From a virus (Duplodnaviria > Caudoviricetes), in IMG/VR virus record IMGVR_UViG_3300017766_003504, positions 1-45,460 of that record: a stretch of DNA of 45,460 nucleotides; one strand, written 5' to 3'. The notes under the pieces are model-generated. The model made no database searches, was not told where the DNA came from, and saw nothing but the letters and a program-made list of their open reading frames with translations. The position numbers and the translations under genes are program-made. Shown one piece after another: positions 1-45,460 of this stretch. Numbering within the stretch: position 1 is the first letter of the stretch; each line of letters starts with the position of its first letter.

Positions 1-102
1 AGAGCGAACTCTTTTTGCTAGAAATAATTAAAATTACCCTGTAAGTAATTGCCTCATCACACAAGACGCTGTTCCCCCAATCAACTAAGTTTACGTTTGT
101 CC

Positions 103-1011
103 ATGCCCGAAAAACTGAAAAATTACAGAAGCGCTCGCGGCAAAATTGCGAGTGCCAACAACATCCGTGGACAGAGGAAACCCCAAAAGGAAAACTTGCT
201 TGAGGGTCTTACAAATCTGGACACCGGAGAGTCAGCGGATGGAATCCCCCTCACATCTTACCCAAGCATGAAAGCAGCGGCACACGCGCTGAAAATTGAT
301 ATTGGTATCTTGAAAGATGCGCGAGCAAAAGCGTGCAGCGCATTCAACGGCAGTGGCGCTGTTCACCGGGAGCGGCTGTTGTTGTGGTTGAAGAACAACG
401 CCCGTCACGCATTGGAGGGAACACCCCCACCGGACCAATCCCAAGACAACCAAGACCCGGACACACAGGACGAGTTTGTAGATAACTACAACATCCCGGA
501 TGAAGCCGGTGGAGTTGGTCAAACGCTGAAAAGCCTCCAAGCCTACGAACGGCGATTAAAGCAGATATTGGACAAGTTGGAGCGCTCAACCAATTTGCAC
601 CCGTCCGTAAAAGCGGACAAAGTGAAACAGGCACAGGACGCTTGGCTAAAAGTCGTCAACTCGCTTTTGAAGTATGACTTGGCGGTTGACATGGCAAAAC
701 GGGAAAGCGGCGAGTTGCTTCCAATGGCGGATGCGATTAAAGCTGTGCAAGCTCTTCTGGCATGGCACACGGTTGGCACCAGTGACGCGCTACGCAACGC
801 AATCCCGGAATGTGAGGGAAAGACCAAGTACGAGATTGCCGCCATTCTGGACCCCGTGCTTAGAAGCGCCATTTATCGCAATTTCAAGTTGGGGGTGAAG
901 ATTGGTAAAATCCCCGAATGGATGGCAAAGACAGCAACGGACTTCATGGTAAAGGAAAAACCTCTTGACCTTGAAGACAAGAAAGGGTCAACTAATTTGG
1001 ATGATTATTAA
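103..1011 (+). CDS. Putative terminase small subunit (Nu1-like)
   Basis: First gene, upstream of the GpA-type terminase. Helical C-terminal half with 'DMAKRESGELLPMADA', resembling the Nu1-like 'ERGELV' segment. ATG at 103 chosen within ORF 49..1011. Ends in NLDDY. Confidence 0.6.
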   Translation: MPEKLKNYRSARGKIASANNIRGQRKPQKENLLEGLTNLDTGESADGIPLTSYPSMKAAAHALKIDIGILKDARAKACSAFNGSGAVHRERLLLWLKNNARHALEGTPPPDQSQDNQDPDTQDEFVDNYNIPDEAGGVGQTLKSLQAYERRLKQILDKLERSTNLHPSVKADKVKQAQDAWLKVVNSLLKYDLAVDMAKRESGELLPMADAIKAVQALLAWHTVGTSDALRNAIPECEGKTKYEIAAILDPVLRSAIYRNFKLGVKIGKIPEWMAKTATDFMVKEKPLDLEDKKGSTNLDDY

Positions 1012-1213
1012 ACCCCCCATAGGTAGCCTGTGCCAATTCCTAGACAACGAAGGGAAGCTTAGGGCGTGCCGGATTACCGGACATGGCACCAAGGGCACAG
1101 TGGTAATTACCTACAAGGTGGATAACGGAGAGCTTGTAGAAGATGAGCATATCTCCGTTTTCGATTTAGTCAGCGATGAAGATGTTGCAACCCATGACTA
1201 CGAAGTCCTATGA
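1001..1213 (+). CDS. Small hypothetical protein
   Basis: ATG at 1001 overlaps the end of the previous gene, within ORF 965..1213. Confidence 0.5.
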   Translation: MIIKPPIGSLCQFLDNEGKLRACRITGHGTKGTVVITYKVDNGELVEDEHISVFDLVSDEDVATHDYEVL

Positions 1214-1247
1214 AAGAGCGAATTAAAGCACGCATAAGGTCTTTCCT

Positions 1248-3170
1248 TTGGAAGCTCTTGGGGCTTACAGAACCCCCTTACCAATGCTATTGGCACCGTC
1301 GCGCACTCGCGGCAGAGAGCAAACTAAGGGAAAAGAAGTGGGGGAGAATAGCGAAGTGACTGGCAACCAACTTTACGGTAGTGGCACAATCCGCCGTTCC
1401 CCTCTTCTGGACTTCATGGAAGAGCACTACGAGATTATTGCCCCTGCGCCAATAACCGGACCCTTCCGCATTGAAAACTCCCTGTGGGCGGCAGAACCCA
1501 TGTTTGCGATGTGCGACCCTTCGATTAGGGAAGTAACTACGCAGTGGGCGGCGCAAGGGGGTAAGAACCTGCTAAGTGAGGGTTATATCTCTTACACGGT
1601 GCTACACAATCCCGGCAACGTTCTCTTCTATGGTCAAACGGACGAAGATGCGGAGATGTTCGCAACATCACGCGCCCTAAAGCGGGCGAAATCCATCCCT
1701 GTTTTGGAATCAGTTTGGCCGGATAGCAAGGGAGCAAAGAAAAACAATCAAGTGCATCTAGGACACTTGGCACTTGAGTTTTTAGGCATAAACAAGAGCA
1801 ACGCGCGGGGTAAGTCAGCACCCCACGTAATTTGCGACGAGAAGCATTTGCCACAGTGGAAAGGCATGGGGACGATTATCAAGAAGCGGTGTTCTGCTTT
1901 TTGGGACCATAAGATTTTGAATATCAGCACTGCCGGGGAGGAAGGTTCTGAAATTGATTTGGATTTTCTTCGCGGGTCACAGGAAGATTGGCACTTGGGT
2001 TGCCCGGCGTGTCAGCGTCTTGTTCGGTTGAATTGGAGTCAGGAAACACAGACGATTGTTTGGGAATCGAAGCTTTCACAGGATGGGAGCAAGAACATCC
2101 GGGAGATTCGCAAAACAGTGCGCTTCAAGTGCCCCTTTGAAGACTGTAATTGCGAGGAAAGGGATAGCACCCCACTCCGCAAGGAGATGAACCGGCTAGG
2201 TGGATACGTGTGCGACAACCCGGACGCGGCAACAGACCATCGCAGCTTTCACGTTTCACAGATTGCTTACCCGTGGGTTGCATGGGAGGCAATGGCGGAA
2301 GAGTGGATATTGGCGAGCGAACAAGCCAAGAGCGGGGATTTGTCCAACTTGAAGACGTTTGTAATTGAAACAATGGGGCACACATGGCAGCGGCGGGTTT
2401 CCACTTCAAGCACCGCACATGTAACCGGGGGTTATCAGATTGTGGACATGGTGTTTAGTTGGGAGCTAGAGAAAGAGCGGTTTGCCACGGTGGACGTTCA
2501 AGAACGCGGGGGAAGGCATTTTTGGGTCTGTGTCCGTGCATGGGGCGGCGGCGGGGTTTCCCGGCTTGTGAGTGCCTACCGCTGTGAATCGTGGGACGAA
2601 GTGGAGAAACGCATTGAAGAGAACGGTGTAAAGGCAAAGCGGGTGGGTGTGGATAGCAGACACGCCACAGAAGAGGTAAAGGAAATGTGTGCAAAGAAGG
2701 AATGGCACTACATGGTAGCCGACATGACCCGGACGGAATACGAATGGAAAAAGCCGGGTGCCGTTGCGGTGAAAAGACCCTACAAGCGCTCAAGCTGGCA
2801 TGACGTGTTTGTAAGAGATGACGGCAGGAAAGTGCGGCGGTATGCGCACGGCATCATTTTCAGCAAGGAGTGGGCGCGTGGGGTGCTCTCAAACAGGATT
2901 GCGGGCACAGGCACGGAATGGGGCTTGCCGGAAGACGTGGGGCAACTGGTGTTTCGTGGCACCGCCAAGATTGAATCCAGCTACATGGCGCAACTCAATT
3001 CATGGGTGGAAAAGGAAGTGGAGATTAAGAAGACCGGCGAAAAGGCTTTGCAGTGGGTTCAAATCAACACGGATGACCATTTCCGCGCTTGTGAGGAAAT
3101 GCAGTTGGTTCTTGCTGCGATTAGTGGCTTTTTTCCAAGTGAGTTGACAGGGAATAGAAAGGGAGATTGA
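1248..3170 (+). CDS. Terminase large subunit, lambda GpA family
   Basis: Walker A-like 'WAAQGGKN', Walker B 'VICDE', 'ISTAG' coupling motif, CPAC/CPFEDC zinc motifs, nuclease 'TVDVQ' and 'DHFRACE'. True start is probably downstream of 1248 (GTG near 1338 or 1356). Confidence 0.9.
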   Translation: MEALGAYRTPLPMLLAPSRTRGREQTKGKEVGENSEVTGNQLYGSGTIRRSPLLDFMEEHYEIIAPAPITGPFRIENSLWAAEPMFAMCDPSIREVTTQWAAQGGKNLLSEGYISYTVLHNPGNVLFYGQTDEDAEMFATSRALKRAKSIPVLESVWPDSKGAKKNNQVHLGHLALEFLGINKSNARGKSAPHVICDEKHLPQWKGMGTIIKKRCSAFWDHKILNISTAGEEGSEIDLDFLRGSQEDWHLGCPACQRLVRLNWSQETQTIVWESKLSQDGSKNIREIRKTVRFKCPFEDCNCEERDSTPLRKEMNRLGGYVCDNPDAATDHRSFHVSQIAYPWVAWEAMAEEWILASEQAKSGDLSNLKTFVIETMGHTWQRRVSTSSTAHVTGGYQIVDMVFSWELEKERFATVDVQERGGRHFWVCVRAWGGGGVSRLVSAYRCESWDEVEKRIEENGVKAKRVGVDSRHATEEVKEMCAKKEWHYMVADMTRTEYEWKKPGAVAVKRPYKRSSWHDVFVRDDGRKVRRYAHGIIFSKEWARGVLSNRIAGTGTEWGLPEDVGQLVFRGTAKIESSYMAQLNSWVEKEVEIKKTGEKALQWVQINTDDHFRACEEMQLVLAAISGFFPSELTGNRKGD

Positions 3171-3205
3171 CACTTTCCCGCCCCATGCCTTAATAACCTC
3201 CCCAA

Positions 3206-3472
3206 ATGGCCCAAACCGTTGAAACCTCTTACCGCAATATGTCTGTCGCCACGCTGGAAGCGTTGCGGCTGTCCATCCTGACACAGTTAAAAGCAGTTGA
3301 GGGTGTAGGGCAATCCCACAGCACAAACGGGCGGCAAACCGTCTTGACTGACTTTGACAAGCTTACGTTGAAGCTCGCAAGCATTGAGTCTGCGCTGACT
3401 TGGAAAGCCAACGCAGCAAACGCGGGCAACAACGGGTATGCCTCGCGCTATGCCAATTTCAACGTGCGATGA
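3206..3472 (+). CDS. gpW-like head completion / head-tail joining protein
   Basis: 88 aa between terminase and portal, with helix, 'GQSHSTNGRQ', helix pattern typical of gpW. Confidence 0.6.
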   Translation: MAQTVETSYRNMSVATLEALRLSILTQLKAVEGVGQSHSTNGRQTVLTDFDKLTLKLASIESALTWKANAANAGNNGYASRYANFNVR

Positions 3473-3735
3473 GAACGGTTGCGCGGTTTCAACCCGGTTT
3501 TGTATCCGCAGACACGGAAAAATCAGTTAAACAAATCCCACAAGGGAAGATGTGGCTTACTTTGGTGACAGTTGAGGTTGTTGAATTGGACGACACACAA
3601 ACAGATTTAGACACGCAATTTTCCATTCTGGCAGCGCTCCCAAGCATGGAAACAGATGTTTCAAAATCCAATTTGCTCCGTAGAGCGTTGCTACACACCG
3701 GGCAACATATTGAAGCAAACAAAGGGAGTATTTAG
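3469..3735 (+). CDS. Hypothetical protein
   Basis: ATGA overlap with the previous stop codon; fills the gap to the portal gene. Confidence 0.5.
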   Translation: MRTVARFQPGFVSADTEKSVKQIPQGKMWLTLVTVEVVELDDTQTDLDTQFSILAALPSMETDVSKSNLLRRALLHTGQHIEANKGSI

Positions 3736-3736
3736 G

Positions 3737-5314
3737 ATGACACCTACAAAGCCAACACCGCTCAACTTTGGCACCAAGTTTCAACAAATCTTGGACAGTG
3801 CAATTGGCACGCTCGCACCCGGATTGCAGCTTTCCCGGATGCAATCACGCGCGGAAGTAGCACGGTTGCACCAATACGCGGGAGCGGACACCGGGCGAAG
3901 CCGCACCCCGCCGAAGTCGTTGCGCTCCCCGGACAGCCTAGGCGGGCAAGCGGACGCCTTGGTAATGCAGCGGCGGGCACAGGACCAAGGGCGCGACAAC
4001 GCTTTTATCGGGCATCTTGTGAATCAATACCGCATCTATGCGATGGGGGATATTTCCTACATCCCACAGACGGGGGACAGAAACGCGGACCAAGCCTACC
4101 GGGACTATTGGCAGGAATGGATGAAATCTGCGGATGTGCAAGGGAGATTCCACTTCATTGACCTAATGCAACTTAGTTTGTCCGGGGTGATTTACAATGG
4201 ACGGCACGGGTTGATTCACCACCACAACGAAGATGGGTCTTTCCAGTTGCAACCAATCATGGGTTACAACATTGGCAACCCGCGCACTGTTTACACCAAC
4301 CCGAACAACATCCAAGGCATTCGGATTGGCACGGACGGAAGCGTAATTGGTTATGACCTTTACCGGCTTGGCATTCAAGGCATGGTGCAATTTGTGGAGA
4401 CCGTGCCAGCGTGCATTTTTTCCTGTCTCAACCCGGTTACGTCAACGGACGAGTACAGCGCAAAAACACCTTTGCACGCCATCCTAAACGACGCGCACGA
4501 CATGAAAGTTGTGGAAAGCGCTTGGATGGACAAAATTAAATGGGCGGCTTTCAAAACAGCGGTGTTCAACACCCCAAACGGTTCACCCCCGGACGGCGAC
4601 CCCAACGCAAACGAGTTGGACAATCCGCCTAGCTCAACGATTACCAACGGGCGTGTGCGTCACCAGTTACCCGGCGAAGAGTTGCATGGTGAAGAGGGTT
4701 TCAACGTGGAGATGGTGCGTAATGACACCCCCACGAACAACGAAACCGAATTGCTGCTAACCAAGTTGGCGCAAATCGCTTCATCCCTGTCCCTGCCGCT
4801 CCCGTTTGTGTGGGTAATGATGGGCTTGCCGGGCACATACACCCGGTTGATTAGCGAACAGGCAAAGCGGGCTTTCCAACATGGACCCTTGGGGCAAAAG
4901 TGGCTTGAACGGGTCGCATTGGACGAAATCAAGAACAAAGCCCTAACTGCGGGCATCCTTCGCGGGGAAATCCCTTGGACAAAGAACTTTTCACGCGGTT
5001 TCTTCATGTATCCGGCGCACCCCACCGTGGACGTTGGCCGCGAATCGAAAGCTAATCTTGAGGAAAACCGCCAAGGCATCCGTGCAATGGCGACAATCAC
5101 GGCAGAGGAAGCGCTTTACTGGCGCGACGTTGACAGTCAGCTTGGCGAAGAGGCTGAAAACAAAATTCGTATTGCCATCGCAAAGGCGAAAGAGCTTGCG
5201 CCGCTTGACCCCGAAATTACTTGGCGTGATGTAATGCCATATATCCAGTCTTACAACGCCAATCCACCCAACCCTCAACTTGTGGAGAAACAAGACGAGA
5301 TTACAACGCAGTAA
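3737..5314 (+). CDS. Portal protein, lambda family
   Basis: 'YAGADTGR', 'ADVQGRFHF', 'GIRIGTDGSVIGY', 'PTVDVGRE' motifs; ~525 aa; position after terminase. Confidence 0.88.
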   Translation: MTPTKPTPLNFGTKFQQILDSAIGTLAPGLQLSRMQSRAEVARLHQYAGADTGRSRTPPKSLRSPDSLGGQADALVMQRRAQDQGRDNAFIGHLVNQYRIYAMGDISYIPQTGDRNADQAYRDYWQEWMKSADVQGRFHFIDLMQLSLSGVIYNGRHGLIHHHNEDGSFQLQPIMGYNIGNPRTVYTNPNNIQGIRIGTDGSVIGYDLYRLGIQGMVQFVETVPACIFSCLNPVTSTDEYSAKTPLHAILNDAHDMKVVESAWMDKIKWAAFKTAVFNTPNGSPPDGDPNANELDNPPSSTITNGRVRHQLPGEELHGEEGFNVEMVRNDTPTNNETELLLTKLAQIASSLSLPLPFVWVMMGLPGTYTRLISEQAKRAFQHGPLGQKWLERVALDEIKNKALTAGILRGEIPWTKNFSRGFFMYPAHPTVDVGRESKANLEENRQGIRAMATITAEEALYWRDVDSQLGEEAENKIRIAIAKAKELAPLDPEITWRDVMPYIQSYNANPPNPQLVEKQDEITTQ

Positions 5315-5338
5315 ACCAAGTTTAACACACCACGCACC

Positions 5339-6373
5339 ATGCCGCTTATTTACGCTGAAATTGACACCCCGCTTACGTTCACCCGCTTTGAAGCGCAACC
5401 CGTGTGGAGTGGCGAGGTTGCCCCAAAGGAAGGATTTTACCCCGGTGTGCTTGTCATCCAAACCGGACCGGCAAAGGGGCATTTTGCGGTAATGGACGGC
5501 ACCCGCGTTGTTAATTACCAACCCTCTAACGAAGAGCACTCAAAGCTTCAAAAATACCAAATCGTTATCAGTGAGGAAACACTGGACGATGTGGTTAAGT
5601 GCGGTCTGGAAAATGAGTTGACCAAGTGCAAGCTGGACCACGGCTCAACCGTCCGGGACATTGTTGGGGATTACGCAACATTCCGCCGTGACGGGGATAA
5701 AGTGCGCGCGGATTTAACTTTGGATTCCCGATTGCATGGCTATGACCATGCGGCGGCACTGGTTGACAGGTTCGCAAAAAAAATCGGAAATTCTATTGAC
5801 TTCGATTATAGCTATGAAATAAAAGGCGACGTTGCGATTGCTCGTTGTCGGAAGCTAAACAGTGTTGACATTGTTGACGCGCCAGCGGCGACCAAAAGCC
5901 TATTCAACGACAATCCAAACCACCTAACAGAACTCCCGCACATGCCACTTGATACCAAAGACCTTGAAGCAATCGGCAACTTGATTGATACCAAGTTGAC
6001 CGCTCACAAATCCGAAATCACCGGACAGCTTTCCGCGATTACCAAGCGGTTTGAGGAAGGCGAAGGGGAGAAAAAGGACGAAGAGAAGAAGGATGAGGAA
6101 AAGGACAGCGGCACGGATGAAGCCAAAATGTCCGAAATCGCCAGCAAAGCGGCAATGGAAGCCGTCAACAAGGCTTTCCCGCAAGCGCAGCGTGAACAGT
6201 TTGCGAAGCTCTCCGCACCGGACACCAAGAGCAAGTTTGAACAACTCGTTGACGCGCATTTGGCAGCGGGTGCCAAGAACCGGGGTATTGCCATCCAGCG
6301 CATTGCCCGCGACAACCCCAAGGAGTACAACGCCCACATGAGCGCGGTTAATTCCGGCAGCGGCACGCTCTAA
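5339..6373 (+). CDS. Prohead protease / scaffold fusion
   Basis: 'LDHG', 'IGNSIDF' and 'SVDIVDAPAAT' protease-like motifs, then a charged helical C-terminal scaffold-like region; lies between portal and capsid genes. Confidence 0.7.
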   Translation: MPLIYAEIDTPLTFTRFEAQPVWSGEVAPKEGFYPGVLVIQTGPAKGHFAVMDGTRVVNYQPSNEEHSKLQKYQIVISEETLDDVVKCGLENELTKCKLDHGSTVRDIVGDYATFRRDGDKVRADLTLDSRLHGYDHAAALVDRFAKKIGNSIDFDYSYEIKGDVAIARCRKLNSVDIVDAPAATKSLFNDNPNHLTELPHMPLDTKDLEAIGNLIDTKLTAHKSEITGQLSAITKRFEEGEGEKKDEEKKDEEKDSGTDEAKMSEIASKAAMEAVNKAFPQAQREQFAKLSAPDTKSKFEQLVDAHLAAGAKNRGIAIQRIARDNPKEYNAHMSAVNSGSGTL

Positions 6374-6417
6374 ACAGAGTTTCACCGGCACACCAACCAC
6401 AAACCTGATTTAACATT

Positions 6418-6792
6418 ATGGCTACTGTCGCAACACAGAATATCCCAATGCAACGCAGTGCTCTTGTTACGGCTGTTGCCGTGGCACGGGGCACTCGTCT
6501 TACATTCAACGGCACCGCTTATGCGGCTTCCGCAATTGGCGTCCGTGGGGATGCAATTGCTCTGGAAGACATTCCCGCCAGCGGGCGCGGGTTGGTTGCA
6601 CCCATCCAAAGCGGCGGCAGCGTTCCTGTGCTTGCCGGTGAAGCCAGTTGTGACGCTGGCGATGCTGCTTACTCAATGGCGGCGGGTCTTACCGGCGTTT
6701 CCACGGGTGGCGGTGCGGTTCTTTTGGGCAAGTGGCTTCAAACCACGGCGAACGGTGCGTTGGGCGTGATTGAGCTTCAAAACCCGGCGTAA
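6418..6792 (+). CDS. Capsid decoration/cement protein (DUF2190-like)
   Basis: 124 aa, Ala/Gly-rich, 'AGDAAYSMAAG', directly before the major capsid gene. Confidence 0.65.
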   Translation: MATVATQNIPMQRSALVTAVAVARGTRLTFNGTAYAASAIGVRGDAIALEDIPASGRGLVAPIQSGGSVPVLAGEASCDAGDAAYSMAAGLTGVSTGGGAVLLGKWLQTTANGALGVIELQNPA

Positions 6793-6847
6793 ACCAAGTT
6801 GATAGTTCACTAAACCAACCACCGAAAAACTCAAATAGCCCAATAAC

Positions 6848-7846
6848 ATGCCGGTTTATACCAACTCCACCGCCCGCCCCCGTCAAGAGCTTGCTGCCAT
6901 CGTCCGCGAGGGTGAAGGCATTAACAAGCTCAACATTCACTCCAAGATTCTCCCGGCAATGCCTGTCAACCGGCAGAACGTCCACCTTGTCAAAGCGGGT
7001 GTTGCGCAGACGCAGCTTGCACGCATTCTGGACGACTACTTTTTGACCGCTCCCGGTGCGAACGTGGAGCGCATGACAGCCACTATCGGGGATGCGTCTT
7101 TCTCCGTTGCGATTCGCAAGCGGGAAATCCAAATCCCGGACGAAGCGGAAATGTCATACGCTGACTATTTGAGCCTTGAGGGGCTTTTTGCGCAGCAAGG
7201 CATGGAGTCCGTCGAACTTACCACGGAGTACCTTACTGCGCTGGCAATCTTCAACGCTACCACGTTCGGCGCTGGCACCAACTCCATTGTTGCTTACACG
7301 GCGGCAAACTTGGCAACCATCGACTTTTTTGGCGACATTGTGGCTGCCACGGAGCGCGGTTACGACAAGGCGGAAATCTACAACACCATTGTTCTTTCCC
7401 GCCAAGTTTACAACCGCATCCGGCAATCCACGCTGTTGAAAAACTACGTGGTGAGTCAGCTTGGCAAGGGCTACGAAGTCAACGAGAGCAATTTGCAGCT
7501 TGCCTTTGCCGACATTGGAATCAAGAAGGTGCTGATTGGGTCCAGCATCTACAACAGCGCAGCGGACGGCGCAACGCCGGTAATGACGCGCGTTTGGGGC
7601 AATACCTACGTTTGGGTTGGCAACACGGAAGACACCGCCGTTGGCAACGACGAAGCCGGGATTTCCACGATTCGCGGGGTTGGCGTCAATGCCTTTTGGG
7701 ATGCCTACACGCCACAAGACGGCTACGGTGTGGACACCTACCGCGAGGAAAAGACGGAAAGCAACATTGTCCGTGCCAAAACGTCCAAGGCTCCTTACAT
7801 CGCCAACGCGAACAAGGGCACGCTGATTACAACGCAGTACTCGTAA
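6848..7846 (+). CDS. Major capsid protein
   Basis: 332 aa, C-ending codon bias, position after decoration gene; 'NTIVLSRQVYNRIR' and 'DTYREEKTESNIVR' resemble HK97-fold/gpE-like capsids. Confidence 0.8.
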   Translation: MPVYTNSTARPRQELAAIVREGEGINKLNIHSKILPAMPVNRQNVHLVKAGVAQTQLARILDDYFLTAPGANVERMTATIGDASFSVAIRKREIQIPDEAEMSYADYLSLEGLFAQQGMESVELTTEYLTALAIFNATTFGAGTNSIVAYTAANLATIDFFGDIVAATERGYDKAEIYNTIVLSRQVYNRIRQSTLLKNYVVSQLGKGYEVNESNLQLAFADIGIKKVLIGSSIYNSAADGATPVMTRVWGNTYVWVGNTEDTAVGNDEAGISTIRGVGVNAFWDAYTPQDGYGVDTYREEKTESNIVRAKTSKAPYIANANKGTLITTQYS

Positions 7847-7904
7847 TCCCAAAACCACGGTGCCGGGGGAAGTCACTAACCCCGCTCGCCAACCAAAAAA
7901 CTTT

Positions 7905-8333
7905 ATGGCTAAATCGAAATACGCGAAACTTGAGAAAGATGCGCTCGTTGACGAAATCAAGCTTCGTCGCGCTGCGGGTCGGAATATCCCCGTGGACCTT
8001 CGCGCGGGCGAAGACAAGCTTGCTGCGGCGCTGGAAGGCGACGACATGGAGAACGGGGATTTTGACCCGGACGCCACACAGGAAGAGCTTACGCCGGAAG
8101 CGCTCAAGTTGGGCGCTGCCGCCCGTGCGGATGGCGTCAATACGCGGGAAGTGCCAACGGACCTTGAGGAATACAGCGGCGAATACCGCTACCTTGCAAC
8201 AGGTGAAATCTTCGGTTTGAAGGTGCTTCCAGCAGGTGACGTGCGCGGGGGCAAGACCCATCATGCAAAAAGTCCATTGAAGTTCGGGGACTACACCCCC
8301 GAAGAGTTTCGTTTGCAGTTTGAGAAGGTGTAG
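7905..8333 (+). CDS. Hypothetical head-associated protein
   Basis: Follows the capsid gene with the same codon style; ATG at 7905 in ORF 7860..8333. Confidence 0.6.
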   Translation: MAKSKYAKLEKDALVDEIKLRRAAGRNIPVDLRAGEDKLAAALEGDDMENGDFDPDATQEELTPEALKLGAAARADGVNTREVPTDLEEYSGEYRYLATGEIFGLKVLPAGDVRGGKTHHAKSPLKFGDYTPEEFRLQFEKV

Positions 8334-8361
8334 GGGGAAACTTAACCTAGCTCAAATCCCA

Positions 8362-8405
8362 AAGCCCCGGCATAGCTTGCTTGACTATGCCGGGGCTTCT
8401 TGCTT
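8362..8405 (+). terminator. Rho-independent terminator-like hairpin after the head operon
   Basis: 14-bp stem AAGCCCCGGCATAG (8362-8375) / CTATGCCGGGGCTT (8385-8398), followed by a pyrimidine-rich CTTGCTT. Confidence 0.7.
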
Positions 8406-8416
8406 AGATTGCCAAC

Positions 8417-8902
8417 GTGAGCCGTAACAAGAATAACCCCTTAGCCGCTCAACAGCCCCCGCCAGCGTTCGCAAATGACCATAGCGGCTTCTTTGGTGCT
8501 GTTCTGGCAGAAAACCACACATCGGGCATTTCTAGTTTACTGCCGGGCGGCACAGTGATTCAATCAGACGTTGCGGTAAAGGGACGGCTGCTAGCCTCGC
8601 AAATCGCTTGGACCCCTGCAAAGGCACGTTGGAACGGGTGTAACATCACAATTTCCCTCGCGGATTCACAGTTTTTGCTTGCCTTGGAAACTGGTGGCGA
8701 CACTCAACAGGGACGTATCACCGTCATGGTTGAGAAGTTGCAATTTGGCTCAACTGGCTTGCCCGGTGACGGCGGGTTTGGGCAAACCTTTGAAATCCAA
8801 GCAGGTGGAAAGTGGATTCAGTTTACCATTGCTGAAATTTTTGGGCAATACGACGACAACGAACCGGGGCTAATTCTGTCTCTGGAAAGGGATTTGGAAT
8901 GA
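8417..8902 (+). CDS. Putative head-tail connector/closure protein
   Basis: Position and size only; predicted beta-rich; coupled to the next gene by ATGA. Confidence 0.5.
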   Translation: MSRNKNNPLAAQQPPPAFANDHSGFFGAVLAENHTSGISSLLPGGTVIQSDVAVKGRLLASQIAWTPAKARWNGCNITISLADSQFLLALETGGDTQQGRITVMVEKLQFGSTGLPGDGGFGQTFEIQAGGKWIQFTIAEIFGQYDDNEPGLILSLERDLE

Positions 8903-9384
8903 ACTCGCAAATTGATTTAGAGCGCAAAACGGAAAAGGCACTTGCCGCGCGGTTCAAGCAACAACCGCTTCTTGCCAAGCTTCGGATGCGGATGAACTCC
9001 GAAGATAGCTCAAAAATCAACCAAGACCTTGTTATCAGTGCCAAGCGTGGGGACGGGAATCCCCCATATTCCGGCATCTACAACATGGATGTTACATGCA
9101 CCTACACGATGAAGCATCGCAGGAGCATTGACACACTTCCGTTGTTTTTACGTGTCTGCGCTGCGATGGAAGAGGTTTTCAATGTCACCGCAATTGACAT
9201 GGTGGGCGGTGTCCCCACCCAACGGATTGCCGTGCAACTTAGTTCATGCGTTCCAAATTTTCATTGCTACGAAGTGGCGGTTAGTGGTAAGGATGACACT
9301 CCCGAAGACATGAAGCACAAATGCGAATGGTCCTTGTCTCTTATTGCAATGAGCCAATCATATGCTAATGCTGTAAATCTCTAA
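8899..9384 (+). CDS. Putative tail terminator/completion protein
   Basis: 161 aa, alpha/beta pattern, precedes the tube-like gene; 5 Cys. Confidence 0.5.
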   Translation: MNSQIDLERKTEKALAARFKQQPLLAKLRMRMNSEDSSKINQDLVISAKRGDGNPPYSGIYNMDVTCTYTMKHRRSIDTLPLFLRVCAAMEEVFNVTAIDMVGGVPTQRIAVQLSSCVPNFHCYEVAVSGKDDTPEDMKHKCEWSLSLIAMSQSYANAVNL

Positions 9385-9415
9385 CCCGACACTCCACTAA
9401 TAACACCCTAAGTAT

Positions 9416-9784
9416 ATGGCCGATTTTGGTTCTCTTGCTCTCCTTTCCCGTTGCGTTGGCGCTGTTTCCGGTCTTAACGCAGAAAGCTACTCTGCCGACA
9501 TTTCCTGTGACCTTGTGAAAACGCCGGATGTTTGCGGCGAGAACGTGCAAGCGTTCACCAAGAACGTTGTTGCGGACCATCAATGGAGCGGTGAAATCCT
9601 TGGACCTTCCGCCACTGGTGCGGCGGTGTTTACCGTTGGTGCCAGTGCCACCCCGCCCGCTGGTGTGTGGGGCTTCAACATGACGCCGGGAGCGTCCTAC
9701 ATTTGCACCAAAGCCAACCCACAATACACCCGTGGCGAGTGGGCAAAGTTTGGCTTTACGCTCAACAACAGCGCGGGGATTTAA
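9416..9784 (+). CDS. Putative tail tube (major tail) protein
   Basis: 122 aa beta-rich protein upstream of the chaperone and tape measure genes; 4 Cys. Confidence 0.5.
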   Translation: MADFGSLALLSRCVGAVSGLNAESYSADISCDLVKTPDVCGENVQAFTKNVVADHQWSGEILGPSATGAAVFTVGASATPPAGVWGFNMTPGASYICTKANPQYTRGEWAKFGFTLNNSAGI

Positions 9785-9787
9785 GCC

Positions 9788-9928
9788 ATGCCGGAAGCAT
9801 TTTCTGGCGCTGTGGATTACAAAGAGCTAAAGCGGCGACGTGCTGTTTTACACAAGTCTCTTTTGGCAAAAGGTCTTGTCCCCGGTTCGTCAAAGTGGAT
9901 GAGGGTTTGGTATAGAAAGGCTATTTAA
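9788..9928 (+). CDS. Small basic hypothetical protein (46 aa)
   Basis: Read by eye: MPEAFSGAVDYKELKRRR...WYRKAI; fills the gap between the two flanking genes. Confidence 0.45.
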   Translation: MPEAFSGAVDYKELKRRRAVLHKSLLAKGLVPGSSKWMRVWYRKAI

Positions 9929-9930
9929 CC

Positions 9931-10542
9931 ATGTCTGCTTTCGCTGTCCAAAGCGAACCCCCGGCAGCGGACCAAAGCACCTACGGGACTAAAGACCCCA
10001 TTCTAGCGGCAACGCTAGGCAACTTTGGGTTTCAAGCGCGCCACTCCATTCCAGTGATGCTGGTTGTGTCCGCAAGCGGGGTGATTGACGCAGTGGACAA
10101 AAAGACGGGACGCATCGCGGATTGCGCGCATTTGGAGTTTCGTTTTGAAGCGGAAGTGATGGACTCTGTTTACGGGGTGCTGCGGGCGCAAGACGTGGCT
10201 TTTGCCCATGAGATTGCAAAACTAGCTCAAAAGGAGGAAACCCGCGAGATTTCCGGTGCAGAGGGGTTGCGGCTGTCACAGATGCGGGAGCGGTGGAAAT
10301 CCCGTTCAATCGGTAAGGATGGGCAAAACATGGCAGGCACGTTGCTTTACATGGTGCAAAAGTGTTATGACCAAGTAACCAATTTCATGGTAATTTGCGT
10401 TGTGACAAAAGAGCTTGCGAGAAACCCAATGATTGAGTTTAGCAAATTAGTTTACGAAGGGGTTGCTTACGCCGTTGAACCACTCGAAACAGAACCGCAA
10501 GCACAGCGCAGAAGCGAAAAGATGATGCTGAAACCCCGCTAA
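9931..10542 (+). CDS. Hypothetical protein in tail module
   Basis: 203-aa ORF in operon context. Confidence 0.6.
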   Translation: MSAFAVQSEPPAADQSTYGTKDPILAATLGNFGFQARHSIPVMLVVSASGVIDAVDKKTGRIADCAHLEFRFEAEVMDSVYGVLRAQDVAFAHEIAKLAQKEETREISGAEGLRLSQMRERWKSRSIGKDGQNMAGTLLYMVQKCYDQVTNFMVICVVTKELARNPMIEFSKLVYEGVAYAVEPLETEPQAQRRSEKMMLKPR

Positions 10543-10548
10543 CTTCCC

Positions 10549-11082
10549 ATGCCCATCCTAAACCCAAATTCAGTTTCACCGGAAGAAGCCCAACGGGAAA
10601 AAACCATTGGGCAGGCAATCGTAAATGGCGCGCAAAGTGTTTGCGGATTACACTGCGTCCGGGACATTACTCCCCTTGTGATGACTGTTTTGCAGCGCAC
10701 AAACAACCCGTTCGTAACAGGCAAGGCGGGGTTTGAGGCTGCGGGCATTTCATTTGCCGAAGATGGGAATGTGCAAGACCCGGCGCAATTCGCAATGCGC
10801 ATGATGCCCTTTACTGCGGAAGTGCTCATTTGCTTTTCGTGCTCCCGTGAAGACCTAAAGCGCTACGCGGCGGATTCTGCCGCTCTCCAAAGCGCAGCGC
10901 TGGACTACATGGAGGGTTCAACCATTGAAGCTTTGGCAGAGGCAACGGTGTTCGTTTCAGAGCGGTTGGGGGTAATTACTAAAAGCCGTGCTTCTCCGTC
11001 GCAAGAATCAACCAAGCCAAAGGCTGCCGGATTGGGAGGGGACGGCAAAGGAAGCCCAAAAAAGCGCGTCCGCACTGGCTAG
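10549..11082 (+). CDS. Tail assembly chaperone (gpG-like)
   Basis: Upstream of tape measure; ends just after slippery heptamer A AAA AAG (11058-11064). Confidence 0.7.
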   Translation: MPILNPNSVSPEEAQREKTIGQAIVNGAQSVCGLHCVRDITPLVMTVLQRTNNPFVTGKAGFEAAGISFAEDGNVQDPAQFAMRMMPFTAEVLICFSCSREDLKRYAADSAALQSAALDYMEGSTIEALAEATVFVSERLGVITKSRASPSQESTKPKAAGLGGDGKGSPKKRVRTG

Positions 11083-11294
11083 CGCAAATCCTTGTTTCCC
11101 TTCTCCCGCTTTACGGGGACGAAGACTTGATTTTGTGCGACATGGGATTAGCAAAGTGTTATGCGCTAATTCACGCCATTGCGGACCAAAACGGAGCGGA
11201 AACCGTGTGGGCGGATGAAGACCAAGGCGGGCAAGTTGCCTGCATGGAGCAAGCCCGCGAAATTATGCGCAACAACTACCGATTCAGAGAATGA
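11058..11294 (+). CDS. -1 frameshift extension of tail chaperone (gpGT-like)
   Basis: The -1 frame after A AAA AAG is open for ~76 codons (ARPHWLAQILVSLLPLYGDEDL...NNYRFRE) and stops at a TGA overlapping the next ATG at 11291. Confidence 0.75.
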   Translation, partial: KKARPHWLAQILVSLLPLYGDEDLILCDMGLAKCYALIHAIADQNGAETVWADEDQGGQVACMEQAREIMRNNYRFRE

Positions 11295-11872
11295 GCAAAA
11301 CAGGCGCGACATGGAATGACACTAATTTCAAGAATGGTCTGAAAAACTATCTTGATTTCAAAAGGAACGTTGACCCGAAGACAGAGCTAAGACGGCGCGC
11401 AAAGAATGTGGGTATGCGTCTGGTGGGCATCTTCAAAACAAAGGGTGTCAGCTTGTCTGACATTACAAGCAAGGCAAGGTCTTTGGGGGGTAGGCTAAAG
11501 GTGCGCCCCAAAATCTTAGCAAAAGGGAAAGCGTTGGGTTGGACGTGGGCGCGGATACTTCGCGCGGAAACCAATGCCCGCCGCTCTGCAAAGGGGTTTA
11601 CTTCAACGGGTTGGTTTCCATCGGTGGAGAAGTTGGGAGGAAGCCCAAAACGCGCCATCCGCCCCGGTGGGGGACCAAGGCGCGGAAAGATAATTGAGAA
11701 GATGGGAACTTTTGTGAAATCGGAAACCTTGGTTAACGAACAGCCGGGAGCGGGGCACACTGCGGACAAGACAGCCGGTGACACGCAAAAAGCCTTGGAT
11801 GATGAAACGGCAGACATGGCGGCTTACGTTGACCGCAAACTTAGGCAAGCGGCTAGGAGAAATGGACTATGA
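11291..11872 (+). CDS. Basic tail-completion / neck protein (gp10-like)
   Basis: 193 aa, very Lys/Arg-rich, with a 'GW' motif; tail-module location. Confidence 0.5.
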   Translation: MSKTGATWNDTNFKNGLKNYLDFKRNVDPKTELRRRAKNVGMRLVGIFKTKGVSLSDITSKARSLGGRLKVRPKILAKGKALGWTWARILRAETNARRSAKGFTSTGWFPSVEKLGGSPKRAIRPGGGPRRGKIIEKMGTFVKSETLVNEQPGAGHTADKTAGDTQKALDDETADMAAYVDRKLRQAARRNGL

Positions 11873-12180
11873 TGCAACCCCACGCCGGGCGCTGGTTATG
11901 GTGGCAGCTTCATACGTTCACAGAGAAGATAGACCAATCACCAGAACAGCGGAAGGCTTGGCTTGCAAACTGGTTTGCCACGGTAAAAAAGTTGCTTGGG
12001 TGTGACAGTTGTTACAAGAAACTTGAGCGCTTTTGCAATTTGTGGGAACCCCCGCTAAACGGCGATTTACACGCTTGGGGTATGTGCCTACATGACTATG
12101 TAAACCACGAACTTGGCCGGGGGCTAGCCTACCCCGAATTGACGCTTGCCCCGCTGAAAGAAAGAGGCATAGTCCACTGA
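11869..12180 (+). CDS. Erv1/Alr-like FAD-linked sulfhydryl oxidase
   Basis: 'GRWLWWQLHT', 'LLGCDSC' (CxxC), 'WGMCLHDYVNHELGR' in the order and spacing of the ERV/ALR signature G..W..LH / CxxC / W....HN.VN..LGK. Confidence 0.72.
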   Translation: MMQPHAGRWLWWQLHTFTEKIDQSPEQRKAWLANWFATVKKLLGCDSCYKKLERFCNLWEPPLNGDLHAWGMCLHDYVNHELGRGLAYPELTLAPLKERGIVH

Positions 12181-12181
12181 C

Positions 12182-13561
12182 ATGGCACGTAACTCCAAAG
12201 CCACCGCAAAGGTTGAGCTAGATTCCGGTCCTTTCGAGAAGGGAGCGAAAGCTATCATCAGTGCTGCAAATGCCATGTCAATGGCGGTAAAGGCGGCGAT
12301 GGGTGCGGCGGGTGCGGCGCTTGTGGCAGCTTTTGGGGTGAAGTTTGTACGAGGCATTAAGGACGCAATCAAAGACGTTTTGGACCTTGGTGAAGAGATG
12401 GCAAACGCGGGCAAAAGAGTGGGTGCCGCTGCCGGGCAATTCTACTTGTTCAACCGTGCGGTTGAGAAAGGGATTGCGCTAAAAACTGCCGGGAGACTTA
12501 TTGGGGAAAATGCCGAAGCGCTCAACCGTTCTGCGAATACTTTCCGCGACGTGTCAATCAAGTTGTGGGCGGTAGGTGAGAAGATTCGCGGTTTCTGGCT
12601 TGGACTTATGGAGCGCGTTGCCCCGGTGCTCTCCAAGTTGCTTGACGGTGCCCTTGGGGTTAGCTTGGTGAAAGCAGGCAACGATTTTGGAGAAGCTTTG
12701 GTGAACGCTGTTGGAGTCGTTTACCAACTAGCCAAGGACGGCAAGCTTTGGGACACAATCAAAGAGGGTTTTGGAATTGCTTTTGATTATGCTGTTGAGC
12801 GTTTGCGGTGGTTTGCGAGCACGTTGTTTAGCGCCGTGTATCAGGCAATGTCCAATGCGCTTTACAGCGCGCTTACAACGACATTTGAGGAAGTAAAAAA
12901 TCAGTTTATTTCCTTGGGTGCTGTTCTGTCTTTCCACATTAGCAAGGCATTGGTGAACGCGGCAGTTGCGTTTGCTGGCACAATGAATAAGTGGGTTGGC
13001 GCTTTTGGGAAAATCCTTGCCGGGTTTTCGCGCGGCGGGTTTTCTGGCGCGGGAGTGGCAATCAAAGACTTGGCAATGGGTGGGAGGGAACCGGACTTGA
13101 TTGCAAGCGGTGTTGATACCGCTGCCAAAGCAGCAAAGGCAAAAGCAGAACAAGAGAGTTTCGCGGACACCATTAAAAAGGTGTTTTCTGAAAATGGGTT
13201 TAAGATGAATCCAGAGATGCAAGCCCGCATTGACAAGTTAGGCATTGGGCTTGGTGCTACATTTGACAAATTCAAAAGCAGTCAAACGAATGCCCCCGGT
13301 CAAAGCATTGAGAACAACACCCGGCGCGCAGCGTTTGGCGCGGATTCGCTCACGTCCATTGGCGGCGGCGGCGGGGTTTATCTTGGGTTGTCTGTCTTGG
13401 ACGTGAACAAGGCACAATTGCGCGAGTTGAAAGAAATTAACTCAAAACTAGGCGGCGCGTCCCTTGAGCCATCCACAAGTGACGCTTCAAACTCCCCAAG
13501 GCGTCCCGGCGTTTCACGCTTCCAATCAAACCCGCCAATTTTGAGAACTAGCAGCTTATGA
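12182..13561 (+). CDS. Tape measure protein (short, 459 aa)
   Basis: Ala/Gly-rich helical protein; N-terminal 'LDSGPFEKG' and C-terminal 'ADSLTSIGGGG' motifs; follows the chaperone genes. Confidence 0.75.
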   Translation: MARNSKATAKVELDSGPFEKGAKAIISAANAMSMAVKAAMGAAGAALVAAFGVKFVRGIKDAIKDVLDLGEEMANAGKRVGAAAGQFYLFNRAVEKGIALKTAGRLIGENAEALNRSANTFRDVSIKLWAVGEKIRGFWLGLMERVAPVLSKLLDGALGVSLVKAGNDFGEALVNAVGVVYQLAKDGKLWDTIKEGFGIAFDYAVERLRWFASTLFSAVYQAMSNALYSALTTTFEEVKNQFISLGAVLSFHISKALVNAAVAFAGTMNKWVGAFGKILAGFSRGGFSGAGVAIKDLAMGGREPDLIASGVDTAAKAAKAKAEQESFADTIKKVFSENGFKMNPEMQARIDKLGIGLGATFDKFKSSQTNAPGQSIENNTRRAAFGADSLTSIGGGGGVYLGLSVLDVNKAQLRELKEINSKLGGASLEPSTSDASNSPRRPGVSRFQSNPPILRTSSL

Positions 13562-14274
13562 GCGCCTTTGGAAACGCCGGTCTAACAAAAATTCCGGGTG
13601 CAGTTTACAAGGTTGAGCAATCCAGTTTTGCCACCTATGACAAAAGCTATTCAGGTGTCTTGGTAGGTGCAATTCCATTCCTACAAGGTGACATTGCGGA
13701 AGAATACCCCAACACGGTCTTAATGACCATGAACGTTACGGAGACAGGCGAGCAATGCAACCATGTAAGGATTGATTTGCACTATGAGGGTAAGGCAACC
13801 TCTTTTGTGGGTGCAGATACCAAAATGGATATTGCGGTTGATTTCACCACGTCACAAGAACCTGTTGAGTCACACCCCGATTTTACAACGGAGATAGGGG
13901 GCACCCCAACAGAACCTTTGCATGGTGCTGTATTTGACGCTCGCACAGGTGAATTTCTTGGGTTCCCTGTGGTTGACCCGGATGAACCGGACCAATCCCC
14001 AAGCCGGTTTGCAGGCGTTAGAAGCTACCTAATGCCACAGGAAACGTTTACCTCAACAACTGTTGAATTTGACTATCCAAGCGAAGCGGACATTGCATCT
14101 GTTGGTCAAGTGTTTAACCCAAGCTTTAACCTGCCAGCGCTGCCGGGAAATCGGTCTTGGTTAAACTCTGGTATTCGCGTCCAGAACATCGGCAACGTTT
14201 ATTACAGAACACAGCAAACAGGCATGTTGAGCGGTCCACGTAACTGGTTGCCGGAGATTTACGGTTCGCTGTAA
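13558..14274 (+). CDS. Tail tip/hub-like protein
   Basis: Directly after tape measure; 'SQEPVESHPDF' and 'FAGVRSYL' motifs; ends 'WLPEIY'. Confidence 0.6.
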   Translation: MSAFGNAGLTKIPGAVYKVEQSSFATYDKSYSGVLVGAIPFLQGDIAEEYPNTVLMTMNVTETGEQCNHVRIDLHYEGKATSFVGADTKMDIAVDFTTSQEPVESHPDFTTEIGGTPTEPLHGAVFDARTGEFLGFPVVDPDEPDQSPSRFAGVRSYLMPQETFTSTTVEFDYPSEADIASVGQVFNPSFNLPALPGNRSWLNSGIRVQNIGNVYYRTQQTGMLSGPRNWLPEIYGSL

Positions 14275-14279
14275 ACAAC

Positions 14280-14768
14280 ATGGACGCACAAACACTGCGG
14301 CGGGTGCTTTGGGACTTAATCAGGTTCAACCCAAAGGATTTCACAGTGCAAGGCACGCCAACAGGATACAACGTGAGTGCTCGCAACAACGCGCGACCGG
14401 AAGACCCTGTTTGTTATCTTGGGTTGTTTGACAGTACAGAAACGCCGGGTTCACCGCAGATAGGGGTGAGGTGGGGCAAGATAAACGGACGCCAACCAAT
14501 AGGTTTTAACTCCCGTGGCAAGACTGCATCAATCCCAATTAGTACAACGCCTAGTTACATATATGCATATGCAACGCTGGACACCAATACGATGCTTTGG
14601 GTGGATGCCGGGGTAATCGTGGACCCACTGCCGGATAAACCAAACACAGCTACAACGGGTTATGAGTTGTTGGGTGTGGTGGAGTTGAATGGCACGCGCA
14701 TTCAAGCCCCCATTGCGTTCACTTGTGGGCACGTCACAATTGACATTTGCGATTTATCTTTGGAGTGA
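14280..14768 (+). CDS. Putative tail protein
   Basis: Beta-rich ORF in tail operon. Confidence 0.55.
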   Translation: MDAQTLRRVLWDLIRFNPKDFTVQGTPTGYNVSARNNARPEDPVCYLGLFDSTETPGSPQIGVRWGKINGRQPIGFNSRGKTASIPISTTPSYIYAYATLDTNTMLWVDAGVIVDPLPDKPNTATTGYELLGVVELNGTRIQAPIAFTCGHVTIDICDLSLE

Positions 14769-14772
14769 TGCA

Positions 14773-15780
14773 ATGCAGACTGAAAGCCTCTGGACGGTAG
14801 ACACAATTTCGGCGTCACTCACCATTAATAATAACTATGGTGACCGTGTTCTTGATATAAACTTTAAGGCTTTATTTAGCAGGCGCACACTTCTTAGCAT
14901 CCGTTCCTTTCAAGCTATTTGCGCAAGCAGGGGCGGTTATCGTGCGCTAATTGAGCCGGGCGAGTTTGTTCTTGCGCAACGAGACACACGGGGAAAATGC
15001 GCGTGTTGCCCATGTAGCCCCGAACTGGATTTTAACCCGCTGCCACCTGTGGCTTGCGGGACGGAGACTTATACGGACCCCGGCATAGAAGACAAAACGC
15101 TTTTTGGTGAAGTTACCATTTTAGACATCATCCCAAAAAACTGCCGCCCCGGATATGTTGACCCATCGTACTATTTCATAGACGAAGAGGGACCATACTT
15201 TACAGACTTTGTGCCCGCAACGCTGGCAATATCAGCGGTCATTGAAGGGGTGCAAGATTTGGTAAACGAAGAACAAACGGTTATTGCGGGGGGAGGTACG
15301 TTCTTCTTTGGCAGCGCTGTCTTGAAGTGGACAAATCCAGATGGGTGGATTGTGGACATTGCTTTAGCCGCTTCGTTGGGTCCAAGTTTTATGGGTCACA
15401 ACTTTACCGCAGTTGCGAGTTTCACACCACCCCCACCAGAAGACCCACAACCAGAAACAGACCCCGTTGAAGGGTTGGAAATCTCTTTGGAAACGAATGG
15501 TATCCGCGTTGCGTTTACTGGACAGTATGCCGGGCTTGCTGTTGGCCTGATTCAGTTGGTTAGCAACGATGTAACCACGCGCGATTTCCTTTCACCGCTA
15601 AACCTTCCTTCCGCCCGCATGGTGGCTACTTTTCTTATTCGGGAAGGTGCGCCAAATGGACCAGACCACTCAACATGGAGCGTGTCTTTGCCAATCAGCG
15701 GAAGATGCCCCAAGAACTACACCGGCAGCGCTCCCATAGGCTTTGCAGTCAGTGGCGAGTACATCATTGAATGGAGTTAA
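14773..15780 (+). CDS. Cys-rich putative tail protein
   Basis: ATG at 14773 in ORF 14689..15780; contains 'KCACCPC'; 8 Cys. Confidence 0.6.
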   Translation: MQTESLWTVDTISASLTINNNYGDRVLDINFKALFSRRTLLSIRSFQAICASRGGYRALIEPGEFVLAQRDTRGKCACCPCSPELDFNPLPPVACGTETYTDPGIEDKTLFGEVTILDIIPKNCRPGYVDPSYYFIDEEGPYFTDFVPATLAISAVIEGVQDLVNEEQTVIAGGGTFFFGSAVLKWTNPDGWIVDIALAASLGPSFMGHNFTAVASFTPPPPEDPQPETDPVEGLEISLETNGIRVAFTGQYAGLAVGLIQLVSNDVTTRDFLSPLNLPSARMVATFLIREGAPNGPDHSTWSVSLPISGRCPKNYTGSAPIGFAVSGEYIIEWS

Positions 15781-16001
15781 AAGGCAAAATTGAACGATGG
15801 GTAGTAAAGGACAGGCACCGTATTTGCAGTGCATGTGCGCAACTCGCACAGTGTTCAAGCGCGGGAGTGCTAAAGACATTGTTTTTTGAAGTCTCACGTT
15901 GCCCACTTGGAAAGCACCTATCGCGCAACGATGCAGTTGCCAAACGTGCTTGGCCGGACAGCGCCCCGCCGGTCAGTGGGTGTTGTGACAGGATGGACTA
16001 G
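15771..16001 (+). CDS. Small Cys-rich protein
   Basis: 76 aa with 6 Cys (CSAC, C, CPLGK, GCC); overlaps the previous stop. Confidence 0.6.
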   Translation: MELKGKIERWVVKDRHRICSACAQLAQCSSAGVLKTLFFEVSRCPLGKHLSRNDAVAKRAWPDSAPPVSGCCDRMD

Positions 16002-16042
16002 AGTTTGACAACCAAGAGAGTTTCAGTTAAACCGTTGCCACC

Positions 16043-16456
16043 ATGCCAGAAAAGTCTTCTTTCCTAAAACGCTCAATCTCGAAAGAAGTTGCAATTATCC
16101 AGCTTTTCCGCCCCCAAATCCAAAACCGGGTGACACAAGCAATGGACATTTTTGAGCGGCTGGTAAGCGAAGCTGAAACGCTCACCAAGCTTGGGACTGT
16201 GGTTGTTGCTGGTGGCACCAAGTTTCATCTCACCCCGGAAGATTTGAAAGCAAGCTTGGACGAATACGAGGAAGTAAAGTTGATTGCTGAAAAAGGACGC
16301 GAGTTTTTGGAAATCGTTGGGTTTGAATCTTTGCGGAAAAACATCCCCGCCGTTGGTGCCGCCCCTGTTGGAAAAAGTGTGGACGTGCAACCCATCTCCA
16401 CACAACTCCCCGGAAGCGAACCCCTTGAAGGTGTGATTGTTTCACCCAAGAAATGA
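16043..16456 (+). CDS. Hypothetical protein
   Basis: 137-aa ORF; TTGACA near 16005 upstream; ATGA coupling to next gene. Confidence 0.6.
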   Translation: MPEKSSFLKRSISKEVAIIQLFRPQIQNRVTQAMDIFERLVSEAETLTKLGTVVVAGGTKFHLTPEDLKASLDEYEEVKLIAEKGREFLEIVGFESLRKNIPAVGAAPVGKSVDVQPISTQLPGSEPLEGVIVSPKK

Positions 16457-17550
16457 AGCTAAACGCGCTCATTAACCAAAGCCGGTTCATCACCGGACCC
16501 GGCACCCCGGACGCACCGCTTTTCTTGCCTCCGTTGGTGTTTGGGAACGTTGTTCCCATTGAGTTGCGCGGGTGGAGTGAGTGCGCGGACGGCTCACTTG
16601 CTGCGGTGGATTTGTCCACGTATCAAATTAGTTTATTGGTGGGGAAATCCAACAGTCGCCCCACCCTTGGCTTTTGGCAGCTAACAACCACTTACGGCAC
16701 GTCAACGGCGATTGCATCACGCGCGACCAAGGAGGAAGTTGAAGCCGCGCTTGTTTATGCCTTTGCATCCTGCACCGTTGAGGGTGGCAATGGGTCTTAC
16801 ATTATCTCCCTCGTACAACCGGGGATTTGGGCTTTGCCAACAGCCACTTTCCAAGGCAACACGCTTTCCAACGTATTGGTTTTTGAAATCACCCCCGGCA
16901 CGGTAGACACCCCGGCACAGTATCGGGTTGAGGTCTTGGAAGTGGCACCCGCCCGCATTGTCCCGGCAGACTGGACAGCGGGGGACACAACGCCGGTAAA
17001 CACATTCACCCAAGTCAGCGGAAGGCTTTGGGAGCTTGTGCTGTCCCCGTCTGTGGATAACGGTTTTTTCACGTTGACCGTTGACGGCGATGAAACGGAG
17101 TTTATCGACTACGCGGGCGGCGCATACGCCATTCTTGTTGCTCTCACGGCAGCGGACAAAGCAGCAACAGTAATACCCAACGGCACGGGTGGCTATTGGG
17201 TAAAGTTTGCGGCAGACGTAACAACGGCAAGCGTGGGCGGGAATCTAGTTATTCTCCCGTTTTCGGAAGGCAACCTAGACCTTACTTCAACAGGTGTCCG
17301 GGAGTTGCTGGACGGATTGCAATTTACGGACGTAAAACTTACCGTTGTTTTAGTTAAGGACGGGCAAACAATCACAGCCGCAATTGCGGATGCCATGCTT
17401 GTAATGCCTGTCAACCAACCCGCAACAATCACCATTGACGCGCCACGAATGGCAGGGTTGACCTTCGCAATTTCAGACGATGAAAGCTATTTGGAGGTTT
17501 ACCAGAACGGCGAGTTGATTGGCACTGTTGCGCTGAATGCCACTTCGTAA
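16453..17550 (+). CDS. Putative baseplate/tail structural protein
   Basis: 365 aa, Thr/Val/Gly-rich, beta-rich; upstream of the fibre genes. Confidence 0.6.
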   Translation: MKLNALINQSRFITGPGTPDAPLFLPPLVFGNVVPIELRGWSECADGSLAAVDLSTYQISLLVGKSNSRPTLGFWQLTTTYGTSTAIASRATKEEVEAALVYAFASCTVEGGNGSYIISLVQPGIWALPTATFQGNTLSNVLVFEITPGTVDTPAQYRVEVLEVAPARIVPADWTAGDTTPVNTFTQVSGRLWELVLSPSVDNGFFTLTVDGDETEFIDYAGGAYAILVALTAADKAATVIPNGTGGYWVKFAADVTTASVGGNLVILPFSEGNLDLTSTGVRELLDGLQFTDVKLTVVLVKDGQTITAAIADAMLVMPVNQPATITIDAPRMAGLTFAISDDESYLEVYQNGELIGTVALNATS

Positions 17551-17552
17551 AA

Positions 17553-17747
17553 ATGGCTGTCCCCGCGCAAATAGCTTTTTCCATTACTTCGGATGGCTCA
17601 AACCTTCGGGTTTATTCGTCCGGTGCTGTTGCTGGTGATGCACCGATGAACGCGGTTCCAAGTGATGACACATACTTGCAACCGGATGGGGTTTCAAACT
17701 ACTTGCAACCGGATGGGGTTTCTCTTTATCTTCAACCCGCCTTTTAG
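17553..17747 (+). CDS. Small structural protein with YLQP repeats
   Basis: 64 aa; YLQPDGVS twice plus YLQP; fills the gap. Confidence 0.55.
   Translation: MAVPAQIAFSITSDGSNLRVYSSGAVAGDAPMNAVPSDDTYLQPDGVSNYLQPDGVSLYLQPAF
17673..17722 (+). repeat. 27-bp-period tandem repeat
   Basis: TACTTGCAACCGGATGGGGTTTC at 17673-17695 and 17700-17722. Confidence 0.85.
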
Positions 17748-17752
17748 CCCCA

Positions 17753-19162
17753 ATGCCTGATATAATCACATCCGCCGCAATAAAGACGTTCATGGAGTCT
17801 GCGAACGTTGCCGCAATGCTTACGACACTGGGACTAAGCCCAACAAGCAATGTCAGCTTTGCCGCTGGCAATTTCACTAGCACCAATGCCGCAACGGTTG
17901 TGGCAACGGTTACGGGTGCGAGCGGACAGACCGCAAAACTTCAAGAGTGGAAAAACAGCGCGGGCACGGTGTTGGCAAGCATTGACCCAAACGGAAACTT
18001 AAAGCTCGCGGGGCTTGGCATTGGAATTGCCGCATCCGCAATGGCAAGTGTGCAAGCCACAAACGCCACAGGCACAATTTCAGTTTCCGGTCCTAATGTT
18101 ACCGGGAGCGGCACCAGTTTTACCACGGAAGTTTCAAACGGCGACCACATCAACGTTGGTGGGGTTACACTTACAGTAAATGAGGTTGATTCAGACACAT
18201 CTTTGACGCTTACGGGTTCTGGACCCACACTAAGCGGTCAACCTTTCGTTGTTCTGCCGGATGACGGGATTGTTACCGATTACCTTGGCCGGAATTATCT
18301 GAAAGGAATCGGCACAACCATTTCGGCGAGTGTGGATATTGGTGGGGGGTTGTATTTATCCGGTGTTGGCACAAGTGGCTTGTCTGGTGTGATTATCTTG
18401 GAATCAAATGTTACTGGTTCTGATTCTGCTTCTGGCATCTTTGCAACGGCAACATGGAATACCACGGGTGCCCCATCACTAATTTACGCAAGCCTCACTG
18501 ATACCGCCTCAAACCCTGCATCTCTGCTTATCCAATTGCAAGTTGGCGGGGTGGATAACTTTTCAGTCAGTAAAGCAGGCGCAATCTATTCGGCAGCAAG
18601 CACGATAACGCTTGGCGCAATCGTGTTGACCGCACCCCCGGCAAGTTCTGTGGTGCTTGGCGCTGCGGCGAATGGCGCGACAACGCAAATTCTTGTTGGT
18701 GGCGGTGCGTCCGCATTGGCGGTGTGGACTACCGCAACGGGGAGCGGTGCGCCTGTGCGGGCGACTTCGCCAACGCTTGCAACACCCAACATTGGTGCGG
18801 CTACCGGGACAAATCTTGTTTTATCAGATGGGTTGACGATAGCAAACTTTGGTAATGGTTCCACAATCTTTGTTCAATCTGCGGCGGGCCGTGCTTTTTC
18901 CTTTGGGTCAAATGGTGCTCAATGGAGCGTAAGCACTGCGGGAAACCTATCTTCTGCCGGTAGTCAAAATTTCAGTGTTGGCGGGTACATCTCCCTTGGC
19001 GCTTTCACGGTTGGCACGCTGCCAACAGCAACGGCGGGACGCACTGCTTACGTCACGGATTCCAACGCGGCGCTCACAGCAGGCATCGGCGCTGTGGTTG
19101 CAGGTGGCGGCGCAAATGTTGTCCCTGTTTTCGCGGATGGAACAAATTGGAGAATCGGATAA
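17753..19162 (+). CDS. Tail fibre/spike protein
   Basis: Ser/Thr/Gly/Ala-rich; 'GTISVSGPNVTGSGTSFTTEV' and C-terminal 'VPVFADGTNWRIG' modules typical of phage fibres. Confidence 0.75.
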   Translation: MPDIITSAAIKTFMESANVAAMLTTLGLSPTSNVSFAAGNFTSTNAATVVATVTGASGQTAKLQEWKNSAGTVLASIDPNGNLKLAGLGIGIAASAMASVQATNATGTISVSGPNVTGSGTSFTTEVSNGDHINVGGVTLTVNEVDSDTSLTLTGSGPTLSGQPFVVLPDDGIVTDYLGRNYLKGIGTTISASVDIGGGLYLSGVGTSGLSGVIILESNVTGSDSASGIFATATWNTTGAPSLIYASLTDTASNPASLLIQLQVGGVDNFSVSKAGAIYSAASTITLGAIVLTAPPASSVVLGAAANGATTQILVGGGASALAVWTTATGSGAPVRATSPTLATPNIGAATGTNLVLSDGLTIANFGNGSTIFVQSAAGRAFSFGSNGAQWSVSTAGNLSSAGSQNFSVGGYISLGAFTVGTLPTATAGRTAYVTDSNAALTAGIGAVVAGGGANVVPVFADGTNWRIG

Positions 19163-19168
19163 ACCACT

Positions 19169-19552
19169 ATGTCACTAGAACGCATTGTAATCACATTCAA
19201 CGCCAACGGCACCCTTCGCGGAATCTCCGCGCAAGACTTTGGAGAACTTCCAAAACCTATCACCCAAGCCGAACTTGCCGCGCTCGCGGGGACGATTGAC
19301 ACCGCGACCATAGCGCGTGTTGGCGAACTTGAATCCGCGAAAGGAGAACTTGAGTTTGAGAAACTCGTTGCAGAATCAAAGCGCGCGGAGTTGGTCGCGC
19401 TTGCGGAATCTGGTGATGCGGAAGCGGTCAAAGCCAAAGCCGCAGAGCAAGGGCTTTCCGAAAAAGAGCGGAAGATTGCCCGGCTGAAAAAAGAGCTTGT
19501 TGAGTTGGAAGCGAAGCAAGCGGCACACAGCGCAGAACCAAAAAAGAAGTAA
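19169..19552 (+). CDS. Coiled-coil hypothetical protein (possible fibre chaperone)
   Basis: 127 aa, Glu/Lys/Ala heptads, between two fibre genes. Confidence 0.55.
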   Translation: MSLERIVITFNANGTLRGISAQDFGELPKPITQAELAALAGTIDTATIARVGELESAKGELEFEKLVAESKRAELVALAESGDAEAVKAKAAEQGLSEKERKIARLKKELVELEAKQAAHSAEPKKK

Positions 19553-19556
19553 ACCA

Positions 19557-22500
19557 ATGAGAAGCACAATCCGATTAACCACGCTGGCAGCACTGGCACT
19601 TTGCCAAGTTTCTTGCAACCCACAGTTGCAGGCGGCACCCCCAACCACGGGGCAATTTCTATTCCAGCGCAAAGCCGCATCCGGTCCCTTTACTCCGTTT
19701 GGTGTAACCCCCGTCACAGGTCAAGCTTTCGGTTGGGACGGAACAAACGTGGTTATGATGAGTTCGGGCGGGGCAACCAATTGGGGCGGAATTGGTGGCA
19801 CCCTTTCAAATCAAACTGATTTACAAAGTGCGCTGAATCTCAAGTTGTCCCTTGCCGGGGTGCTCCCGCTTGCGGGCTTTTCAAGCATTACAGGTTCGCT
19901 CCCGGACGCCAATCTTTCGGCAAATGTCCAGTTGAAAAACGGCACACTTGCCCTTTCTAGCTTTGGCAGTGTTACCGGCTCCCTCGCGGATGCCCGGCTT
20001 TCTTCTAATGTCCAGCTTGCCAATGGGACACTTGCCCTTAATGGCTTTGGAAGCATCACAGGAACGTTGCCAGCTGCGCGAGTTGGCGACTTGTCCGCAA
20101 CCTATTTGACAGTTGCCGCTGCCGCTTCCAGCTATCAACCATTGGACGCGGATTTGACTTCATGGGCGGCGGTTACTCGCGCCAGCGGGTTTGACACTTT
20201 TACAGCAACGCCTAGCAGTGCAAACCTTGCTTCCCTTGTTACTGGTGAAACTGGCACGGGCGCATTGGTGTTCGCCAATTCCCCGGCACTTATTACCCCG
20301 GACCTTGGAACACCAAGCGCACTTGTCCTTACCAATGCCACGGGGCTAAGTGGCAGTGCGGTAAGCGGGGGCACCTTTGGGGCGGTGAACGGCAGCGCGC
20401 TAACCGCGCTCAATGCGTCCAACATTTCAACCGGCACACTTGCTGCCGCACGGGTTGGCGACTTGTCCGCAACCTATTTGACCCCGGCAGCGGCAGCGGC
20501 AGCATATCAACCATTGGATGCAGACTTGACCGCTATTGCTGCGTTGACAGGCACCAATACGATTTACTACCGAAGCGGGGCGGCAACGTGGACGCCTGTT
20601 ACTGTTGGCACAGGGTTGACCTTTTCGGGTGGCACGTTGTCCGGGTCAACTGGCACAGGGTCCGTAACAAGTGTTGCAATGACCGTGCCAAGCATTTTCA
20701 GCTTATCCGGTTCGCCCATTACCACATCTGGCACCCTTGCTGTTTCTCTGGCTTCGCAGAGCGCCAACACCATCTTTGCCGGTCCCACAACCGGCAGCGC
20801 TGCCACCCCCGCATTTCGCGCGTTGGTTGCTGCCGACATTCCAAGCCTTTCTTCCGTTTATCAACCATTGGATGCAGACTTGACCGCTATTGCTGCGCTG
20901 ACAGGCACCAATACGATTTACTACCGTGCGGGGACTAGCAGTTGGGCACCCGTCACCATTGGGGACGGTTTGGGTTTCTCTGGTGGAACAATTGAAGCAA
21001 CCAGTGGGGTTGACACCAACGCAACGCTAACCGCTGACAGGCTTTGGACTTTCGGGCAATTCGGGCTTTGGATGCAATCCACAGAACCAGTTGCCGAACC
21101 TTTCATTTTTGAAGTTACTGCCAACACGGGGAGCGTGGATTTATTCCATATCCGCAACCCCGGTGGGACAGTTGTGCGCGTCCCAAGTGACGGCGGTTTG
21201 GTTGCCAACTACTTCACTTCGCTGGCGGATGTTTCCGGCACGTCCCTTACCGCCAGAGGCTCTAGCAGTGGTTCTGTTATTCTCGCGTCACCCGCAACAG
21301 GCAATTCCGGGACAATCACCATTGGGAGCACAACCAACCAATTTTCTTTCACCAATGGAACGGCATCGTTGACTGTCCCCGCTGGCGTTAGCGGCACGCT
21401 TAATTCCATCGCCTTTGTTACGCCGGGCACGGGCATAAACACCTTCCTCGCCACACCAAGCGGGGCAAACCTTGCTTCGGCGCTCACCACGGCTTTGCCA
21501 GCGTCCAAAGGCGGCACGGGGCTTACTTCCCTTGGAACAGGCATCGCAACAGCCTTGGGGGTCAATACTGGCAGCGCCGGGGCACCTGTGCTGTTCAATG
21601 GGGCTTTGGGAACACCTAGCAGTGGCACAATCAGCGGCAGCTTTGTAACTGGTGGCACCTTTGGGGCGGTGAATGGGTCCGCGCTTACGGCTCTGAATGC
21701 GTCCAACATTTCGAGTGGTTCGCTTTCGGATTCGCGGCTGTCTGCGAACGTCCAACTTGCCAATGGGACACTTGCCCTTGGCGGCTTTGGAAGCATTACA
21801 GGCACACTTGCTGCCGCCCGCATCGCGGATTTGTCCGCAACGTATTTGACCGTTGCCGCTGCCGCTGCCGGTTATCAACCATTGGACGCTGACTTAACCG
21901 CCATTGCTGCGCTGTCTGGCACCAACAACATTTATTACCGAAGTGGGGCGGGGGCTTGGTCCAGTGTCACCATTGGGACGGGATTGGCCTTTTCTGGCGG
22001 CTCACTGACTACGGAAATCAACGGTGCCACGGGAACAACTGATAACGTGATTCTCCGCGCGGACGGGACTGGCGCAAAAACTGTTCAAGGCGGCGGGGTG
22101 CTCACTTTGTCAGACACCGGGGCTTTGGGTTTCCCCGATGGGGTTAGCCAAGTCTTCAACCCCAATGGCACCAATTCCGGGTTGAACGTGGGCGCTGTTG
22201 CTGGCGACCCGTCAAGCCCCTCCAACGGAGATTTGTGGTACGATTCAACTGCCAATGAACTAACAGCGCGTATCAACGGTGCAAGCGTGGTGTTGGGGGT
22301 TGGCAGCTTCGCCGTTGGCACAACGCCGGTTACTTCCGGCACCGTTGGGCGGCTGTTTTTTGAGGGTGCAGGCAACGTGATTAGTCAAGATTCAGACCTT
22401 TCTTTTTCCACAGACACGTTGACAGCCACAAAGCTAAACTGCAACCAAGTAGCAATCACAAGCGGGAGCAATATGAAAGCGGGAACATTTGCCTTGGCTT

Positions 22501-22688
22501 CTGGCGCTGCCACTGTATTAAACACCAGTGTTACAGCCAACAGCGTCATTATCGTGACCGTGAAAACGGTTAGCGGCACGCGGGCGGGCAACCCTGATAT
22601 TGTCCCCACTGCCGCAACAGGGTTTACCGCCACGGGCGGCGGTAGTGACAACAGCACTTACAATTATGTCATTCTTGAAGTAAACTAA
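19557..22688 (+). CDS. Long repetitive tail fibre-like protein with N-terminal signal-like peptide
   Basis: ATG at 19557; four YQPLDADLT repeats, 'WGGIGGTLSNQTDLQSAL', 'GTGSVTSV', 'PSNGDLWYDS' fibre modules. Confidence 0.78.
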   Translation: MRSTIRLTTLAALALCQVSCNPQLQAAPPTTGQFLFQRKAASGPFTPFGVTPVTGQAFGWDGTNVVMMSSGGATNWGGIGGTLSNQTDLQSALNLKLSLAGVLPLAGFSSITGSLPDANLSANVQLKNGTLALSSFGSVTGSLADARLSSNVQLANGTLALNGFGSITGTLPAARVGDLSATYLTVAAAASSYQPLDADLTSWAAVTRASGFDTFTATPSSANLASLVTGETGTGALVFANSPALITPDLGTPSALVLTNATGLSGSAVSGGTFGAVNGSALTALNASNISTGTLAAARVGDLSATYLTPAAAAAAYQPLDADLTAIAALTGTNTIYYRSGAATWTPVTVGTGLTFSGGTLSGSTGTGSVTSVAMTVPSIFSLSGSPITTSGTLAVSLASQSANTIFAGPTTGSAATPAFRALVAADIPSLSSVYQPLDADLTAIAALTGTNTIYYRAGTSSWAPVTIGDGLGFSGGTIEATSGVDTNATLTADRLWTFGQFGLWMQSTEPVAEPFIFEVTANTGSVDLFHIRNPGGTVVRVPSDGGLVANYFTSLADVSGTSLTARGSSSGSVILASPATGNSGTITIGSTTNQFSFTNGTASLTVPAGVSGTLNSIAFVTPGTGINTFLATPSGANLASALTTALPASKGGTGLTSLGTGIATALGVNTGSAGAPVLFNGALGTPSSGTISGSFVTGGTFGAVNGSALTALNASNISSGSLSDSRLSANVQLANGTLALGGFGSITGTLAAARIADLSATYLTVAAAAAGYQPLDADLTAIAALSGTNNIYYRSGAGAWSSVTIGTGLAFSGGSLTTEINGATGTTDNVILRADGTGAKTVQGGGVLTLSDTGALGFPDGVSQVFNPNGTNSGLNVGAVAGDPSSPSNGDLWYDSTANELTARINGASVVLGVGSFAVGTTPVTSGTVGRLFFEGAGNVISQDSDLSFSTDTLTATKLNCNQVAITSGSNMKAGTFALASGAATVLNTSVTANSVIIVTVKTVSGTRAGNPDIVPTAATGFTATGGGSDNSTYNYVILEVN
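20505..20926 (+). repeat. Near-identical 68-bp internal repeats in the fibre gene
   Basis: TATCAACCATTGGATGCAGACTTGACC...TACTACCG at 20505-20572 and 20859-20926 (one mismatch); weaker copies near 20133 and 21873. Confidence 0.8.
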
Positions 22689-22700
22689 GTTGAACGCACC

Positions 22701-22871
22701 ATGAAGACCGCTACAAAATCCGCGCAAAAGTCAGAGTCCACGAACGGCAAGAAATACACCAAAGTTGGGAACGCGCCAAGTGGTGAGTGGCTTGTAAAGG
22801 ACAACGCGACGGGTGAAGAAAAGAAAGCGTCTGACTTTGGTGACGTGACTTTGGAAAACACTGATTTGTGA
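22701..22871 (+). CDS. Small hypothetical protein (56 aa)
   Basis: Read by eye: MKTATKSAQK...TLENTDL; its TGA overlaps the endolysin GTG. Confidence 0.5.
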   Translation: MKTATKSAQKSESTNGKKYTKVGNAPSGEWLVKDNATGEEKKASDFGDVTLENTDL

Positions 22872-23425
22872 CAGCGGCGCAAATCAAGGAAGTCCAACGC
22901 AAAGTTGGGACAAATCCAGACGGGTTTTGGGGTCCAAAGTCCATTGCCGCAACGCAAAAGTATTTACGCGCTTTAATGCCGAAGCCAAACCCTTGGCCGA
23001 AAACATCACAGGCGGCGCTTACTGCTTTTTATGGGCGCGCTGGTGATGAGTCAAAGCTTGTAAACCTCCCCGCTCCCGCTCCAATGTTTTATGAAGGCAA
23101 ACGAATCAAAACCATCCGCTGCCATGCAAAAGTTGCGGCTTCGCTTTCCCGTGCGCTCACTGGGGCGCATAGCGTCTTCCCCGATGTTGTTGCCGTTTAT
23201 GGTGGCTGTTACAACAATCGTTCTATGCGCGGCGGTAACACTCCATCCCTACACGCGCGGGGGGCTGCAATAGATTTGTGGGCGTCAAAGAATGGGAACA
23301 AAGCCCATTGGCCGGTTGCGGCGCGGATGCCTCTTGGTGTGATGGAGGCATTCGCGCGTGAAGGTTGGTTGCCTGCCGGGGCATTTTGGTCGCGCGATGC
23401 GATGCACTTTCAAGCAACCCAATAA
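22868..23425 (+). CDS. Endolysin, peptidase M15 family, with short peptidoglycan-binding motif
   Basis: 'SLHARGAAIDL' (SxHxxGxAxD) and 'DAMHFQ' zinc motifs; N-terminal 'PDGFWGPKS'. Confidence 0.88.
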   Translation: MTAAQIKEVQRKVGTNPDGFWGPKSIAATQKYLRALMPKPNPWPKTSQAALTAFYGRAGDESKLVNLPAPAPMFYEGKRIKTIRCHAKVAASLSRALTGAHSVFPDVVAVYGGCYNNRSMRGGNTPSLHARGAAIDLWASKNGNKAHWPVAARMPLGVMEAFAREGWLPAGAFWSRDAMHFQATQ

Positions 23426-23462
23426 GTCAAAAACACTGTTGCCCTAAAAAGCAAATTTCTAT

Positions 23463-23903
23463 ATGAACGCAACTTCTCCGCACATTCACGCACATTCTAT
23501 GTCATCTCCGCTTCTTGCCAGCGCGCTAACAGCAGTTATTACCCTTGCCGCAATCCAAGCCGCTGCAAACCCGGACGCATTTGCAATCGTGGGCGCAATG
23601 CTTGGCACGATTATCATTTTCCTTGAAGCCCGCGAGAAAGGGCGTTCATGGCTCAAGACTGGCTCAAGTGTTATCGGGAGCGCGTTTTGTGGCACAGTGC
23701 TCCCCGGTGCCCTGCTTTGGTTCTTTGTCCCCGAATTTGCTGCCAAGGCTCATTGGCAGATTTGGGCGGGCGCTGGCTTCCTTTGCGGGTTGGCGGGGTG
23801 GGCAACGGTGCTAGCTGCCATCGCAATTTACGAATCCCGGCGCGATGCGATCTTGAAAAGGGCGGCAGACCGTTACATGCCTCGCGGGGGACGCCGTTAC
23901 TAG
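23463..23903 (+). CDS. Holin-like membrane protein
   Basis: 3-4 hydrophobic segments, basic C-terminus, next to the endolysin. Confidence 0.6.
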   Translation: MNATSPHIHAHSMSSPLLASALTAVITLAAIQAAANPDAFAIVGAMLGTIIIFLEAREKGRSWLKTGSSVIGSAFCGTVLPGALLWFFVPEFAAKAHWQIWAGAGFLCGLAGWATVLAAIAIYESRRDAILKRAADRYMPRGGRRY

Positions 23904-23909
23904 CAGCCC

Positions 23910-24194
23910 GTGAAACTCGCGCTTTTGCCCCTCCTAGCTCTTTTGGTGGGTGGTTGCACGTCAATCCCCACCCCAAGGGGCACAGCGCGATTTTGGGGCG
24001 ACTACAAGAGCGTTGAGCTTGTGGATGGTCCTTTTCGATTTTCCGCCACTGACATGAAGCACAGCGCTGTTGCGCGTGCTCACTGGAAAGGCGCTGCCAG
24101 TGTTGGTGCCCAAATTGTTGCCGGGGCAATTGGAGTAAGCCAACCCGCGACCGGCGCGAGTGCGGCAGTAGCAACGCAAGTTTTCTCTCCTTAG
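23910..24194 (+). CDS. Lipoprotein, possible spanin
   Basis: Signal peptide with lipobox 'LLVGGC', C-terminal hydrophobic stretch; last gene of the lysis cassette. Confidence 0.55.
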   Translation: MKLALLPLLALLVGGCTSIPTPRGTARFWGDYKSVELVDGPFRFSATDMKHSAVARAHWKGAASVGAQIVAGAIGVSQPATGASAAVATQVFSP

Positions 24195-24601
24195 AACATG
24201 TGGGCTTGCCCGTGCCGCTCCCTGTTCCCTTTGGCAATGTTTTCGCTGTAAGGGAGAACCTGTAAATTTCCCTTGGTGTAGCCACCCCAAGTAATTTTTC
24301 GGTCTATGTGGTGAATCTTGGGGTCATACGCATTGGCTTCCAAAAAGGTGTAAAGCCACTCAATGTCTAAATCGAAAGGGACACCATTTGCTTTTGCCCG
24401 TTTGCGTAGGTTAGCCAGTCTCGCCTTTAGTGGGTTGCAAGCCCGCCAAACGCGCATCTTGCACCCGCTACAATAGCCCCCGCCCCTTTTGCACTGTGGC
24501 TTTCTGCAATACCTAGTGACACAAATTCCTGTGCGTTTTCTGGTGTTCATAGTGTGTTTAAGCTGTTTGCCGCGCATCCGGGTTGGACGTTTGCGCGGCA
24601 T
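24191..24601 (-). CDS. HNH-type endonuclease with N-terminal Cys cluster
   Basis: 'HHIDRKITWGGYTKGNLQVLPYSENIAKG'; CxxxxC...C...CxxC. Confidence 0.7.
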   Translation of the reverse strand: MPRKRPTRMRGKQLKHTMNTRKRTGICVTRYCRKPQCKRGGGYCSGCKMRVWRACNPLKARLANLRKRAKANGVPFDLDIEWLYTFLEANAYDPKIHHIDRKITWGGYTKGNLQVLPYSENIAKGNRERHGQAHMF

Positions 24602-24679
24602 TACTTAGCCCCCGTGCATTCGCCTTGCCCGTGGTATTGCCCACAGCCGGAACATAGGAACATAATTCATCACCCCCTT

Positions 24680-26086
24680 TCATATTTTTTGCTCTCTGTA
24701 AGATTCCAACATTTGCAGCGCAGAGATTAGCCGGGCTTCGTTTTCCGCTTTGTTCGCCAATGCTTCCGCAACGGCGTCATCCACCGTCCCCGGTGCAATT
24801 AGCCGGTAAACCTTTGTAACGCTCTTTTGTCCACGCCGGGCAAGACGGGCAATCATTTGCTCATAGTACTCCCGTGAATAGGTAAGTGTAATCCAAACAA
24901 TTACGCTGCCGCCATGCTGGAAGTTCAATCCGTGACCCACACTTGCCGGGTGTGCAACCAACATGGGGATTTTCCCGGCGTTCCACTCGCTCAACATTGC
25001 TTCCTGTGTCTTTTCGTTTTTCGCGTCTGCAAAGAATTTGGCTTGCGGGAACAAATGCCGGATGCGGTCTTGCTCGTGCTTGAAAATGGATGCCACAAAC
25101 AATGGTTGGTTCTCGTCCTTGGCAATTTTCTTAAGTGCGTCAAACTTCAAATGGTGGACGTGATGCACCCCCCGCTCTTCATCGTAGATGTGCCCCGAAG
25201 TGAATTGCAGCAACTTGGTTACAAGGGCGGCAGCGTTGGCGACGTTGAGCACCTTTTCCCGGCTAAGTTGCATCACCAAATCACTTTCCAATGTGTGATA
25301 CTGTTTCTGCAATTCGGGGGAAAAGGTAATATCAACGTCTTCGTAGTGGGTGTCCGGGATGTTCAACCAATCGGAGCTTTTCAGCGTAACCGTTATGTCC
25401 GCAATCTTCCCTTCCAGCGTTGCAACAGTGGTTGCCTTTGGACGCCAAGCCTCGCGTTTGCCGCGCTGCGGGGCAAACTGGTTCTGTTCTGGCGCGAAGA
25501 AATAAGTGCGCTTGAACTCCAAAAAGTTATTTCCAAAGCGCTCCCCGCCATCCACCAACCGGACTTGTGCAAACAGGTCTTGCCACGAATTAGGCATTGG
25601 TGTGCCGGTCAACCCCCATTGCCGTTCCACGCGGGGCACCTTGCGGCGGTAATGGTTAATCCGCTTTGCTCCCGGATTCTTTGCGCGGGTCAACTCGTCA
25701 AAAATTACCACGTCATAAGGCAAAGGCTTTCTCCCCCGCCGCTCAACAAGCGAAACAAGGGTGTTCATCCCCTCATAATTGATTGTGTAGATATGCGCCT
25801 TCCCGTTGAGGAAAGCCCGCTGTCCTTGTTCGGTGCGTAGATTGGCGACCTTCATCCAACTAAATTCATCCCAATCCCTTACCTCCATCGGCCAAGTCAA
25901 ATTGGCGACCCGCAACGGGGCAACAACCAAAGCCCCGTGAGCGCTGGCTTCGCTAAAAAGGGTGTTGAGCGTGTCCAAACAGGCGGCAGACTTGCCAATG
26001 CCCATGCCGACAAACAAGAGCGAATCCTTGCTTTCTAGCAGATGGTCCTTAATCCTAACCTGTGGTTCAACGGGAGTAAATTTCAT
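24680..26086 (-). CDS. SNF2-family helicase
   Basis: 'GMGIGKS', 'VIFDEL', 'LTGTP', 'HPASVGHGLN', 'QMIARLARRGQ'. Confidence 0.92.
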   Translation of the reverse strand: MKFTPVEPQVRIKDHLLESKDSLLFVGMGIGKSAACLDTLNTLFSEASAHGALVVAPLRVANLTWPMEVRDWDEFSWMKVANLRTEQGQRAFLNGKAHIYTINYEGMNTLVSLVERRGRKPLPYDVVIFDELTRAKNPGAKRINHYRRKVPRVERQWGLTGTPMPNSWQDLFAQVRLVDGGERFGNNFLEFKRTYFFAPEQNQFAPQRGKREAWRPKATTVATLEGKIADITVTLKSSDWLNIPDTHYEDVDITFSPELQKQYHTLESDLVMQLSREKVLNVANAAALVTKLLQFTSGHIYDEERGVHHVHHLKFDALKKIAKDENQPLFVASIFKHEQDRIRHLFPQAKFFADAKNEKTQEAMLSEWNAGKIPMLVAHPASVGHGLNFQHGGSVIVWITLTYSREYYEQMIARLARRGQKSVTKVYRLIAPGTVDDAVAEALANKAENEARLISALQMLESYREQKI

Positions 26087-26337
26087 TCGGGGAATTGAGC
26101 GGCAACAAAGTGGGGAGGCACCCCACCAAGAAAGCCAATAAAGATTGGGCTTCCGTCCATGAGTTTATGTAGGTCTTCTGGCGATGGTTGCCAAGCAACA
26201 ATAGTCGCTTTAGCGCCGTCAAGGTTTCCACCCTGATAAGCTACGTGACACGCGCGAATTGATTGGCATTGGCTCTCGTCTAAGTCAGAGGGAGCACCTA
26301 GAGTTATGTTGGATTGTGGGAAATCTACGGGTGTCAT
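26083..26337 (-). CDS. Hypothetical protein
   Basis: 84 aa, coupled to the helicase by ATGA. Confidence 0.6.
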   Translation of the reverse strand: MTPVDFPQSNITLGAPSDLDESQCQSIRACHVAYQGGNLDGAKATIVAWQPSPEDLHKLMDGSPIFIGFLGGVPPHFVAAQFPE

Positions 26338-26339
26338 AA

Positions 26340-26666
26340 TTAATAGTCGTCCAAGTTCGGGGCGGGTTTACCCCATTCAACCATAGAGATAACATGCCGC
26401 TTTCCTTCATCCACGTTATCAATCACAAATACTTGTGTCCCCTGTGCCCGAATCTTGGCAATTTCGATTTCCTGTCCAGCGGTGGGCTTGCAACCCTTTC
26501 GCTTAAACTCAATGAAGAAAACCCCTTTGCCCCCCGGCATGATGAATAGCCTGTCCGGGACACTTCGGCGGCTTGGACTGGTGAACTTATAGACCAAGCA
26601 ACCCAGTTGCTTCGCATGGTCACACACCTTCTTTTCGATTACCTTTTCAAGAGGGTCTTTTTTCAT
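26340..26666 (-). CDS. VRR-NUC domain nuclease
   Basis: 'VPDRL...FFIEFKR...PTAGQ' PD-(D/E)xK motif; ends in NLDDY. Confidence 0.9.
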   Translation of the reverse strand: MKKDPLEKVIEKKVCDHAKQLGCLVYKFTSPSRRSVPDRLFIMPGGKGVFFIEFKRKGCKPTAGQEIEIAKIRAQGTQVFVIDNVDEGKRHVISMVEWGKPAPNLDDY

Positions 26667-26869
26667 GTTGAGTTAATTTCCATGCCAGAGTTTTCACCCG
26701 CAGCGGGGGTAGCAGTGAATTTTCTTGTTGTTGTCACAAGCCCTTCGCTTTCCATCTTCTGCGCTTCTTGGGCAAATAATTTGAAGCCGTCACAACTGGC
26801 AACGATAAAGCAGCGTCCGCCGTGAATGCGTAAAAGTGTTTGGATGCGCTGGCGTGGTGATTTGGTCAT
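26663..26869 (-). CDS. Hypothetical protein
   Basis: ATGA-coupled on both sides. Confidence 0.5.
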   Translation of the reverse strand: MTKSPRQRIQTLLRIHGGRCFIVASCDGFKLFAQEAQKMESEGLVTTTRKFTATPAAGENSGMEINST

Positions 26870-27048
26870 GCCTCAAAATATGCAACAGCAATCGCCCATT
26901 TCCAAAGCCTACGTTGGTTTTTCCGTTTATGGATATATGGCTGAAAACACTCGCGTAGGCAAGCGTATCTAAAATTATGCAATACGCGAAAACGCATAAG
27001 TTGGGGAAGGGAAAGCCAGAATTTTTGAAAAACGGGTTTGGGAATCAT
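26866..27048 (-). CDS. Hypothetical protein
   Basis: 60 aa, downstream of an operator/promoter motif at 27069. Confidence 0.45.
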   Translation of the reverse strand: MIPKPVFQKFWLSLPQLMRFRVLHNFRYACLRECFQPYIHKRKNQRRLWKWAIAVAYFEA

Positions 27049-27095
27049 GGTGCGAAAAGGTTTTCACGTCTTGCACCAACACGCAAGAGAAATCT

Positions 27096-28901
27096 TCAAT
27101 CTTTCTTGTAAAAAGGCACTTCCCCGCCTTCCGCTTCAATTGGCAACCCATCCGCCCAAGCGGGCATATCGGTCAAGCACTCCACAAACCTTTCCGCTCG
27201 TTGGCCGGGGGTTTTGTATGCTAGTGCTTGGTCATGGATTAATGCCATGATGCCAAACCCGTCTGCTTCGGCGTTGTGGGCACCCTGACACATAATGTCA
27301 GCGGCAACCGCTTGGGTGATGTTTTCCACCAATTTTCCCCCGTACGTGTCAACGTCGCCCCACTGTGTCCCAATGATGTGCCCGAAAAACTTGATTGCAA
27401 GCTTGCCTTCAAACTTCGGTGAGGGAACAAGCCGGGGGCGTGGGTAAGCCAGTTTGCGACCAGACGGAAGTTTGCAAAACAGAAAAGGCAAACCGTTGGT
27501 GTGCTCATACAGGAAATGCACTGGCACCTTGTACGGTCCAAGCCGCTTATTCGACACCCTGACTATCTCCCCACGGTGCGCAATCGCCCGCTGTGCCGCG
27601 TTCTCCACGTCATACCAATAGCTTTCAACCCGTGCATGTTTCTCGCGGAAGGCTGTCACGGCGAGCCGGGCAAGGTCCAACTCACATTTGTAGCGTCCAA
27701 GCTTCCAGCACGTTTGCACGAACTTTTCCCCACCTTTGCCCATGCCAAAGCCGCAATTGTGGACAAGCACATTTGACACTGTAAAACGGTGGCGCGGTCC
27801 CGCATTCAAAATGTCGTAAGTTGCAACAATCTTTTTTGAATGGTTCTCCAACCCTTGCGTTTCTCTGTTACTGATTGCCTCGCTTTCGCTAGTATTTGCT
27901 CCCTGTCCATCCCAAGAGTTAGGTATTTCCTCACCGTGAACTCGCAATAGGGCCATTCCGGGGCTAGGTAAAGCAGATTTATTTTTGGAACTGACTGGTT
28001 TAGGATTTGTGTTCTCCGCGTGACATATCTTAGGTTTCCGGGGGCGTAGTGTCCTTCGTTGTCCTTCCTGTCTAGCTCTAGGTGTCTCTTCAAGCCTAAG
28101 TTGTCCATCACCCAATGGGCTGCTTGTATAGCGGAAGGGAATAGAAATTGGATTCCACGCCCCCCGTACCAGTGGAACGCTTGGTTGTCTGGATTGGTGC
28201 AACGGTCCTTCGCTGCTTGCATCCGCGACACCAACCACTTGGGGGCACGTCTGATTTGTCTTTCCTTGTGCGCGCATGGGTCGCACCCCAAGCTTGCGCC
28301 GCGCGCTAAGGTTCTGTGGTCTATAAATGTCACTGTTCCACACACGCATTGCACCTTGGCAACCCTGTATTGTTTCCGAAGGTAAACTTGTTTGCTTATC
28401 AGCTTCCACCGTCCGAATCGGTGCCCCTCCTTTTCCAGAAACAAGCAACCTTTGCTTCTGTTCCCTCGCACTCCGTAAATTGGTTGTTCGTTCAAGTCCC
28501 ATGCTATCACGGATAAAGACTTGGTGGCATGGGGTTGCGGTAAGCCCTTGGTGTGTGATAACTTCCTTGTGTCCTTGGTAGATAACTCCATCATGGTTTA
28601 CCCACTCTACCCCATCCCAAACGCGGTGCCAACAACAAACTTTCTCAATTGGAACAAGCCCAAAATCAGTTAGCACAAGCTCCCCCTCTGCGATGCAACC
28701 CAAGATGGTTTGTTTCCCAATGAACCGTTGCGGGTGCTTGTTTACTTCCTCATAGGGCACCCTGAAGATAAATGACGCCATCGTTTTATATCGGTCCAAG
28801 CCTTGCCGGTATTCGTCCAATGCATCTTCCTGTCCCGCGAGCCAACATACAATGCGGGCTTCAATGGCAGCGTAGTCAGCGTCAAAAAGGGGACGGGTCA
28901 T
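27096..28901 (-). CDS. DNA polymerase family A, C-terminal part, intein-containing
   Basis: Motif A 'DADYAAIEAR', motif B 'RFIGKQTILG/CGFGMG' split by the intein, 'ENITQAVAAD', motif C 'IHDQ'. Confidence 0.9.
   Translation of the reverse strand: MTRPLFDADYAAIEARIVCWLAGQEDALDEYRQGLDRYKTMASFIFRVPYEEVNKHPQRFIGKQTILGCIAEGELVLTDFGLVPIEKVCCWHRVWDGVEWVNHDGVIYQGHKEVITHQGLTATPCHQVFIRDSMGLERTTNLRSAREQKQRLLVSGKGGAPIRTVEADKQTSLPSETIQGCQGAMRVWNSDIYRPQNLSARRKLGVRPMRAQGKTNQTCPQVVGVADASSEGPLHQSRQPSVPLVRGAWNPISIPFRYTSSPLGDGQLRLEETPRARQEGQRRTLRPRKPKICHAENTNPKPVSSKNKSALPSPGMALLRVHGEEIPNSWDGQGANTSESEAISNRETQGLENHSKKIVATYDILNAGPRHRFTVSNVLVHNCGFGMGKGGEKFVQTCWKLGRYKCELDLARLAVTAFREKHARVESYWYDVENAAQRAIAHRGEIVRVSNKRLGPYKVPVHFLYEHTNGLPFLFCKLPSGRKLAYPRPRLVPSPKFEGKLAIKFFGHIIGTQWGDVDTYGGKLVENITQAVAADIMCQGAHNAEADGFGIMALIHDQALAYKTPGQRAERFVECLTDMPAWADGLPIEAEGGEVPFYKKD
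27756..28697 (-). mobile_element. Intein (314 aa) in polymerase motif B
   Basis: Starts CIAEGELVLT (block A), has 'ATPCHQVF' (block B TxxH), 'TYDI' (block F), ends VLVHN followed by Cys+1. Confidence 0.9.
27806..28594 (-). CDS. HNH-family homing endonuclease in an alternative (+1) frame inside the intein
   Basis: 'RFGRW', 'CVCG', 'GCDPC', 'RCTNP...WYGGRGI', 'LDRKDNEGHYAPGNLRYVTRRTQILN'. Start codon uncertain. Confidence 0.82.
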   Translation of the reverse strand: MMELSTKDTRKLSHTKGLPQPHATKSLSVIAWDLNEQPIYGVRGNRSKGCLFLEKEGHRFGRWKLISKQVYLRKQYRVAKVQCVCGTVTFIDHRTLARGASLGCDPCAHKERQIRRAPKWLVSRMQAAKDRCTNPDNQAFHWYGGRGIQFLFPSAIQAAHWVMDNLGLKRHLELDRKDNEGHYAPGNLRYVTRRTQILNQSVPKINLLYLAPEWPYCEFTVRKYLTLGMDREQILAKARQSVTEKRKGWRTIQKRLLQLTTF

Positions 28902-29128
28902 TTTCTGGAAACATAGGTAATTTCCAAACGAGGAAAGTCCAGATAGCTAAATGAGCATATACCTTCGTAACTTGTGACGCATACAAGCCCGCCCATGTGT
29001 GTATGCAAAGAATGACACTCTGTGGCATCACCGGGAGGGAGATAGTAGATATATCCTACCTTTTCCCCTTCGCAGCGAAGCAAATACGGGATTGGGGTGT
29101 CTGACTTATTAGTTAGTACTATTTTCAT
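28898..29128 (-). CDS. 76-aa hypothetical ORF inserted between the two polymerase halves
   Basis: MKIVLTNK...YVSRK; ATGA overlaps at both ends. Confidence 0.6.
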   Translation of the reverse strand: MKIVLTNKSDTPIPYLLRCEGEKVGYIYYLPPGDATECHSLHTHMGGLVCVTSYEGICSFSYLDFPRLEITYVSRK

Positions 29129-30314
29129 ACGTCTTGAACAAAGTGCCTTATACACGAACTAATGACTTCCAACACCGGACCATAACAGATTTCCAGCATC
29201 TCCCGTGAGCACCCTTCGCAAATCATTTTATAGGCTCCCTCGCTGTCCTTAATCGTGGGGCGTTTCATGTTCTGAAACTGGACTAGGCTGTTGGTGCTTC
29301 GCCCCGTGGTAGCCCCGTGGTGATTCAGCATCCCCCGGATTCGGTTGTCGCCCGGTCCAGCGCAATCCAGCATCGTTTGGACCTTCTTAATAGACACGTA
29401 AGCAACGGATTGCTTCATGCGGAGCGCAGCAAGCCAGTCACACGCAAGGTCATCCCTTACGTCTTCGTATTTCTCTAGCAGAGTGTCAATCGTCTCCGCT
29501 TGGAGGTTATCTAGGTGGCACCCTTGCGAATGTAGCCACTCAATAAAGACCTTGTTTTGGGTGTATTCAAATCCGGTGAGTTGTCGAAAACGCGCTCCAA
29601 CAATTTCGGTTTCTTGGTCAATAAGGGTTTGGGCGTGTCGTAGCGCATCCAAATTGACAGCAACCCCGCGAGCGTTAATGGTTTCATGTAACGTGTAATT
29701 GGCGTTGTTGATTGGTTCGTCAAAGTAACTTAGCAACTTGGTTGCCCCACGCTCAACAAGTACGTCCGTTTTGCAGTATTCCAGCAACTCCGCGAACGCT
29801 TCCGGTTCATCCTGTGGGTAGATTCGGCGCACCGGCAACGCTGGTTTTTTCAATGTGGCTTCCTTCGCTTTTTGCATCTGGCAAAATTTGCGAATCAACA
29901 CCTTACCCTTTTTGTCTTTTTGCGTGGTTAGCTCCAACACTTCCCCCAACTTTTCCAGACTCCCCGGTAAAGCAGCGCGGCGGGCCAGTGACATGGCGCA
30001 ACGCCAGCGGGAGATATGCGGCGGCTCAATGCCCCACGTCTTGAGCATAAGCGCGGAAGATATGGCTATCTCGAATTGGGCGCTGAACGCATAGACCAAC
30101 GTTTCCGGGTCTTCCAAGGCGTCAAGATACTTGTCAAATTCGTTTGACTCTCCCTCTTTTATTCCTGCTTTCCAAATCCACGGTGCTTCATCCCCAATGC
30201 CATTGCAGCGCAAAGTATTTCCGTGCTTGGGTCAAAGGCATAGCGGTAAGCCCCAACGTCTTTCAAATCGACTTCGGAGAATGTTTCAAGATCTATGTGA
30301 AGACGTTGGGGCAT
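29125..30314 (-). CDS. DNA polymerase family A, N-terminal part (3'-5' exonuclease + thumb), frameshifted near 30192-30195
   Basis: ATG 30314 gives MPQRLHIDLETFSEVDL (ExoI motif DxE). The frame changes at a G4 run into ORF 29125..30213, which has 'AFSAQFE', 'YCKTDV', 'INARGV', 'HGATTGRS', 'QFQNM'. Confidence 0.82.
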
Positions 30315-30564
30315 GTTACTATATTTTTTGGTCCGGTTGTTTCGCTCCGTAGGTTATACGGGATTTTCCTTCTACTGTCACCGGCTTACGGTGCTTCGCG
30401 CCCGCTGGACAATTTGGATAGTCCGCATAATTAAGGAAAGCACACCAAAAAAGTTACTTTCGTCCCTTGAACTTGACGCCAAGCTTGCGCGCTAGTCTTA
30501 GGAGCAATGGGAGTTTGCGGTTGTTGGTCTTTCCTGTGCCTTTGCTGATTGTCTTTGGCACAAC

Positions 30565-31185
30565 TTAGTAATCGTCCAAGTTGGTAGGTGGCTTGCTGCC
30601 GCCACCGGACCGGCTACGTCCCGAAGAAGCCGGGGGTGCCATTGTGCCGCCGCCGTCTTCTGTGTCGATTGCCTCAAACTCCTTGGTGGCGTCCACCGGA
30701 CCCGCGCCAAAGCTTTCCCCATCCTTCACAAACTGGACAGCGCGGAGTTGAGCGTTGACCCGCTTCCCCCATTGGTTGTTTTGGACCCACAGGCGGATTG
30801 TCGCGTTGACGTAGCACCCCGCGTAAATGATGCCGTCTGATTCCACAATTGGATTAAGGCGACGGTCAACAACACCCGGACGGGCTTTGTTGCTGGCGGT
30901 GAGGAAGCTTTTGCCGTCCCCATAGCCTTCCAGTTCGGATTTTTCGTTTCCGTCGCGGAGGCACCGCTTGAAATTGATTTTCTTCTTAAACTCGTCCAGC
31001 GCAAGCCGGTCAATCTGTGCGTCAATCTTGTCAAGAAGTGCAGCGTGTTCGTTGTTGTCGAAAAGGAAGGTAGCGGAGAACTTTTGTTCCTGTCCCTCTT
31101 CCATAGCGTGTGGGGTGAACAGGTGCGGGAAGGACAGGCGCACGTTCGGGAGTGTGATAATTCCGGGGTCTTTTTCGTTTGACAT
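30565..31185 (-). CDS. ssDNA-binding protein (DUF2815 / T7 gp2.5-like)
   Basis: 'NVRLSFPHLF', 'LRDGN', 'IYAGCYVNA', 'VQFVKDGESFG'; flexible tail ending NLDDY. Confidence 0.88.
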   Translation of the reverse strand: MSNEKDPGIITLPNVRLSFPHLFTPHAMEEGQEQKFSATFLFDNNEHAALLDKIDAQIDRLALDEFKKKINFKRCLRDGNEKSELEGYGDGKSFLTASNKARPGVVDRRLNPIVESDGIIYAGCYVNATIRLWVQNNQWGKRVNAQLRAVQFVKDGESFGAGPVDATKEFEAIDTEDGGGTMAPPASSGRSRSGGGSKPPTNLDDY

Positions 31186-31206
31186 GGTATGTGTTTGGTT
31201 TGGTTG

Positions 31207-31422
31207 TTAGTTACTAAGCTGAATCAGTTTTGTGTTATCGGTAACATCTACGATGGGTTTAATAACCTCAAAGCAGGAAAGCAACACCCTTGCCTGTTCC
31301 AAGGTAATCCGGTGTTTAACCCCCGAATCAGTTATCACAATAGCCCACTTGGGTTCCATCGTGATGGACACCACCGAATCAACGGCAATGTAGTTGGCTT
31401 CATTTACTTGAAAAAGTTTCAT
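31207..31422 (-). CDS. Hypothetical protein
   Basis: MKLFQVNEANY start at 31422 within ORF 31207..31482. Confidence 0.5.
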   Translation of the reverse strand: MKLFQVNEANYIAVDSVVSITMEPKWAIVITDSGVKHRITLEQARVLLSCFEVIKPIVDVTDNTKLIQLSN

Positions 31423-31598
31423 GGCGTTGTCGGAAATCGCTTGGCAAGTGCTTTGCGGATTTTCTTGAGCGTCTTGTTGCACGCACCGCGTTTCTCCAAG
31501 TCAGCGGCAAGTGTTTTTAGTTGCTCTTCCGTCCCAAAGCCAATTTCAACTTGCTTGGCAATGGATGGACGTTTGTAGGTGGTAAGTTTGCGAGGCAT
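31419..31598 (-). CDS. Small basic hypothetical protein (59 aa)
   Basis: Read by eye: MPRKLTTYKRPSIAK...RFPTTP; TAATG and ATGA couplings to both neighbours. Confidence 0.5.
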   Translation of the reverse strand: MPRKLTTYKRPSIAKQVEIGFGTEEQLKTLAADLEKRGACNKTLKKIRKALAKRFPTTP

Positions 31599-32833
31599 TA
31601 GAATTGGTCTAAACTGTCCAAGTTGGTAAACTCTTTCGCCCCGTCAATAAAGCACGCTTCGCGAGGGTCATCTTCGGGAGCAATAACAGGTTGACCGGGT
31701 GGCTTTGCAATCAAGTTGAACGCACGGGCGGGGATTTTCCCTTTGCCTAGTAGCTTCTCAACGGCGGCGGGTCCAACAACCTTTGGTTCGCTGAATAACT
31801 CTTCCTTCCGCAAAATTGTGTCTTCCTGCAAATACTTTGCTGCTTTCACCGGGTCACTCCAATAGCGATTTCCGCCGCGCGAAGTAACTAGTTTGAAACC
31901 CTCAATCTTCCCGCCCGCCCGCATGTGTTGGAGCGCAAAAGCCTGTGCATCGTCTATCCACTTCTTGATTTCATCCCCGTGCCTCACAATCGCGGCAAGT
32001 TGCTTTTCGGTGAGCACCCCGCCCCTGTGTAGCACTGGTGCTCTGTCAGGTGATAGAATTTCCAACTCTTCAAAGTCTTTCACAAGCTCCCGCTGCCGGG
32101 CTTCACAGAAACCCTTTGCCGGGCACCACTGGCAGGCTTTTTCAGATGGAGCAAAAACAATAGGCAAATCTTTTTTATCCTGTGGTGCTAAGATGTTGCA
32201 CGCAGTATCTTCAATCTGGTTTGCGCGGTTTCTGATTGTCCCCCAAGTAGTTTCCCAAGTGTGGAAAGGCTCACCATCTCCGCGCGTCCGGGGTTGGTAA
32301 ATCGTTACGTGAATGGGAAAACCGTCCATCGGGGGAAGAAACACGTTGCCGCTTTTGCGCGTGTTCCACACCACAGAGTAAGCGTAAATCGTGGCTTGTA
32401 AGTTCTCCACGGGGGAAACAATGATGCCTTCCCCATACTTGTAATCAACGATGTGGATGCCCTCTTGGTTGATAACTGCCGCGTCCACAATGGCGCTGCG
32501 TCCGTCCATGTAGAACAGCGGTAAACGTTGCTCAACCAATAGCTTCCCACCCGGCTTAATCAGGCTCTCCACAAATTCCATGTAGTTCCACCCGTGCCAT
32601 CTCATTTCCGGTTCAACTGGCACCGGGCATTGAGCCAAGTTCACCTTGCGGTTTTGCAGGAAAGCGGCAGCTACTTCATGGGCGGTGTTGCCGGGGTCCG
32701 CAAACGCGCGGTTTTCCTCTGGCAACCTGTCCCAATTATCCAAAATGAATTGGGGGGAAGCCGTGCAAGTTGTCCACCTGTCCGCACTGGACGGGTTAAG
32801 GTCAATCCGCTTTTGTTTTTTCCAAGTGCTCAC
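31598..32833 (-). CDS. DUF2800-type Cas4-like PD-(D/E)xK exonuclease
   Basis: 'PSSADRWTTC', 'GNTAHE', 'VDA...IVDYKYGEG', 'Q...YA', 'CQWCPAKGFC'; upstream of the DUF2815-type SSB and polymerase. Confidence 0.85.
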   Translation of the reverse strand: MSTWKKQKRIDLNPSSADRWTTCTASPQFILDNWDRLPEENRAFADPGNTAHEVAAAFLQNRKVNLAQCPVPVEPEMRWHGWNYMEFVESLIKPGGKLLVEQRLPLFYMDGRSAIVDAAVINQEGIHIVDYKYGEGIIVSPVENLQATIYAYSVVWNTRKSGNVFLPPMDGFPIHVTIYQPRTRGDGEPFHTWETTWGTIRNRANQIEDTACNILAPQDKKDLPIVFAPSEKACQWCPAKGFCEARQRELVKDFEELEILSPDRAPVLHRGGVLTEKQLAAIVRHGDEIKKWIDDAQAFALQHMRAGGKIEGFKLVTSRGGNRYWSDPVKAAKYLQEDTILRKEELFSEPKVVGPAAVEKLLGKGKIPARAFNLIAKPPGQPVIAPEDDPREACFIDGAKEFTNLDSLDQF

Positions 32834-33159
32834 GCCGCGCCCTCCGCTCCGCCTTGTTGCTCAAGCTCGCCGTTAGATGCGCCTCGCCGCCACGCACCTT
32901 CGACTGCCGCCAGCACAGCGTCTTGAAACGCCAATCTCTGTGCCGTGTCCCGCGCTGGCCATTTCGCGTAATATTCGCGGGCCGCTTCTTCGACTAACGG
33001 GTGAAGCGCATCATGCGATGGGGCTTTGTCTTTCTTGTCCGCTGGCTTCTTGAAATGAAATCCGGCGTCATCTTCCTCACCTTTAGTTGCGGATGTAATG
33101 GCATTGAAAACACAAAACCCCGCACCCAAAAAGCATAAGACAGCAAGAAATAAAAACAT
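32830..33159 (-). CDS. Hypothetical protein with N-terminal membrane anchor
   Basis: Hydrophobic first ~20 aa. Confidence 0.5.
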   Translation of the reverse strand: MFLFLAVLCFLGAGFCVFNAITSATKGEEDDAGFHFKKPADKKDKAPSHDALHPLVEEAAREYYAKWPARDTAQRLAFQDAVLAAVEGAWRRGASNGELEQQGGAEGAA

Positions 33160-33167
33160 TGTAGGGG

Positions 33168-33205
33168 AAGAAAAGCCGGGGGCTTAGTAACCCCACCCCC
33201 GGCTT
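33168..33205 (-). terminator. Rho-independent terminator
   Basis: AAGCCGGGGG (33173-33182) / CCCCCGGCTT (33196-33205) inverted repeat with a T-rich tail on the minus strand. Confidence 0.65.
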
Positions 33206-33226
33206 GGTTGTGTCCGTGTCGCGGTG

Positions 33227-33616
33227 TTAGTAGGACAACGCGGCAATGTCCTTCTCAAAATCCGCCTGACTCGCGGCGGGAAGGGCTTTCAAGCCGTCCT
33301 TGCTGTACTTGGCGATGACCTTCTTTACGTCTTCGCCTTGCGCTGCGTCAACGAGTGGCTTAATGAGCGCGCGGTTGCGCTCAAACCGCGTTGCGTCATC
33401 TTCAGCGGCGGCTTCTGCCGCAGCGCCGGGCACGGGTTCTGCGGCTTTCGCAATGGCGGCAGCACCGGGCGGGCGACCCCGGCGCTTTGGTGCCTCACCA
33501 TCACCCGTGGGAGTGGCAGGTGCGGCATTGGGGTTCTCCGCGTCATTGGCGAAGTCTTGAAGACCATTACCGGCACCAATAAGGGCGGCGGCAATGGCGA
33601 GTAGTGCGGTTCTCAT
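33227..33616 (-). CDS. Ala-rich hypothetical protein with AT-hook-like KRRGRPP
   Basis: 129 aa; low-complexity linker and helical C-terminal domain. Confidence 0.65.
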   Translation of the reverse strand: MRTALLAIAAALIGAGNGLQDFANDAENPNAAPATPTGDGEAPKRRGRPPGAAAIAKAAEPVPGAAAEAAAEDDATRFERNRALIKPLVDAAQGEDVKKVIAKYSKDGLKALPAASQADFEKDIAALSY

Positions 33617-33679
33617 ATCGTTGGTTTTTGTTTTTTGGTTGTGGGGGTCCGGTCCCCCGATTTGATTTGATTTGCCGGA

Positions 33680-34615
33680 TTACAGCAACGCCATTTCGAG
33701 CGTTGCAATAAATTCGTTAAGCACCGGGTCATTGTCCGGGGCGTTCGCCTTGAGGAAGTCAACAGCGCTTTGCGCACCTTCCTTTTTCAGCTTCACCAAG
33801 ATTTCTCCAGTATCTGCAAAAAGGTGTGTAGCTGGACCGGGGGCGGGCACTTCGGCAGCGGCTTCTTTCTTCGCTGGCTTCTTGCCTTTCTTCTTAGTCG
33901 TCTTGTCGGCAGCGGTGCCCCGAAGCTTCTTGGCAGTGACCTTTTTCTTGGTGGATTTCTTGCCCGCCTTTGTTGGGGTGGGGTTCGCCCGCTCTTCGCT
34001 TGCTGCCTTCTTAAGCGCTTCAACCGCTTCCGGTCCCTGTTTGAGCGCTTCGCGGGCGGTAGTGCTGGACACTTCGCCGTTGGAAATCATCTGTTGCACC
34101 TCAACCGGGGCTTCCGCAAGAGTCAAACCGTTATCCACCGTGACGCGGGACACGCCGAGTTTGTCGGCAATGTCTTGGGACTTCAACCCCATCTTGACCA
34201 AGCGGAGGTAGCCGCGACCCTGTTCCAACGGTGTAAGCGGCTTTTGCCCGCTGCCGGTACCAAGCATGTGCAACACGGCGTCAACTTCATTGCCGCGAAG
34301 CTGCCTGCACTCAAGGGTGTATTCTGGCATTTTCTTTTTGACAATCTTTGCCGCCTTGGTGCGGCAGTGACCATCACGGGCGATGATTTCGCCTTTGTCG
34401 TTGATTTGAACGTCAACCGGGGGAATGAACGCGCCCGCCAGCATCGCAGCGGCAAGCCGGTCAATGTGGAGGCTCAACTCGTCGTTGTCTTCGCGGAGGT
34501 TGAAGCCTTTTTCAAACTTAATCAAATTAGGGTCAACGCGGAATGTCGTTGACTTGGTGATGCCATCCGCTTTGTGCTCTGCCATTGCGCGGAGTGAGGT
34601 TTCTTTGGTGCTCAT
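33680..34615 (-). CDS. ParB/Srx-like protein with HTH and Lys-rich region
   Basis: 'GFNLR', 'RDGHCRTKA', 'LTPLEQG', HTH 'SQDIADKLGVSRVTV'. Confidence 0.8.
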   Translation of the reverse strand: MSTKETSLRAMAEHKADGITKSTTFRVDPNLIKFEKGFNLREDNDELSLHIDRLAAAMLAGAFIPPVDVQINDKGEIIARDGHCRTKAAKIVKKKMPEYTLECRQLRGNEVDAVLHMLGTGSGQKPLTPLEQGRGYLRLVKMGLKSQDIADKLGVSRVTVDNGLTLAEAPVEVQQMISNGEVSSTTAREALKQGPEAVEALKKAASEERANPTPTKAGKKSTKKKVTAKKLRGTAADKTTKKKGKKPAKKEAAAEVPAPGPATHLFADTGEILVKLKKEGAQSAVDFLKANAPDNDPVLNEFIATLEMALL

Positions 34616-34688
34616 GTTTCTTGGTAGGTTATCAGTTTTGGTTACTGGTTTGCGTGGGTTTTTGTTTTGGTGCGGGTTGTCTTATTGG

Positions 34689-34844
34689 TCAAGAGAAAAA
34701 GGTAATCCACGCAAAATAAAGCGCTGCGATGGACAGGGGGAGCGTGATGAAAAAGAAAATGTTGCGTTGGCGGCGGTTGTGTTTGCGGGTTGCTTCGCAG
34801 TTGTCACAACCGCAATGCTGTAAAAAAAGACGGGAGCGCAGCAT
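34689..34844 (-). CDS. Small membrane protein with CxCxxC motif
   Basis: MLRSRLFLQHCGCDNC...; C-terminal hydrophobic segment. Confidence 0.45.
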   Translation of the reverse strand: MLRSRLFLQHCGCDNCEATRKHNRRQRNIFFFITLPLSIAALYFAWITFFS

Positions 34845-34848
34845 AAAT

Positions 34849-35217
34849 TTAAGAGCGATGTGCGCGGCGGCTGTCTCCCCGTGCTTCCTGTGCCATGTCG
34901 TAAGCGAGTGCCAGTAAATCCAATTCCGCATACTGCAATTCACGGGTGATTGTTCTCCCACAGGCGAAAAAGACCAATTCATTTTTGTCATATTCGCCTT
35001 CCGGGGCTTTATGGAGGCTTGGAAAATAATCCCCCTCCGCGTGGACCAATTGGGAAAAGCTTTGAAATGCGGTGTGCTCGCGGGTGAGGTTATCAAAAGT
35101 GGCAACCAGTGATTCCGTTGCGTTGAGTGCGTGTTGGGTGGCGAGTGCTACTTTGAGGAAACCGGACTCAAGCTTGGCTAGATTCCCAAATGCGTTTTTA
35201 ACCATGTCTGTTTTCAT
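34849..35217 (-). CDS. Hypothetical protein
   Basis: Start MKTDMVK at 35217, downstream of an operator-like motif. Confidence 0.55.
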   Translation of the reverse strand: MKTDMVKNAFGNLAKLESGFLKVALATQHALNATESLVATFDNLTREHTAFQSFSQLVHAEGDYFPSLHKAPEGEYDKNELVFFACGRTITRELQYAELDLLALAYDMAQEARGDSRRAHRS

Positions 35218-35308
35218 GTTGCTTGGATGTTGGTGCAAGTTGCGTGTTTGTGCAAGAGTTATTTTCAAGTCTCTGGAAAATTCGTTTGGAGAAACTTGAT
35301 AAGTGAGG

Positions 35309-35620
35309 CTAAGCGGCCACCAGAAGTTGCTCTGGAACACTCACCCAACGCGATCCTGTCTCAAAAGACTCCGATGGAAGCAAGACCGTTTTGTTTTGGG
35401 GTTTTCCACTCTCGCCAGCGAACGTGACCTTGAGATGTGGCTTACCGCCAATGTCGATGATTAGTGATTGGTCAGCAAAGAGCGAAATGGAAACGCCCTC
35501 AATGAGTAGTTCGGCAGCAACCTCGCTGCTGAACATGCCCTTCGAGATACTGCATGGAATTAAGACGCTTTGGGTCGGCATAAATTCATCTCGCAGAATT
35601 TGGGAATGTGTCTTGTTCAT
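35309..35620 (-). CDS. Hypothetical protein
   Basis: Start MNKTHSQ at 35620, downstream of the operator at 35639. Confidence 0.5.
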   Translation of the reverse strand: MNKTHSQILRDEFMPTQSVLIPCSISKGMFSSEVAAELLIEGVSISLFADQSLIIDIGGKPHLKVTFAGESGKPQNKTVLLPSESFETGSRWVSVPEQLLVAA

Positions 35621-35691
35621 GGGAGAAGATTTACGCCGTCTTGTGCATTCGTGCAAGAACTATTTTCACTCCGCGTGCATTTTTTGCACGC

Positions 35692-38310
35692 CTAGCCGTA
35701 AATTAATTCCATGCACAGATGAATTTTGTTGTGTGCAAGCCTGTCCGCTGCCACGTCCACGGCTGTTTCCTCGTTGACCCCACCGCGCACCCAAAGGTAA
35801 TGCCGCTCCCCTTTTATCATGTGCCGCCCAATCTGGCGGAATCCTTCCTCGCGCAAGACGGCTGCTACGTGTTGCGACGTAACCCGCGTCAATCCCTCTT
35901 CCAAGTGCAGCGCATCCATAACTGTTTTTGCACTTACAATGTCAAATTGGAGCAACGGGTAATCTCCCTCCATCAACATGCGCCGGATTGAGGCTGTCAC
36001 TTCGCCTGCCGAATCGTTGACCATTTCGGAAACGTAGTGTGTGCGTGGCGCATGTCCGTCTGGTCTAAAGTCAGAAGATATTTCCCAATTAGCCAGAAAC
36101 GCGCGCATGGCTCCCGGACGGTCCCGCAACATCCCATAGAGCGGTTGAAAGTAGTTTTCGCCCAACGCCAGAATTTGCGCCTTGTGTTGGAGCGGGGACT
36201 TTACCACGAAGTAACGCCGGTCATTGGGGGTAAGTGCCAAGGCATCGTGATGGTTGGAGAACAGCATGTAATTGCTAATGTTCGCCACCTGCCGGTTGCT
36301 GCGAAACCGTTCATCAACTGAAATGTCATCGTTGGTGATGAGTGGCTTAATCGCGTTCATTACTGCATGGCGATTGGTTCCACTTACATAAATTTCTTCA
36401 ACGGCAATTAGTTGGTGCCCAAATGCCCACTCATTCCAACCGGACTTGATTGCACCATCCCCAAGAATCTTTACGTGTTCAAACCCAAGAACCGCTTGCA
36501 TGACCTTGGCGAAGAAAGTTTTCCCCGCGCCTTCCGCCGATTGAATCAACACCGCCCAACGAATTTTACAGCCGGGGCTTTGCACCATGTATGCCATGAA
36601 GTCCAGCAACGTGCGGCGGTAGTTGGGTTCTGCAATCAAGTTGCCAAGATGCTTGAAAAGCACTTTCCCCGCTTCCTCCGCGTGCCTTGTGTCCAATTCG
36701 GGATAGGTGGGAGAGTAGTTGTTGACGTATCTTTTGCCCCTGTTGATAAACCAAAGGTCATTGGGGCGGCTAGGGTCATATGCATAGTCGTAAACCGTGG
36801 GAATCTTCAAATGGTTTAGTGCATAGTCGTTAGGGGAAACAATGGGTTTGGACAGCGTAGCGGGAGTGACGGGGATGCCTGATTCAGTTAATGCTTCCTC
36901 GCTAGGCAACAAATGCCTCGCATAACTGGCATTGAAGGATTCCGGCTTGTATTTCTCCCCCGTCCGGTGCCGGTAAAATTCCTGTGCCGCCGCAATGTAT
37001 AAAACACCCTTTGCCCACATGGGTTCACGCATCTTTTCCGATGGCTTCTCTTGAGCCTTTATTTCGTCCTTGGTCCGCTTTAGGTCTTTGCGAATTGCAG
37101 TTGTTGAGATGGTATAGGCAAACCGCTTCTTTGCGTTGGAGCAAAGCATGTGAATCAAAACGTCTTCCTGCACTGCGGTAAGCAGCGGAGTTGCAAGAAT
37201 CTTTTTAATCCCTTTCTCCATTAACTCCGTCACAGTGCCCACGTTCTCCAGCCAAGTTACAACTTCATTGAAACAGTTTTCCTTTACCTTCTTGTCATCC
37301 CATCCGGCAGCGGCAGCGGTGCGGAGTAGTGAGCGAACCGTAACAGGCACCCGGCCAATGGGTGTTGGTCGCAGACTATCCCACACCGTCCGCATTTCCT
37401 TTTCCCCGCCATACTTTTCCCCGGTGCGACTCCATTCGTCCCAAAGGTCAAAGGCTTCATCTTCCTTGTGCGGGGCAAACTGGTGTTTGAGCGCTGCCGC
37501 GCAATTCAGCCACTCCGCGCGACTAACATCCGCGTCAATCGCAAACAAGGCTTCGCGGGCAACCGTCAAATTGATTTCGGGGACCGGCGCGCGGAGAAAT
37601 TCCAAGGCGTCCAACCCCGCTTCCGGCGCGCTGGACCTTTCGCGGGTTTCCGATTCGGGGAAAGACCCTTCGCCAATGTCGTTGATTGTGAAAGCCCGTC
37701 CGTCCAGTGCGTAGGCAATCAAGGGATGCTCTTCCTCCGTGCTATCCAGAAACATCACCGGCAGAAACATGGGTTGTACGCTCACCTTGCTTTCCTTGGT
37801 GATGGCAGGAAGACCAAGCAACGCGGCAACAGCCATTGCGGCGCGTGGGTAGCCCGCCAGAGGGATTTTCTCCGCGTCAATGATAATACGCATACGCGGG
37901 GCTTCGGGCGTGCTGGACGCGGTTACGTGAGCCGCGAAGTTGAATCCAGCCAATGCGGTGTAGAGGCTGTCAGGGTCATTGACGAAAGGGGCGGCGGGGT
38001 AACGTCCAGTCTCAACCCATTTGCCGCCGCGCAATTCCTTTTCCGGGTCTATGTCCAGAAAAATCAGATTGCAATGGAGTGCCTGTTCGTAAACTCGTTT
38101 GCTTGGGGTTTCCTTGAACACCGCTGCCACGAAGAAAGGCACTTGCTTTGCATCATTGCGCTTTTTCTCGTCTAAAGCATGGAAATCTTTCCGCGAGATG
38201 CCAAGGGTGGGGCAAATGCGGAGAGCATCAACGACTTCCCGGAATGTGCGCGCGGGGCTTGCCCGCACGGGTCCGGTGACGCTTGAGCCTTGAAAGTATC
38301 GGGATGACAC
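35692..38310 (-). CDS. Primase-helicase (AEP-like N-terminus, PriCT-2, SF3/DUF5906-like helicase)
   Basis: 'FLDID', 'HVTASS...PRMR', PriCT-2-like 'RAEWLNCAAALK...WDEWSRTGEKY', Walker A 'EGAGKT', 'DRRYFV'. Confidence 0.88.
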   Translation of the reverse strand: MSSRYFQGSSVTGPVRASPARTFREVVDALRICPTLGISRKDFHALDEKKRNDAKQVPFFVAAVFKETPSKRVYEQALHCNLIFLDIDPEKELRGGKWVETGRYPAAPFVNDPDSLYTALAGFNFAAHVTASSTPEAPRMRIIIDAEKIPLAGYPRAAMAVAALLGLPAITKESKVSVQPMFLPVMFLDSTEEEHPLIAYALDGRAFTINDIGEGSFPESETRERSSAPEAGLDALEFLRAPVPEINLTVAREALFAIDADVSRAEWLNCAAALKHQFAPHKEDEAFDLWDEWSRTGEKYGGEKEMRTVWDSLRPTPIGRVPVTVRSLLRTAAAAGWDDKKVKENCFNEVVTWLENVGTVTELMEKGIKKILATPLLTAVQEDVLIHMLCSNAKKRFAYTISTTAIRKDLKRTKDEIKAQEKPSEKMREPMWAKGVLYIAAAQEFYRHRTGEKYKPESFNASYARHLLPSEEALTESGIPVTPATLSKPIVSPNDYALNHLKIPTVYDYAYDPSRPNDLWFINRGKRYVNNYSPTYPELDTRHAEEAGKVLFKHLGNLIAEPNYRRTLLDFMAYMVQSPGCKIRWAVLIQSAEGAGKTFFAKVMQAVLGFEHVKILGDGAIKSGWNEWAFGHQLIAVEEIYVSGTNRHAVMNAIKPLITNDDISVDERFRSNRQVANISNYMLFSNHHDALALTPNDRRYFVVKSPLQHKAQILALGENYFQPLYGMLRDRPGAMRAFLANWEISSDFRPDGHAPRTHYVSEMVNDSAGEVTASIRRMLMEGDYPLLQFDIVSAKTVMDALHLEEGLTRVTSQHVAAVLREEGFRQIGRHMIKGERHYLWVRGGVNEETAVDVAADRLAHNKIHLCMELIYG

Positions 38311-38318
38311 TTTTTAGC

Positions 38319-38519
38319 CTATCTTTGTAAAACTGTAGGGTTCCCGGATTTGCTTTTAGTCGCGCGTTCAAAAAAGCATTTTCCAAAGTCAATTGGAAAC
38401 TCTTCAAACGCAAACTCAACTACTCTAACCGTCGAATCGTTTTGAACTTGCTCAACCCTTGCCACCCATGCGCGCGTTTGTTCCTGATAAAATAAAGAAA
38501 ATTTATAATTAGTAGTCAT
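38319..38519 (-). CDS. Hypothetical protein
   Basis: 66 aa, overlaps the end of the previous gene. Confidence 0.5.
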   Translation of the reverse strand: MTTNYKFSLFYQEQTRAWVARVEQVQNDSTVRVVEFAFEEFPIDFGKCFFERATKSKSGNPTVLQR

Positions 38520-38889
38520 CTAAGTTGGTGGAAGGTGTGGGGGTAATTGGTTCGCTGGAAATTGTTGGGTTCAACCGGCACAGCGCGACAAAGCGCCCAC
38601 CGTTCTTGTCACAGATGTAGTCCACCAAGGCAACGGAAAAGCGTCTGTTAAGCTTGGTGAGCGCTGCGCTTAGGTCTTCGGTCGCAATCTTGAAGCGGGG
38701 GATAACTTCAAAAACCCCGTCGCCTATGTCGTCCAATCCGCTGTTACCCAACACTTCGGCGCATTTGGTAGCGCATTCAAAGTGAGCAACAAACTTGCCC
38801 ACACCGGACACCAGTGTTATGGCAGCGCCAAGGGACGCGGTTCGTTGCAAAGCGTAGCCTTTCCGCTTTAACTCCGTAAGAGATGGCAT
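38509..38889 (-). CDS. Standalone MutS domain I-like protein
   Basis: 'ITLVSGVGKFVAHFECATKCAEVLG' and 'IPRFKIATEDLSAALTKLNRRFSVALVD' parallel the MutS-I pattern; ends NLDDY. Alignment by eye only. Confidence 0.45.
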   Translation of the reverse strand: MPSLTELKRKGYALQRTASLGAAITLVSGVGKFVAHFECATKCAEVLGNSGLDDIGDGVFEVIPRFKIATEDLSAALTKLNRRFSVALVDYICDKNGGRFVALCRLNPTISSEPITPTPSTNLDDY

Positions 38890-38943
38890 CGGAGAGCAAT
38901 TTAGAGGGGTGGGGGTCTATTTAATTAGATACCGGGGGGGGGC

Positions 38944-39177
38944 TTACTTGGAATTTAACAGGGACTCCAAAGATACACCCAACACCTGTGAGATGCGGCG
39001 AAGGGTGGAGATGCGTGGTTCCTTTTGCCCGTTCTCAAAACGCGAGATTTGCGCACCCGCGTCCGGTCCTTTCCACCCAATAGAGTGCGCGAGTGCAAGC
39101 TGTGTTACTTTTTTGGCTTCCCGCGCACTTCGGATGTTCGCTCCGATGCGGTTGGGTTTTACAATGGTGTGTGGCAT
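38944..39177 (-). CDS. XRE-family HTH transcriptional regulator
   Basis: 'IRSAREAKKVTQLALA...ISRFENGQKEPRISTLRRISQVLGVS'. Confidence 0.9.
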   Translation of the reverse strand: MPHTIVKPNRIGANIRSAREAKKVTQLALAHSIGWKGPDAGAQISRFENGQKEPRISTLRRISQVLGVSLESLLNSK

Positions 39178-39195
39178 AAATTGGTTTTTAGGGTG

Positions 39196-39215
39196 TCTTG
39201 CTCTTTTAGTCAAGA
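39196..39215 (-). promoter_or_regulatory. Palindromic operator TCTTG-N10-CAAGA overlapping a -35 box upstream of the XRE gene
   Basis: Minus strand reads TTGACT-17 nt-TAAAAA. Perfect copies of the motif also at 27069, 35639, 42880, 44070; partial copies at 34675, 35238. Confidence 0.65.
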
Positions 39216-39422
39216 GGAAATTGGTGGGGCGGTTGGTTCGGGGATGTGTTCATCCCACTTTCCTCCGTAGTCGGAAACGGGTTTCTCATTTGTGGCAAAC
39301 CCCCCGCTGCCGCTTACGCGCAGCACGCCACCGCTGCCAAGAAATACGCGCTTAATGCGCCACCCGGTTTCCGGGTGTTGCCAATGCCAGTAATAGCCGG
39401 GTTTAGTTGGTGTGTGGGTCAT
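39210..39422 (-). CDS. Hypothetical protein
   Basis: 'PTKPGYYW' N-terminal motif common in small phage ORFs. Confidence 0.6.
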   Translation of the reverse strand: MTHTPTKPGYYWHWQHPETGWRIKRVFLGSGGVLRVSGSGGFATNEKPVSDYGGKWDEHIPEPTAPPISS

Positions 39423-39425
39423 AAG

Positions 39426-39695
39426 TTATGGAAGTTGAAAGACGTGATAAATTTCGCCGTCCGGGGTTTCAATGGTGGCAATGTATTTGGCAGCACCAAT
39501 CTCGGCACCAGTTGGTAAAGTAAGAAACCTGTGCGGGATTGTCTTTACCCCGTTGCATGTCTCAACTACCGCCCAAAGTTTTACCCCTTCGCCAAACATG
39601 CTTTTTTGGTAACGTGCTGTTAGGATTTCTGTTCCTTCGAGTAGTTCAATGGAGTCTAGTCCGAAGCCTAAATCGTATTTGAATATGCGTTTCAT
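39426..39695 (-). CDS. Hypothetical protein
   Basis: 'IFKY...LWAVV...TG...YIAT...HVF' pattern of a common small phage protein family. Confidence 0.65.
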   Translation of the reverse strand: MKRIFKYDLGFGLDSIELLEGTEILTARYQKSMFGEGVKLWAVVETCNGVKTIPHRFLTLPTGAEIGAAKYIATIETPDGEIYHVFQLP

Positions 39696-39770
39696 TTTGT
39701 GGTTGTATGGGTCATAAGGTGTAAAAAGTAGGGGGTGGGGGTCTAAATAAAAAGGCTATGGGGGGGGGGG

Positions 39771-39953
39771 TTATCGTTTGGTGTTTGGGTTACCTACGCG
39801 GCGGGTCTTTACCTTGTGCTTTGCAAGGATGCTGATAACCCGTGACGGTGCGACCCGGTAAAGCTTGGAAAGGGATGTGATGCTATGCGTTGCGTAGTCT
39901 GCCACAAGCGCGGATTCGTCTACTTCTGTTTTTGGGCGTCCGGGTTTCCTCAT
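39771..39953 (-). CDS. Small HTH protein
   Basis: MRKPGRPK...'SITSLSKLYRVAPSRVISIL'. Confidence 0.55.
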   Translation of the reverse strand: MRKPGRPKTEVDESALVADYATHSITSLSKLYRVAPSRVISILAKHKVKTRRVGNPNTKR

Positions 39954-40567
39954 TTTCCCAAGGGGCGCACTCGCTCCCATCGCCCACGGGCATCCTTTTG
40001 CCAAAGCCAACCGTCCTTTGTGCGTGTGTGCAATGCCCCAAGGCTGGACGTGGCGGGTTGCGTGGGTGCCGGGATGACCCTTGGCGCGGGGGTGTGTGCC
40101 GGTGTCGCATTTGTGAGAGTGGGTTGTCGCAGGGTGGCAAGGGGGTGTGTCGGCATCACGTAGACACTCCGCGCGTTGTACTTAGCTAATGCGTTGCGAG
40201 CCTGTATAAGGTCATTACTTAGCCTGTCTTCGGATATGTGCATCTCTCCCAATGGGGTCACAAAAAAGCCGGGACGAATCAATTTGACCGCTGTTCCCGG
40301 TCTAAGCGTGGAGATTCCATCCGCGCTTTCCACGCTGATAGGAAAGAGCACCCAATAGACCCCATCGGCCACCGTTTTAGAGGGGGTGGGGGGTGTTATT
40401 TTTGAAGGGGTGGGGGGTGGGTGCGGGATAGGTGGCAAAGGGTTCGGCAAAGCTATCTCTAGCGCTTCTGCGGGTGTGTCTGGAATAGCTGGGGACGGGT
40501 TTGGCGCTTTGGTGCATCCTGACAGGATGACCGTTAGCAACAGTGCGCGAATTAGTTGGGTTTTCAT
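39950..40567 (-). CDS. Pro-rich lipoprotein
   Basis: Signal peptide with lipobox 'ILSGC', then a Pro/Thr-rich linker. Confidence 0.65.
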   Translation of the reverse strand: MKTQLIRALLLTVILSGCTKAPNPSPAIPDTPAEALEIALPNPLPPIPHPPPTPSKITPPTPSKTVADGVYWVLFPISVESADGISTLRPGTAVKLIRPGFFVTPLGEMHISEDRLSNDLIQARNALAKYNARSVYVMPTHPLATLRQPTLTNATPAHTPAPRVIPAPTQPATSSLGALHTRTKDGWLWQKDARGRWERVRPLGK

Positions 40568-41088
40568 GCGTCAATAACAGAGAGTTTTATCGTTTATCAC
40601 CATTTGGTAAATGTGCGGATTTGATATTTTGCAACGCCTTAGCCAACAAATTGTCAAAAGGGTGGAATAGCGCGCACCTATTCTGGTGGGTAGCTTTTTC
40701 ATTTGTGGGCGCGGGTTGATAGTCGGCTTGCGTTGATGGTTAAGGTATACGAATAAAAATTAGTTAAGGTTTACGAATAAACCCTCGGCGGTTTACTGGT
40801 TGCCGCTTGCTAGGTTTCGTCGTTTAGCATTTCCTCAAGTGGGCGGTTTACTGGCTTGGCAATCCCCAAGGCAAAGCGAAAGGGACGGAATAGGCGGGTT
40901 ACTGTCTTGAGCGCAATGCGCCCAATGGGGTTGTCTGCTAGAAAGGTCATAGGATAATGGCGTCTATTGGATATTGTGCGACTATGCAAGCCCAAATTCC
41001 CGCAGTATTCCGTGAACGTGAAAGGCTATGGGTTTCCCGCTGACAGCCTTTCGAGCTATGCAAAGGAGATGAAGAGTAATGCGGGTTT

Positions 41089-41280
41089 TCATCTGAAAGT
41101 TGCGTTTGGATAGTGCGCGCGAAGTGCCGCAATTAACCCTTTACGGGTTGGAGCGGACCCATAGCTAGTTTCCCCAAGGAAGGCAACAAAGCAGCGCACA
41201 CGGGCAAATCCGCGCAATGAGCGCCGGGTGCCGCGTGTAACGCGAAAGGAGAGTGGGTTATAGTCCAGAGTGGTTTTCAT
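41089..41280 (-). CDS. Small hypothetical protein
   Basis: MKTT start, as in neighbouring early genes. Confidence 0.45.
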   Translation of the reverse strand: MKTTLDYNPLSFRVTRGTRRSLRGFARVRCFVAFLGETSYGSAPTRKGLIAALRAHYPNATFR

Positions 41281-41540
41281 TAAAGGTAAACCGTTGAGAA
41301 GTTGCGAACGGCGTCTTTGGTTGCACGCGTAAAGAAGCTATCTTGCCTCCTTTGGAACTTTACCGCTCTAAAAGTTTCCGCACCCACTCGTTTCGAGTTA
41401 ATGAAATAAAAGTGTCCTTTACTTGTGACAGTGTGACAAAGAGAAATGGTTTTCATTTGGTTCGTTTGATATGCAGGATTGACAGTTTTTTGGTGATTAC
41501 CATTAATAGAAGGAAAGCGTTGAGTGTGCGCATTTGGGAG

Positions 41541-41768
41541 TTAGTCGTTTGGCATTACGGTCCAAACCCAACGGCGTTTGTGGGTTGGGATTTCACCCGA
41601 TAGCAGCGTTGTCCGTGAAAGAGTGGCGTGTCTCCCATCGGGCAAAGTAATGTCAACGCAATAACCCATTCTTGGCAATCGCTTGGCAGTAGCTTGTTCC
41701 CGCGCCAGTTTTCCGGCAGCTTTGTCTGAAATGGCGTAATGGTTGTGCGAAAGTGGAATAAGTTTCAT
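41541..41768 (-). CDS. Small hypothetical protein
   Basis: 75 aa with A/C-rich leader. Confidence 0.55.
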   Translation of the reverse strand: MKLIPLSHNHYAISDKAAGKLAREQATAKRLPRMGYCVDITLPDGRHATLSRTTLLSGEIPTHKRRWVWTVMPND

Positions 41769-41881
41769 TTTGATTTGTGGAGTGGAGTTAATGGTTATCA
41801 GGAAAAGTAAAGGTTGCCGTTATTGCCAATGAAGACCAAAGCGCAGTGTTGAGATAGGATTTAAGAAATGCGTTCATGGGT

Positions 41882-41925
41882 TGAGTGAGTGAGTGAGTGA
41901 GTGAGTGAGTGAGTGAGTGAGTGAG
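41882..41925. repeat. (TGAG)11 microsatellite
   Basis: Eleven perfect copies, intergenic, directly after the stop of ORF 41926. Confidence 0.95.
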
Positions 41926-42438
41926 CTATTCGTTTGTGACAATTTCCAAGGTAATTTCCAATTGCTCCAGAAGCTCCGGTGTTAGTGCAAGCGCTTGTTC
42001 AATCAGTGCGTCAATCTCTGTTTGTCCGCAGCACTGAAAAACGATTCCACCCCCGTATTGCTTATTGTGAAACTTCCTGCCGCCCACCCGACGCGCTAGT
42101 TTCAAAGCGTATTCGTATTTCAGCGTTGTGCCAAATGTGATGTAACCGGCTTTGCTGCGCTCATTGGCGATTGCGTCTAGCTCATCACTTTTTTCCCGTG
42201 TGATGAACGCGAGGAAGTGGACAACGTAACGGGGGTTTCCATTTACGTCTGATTTGACGCGGGTTGCCTTGTGTTCGCTTTCAATTTCCACGCTGACAGC
42301 TTTTGCCATTTGGTCATTGCCGCCAGTGCCAAGATTGAATGTGTTCCCAAGGTAGTATTTTTCAATTTCAGCTTTGGTGCCGTTGATTGACGTTGTGAGT
42401 TTGTTTCCGTTGTCAAATTGAATGGTTGCGGTTTTCAT
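41926..42438 (-). CDS. Hypothetical phage protein
   Basis: Start MKTATIQF at 42438; 'DVNGNPRYVVHF' and 'GGRKFHNKQYGGGIVFQ' motifs. Confidence 0.65.
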   Translation of the reverse strand: MKTATIQFDNGNKLTTSINGTKAEIEKYYLGNTFNLGTGGNDQMAKAVSVEIESEHKATRVKSDVNGNPRYVVHFLAFITREKSDELDAIANERSKAGYITFGTTLKYEYALKLARRVGGRKFHNKQYGGGIVFQCCGQTEIDALIEQALALTPELLEQLEITLEIVTNE

Positions 42439-42472
42439 TTTTTGGGTTTGGTGGGTTGCGGGTTGGTAAAGG

Positions 42473-42838
42473 TTAAATGTCATCTTCTGTAAACCCGCCA
42501 GCGCTCATTGCATCCCAAAACATCCCCTCACAAGCGCCGTTGTCTTTGCTATCAGTGCCGCGCCCCCTTTCGTGAGCAACAGCGCCATTGCCGCCCAACA
42601 ACCCCCGTGCCCCAGTAAGAGCGGAAAGAAACTCTGGACCAAGAACGTAGTCTTCTGAAAGCGGAAAACCAAAACGGGTTCTGTGGGATTTGGCGTATCG
42701 GATTAAAGAGTCTAAGATGATTATTAGTGGTTCTGCGTTTTGCGCGCCAAAAGTGTGCGATTGCAAAGCAACTGTGCCCGCTGGAATTTTGGCATGTTGC
42801 ACGAGTGTTTCCTGTTGGAATAAGTATGTGGTTTTCAT
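42473..42838 (-). CDS. Hypothetical protein
   Basis: 121 aa, downstream of the operator at 42880. Confidence 0.6.
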   Translation of the reverse strand: MKTTYLFQQETLVQHAKIPAGTVALQSHTFGAQNAEPLIIILDSLIRYAKSHRTRFGFPLSEDYVLGPEFLSALTGARGLLGGNGAVAHERGRGTDSKDNGACEGMFWDAMSAGGFTEDDI

Positions 42839-42917
42839 TTTGTGGAGTGGGTTGCGGGTTGAAGTTTGAATTTGGATTGTCTTGTGTCTTTGTGCAAGAA
42901 TTAATTCACGAAAAAGC

Positions 42918-43466
42918 TTATTGGTGCATCAAATTGGAAAGTTGCGACTGCACGTCCCTTGCAAGCTCTGTGCTATTGCTACGACGCTCCAACGTTACTA
43001 CCGCCCAATGCGGGAAACCGTATGCACCCCCAGTATAGCTATTATCTCCGGTTTGGTAGCTCCATTCCCCTTTTTCATTTGCCCCAATGGTCACACTCAT
43101 TGCGGGGGTGTTATCGTCTGTATCATCGCTGGCGCGATTATCGTCGCCAATGTATTTTTTCAGTTCCACGAACAATGGGCGAAGCTCTTTAATTGTGGGG
43201 AGCTTGTAAGCGGGTTTGCGTTCAATGTAACCCAAATCAGTTAAGAGGGTGTTGATTTCCTCGCGCATTGCGATTGCCTCGCGCCGGGTGGTAAAGGTCG
43301 CAACATGGAACCCGGTTTGCTCGTCTGGTTTACCCTCTAAAACTTGCCATTGTTTCTTGTCCCGTTTATGGACAAACGCGCCCTTGATTCCGTTGTCTGC
43401 AATAAAGCGGTGAATCAGGGAATTGTTTTTGTGTGTGAGAATGGAGATAGAGCTTTCGATTTTCAT
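42918..43466 (-). CDS. Hypothetical protein
   Basis: 182 aa; 'WSYQTGDNSYTGGAYGFPHWAV'. Confidence 0.65.
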   Translation of the reverse strand: MKIESSISILTHKNNSLIHRFIADNGIKGAFVHKRDKKQWQVLEGKPDEQTGFHVATFTTRREAIAMREEINTLLTDLGYIERKPAYKLPTIKELRPLFVELKKYIGDDNRASDDTDDNTPAMSVTIGANEKGEWSYQTGDNSYTGGAYGFPHWAVVTLERRSNSTELARDVQSQLSNLMHQ

Positions 43467-43487
43467 TTGGTTTGAGTGGAGTGGAGA

Positions 43488-43763
43488 TTAGAGGAGTTGA
43501 AAGCTACCGCCGCTCAATTCACGCGCAACACCGGCTTCGCTGGCGTAATGCAACGCCCACGAAAAGTCCGAATAAGCCGCGCGGTATTCGTCCGCAAGGC
43601 GATGGTGCGCATCGTGAATTTCGAGCCCGTAGGGGCGAATAGTGGCGAGCCCTCGAACCAGCAAGGCATTTGCCGCTTTATCGCGCCGCACTGCTGCTGC
43701 TTTGAGGTTATCTGCAAGCTGCGTCGCGCTTGCTGCGTTAGGAGTGGTTGTTTGTGTAGTCAT
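43488..43763 (-). CDS. Hypothetical protein
   Basis: 91 aa, helical. Confidence 0.5.
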   Translation of the reverse strand: MTTQTTTPNAASATQLADNLKAAAVRRDKAANALLVRGLATIRPYGLEIHDAHHRLADEYRAAYSDFSWALHYASEAGVARELSGGSFQLL

Positions 43764-43830
43764 GGATGGAGAGAGTTGTGTCGCAGTGCCGGGCGGTGGC
43801 GGTCCCGCCCGGTTTCCTGCAACGGAAGGG

Positions 43831-44052
43831 TTAGATCATGCCTTCGTCATCGCGACCATCGCGGCGAATATCGGCACCGCCCGCTTCTGTGTTAATGACG
43901 CACGGCCCAAATCCGAGCGAATCCCACTCGCGAGCACAATCAATCGCTTCGTCGCGCTCCATGAAGTCTGAAAAGTTGCCCTTAAAGTCTGTGACGCAGA
44001 ATTGCGCTGTCGTCGCCGCGCTCGCGTTGTCGTTGTTAATGGTCAGTTGCAT
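43831..44052 (-). CDS. Hypothetical acidic protein
   Basis: Start MQLTINND at 44052, downstream of the operator at 44070. Confidence 0.45.
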   Translation of the reverse strand: MQLTINNDNASAATTAQFCVTDFKGNFSDFMERDEAIDCAREWDSLGFGPCVINTEAGGADIRRDGRDDEGMI

Positions 44053-44160
44053 GACGTGAAAGTGGACTGTCTTGCACAAAGAGACAAGAGATATTTTCAA
44101 AAAAGTGCATTTTCCTCTGTAAAATTCTTTTTGTGGGTGTCCAGAAAAGCGGGTTGCAAC

Positions 44161-44598
44161 TTAGTTAAAAGCCGGGTCTTCCATTGTCACAGGGGCGGAT
44201 TCAGTTTGTGTGCCAAGTGGGGTTGCATTTTTTGCGACAAGCGGGGAGTTTTCTTTGGCGAAGTATTCCGCAAGCTTTGCGATGCGGTCAATTCCGGGTT
44301 GGGTGAACCCCAAGCGAGCAAACCCGGCAGATGCGTGATTTTGGACCGTTTGGCAGCCAATGCCCATTTGGCGCGCAATCTCGGCGATGGGGATTCGTTG
44401 CGCGTAGCGTTGCAAGATTTGACGTTGGGTGGGTGTTAATTGCAGGATTCTCTTTTCTGGGATTTGCATTCCGTTTCTTCGCATTTGGTAAATTGTAGAG
44501 TGGAGGTTTGCCGGGTTGATTTTGAGTAACTGGCAAATTTCCTGATTGGATTTTCCCCGCTCCTTTAGGTGAATGATTGCACGTCTTTTTTGCGACAT
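44161..44598 (-). CDS. Tandem-HTH (LuxR/sigma region 4-like) regulator
   Basis: 'GKSNQEICQLLKI' and 'LTPTQRQIL...IAEIARQMGIGCQTVQNH'. Confidence 0.7.
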   Translation of the reverse strand: MSQKRRAIIHLKERGKSNQEICQLLKINPANLHSTIYQMRRNGMQIPEKRILQLTPTQRQILQRYAQRIPIAEIARQMGIGCQTVQNHASAGFARLGFTQPGIDRIAKLAEYFAKENSPLVAKNATPLGTQTESAPVTMEDPAFN

Positions 44599-44942
44599 AA
44601 GAGGGAGTTTGTTGTGTCTGGTAACTAGTGTCAAATCATTTTTACCTAGTAGGGAAACGATTAGGCACACAGTATTCACCCTGTAAAGAAATGAAGATTG
44701 CCTAAATACCAAAAACTAAATCTTGTTTGAAGATAAAAAGTAAAACCGTTTTGTTCATTATGAACAAATGCAACTTCTGTTTTGCTGTATGTCGTGAAAA
44801 CTGGTAGGTAGGCAAGGTAACCAGGTAATCCCTCTGTAAACACTGGTGCCTAGCACAAAATCCAAATTGCCTACTAGGTAAAAATGAATGCTAGCGCTTT
44901 GGATTGACAATGTGGGTTGTGAACTGGTAAACGGAGGGTCCA

Positions 44943-45221
44943 ATGGAATACCACTTTCAGAATCAAGGGCACGCGGAAGACGTGGTTAATCGCTATCGTT
45001 TCCTGTACTACGTGTGCGGAATACCGGCTGTTTCTGATGTGGCTTATGATGCGCTAGAAAGGTATGTAAAACAGCGTTGGGGTGTGAGCGTGTGCGATAC
45101 TGTGGGGAGTGACCAACTGGGCGACTATGCGCGTTATATTCAATTGGGGGTGCGACCAAATCGGGACGAACGTGAGGAAAGGGACAAGGCTATTGCGCGC
45201 CGATGGATGGAGAGCTTGTGA
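44943..45221 (+). CDS. Standalone NAD-dependent DNA ligase domain Ia-like protein
   Basis: 'YRFLYYVCGIPAVSDVAYDALE...TVGSD' matches the LigA Ia pattern YY..D.P.ISD..YD.L. Confidence 0.65.
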   Translation: MEYHFQNQGHAEDVVNRYRFLYYVCGIPAVSDVAYDALERYVKQRWGVSVCDTVGSDQLGDYARYIQLGVRPNRDEREERDKAIARRWMESL

Positions 45222-45226
45222 GCGCT

Positions 45227-45390
45227 GTTTACGGGTAAACTAAATTGGGCTGTTTACGGGTAAACAACACCAGTGGAGACAACGTGATAAAAGTTTACTG
45301 GTAAACGTAGGGTTTACGAATAAAGCTTTACGGGTAAAATAGAGGTTTACTGTAAACGTTTACGGGTAAACGTAGGGTTTACGAATAAAC
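45227..45390. repeat. Array of ~8 palindromic GTTTAC-NN-GTAAAC motifs
   Basis: Copies start at 45227, 45252, 45293, 45312, 45326, 45345, 45358, 45377. Confidence 0.85.
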
Positions 45391-45449
45391 CCCACCCCGG
45401 TAAGGAATCTCTTGCTGCGAAAGTGAGTTTTGCCTTCCCTTCTTCTCCT

Positions 45450-45460
45450 AGATCGGAAGA
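45450..45460 (+). other. Probable Illumina adapter remnant
   Basis: Terminal AGATCGGAAGA is identical to the start of the TruSeq adapter AGATCGGAAGAGC. Confidence 0.7.

Follow-up and report, generated by a model that had tools for sequence, protein, structure and literature searches.

What is a gene for an Erv-like protein doing among the tail genes of a bacteriophage, and on what might its product act? Erv proteins are related to flavin enzymes that form disulfides in eukaryotes and giant viruses. The DNA analyzed here (referred to as the window) is a whole virus record of 45,460 bases, from an uncultured freshwater tailed phage. Family searches matched a lambda-type terminase, a portal, and a major head protein; together with an M15 peptidase and a replication arm (PolA, SSB, and primase), also encoded in the window, these mark it as a tailed phage and not a eukaryotic virus. 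No sheath match was found among the 24 late open reading frames (ORFs) scanned, so the tail is presumably non-contractile. A promoter scan performed at chance level (4 found vs. 5.3 expected).

The ORF in question (11869-12180, plus strand) is open for 103 aa, and its frame includes W11-x3-H15 (WWQLH), C45-D-S-C48, and L74-H-D-Y-V-N79-H-E-L-G83, in Erv order; the original prediction, which had picked out W..LH, CxxC, and LHDYVNHELG in ERV/ALR order, was therefore read correctly. The Pfam Evr1_Alr model, proposed there as a check, matches above its curated cut-off (PF04777; E 4.6e-7, 30.5 bits against 27.6), and since none of 14 control genomes has a match at E 0.001, this is not a chance result. 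As a lone sequence the protein is less informative: it matched ALR structures weakly (E 0.028), retrieved only itself in protein searches and one spurious short match (L001) in viral contigs, and had no match in 50,697 GenBank phage records. Querying with a relative (P0013) gave a Mollyvirus record plus one weak 30% piece and nothing else, and a metagenome scan found no record besides the window's own.

Relatives were reached instead through the capsid gene, with PF04777 found in 2 of 15 records, the only two of the 15 that are at least 90% complete. A search with a three-member Erv alignment gave 36 proteins; the family alignment excludes one outlier of 177 aa and has 35 members. Each of these matches PF04777 (E 0.01 or better) and nothing else in Pfam; mean column identity is 44%, with W11, H15, W35, C45, C48, K51, W70, H75, and N79 invariant, and G7 in 26 members. 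The family profile matches 15 solved Erv/ALR sequences, with E values from 4.9e-9 to 1.5e-4; apart from a weak match to QSOX, there is nothing else up to E 1. Among the 15, Arabidopsis Erv1 (2hj3, E 4.9e-9), yeast Erv1 (4e0h), ALR (3o55, 1oqc), and yeast Erv2 (1jr8), matched at up to E 3.6e-5, have G-x3-W-x3-H, CxxC, and W-x4-H-x3-N-x2-L-G in the same order and at the same spacing as the phage family. W11, H15, the CxxC, W70, H75, and N79 coincide with conserved positions of the solved FAD enzymes, C45 and C48 being aligned with the CxxC of the solved chains. By sequence, the ORF encodes an Erv/ALR-family protein, and that protein is likely to be an FAD sulfhydryl oxidase.

Structure models of the protein are of uneven quality. 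A poor single-sequence model, made with no alignment (pLDDT 67.6, pTM 0.54), has helices at 6-19, 25-43, 46-55, 67-83, and 93-98. The CxxC lies at the start of the third of these, as the active-site CxxC does in Erv enzymes. The Erv fold is a four-helix FAD-binding bundle; compared with this model, Erv chains score Z 4.7-4.9 and are interspersed with other bundles (for 3gwl_B, Z 4.9, rmsd 4.5, and 80 residues aligned), and Foldseek returned no match with it. An Atlas model (pTM 0.81) has an Erv cluster as its nearest neighbor, at TM 0.67, below the tool's naming bar. The gene is under purifying selection, as judged from dN/dS values of 0.32, 0.35, and 0.51 in three unsaturated pairs of relatives (0.04-0.14 for the predicted tube gene, below); the protein appears constrained, but drifting outside the cofactor residues.

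Fass is said to have worded the Erv motif, in 2008, as G-x3-W-x3-H ... P-CxxC ... H-N-x2-N. The solved chains have the P and the N; in the phage family the Pro before CxxC is absent from all 35 members (G in 27), and HN reads HD, Asp for Asn, in 34. There is no conserved second (shuttle) Cys pair, and the phage proteins have a conserved C-terminal extension that the aligned Erv core lacks. These departures could mean that an Erv fold with no oxidase activity now serves the tape measure, either as a chaperone of tail assembly or as a metal-binding accessory, with the CxxC and the tube cysteines metal-binding or structural. A third cysteine, C73 (27 of 35 members), and two invariant histidines could ligate metal, and the slot directly before the tape measure, which this gene occupies, is the usual chaperone slot. 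However, C73 is Ala in 7 of the 35, the chaperone slot is already filled by two other genes, and the invariant residues mostly match those of the solved FAD enzymes while the remainder drifts to about 30% identity. A non-catalytic role is accordingly considered a poor bet.

The position of the gene is constant. The original prediction placed it, translationally coupled, between a neck-like gene and the tape measure (Table 1); neither neighbor has a family match, so both labels rest on position, but the order holds in all five genomes in which this tube is present and the slot is covered (the window, G007, G017, L042, and L043). In each of these the Erv ATG overlaps the stop codon of the upstream gene (ATGA); in the window the Erv stop is followed by 1 base and then the ATG at 12182. 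Erv identity among the five is 28-43%. Two other loci with the tube gene were excluded: L003, which stops before the end of the neck-like gene, and L040, which runs into an unrelated phage module. This change of module, at 1228-1302, comes just 3′ of the tube gene, and the L040 contig is probably chimeric. Three relatives have a 2-kb block of small non-structural ORFs inserted between chaperone slot and neck-like gene (L020:14576-16446, L042:11540-13571, and L043:11522-13351), despite which Erv remains coupled to the neck-like gene.

Table 1. Tail-module genes discussed in the text, and a conserved gene of relatives.
Feature	Position	Strand	Basis or remark
Gene preceding the tube; putative tail terminator, second candidate substrate	8899-9384	+	Position
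Predicted tail tube, 122 aa, Cys 13/31/40/97; best candidate substrate	9416-9784	+	Family, models
Two genes from tube to neck-like gene; putative tail-assembly-chaperone slot	9931-10542, 10549-11082	+	
Neck-like gene, basic, no Cys	11291-11872	+	Label by position only
Erv1/Alr-family protein, 103 aa, compact, one CxxC	11869-12180	+	PF04777 above cut-off
Tape-measure-like gene, no Cys	12182-13561	+	Presumed from position and composition
Gene 3′ of tape measure, putative distal tail slot, invariant C67	13558-14274	+	
Cys-rich tail-tip genes (8 and 6 Cys)	14773-15780, 15771-16001 (together 14773-16001)	+	Not conserved with Erv
Conserved gene after head genes	L003:9263-9895, L020:11379-12050, L006:10990-11634, other relatives		

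The idea that Erv is a recent passenger here was considered and ruled out by its fixed slot, saturated dS, and neighbor-like GC content by codon position. Capsid proteins of the Erv-bearing relatives differ down to 36% identity, while the Erv position stays fixed. Searches of GTDB genomes with the capsid and tube profiles found no prophage relatives.

A contrast is provided by seven loci (L005, L006, L012, L015, L018, L021, and L023) whose capsid belongs to the same family (50-78% identity) but whose tail module is a different one. In these the chaperone slot runs directly into the tape measure with no Erv between, their tube-slot genes have 0, 1, 0, 0, 0, 1, and 0 cysteines, respectively, and Erv was found in none of the seven whole records (7-57% complete by CheckV) by Pfam, family profile, or loose motif. 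The two tube-slot families gave no alignment by hhalign. With records incomplete and lineages few, this group is a contrast rather than a statistic, and the correlation of Erv with tube comes from two lineages of tail module rather than from many independent events. Indirect evidence comes from contig sizes: among Erv clusters on contigs of at least 5 kb, 12 of 17 have a tube cluster on a contig of exactly equal length, while among tube clusters on contigs of at least 20 kb, 9 of 15 have no Erv match on a contig of equal length. This pairing used an insensitive word search, which also missed the Erv gene of L042, so that the unpaired tube clusters may be either search misses or true losses.

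The constancy of the slot also bears on whether the enzyme has anything to do with the tail. It might instead be a redox gene aimed at the host or at lysis (by H2O2 production or oxidation of host thiols) that merely makes use of late transcription: Erv enzymes are described as broad oxidants with small thiols (PMC3509050), and PF04777 has been reported in a few bacterial groups (PMC10598087). A coupled position kept across relatives with such divergent capsids would be hard to explain in this way, as would the absence of Erv from capsid-related phages with a Cys-poor tube; the lysis-like genes (22868-24194) are also 10 kb from the Erv gene. Of the explanations considered here, this seems the most remote.

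The same comparisons turned up features of the genomes that do not involve Erv. L005, L006, and L012 have the capsid gene (73-78% identity) and two neighbors in common with the window, while their terminase (22-25%) and tail modules are unrelated to it: a clean module swap. Most relatives, with either tail module, have a conserved gene directly 3′ of the head genes that is absent from the window; from its appearance we take it to be glycosyltransferase-like, although the L003 copy has no Pfam match. In the window, four unrelated proteins end in NLDDY (49-1011, plus strand; 26340-26666, 30565-31185, and 38509-38889, minus strand): they include the occupant of the small-terminase slot, a nuclease-like ORF, the SSB, and one of unknown function. 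Three ORFs of the relative G007 end in NYLDEY or NNLDEY; the observation also takes in loci L026 and L027, and no such ends occur in the other loci scanned. The shared C-terminal end looks like a tag for docking or degradation.

The family A polymerase gene of the window (27096-30213, minus strand) is in two pieces (29125-30213 and 27096-28901) that are separated by an 85-aa ORF. Its second half is open for 601 aa across an insert that, from its motifs, we presume to be intein-like (no family match stands behind it); a 262-aa HNH endonuclease ORF (27806-28594; phrog_374, E 7.5e-23) is nested in the insert in another frame. Near the genome end are related short repeats (GGTTTACGAATAAA-like), at 40741-40784 and 45288-45392, which are possibly origin or regulator sites, and there is a TGAG run at 41882-41925.

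If the enzyme does act on the tail, the product of the gene at 9416 is the most attractive substrate. Its family has 55 members, all with C13, C40, and C97; C31 is found in 52, and the three members without it have a cysteine at position 70 (present in 16 members in all). By comparison, 37 of 118 non-Cys columns reach 90% conservation. Among the five Erv genomes its 4 cysteines are all invariant, and it is the only gene of the module for which this is true.

The identification of this protein as the tail tube is a prediction from its position, size, strands with a long hairpin, and the top structural rows. A low-confidence model (pLDDT 52) has strands at 20-37, 44-61, 94-103, and 111-119, with one long hairpin. 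The top rows in structural comparisons with this model are nearly all tail-tube/Hcp folds, all of them below Z 8: the best are 9b45_S (Z 7.4, rmsd 5.4, 111 residues aligned) and 8gtb_B, a tail tube (Z 7.0, rmsd 4.6, 103 aligned). In the Atlas the nearest named cluster is PF06199, on 24% of members (0.94). HMM searches of Pfam, PHROGs, and NCBIfam gave no match (nor did the last two for Erv), and searching with the lone sequence gave one weak piece only. A four-copy model scored 0.60, vs. 0.00 for the best control, passing a mark that 20 of 30 solved pairs attain, as does 1 of 23 single chains; at least 95% of its contacts agree between runs, and pLDDT is 86 or higher. A resemblance to solved tube rings likely helped it to pass. 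On these models, the protein is predicted to be a self-assembling tail tube.

The four-copy model pairs strand 24-31 of one subunit with 98-105 of its neighbor. The interface ranges given for the model take in C13, C31, and C97, without mention of C40 at the tip of the hairpin. None of the 25 lowest-error contacts is Cys-Cys, and the contact register (i+j=129) has residue 31 facing 98, not C97. Contacts from ring to ring are beyond what a four-copy model can display. In the tube described in PMC13576161 the inter-ring elements are N-arms, loops, and the hairpin, which suggests C13 and C40 as candidates for inter-ring bonds.

The original prediction proposed as substrates several nearby Cys-rich proteins of a Cys-rich tail operon. 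The named neighbors do have numerous cysteines: 5 in 161 aa for 8899, 4 in 122 for 9416, 8 in 363 for 14773 (or 14689), and 6 in 76 for 15771. With 0 to 3 in the capsid, tape measure, and long fiber genes, however, the operon is Cys-rich only locally. Comparison of orthologs in the window, G007, G017, L042, and L043 divides the candidates further. The 8899 gene, which has no match in family searches, keeps 2 of its 5 cysteines (C87 and C123) in all five, and 9931, 10549, and 13558 keep one each; the window's capsid, neck-like, and tape-measure genes have none. For 14280, 14773, and 15771 there is no ortholog in the other four genomes (50% coverage, E 1e-4), which rules out 14773 and 15771 as conserved partners; G007 has an unrelated 480-aa gene with 10 cysteines in this slot. 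Of the proposed substrates, then, 9416 and 8899 travel with Erv and the two tip genes do not. Conserved cysteines do not of themselves imply a disulfide: the terminase keeps 9 of 13 invariant.

An active oxidase might nevertheless have another tail or tip protein as its target (8899, 13558, or the rapidly exchanged Cys-rich tip genes), with any tube disulfides formed by air after lysis. The invariant C87 and C123 of 8899 and C67 of 13558 are consistent with this, as is the presence of some Cys-bearing gene in the tip region of every Erv-bearing relative; spontaneous oxidation is considered possible in PMC13576161, and phage Milano, with a disulfide cross-linked tail (PMC10811340), offers a precedent. 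Its 68.5-kb record has no PF04777 or Erv-family-profile match, in a search that did match the window record and two relatives, so virion disulfides can form without Erv and the enzyme is not universally needed. On the other hand, the tip-region genes are not homologous among the five Erv genomes, none of their other module genes shares the tube's complete Cys conservation, and L023, a relative with no Erv match, has two small tail-tip genes with 6 cysteines each (19723-20310). These last suggest that 15771-type proteins may bind metal rather than form disulfide links. Another main target seems unlikely, if less so than the two alternatives above.

The preferred reading, held with somewhat better than even confidence, is that Erv would be a late cytoplasmic FAD oxidase forming disulfides in tail proteins, chiefly the predicted tube. 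The fixed Erv slot in the tail operon and the four conserved tube cysteines make it likely that the phage carries out the cross-linking of its tail itself, while still in the bacterial cell. In such a scheme, translational coupling would have Erv made together with the tail proteins. No signal peptide or membrane stretch was seen on inspection of its sequence. FAD would be bound beside C45-C48, as in Erv enzymes, and substrate thiols would be oxidized directly, with electrons passing via FAD to O2 as in the compact viral Erv enzymes; direct oxidation is proposed because there is neither a shuttle pair nor a thioredoxin-like partner. The sites on the tube would be C13 (N-arm), C40 (tip of the long hairpin), and C31 and C97 (strands). 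Ahead of lysis, while the tail polymerizes or immediately afterwards, the tube and the terminator-slot protein would become locked, giving a covalently reinforced tail.

To call this a cytoplasmic disulfide pathway of the phage's own, as was first suggested, goes too far. Poxvirus-type cytoplasmic disulfide relays consist of an oxidase and a thioredoxin-like shuttle, and Pfam found no thioredoxin/Dsb-type partner or thioredoxin/glutaredoxin-like carrier among the 46 window ORFs scanned, which included only some of the short or divergent ones. What may be present, more tentatively and at somewhat less than even confidence, is a one-enzyme disulfide machine: the coupled Erv would stitch tube rings together in a reducing cytoplasm. 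It would be the first catalyst of virion disulfides encoded by a phage, and would be inherited with the four-Cys tube as a single module.

Known systems offer partial parallels. Compared with the Erv1/ALR enzymes, the phage family differs in its missing shuttle pair and altered motif, as described, and in having its gene in a tail operon and a predicted site of action in the bacterial cytoplasm. Vaccinia E10R is a compact viral Erv enzyme. ASFV pB119L (3gwl, E 3.8e-7 with the family profile) is like the phage protein in its size of about 100 aa and its single FAD-proximal CxxC, and many viral Erv enzymes are described as compact and without a shuttle disulfide (PMC3509050). The roles of pB119L and E10R (the latter cited in PMC11654684) in virion morphogenesis resemble that proposed here, but the present host is bacterial, the virus is a tailed phage with a lambda-type terminase and portal, and no thioredoxin-like relay was matched. 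The nearest analogy is baculoviral: the nucleocapsid tube is disulfide-linked, and the Erv-type BSOX (Ac92/P33) has been suggested as catalyst (PMC11654684). In both cases the proposal is that an Erv-type oxidase of the virus cross-links a helical tube of protein within a reducing compartment, although BSOX has an extra pseudo-Erv domain that the phage protein lacks, and the baculovirus tube is a capsid of unrelated fold.

Tail disulfides themselves are not new. Inter-ring disulfides stabilize the gp39 tube of a siphovirus (PMC13576161); that tube belongs to the PF08813 branch, whereas the 9416 tube has no Pfam family match. Stabilizing disulfides are also reported in the tail tube or tail proteins of the Jabs phage (bioRxiv 10.64898/2026.07.24.740622). 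The present locus adds a tube with cysteines as the conserved partner of Erv, together with a matched group for contrast. According to a 2026 paper (PMC13576161), no phage-encoded catalyst of such disulfides has been described, and no paper on phage Erv genes was found in the literature searched, which covered neither supplements nor subscription papers.

The locus offers a two-gene test system: the 103-aa enzyme and the 122-aa tube, predicted to be self-assembling, can be co-expressed in E. coli with no need for the phage's own host. A compact Erv enzyme at home in the bacterial cytoplasm could also serve in the production of disulfide proteins. For the family as a whole, its occurrence in a tailed phage bears on the origin of the giant-virus Erv enzymes.

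Follow-up and report, generated by a model that had tools for sequence, protein, structure and literature searches.

The 45,460-base virus record analyzed here, hereafter the window, probably carries a homing intein with an endonuclease encoded as a gene of its own, overprinted on the intein in the +1 frame of the same strand. The earlier note on this DNA had proposed a dual-coded mobile element with an in-frame passenger and a separately made nuclease, and this proposal was supported by conservation across a family, frame-specific selection, AlphaFold models, and patchy occupancy of the insertion site. Intein endonucleases are normally in frame with the splicing domain; such a canonical bifunctional arrangement was not found here.

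Among the genes of the window are those for terminase, portal, and major head protein, and its replication module comprises a primase, an exonuclease, an ssDNA-binding protein, a family A polymerase, and a helicase. Downstream of the helicase lies a second, free-standing endonuclease gene (24191-24601, minus strand; PHROG 3322 / endonuclease VII, E ~1e-11). The C-terminal ORF of the polymerase (28901-27096, minus strand, 601 aa) is interrupted by a 314-aa insert at 28697-27756. On the same strand, the 68-aa N-extein of this ORF (28698..28901) contains motif A and matched PF00476 at aa 5-70, and the 219-aa C-extein (27096..27755) gave PHROG DNA polymerase matches with E ~1e-33 and 3121 homologues. 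The N-terminal part of the same polymerase is a separate ORF (29125..30213, minus strand; PHROG 17, E=1.1e-21). Between these two parts, immediately ahead of motif A, a 76-aa ORF of unknown function (28898-29128, minus strand) interrupts the gene and is joined to the polymerase parts on both sides by ATGA stop/start overlaps; in this region, Rfam reported no intron and the atlas matches were all below 0.9. The relative P0051 is split at the same place. Because 14 of 120 related polymerase proteins likewise start within 15 aa of motif A, and the relative P0053 is continuous, the split looks natural and would correspond to a two-subunit family A polymerase. An apparent link between the split and the presence of the intein was put down to the polymerase search, which took in proteins of 330-1052 aa, and was discarded.

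The insert is a class 1 intein placed in motif B of the polymerase, between KQTILG and CGFGMG (27756..28697, minus strand), as the earlier note had described it. Its frame is stop-free, and the splicing residues were located at C1, T54-x-x-H57, the block F Asp, H313-N314, and the +1 Cys. Together with a Hint fold and the existence of intein-free alleles, the N-terminal Cys, TxxH, C-terminal His-Asn, and +1 Cys are those of a class 1 intein, for which splicing is predicted. In the AlphaFold model, the ends reached pLDDT values of about 90 or more and the middle was disordered. The N-terminal splicing region, with blocks A and B (about aa 1-90; 28428..28697, minus strand), was modeled at pLDDT 88-97 over residues 1-90, and its C, T, and H columns were invariant in 84 sequences; the C-terminal region, with blocks F and G (27756..27833, minus strand), was modeled at pLDDT 93-97, with D and N invariant in the same number of sequences. 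Between them, an in-frame passenger of about 198 aa (27834..28427, minus strand) was predicted to be disordered, with pLDDT 37-62, no secondary structure, and a pN/pS of ~1.5-1.65. The Foldseek matches listed for the intein model were inteins or Hint domains (best E=0.006, probability 1.0). Sequence profiles gave less: Pfam Hint_2 was matched, weakly, in 7 of 84 family inteins, and a PDB search with the intein profile returned weak intein matches alone (E 0.2-0.6). The intein frame of the window showed no Pfam or NCBIfam match, a PHROG match at aa 25-66 only, and neither an endonuclease match nor an endonuclease fold, in line with the earlier reading that its middle lacks endonuclease motifs. 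A group I intron has a ribozyme core and usually interrupts the host frame; this candidate was ruled out by the lack of any Rfam intron family over 27000-30500, the open host frame, and the protein-splicing residues.

One base out of phase with the intein frame, and wholly inside the intein, lies a 262-aa ORF with an ATG start (27806..28594, minus strand), coding for an HNH-like (beta-beta-alpha-metal) putative endonuclease with Cys clusters. It overlaps block B and its stop falls in the YDIL codons of block F; therefore, it is not confined to the linker. The coordinates and motifs given for it before were confirmed, and HNH similarity, whose absence would have spoken against the proposal, was detected with PHROG 374 (E=7.5e-23), PHROG 3377 (E=1.6e-16), and PHROG 2081, with endonuclease VII at E=0.05 only. 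The protein is thus HNH-like by PHROGs, but no Pfam or NCBIfam match was obtained and Arg occupies the usual His position. The core motifs, read from the translation (28031..28168, minus strand), are YGGRGI (28168-28151), DRKDN (28072-28058), and YAPGNL (28048-28031), and a CxC and a CxxC further upstream, CVCG (28348-28337) and CDPC (28285-28274), may form a zinc site (28274..28348, minus strand). We found 48 homologues of this protein, the best with 55-60% identity over the full length. In 35 of 35 nuclease sequences, C83, C85, C104, C107, and C132 were invariant, as were D175, R176, Y183, and N187, and the last Asn of the motif is Gln (Q196) in the window copy and in 10 of the 35.

In I-HmuI-type H-N-H nucleases, the general base is a His that follows the metal-binding Asp. 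This position is Arg (D175-R176) in all 35 sequences, and because R176 stands where these enzymes carry His, the protein is not a strict H-N-H member. The AlphaFold model of the nuclease folds from residue 50 on, with a mean pLDDT of 82. Its best Foldseek match was I-HmuI, weak at E=1.0 over 42 columns, and PacI came second by VIA-align for residues 118-200 (Z=4.9, rmsd 3.1, 71 aligned), a weak match below an unrelated chain. The likeness to these beta-beta-alpha-metal nucleases thus consists of a top Foldseek and a second VIA-align match, both weak, and the window protein differs in having Arg instead of the His base, its activity being putative. A PDB sequence search with the nuclease found nothing meaningful among solved nucleases; in the atlas, the nearest clusters with a name contain I-HmuI NUMOD-like domains. 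A +1 protein that is made but binds DNA or is otherwise non-cleaving, with D-R for D-H, while the intein spreads otherwise or vertically, is an unlikely explanation: although the invariant Arg, the weak fold matches, and the lack of a Pfam HNH match speak for it, Asp175, Asn187, Asn199, and the Cys clusters are kept under purifying selection, and the free-standing relatives of the nuclease are annotated as HNH endonucleases, a label that is annotation and not assay. We infer that the nuclease works like a homing endonuclease.

Both frames are open for ~790 nt, as the earlier note had seen. When the nuclease frame was recoded synonymously with host codon usage, 9.9 stops were expected in the intein frame, where none was observed, and 0 of 200 recodings were stop-free; recoding of the intein frame in the same way gave 4.4 expected stops in the +1 frame (P0 = 0.01), again with none observed. 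The third frame of the same strand has 21 stops at the overlap. Locus searches with a single sequence of either frame gave no match; a profile search based on an alignment succeeded, and with the nuclease profile it returned at least 573 viral and at least 560 metagenome stretches. From each collection, the 80 best stretches were taken; without the window's own record, they formed a set of 159 loci (best 80+80 set), some of them duplicated between the collections. In this set, the -1 frame was stop-free across the nuclease match in 152 of 159 loci, and the other same-strand frame had 3-30 stops per locus. The seven exceptions were L079, which is 5'-truncated, L137, with a broken intein, and the free-standing nucleases L129-L132 and L144. 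A complete intein was obtained from 141 of 161 stretches (the 159 loci, the window, and the Streptococcus phage Javan113); the other 20 were left out for contig ends, truncations, pattern misses, or as the open-frame exceptions. The 141 inteins fell into 97 clusters at 90% identity (best 80+80 set), 84 of them in PolA motif B at two or three neighboring sites, 11 in SF2-like helicases, and two in DnaB-like helicases, host names being read from the flanking motifs. Extraction required the intein terminal residues but not TxxH of block B, which was present in 97 of 97 clusters (best 80+80 set).

An assembly artefact, in which compensating indels pushed an in-frame HNH out of frame, was evaluated against these loci. 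Raw reads of one DNA run gave only short unrelated contigs, all less than 90% alike, and because they did not cover the locus, the evidence on this point is comparative. The intein frame is collinear with the independent protein P0051 (46% over 315 columns, one gap), and the nuclease has independent full-length homologues at the 55-60% identity given above. The same +1 offset is present in GenBank records of Streptococcus Javan phages (Javan113) and Gardnerella AB1, annotated "DNA polymerase". Homologues with the HNH in the intein frame, the other finding that had been named as fatal to the proposal, were likewise not seen, with no intein end in the nuclease frame in 158 of 159 loci (best 80+80 set); the exception, L116, has intein-N in the nuclease frame, but the frame switch coincides with two N bases. 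On these comparisons, we judge that the overlap is not an assembly error, and give the indel scenario a negligible probability. The out-of-frame overlap is real, kept by selection, and common to many phages. In GenBank, seven of seven full-length matches annotate the polymerase alone over the nuclease.

The per-frame selection analysis and the stop avoidance suggested as a check gave concordant results, the latter being the 152 of 159 open loci described above. Among 51 non-overlapping pairs, the median dN/dS was 0.24 in the nuclease frame vs 1.38 in the intein frame, and it was lower in the nuclease frame in 49 pairs, the other two being not computable. In the core, 21 pairs with at least 70% identity gave pN/pS values of 0.21 for the nuclease frame and 1.65 for the intein frame, with the differences piling up at nuclease third positions (0.28 vs 0.11 and 0.08). 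In the block B overlap (first 13 nuclease codons) of the same 21 pairs, the values were reversed, with 1.79 for the nuclease and 0.14 for the intein frame. The selected frame, therefore, switches: the nuclease frame is under purifying selection in the middle, the intein frame in block B. The predicted models agree with this, the intein ends being folded and the middle disordered, where selection on the host frame may mainly keep stops out. L062 and L139 have a stop in the nuclease frame with the intein frame open; therefore, the two frames can decay independently.

The conserved features around the start of the ORF bear on how the nuclease is made. In the best 80+80 set, a +1-frame ATG was present near block B in 97 of 97 clusters, its position relative to the block B His being -9 codons in 71 clusters, -13 in 18, -23/-22 in five, -8 in one, and +5 in two. 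The -9 ATG is formed where a Tyr/His codon with T in third position is followed by a codon that begins with G. The consensus AAGGAGG lies upstream of the start, across K-E codons, and the duplex with the anti-Shine-Dalgarno (anti-SD) sequence, computed with a generic tail, had a median of -8.2 kcal/mol; for 271 other +1-frame ATGs, taken as background, the median was -2.0. After synonymous recoding, the value was -6.1 kcal/mol, indicating that the K/R-E-V residues by themselves account for some of the family SD; GAG was only modestly enriched. Both the recoding difference (p=0.006) and the use of T at the end of the Tyr/His codon (71/86 vs 520/1234 in host genes, p=1e-13) were significant, with p-values that overstate independence because the clusters are related. 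The -9 and -13 ATGs were nearly exclusive (two clusters with both, 69 with -9 alone, 18 with -13 alone, and eight with neither), and the SD strength tracked whichever of the two was present: before -9, it was -8.2 with that ATG and -1.9 without it, and before -13, in the same order, it was -5.3 and -8.2. The window copy lacks the -9 ATG of the family and has a moderate SD at -23 only; its likely start is the ATG-ATG at 28594/28591, preceded by an SD-like stretch (28599..28611, minus strand; -6.4 vs the median of -2.0 kcal/mol). The closest homologues, P0003 and P0005-P0007, also have a longer nuclease N-terminus. An internal promoter was not supported, as a sigma70-like site at 28632-28604 was at chance level (two found, 1.5 expected) with a similar one in only 10 of 97 clusters, and the mRNA structure at the start site was unremarkable (z=0.6).

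The earlier note had left the choice between internal initiation and a +1 frameshift. A programmed +1 ribosomal frameshift would give the nuclease as a truncated fusion to the polymerase and intein-N, and the location of the ORF in the +1 frame of the same strand, open in the window from 28597, makes a shift inside the intein N-region formally possible. Nonetheless, 42 of 71 clusters have a +1-frame stop immediately before the -9 ATG, which leaves almost no room for shifting, the commonest slippery run was found in just 21 of 97 clusters, and a conserved, compensating ATG and SD would be needless; we therefore regard frameshifting as very unlikely. The conserved compensating ATG and SD, the upstream +1 stops, and the absence of a conserved slippery run favor internal initiation instead.

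Turning to distribution, an intein was present at the window's site in 9 of the 120 polymerases closest in the C-extein and absent from 111; in P0220, the polymerase runs straight through the same junction. On a quick tree of 143 columns, occupancy needed eight changes, at least five of them forced by well-supported branches, and carriers were no more clustered than shuffled labels. The Cys at the insertion site was kept in 91 of 111 intein-free alleles. This patchy occupancy fits homing, though loss also contributes. Extein and nuclease identities correlated (rho 0.72), and therefore much inheritance is vertical; the comparison of these identities showed no clear swaps. The correlation would suit the non-cleaving alternative; against that alternative stand the several PolA and helicase sites at which the element is found and its scattered distribution over the extein tree.

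Some members of the nuclease family are free-standing, outside any polymerase (L129:1936-2724, L130-L132, L144:138-827). L129-L132 keep remnants of intein blocks B and F in the -1 frame, and these are weaker in L144, which suggests that the nuclease gene may be able to leave the intein. Other variants were also observed. L153:452-1024 and L157:326-895 are 255-aa inteins with a +1 nuclease of ~190 aa that lacks the C-terminal helical domain, both frames being open. Each of the host proteins P0052, P0054, P0056, and P0061 has two inteins from the family, in tandem in P0054, and P0056 and P0061 contain short mini-inteins; inteins below 160 aa made up ~18 of 155 pattern-matched among the representatives. 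L079:1886-3202 is a fusion of the nuclease ORF with a helix-turn-helix-like ORF upstream of it; the 5' polymerase and intein-N are missing, probably by deletion.

In the homing intein proposed here, the polymerase ORF would be translated straight through, as the open frame and intact splicing residues indicate, and the Hint domain would splice out with its ~200-aa unstructured passenger, restoring the polymerase. On the same mRNA, ribosomes would start de novo at the SD and ATG within the block B codons, and this internal initiation, to which the conserved signal and the selection point, would yield a free HNH-like nuclease ending in block F. The nuclease would then nick or cut intein-free alleles, with repair copying the element in, in keeping with the patchy occupancy. 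A broader reading, to which we assign about an even chance, is that this is a large and old phage intein family, with hundreds of loci and PolA and helicase hosts, whose nuclease has remained out of frame because the block B codons also spell out its ribosome-binding site and start codon and evolve together with them. It would be a stable, separately expressed design and not a passing stage, with a nuclease that may cut with a non-His (D-R) site and can leave the intein as a free-standing gene with intein relics, as in L129-L132 and L144. Many seemingly nuclease-free phage inteins carry a hidden putative nuclease overlooked by gene callers, and the family offers a natural case of ~790 nt dual coding with selected frame switching at domain borders. 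It also makes testable the published hypothesis that same-strand out-of-frame nucleases are intermediates toward in-frame inteins; no credible in-frame form was found among the 159 loci (best 80+80 set). Direct tests are possible in cultured phages, since Caulobacter RW/GB2A and Shewanella SFCi1 carry a related element.

The possible precedent raised in the earlier note does exist, since same-strand out-of-frame intein endonucleases have already been described. According to the accessible text of Gosselin et al. 2025 (bioRxiv 10.1101/2025.01.02.630785), frame 3 of phage inteins can encode an EndoVII-like nuclease, and LAGLIDADG/VSR nucleases also occur in antisense orientation. Both that class and the window element show a contiguous intein with an unstructured in-frame middle, a beta-beta-alpha-type nuclease in another same-strand frame, and a patchy distribution. 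The window thus shares with this non-canonical class the open host frame and separate nuclease ORF, but not the EndoVII-like nuclease in frame 3 (+2): its own is in +1 and HNH-like (YGGRGI / DRxDN), and the hosts are PolA and helicases of non-actinobacterial phages, a comparison made with the main text of that paper. Phillips, DeSimone, and Gogarten (bioRxiv 10.64898/2026.09.14.751524), who credit Gorbalenya 1998, describe in the portion available a cyanobacterial dnaX intein with an out-of-frame LAGLIDADG in +2. It resembles the window intein in its out-of-frame homing endonuclease over a disordered linker, frame-dependent dN/dS, and putative SD motifs before the nested start, but it differs in nuclease type, frame, and its chromosomal dnaX host; HNH and APSE go unmentioned in that portion. 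The ShiLan domain (Arsenault, Gosselin, and Gogarten 2025, PMC11855218) comprises, as far as its accessible text goes, out-of-frame HNH inserts without inteins. Like the window element, these place a zinc-finger HNH inside a phage gene that remains open in its own frame, but they lack a splicing domain, use the third frame, and have no detectable ribosome-binding site (a leaderless start was proposed), whereas the window family has a real intein and a conserved SD.

Another known element is the APSE-1 polymerase intein (P45) with the nested P46, a related intein with a homologous +1 nuclease (31% over 138 aa, E=1e-10). RefSeq NC_000935 labels the nested ORF "HNH endonuclease" inside the polymerase CDS, and the annotated P46 is confined to the 3' portion of the open frame; the accessible text of one APSE paper (PMC7313666) mentions the intein and not P46 or HNH. 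It differs from the window intein in lying at another PolA site, C-terminal and before motif C, and in its nuclease subfamily. This second site, with a related intein and the other +1 nuclease subfamily, was observed in L162:2685-3353 (APSE-1) and L164:2685-3362 (SFCi1). Shewanella SFCi1 and the Caulobacter phages have the same arrangement. A literature search, mainly of openly accessible papers, found no paper on a +1 HNH intein family of PolA and helicases or on its start in block B. Collectively, the layout of a same-strand out-of-frame intein nuclease is already in print, and the nuclease type, frame, hosts, and embedded compensating start signal set the window family apart from the published layouts.
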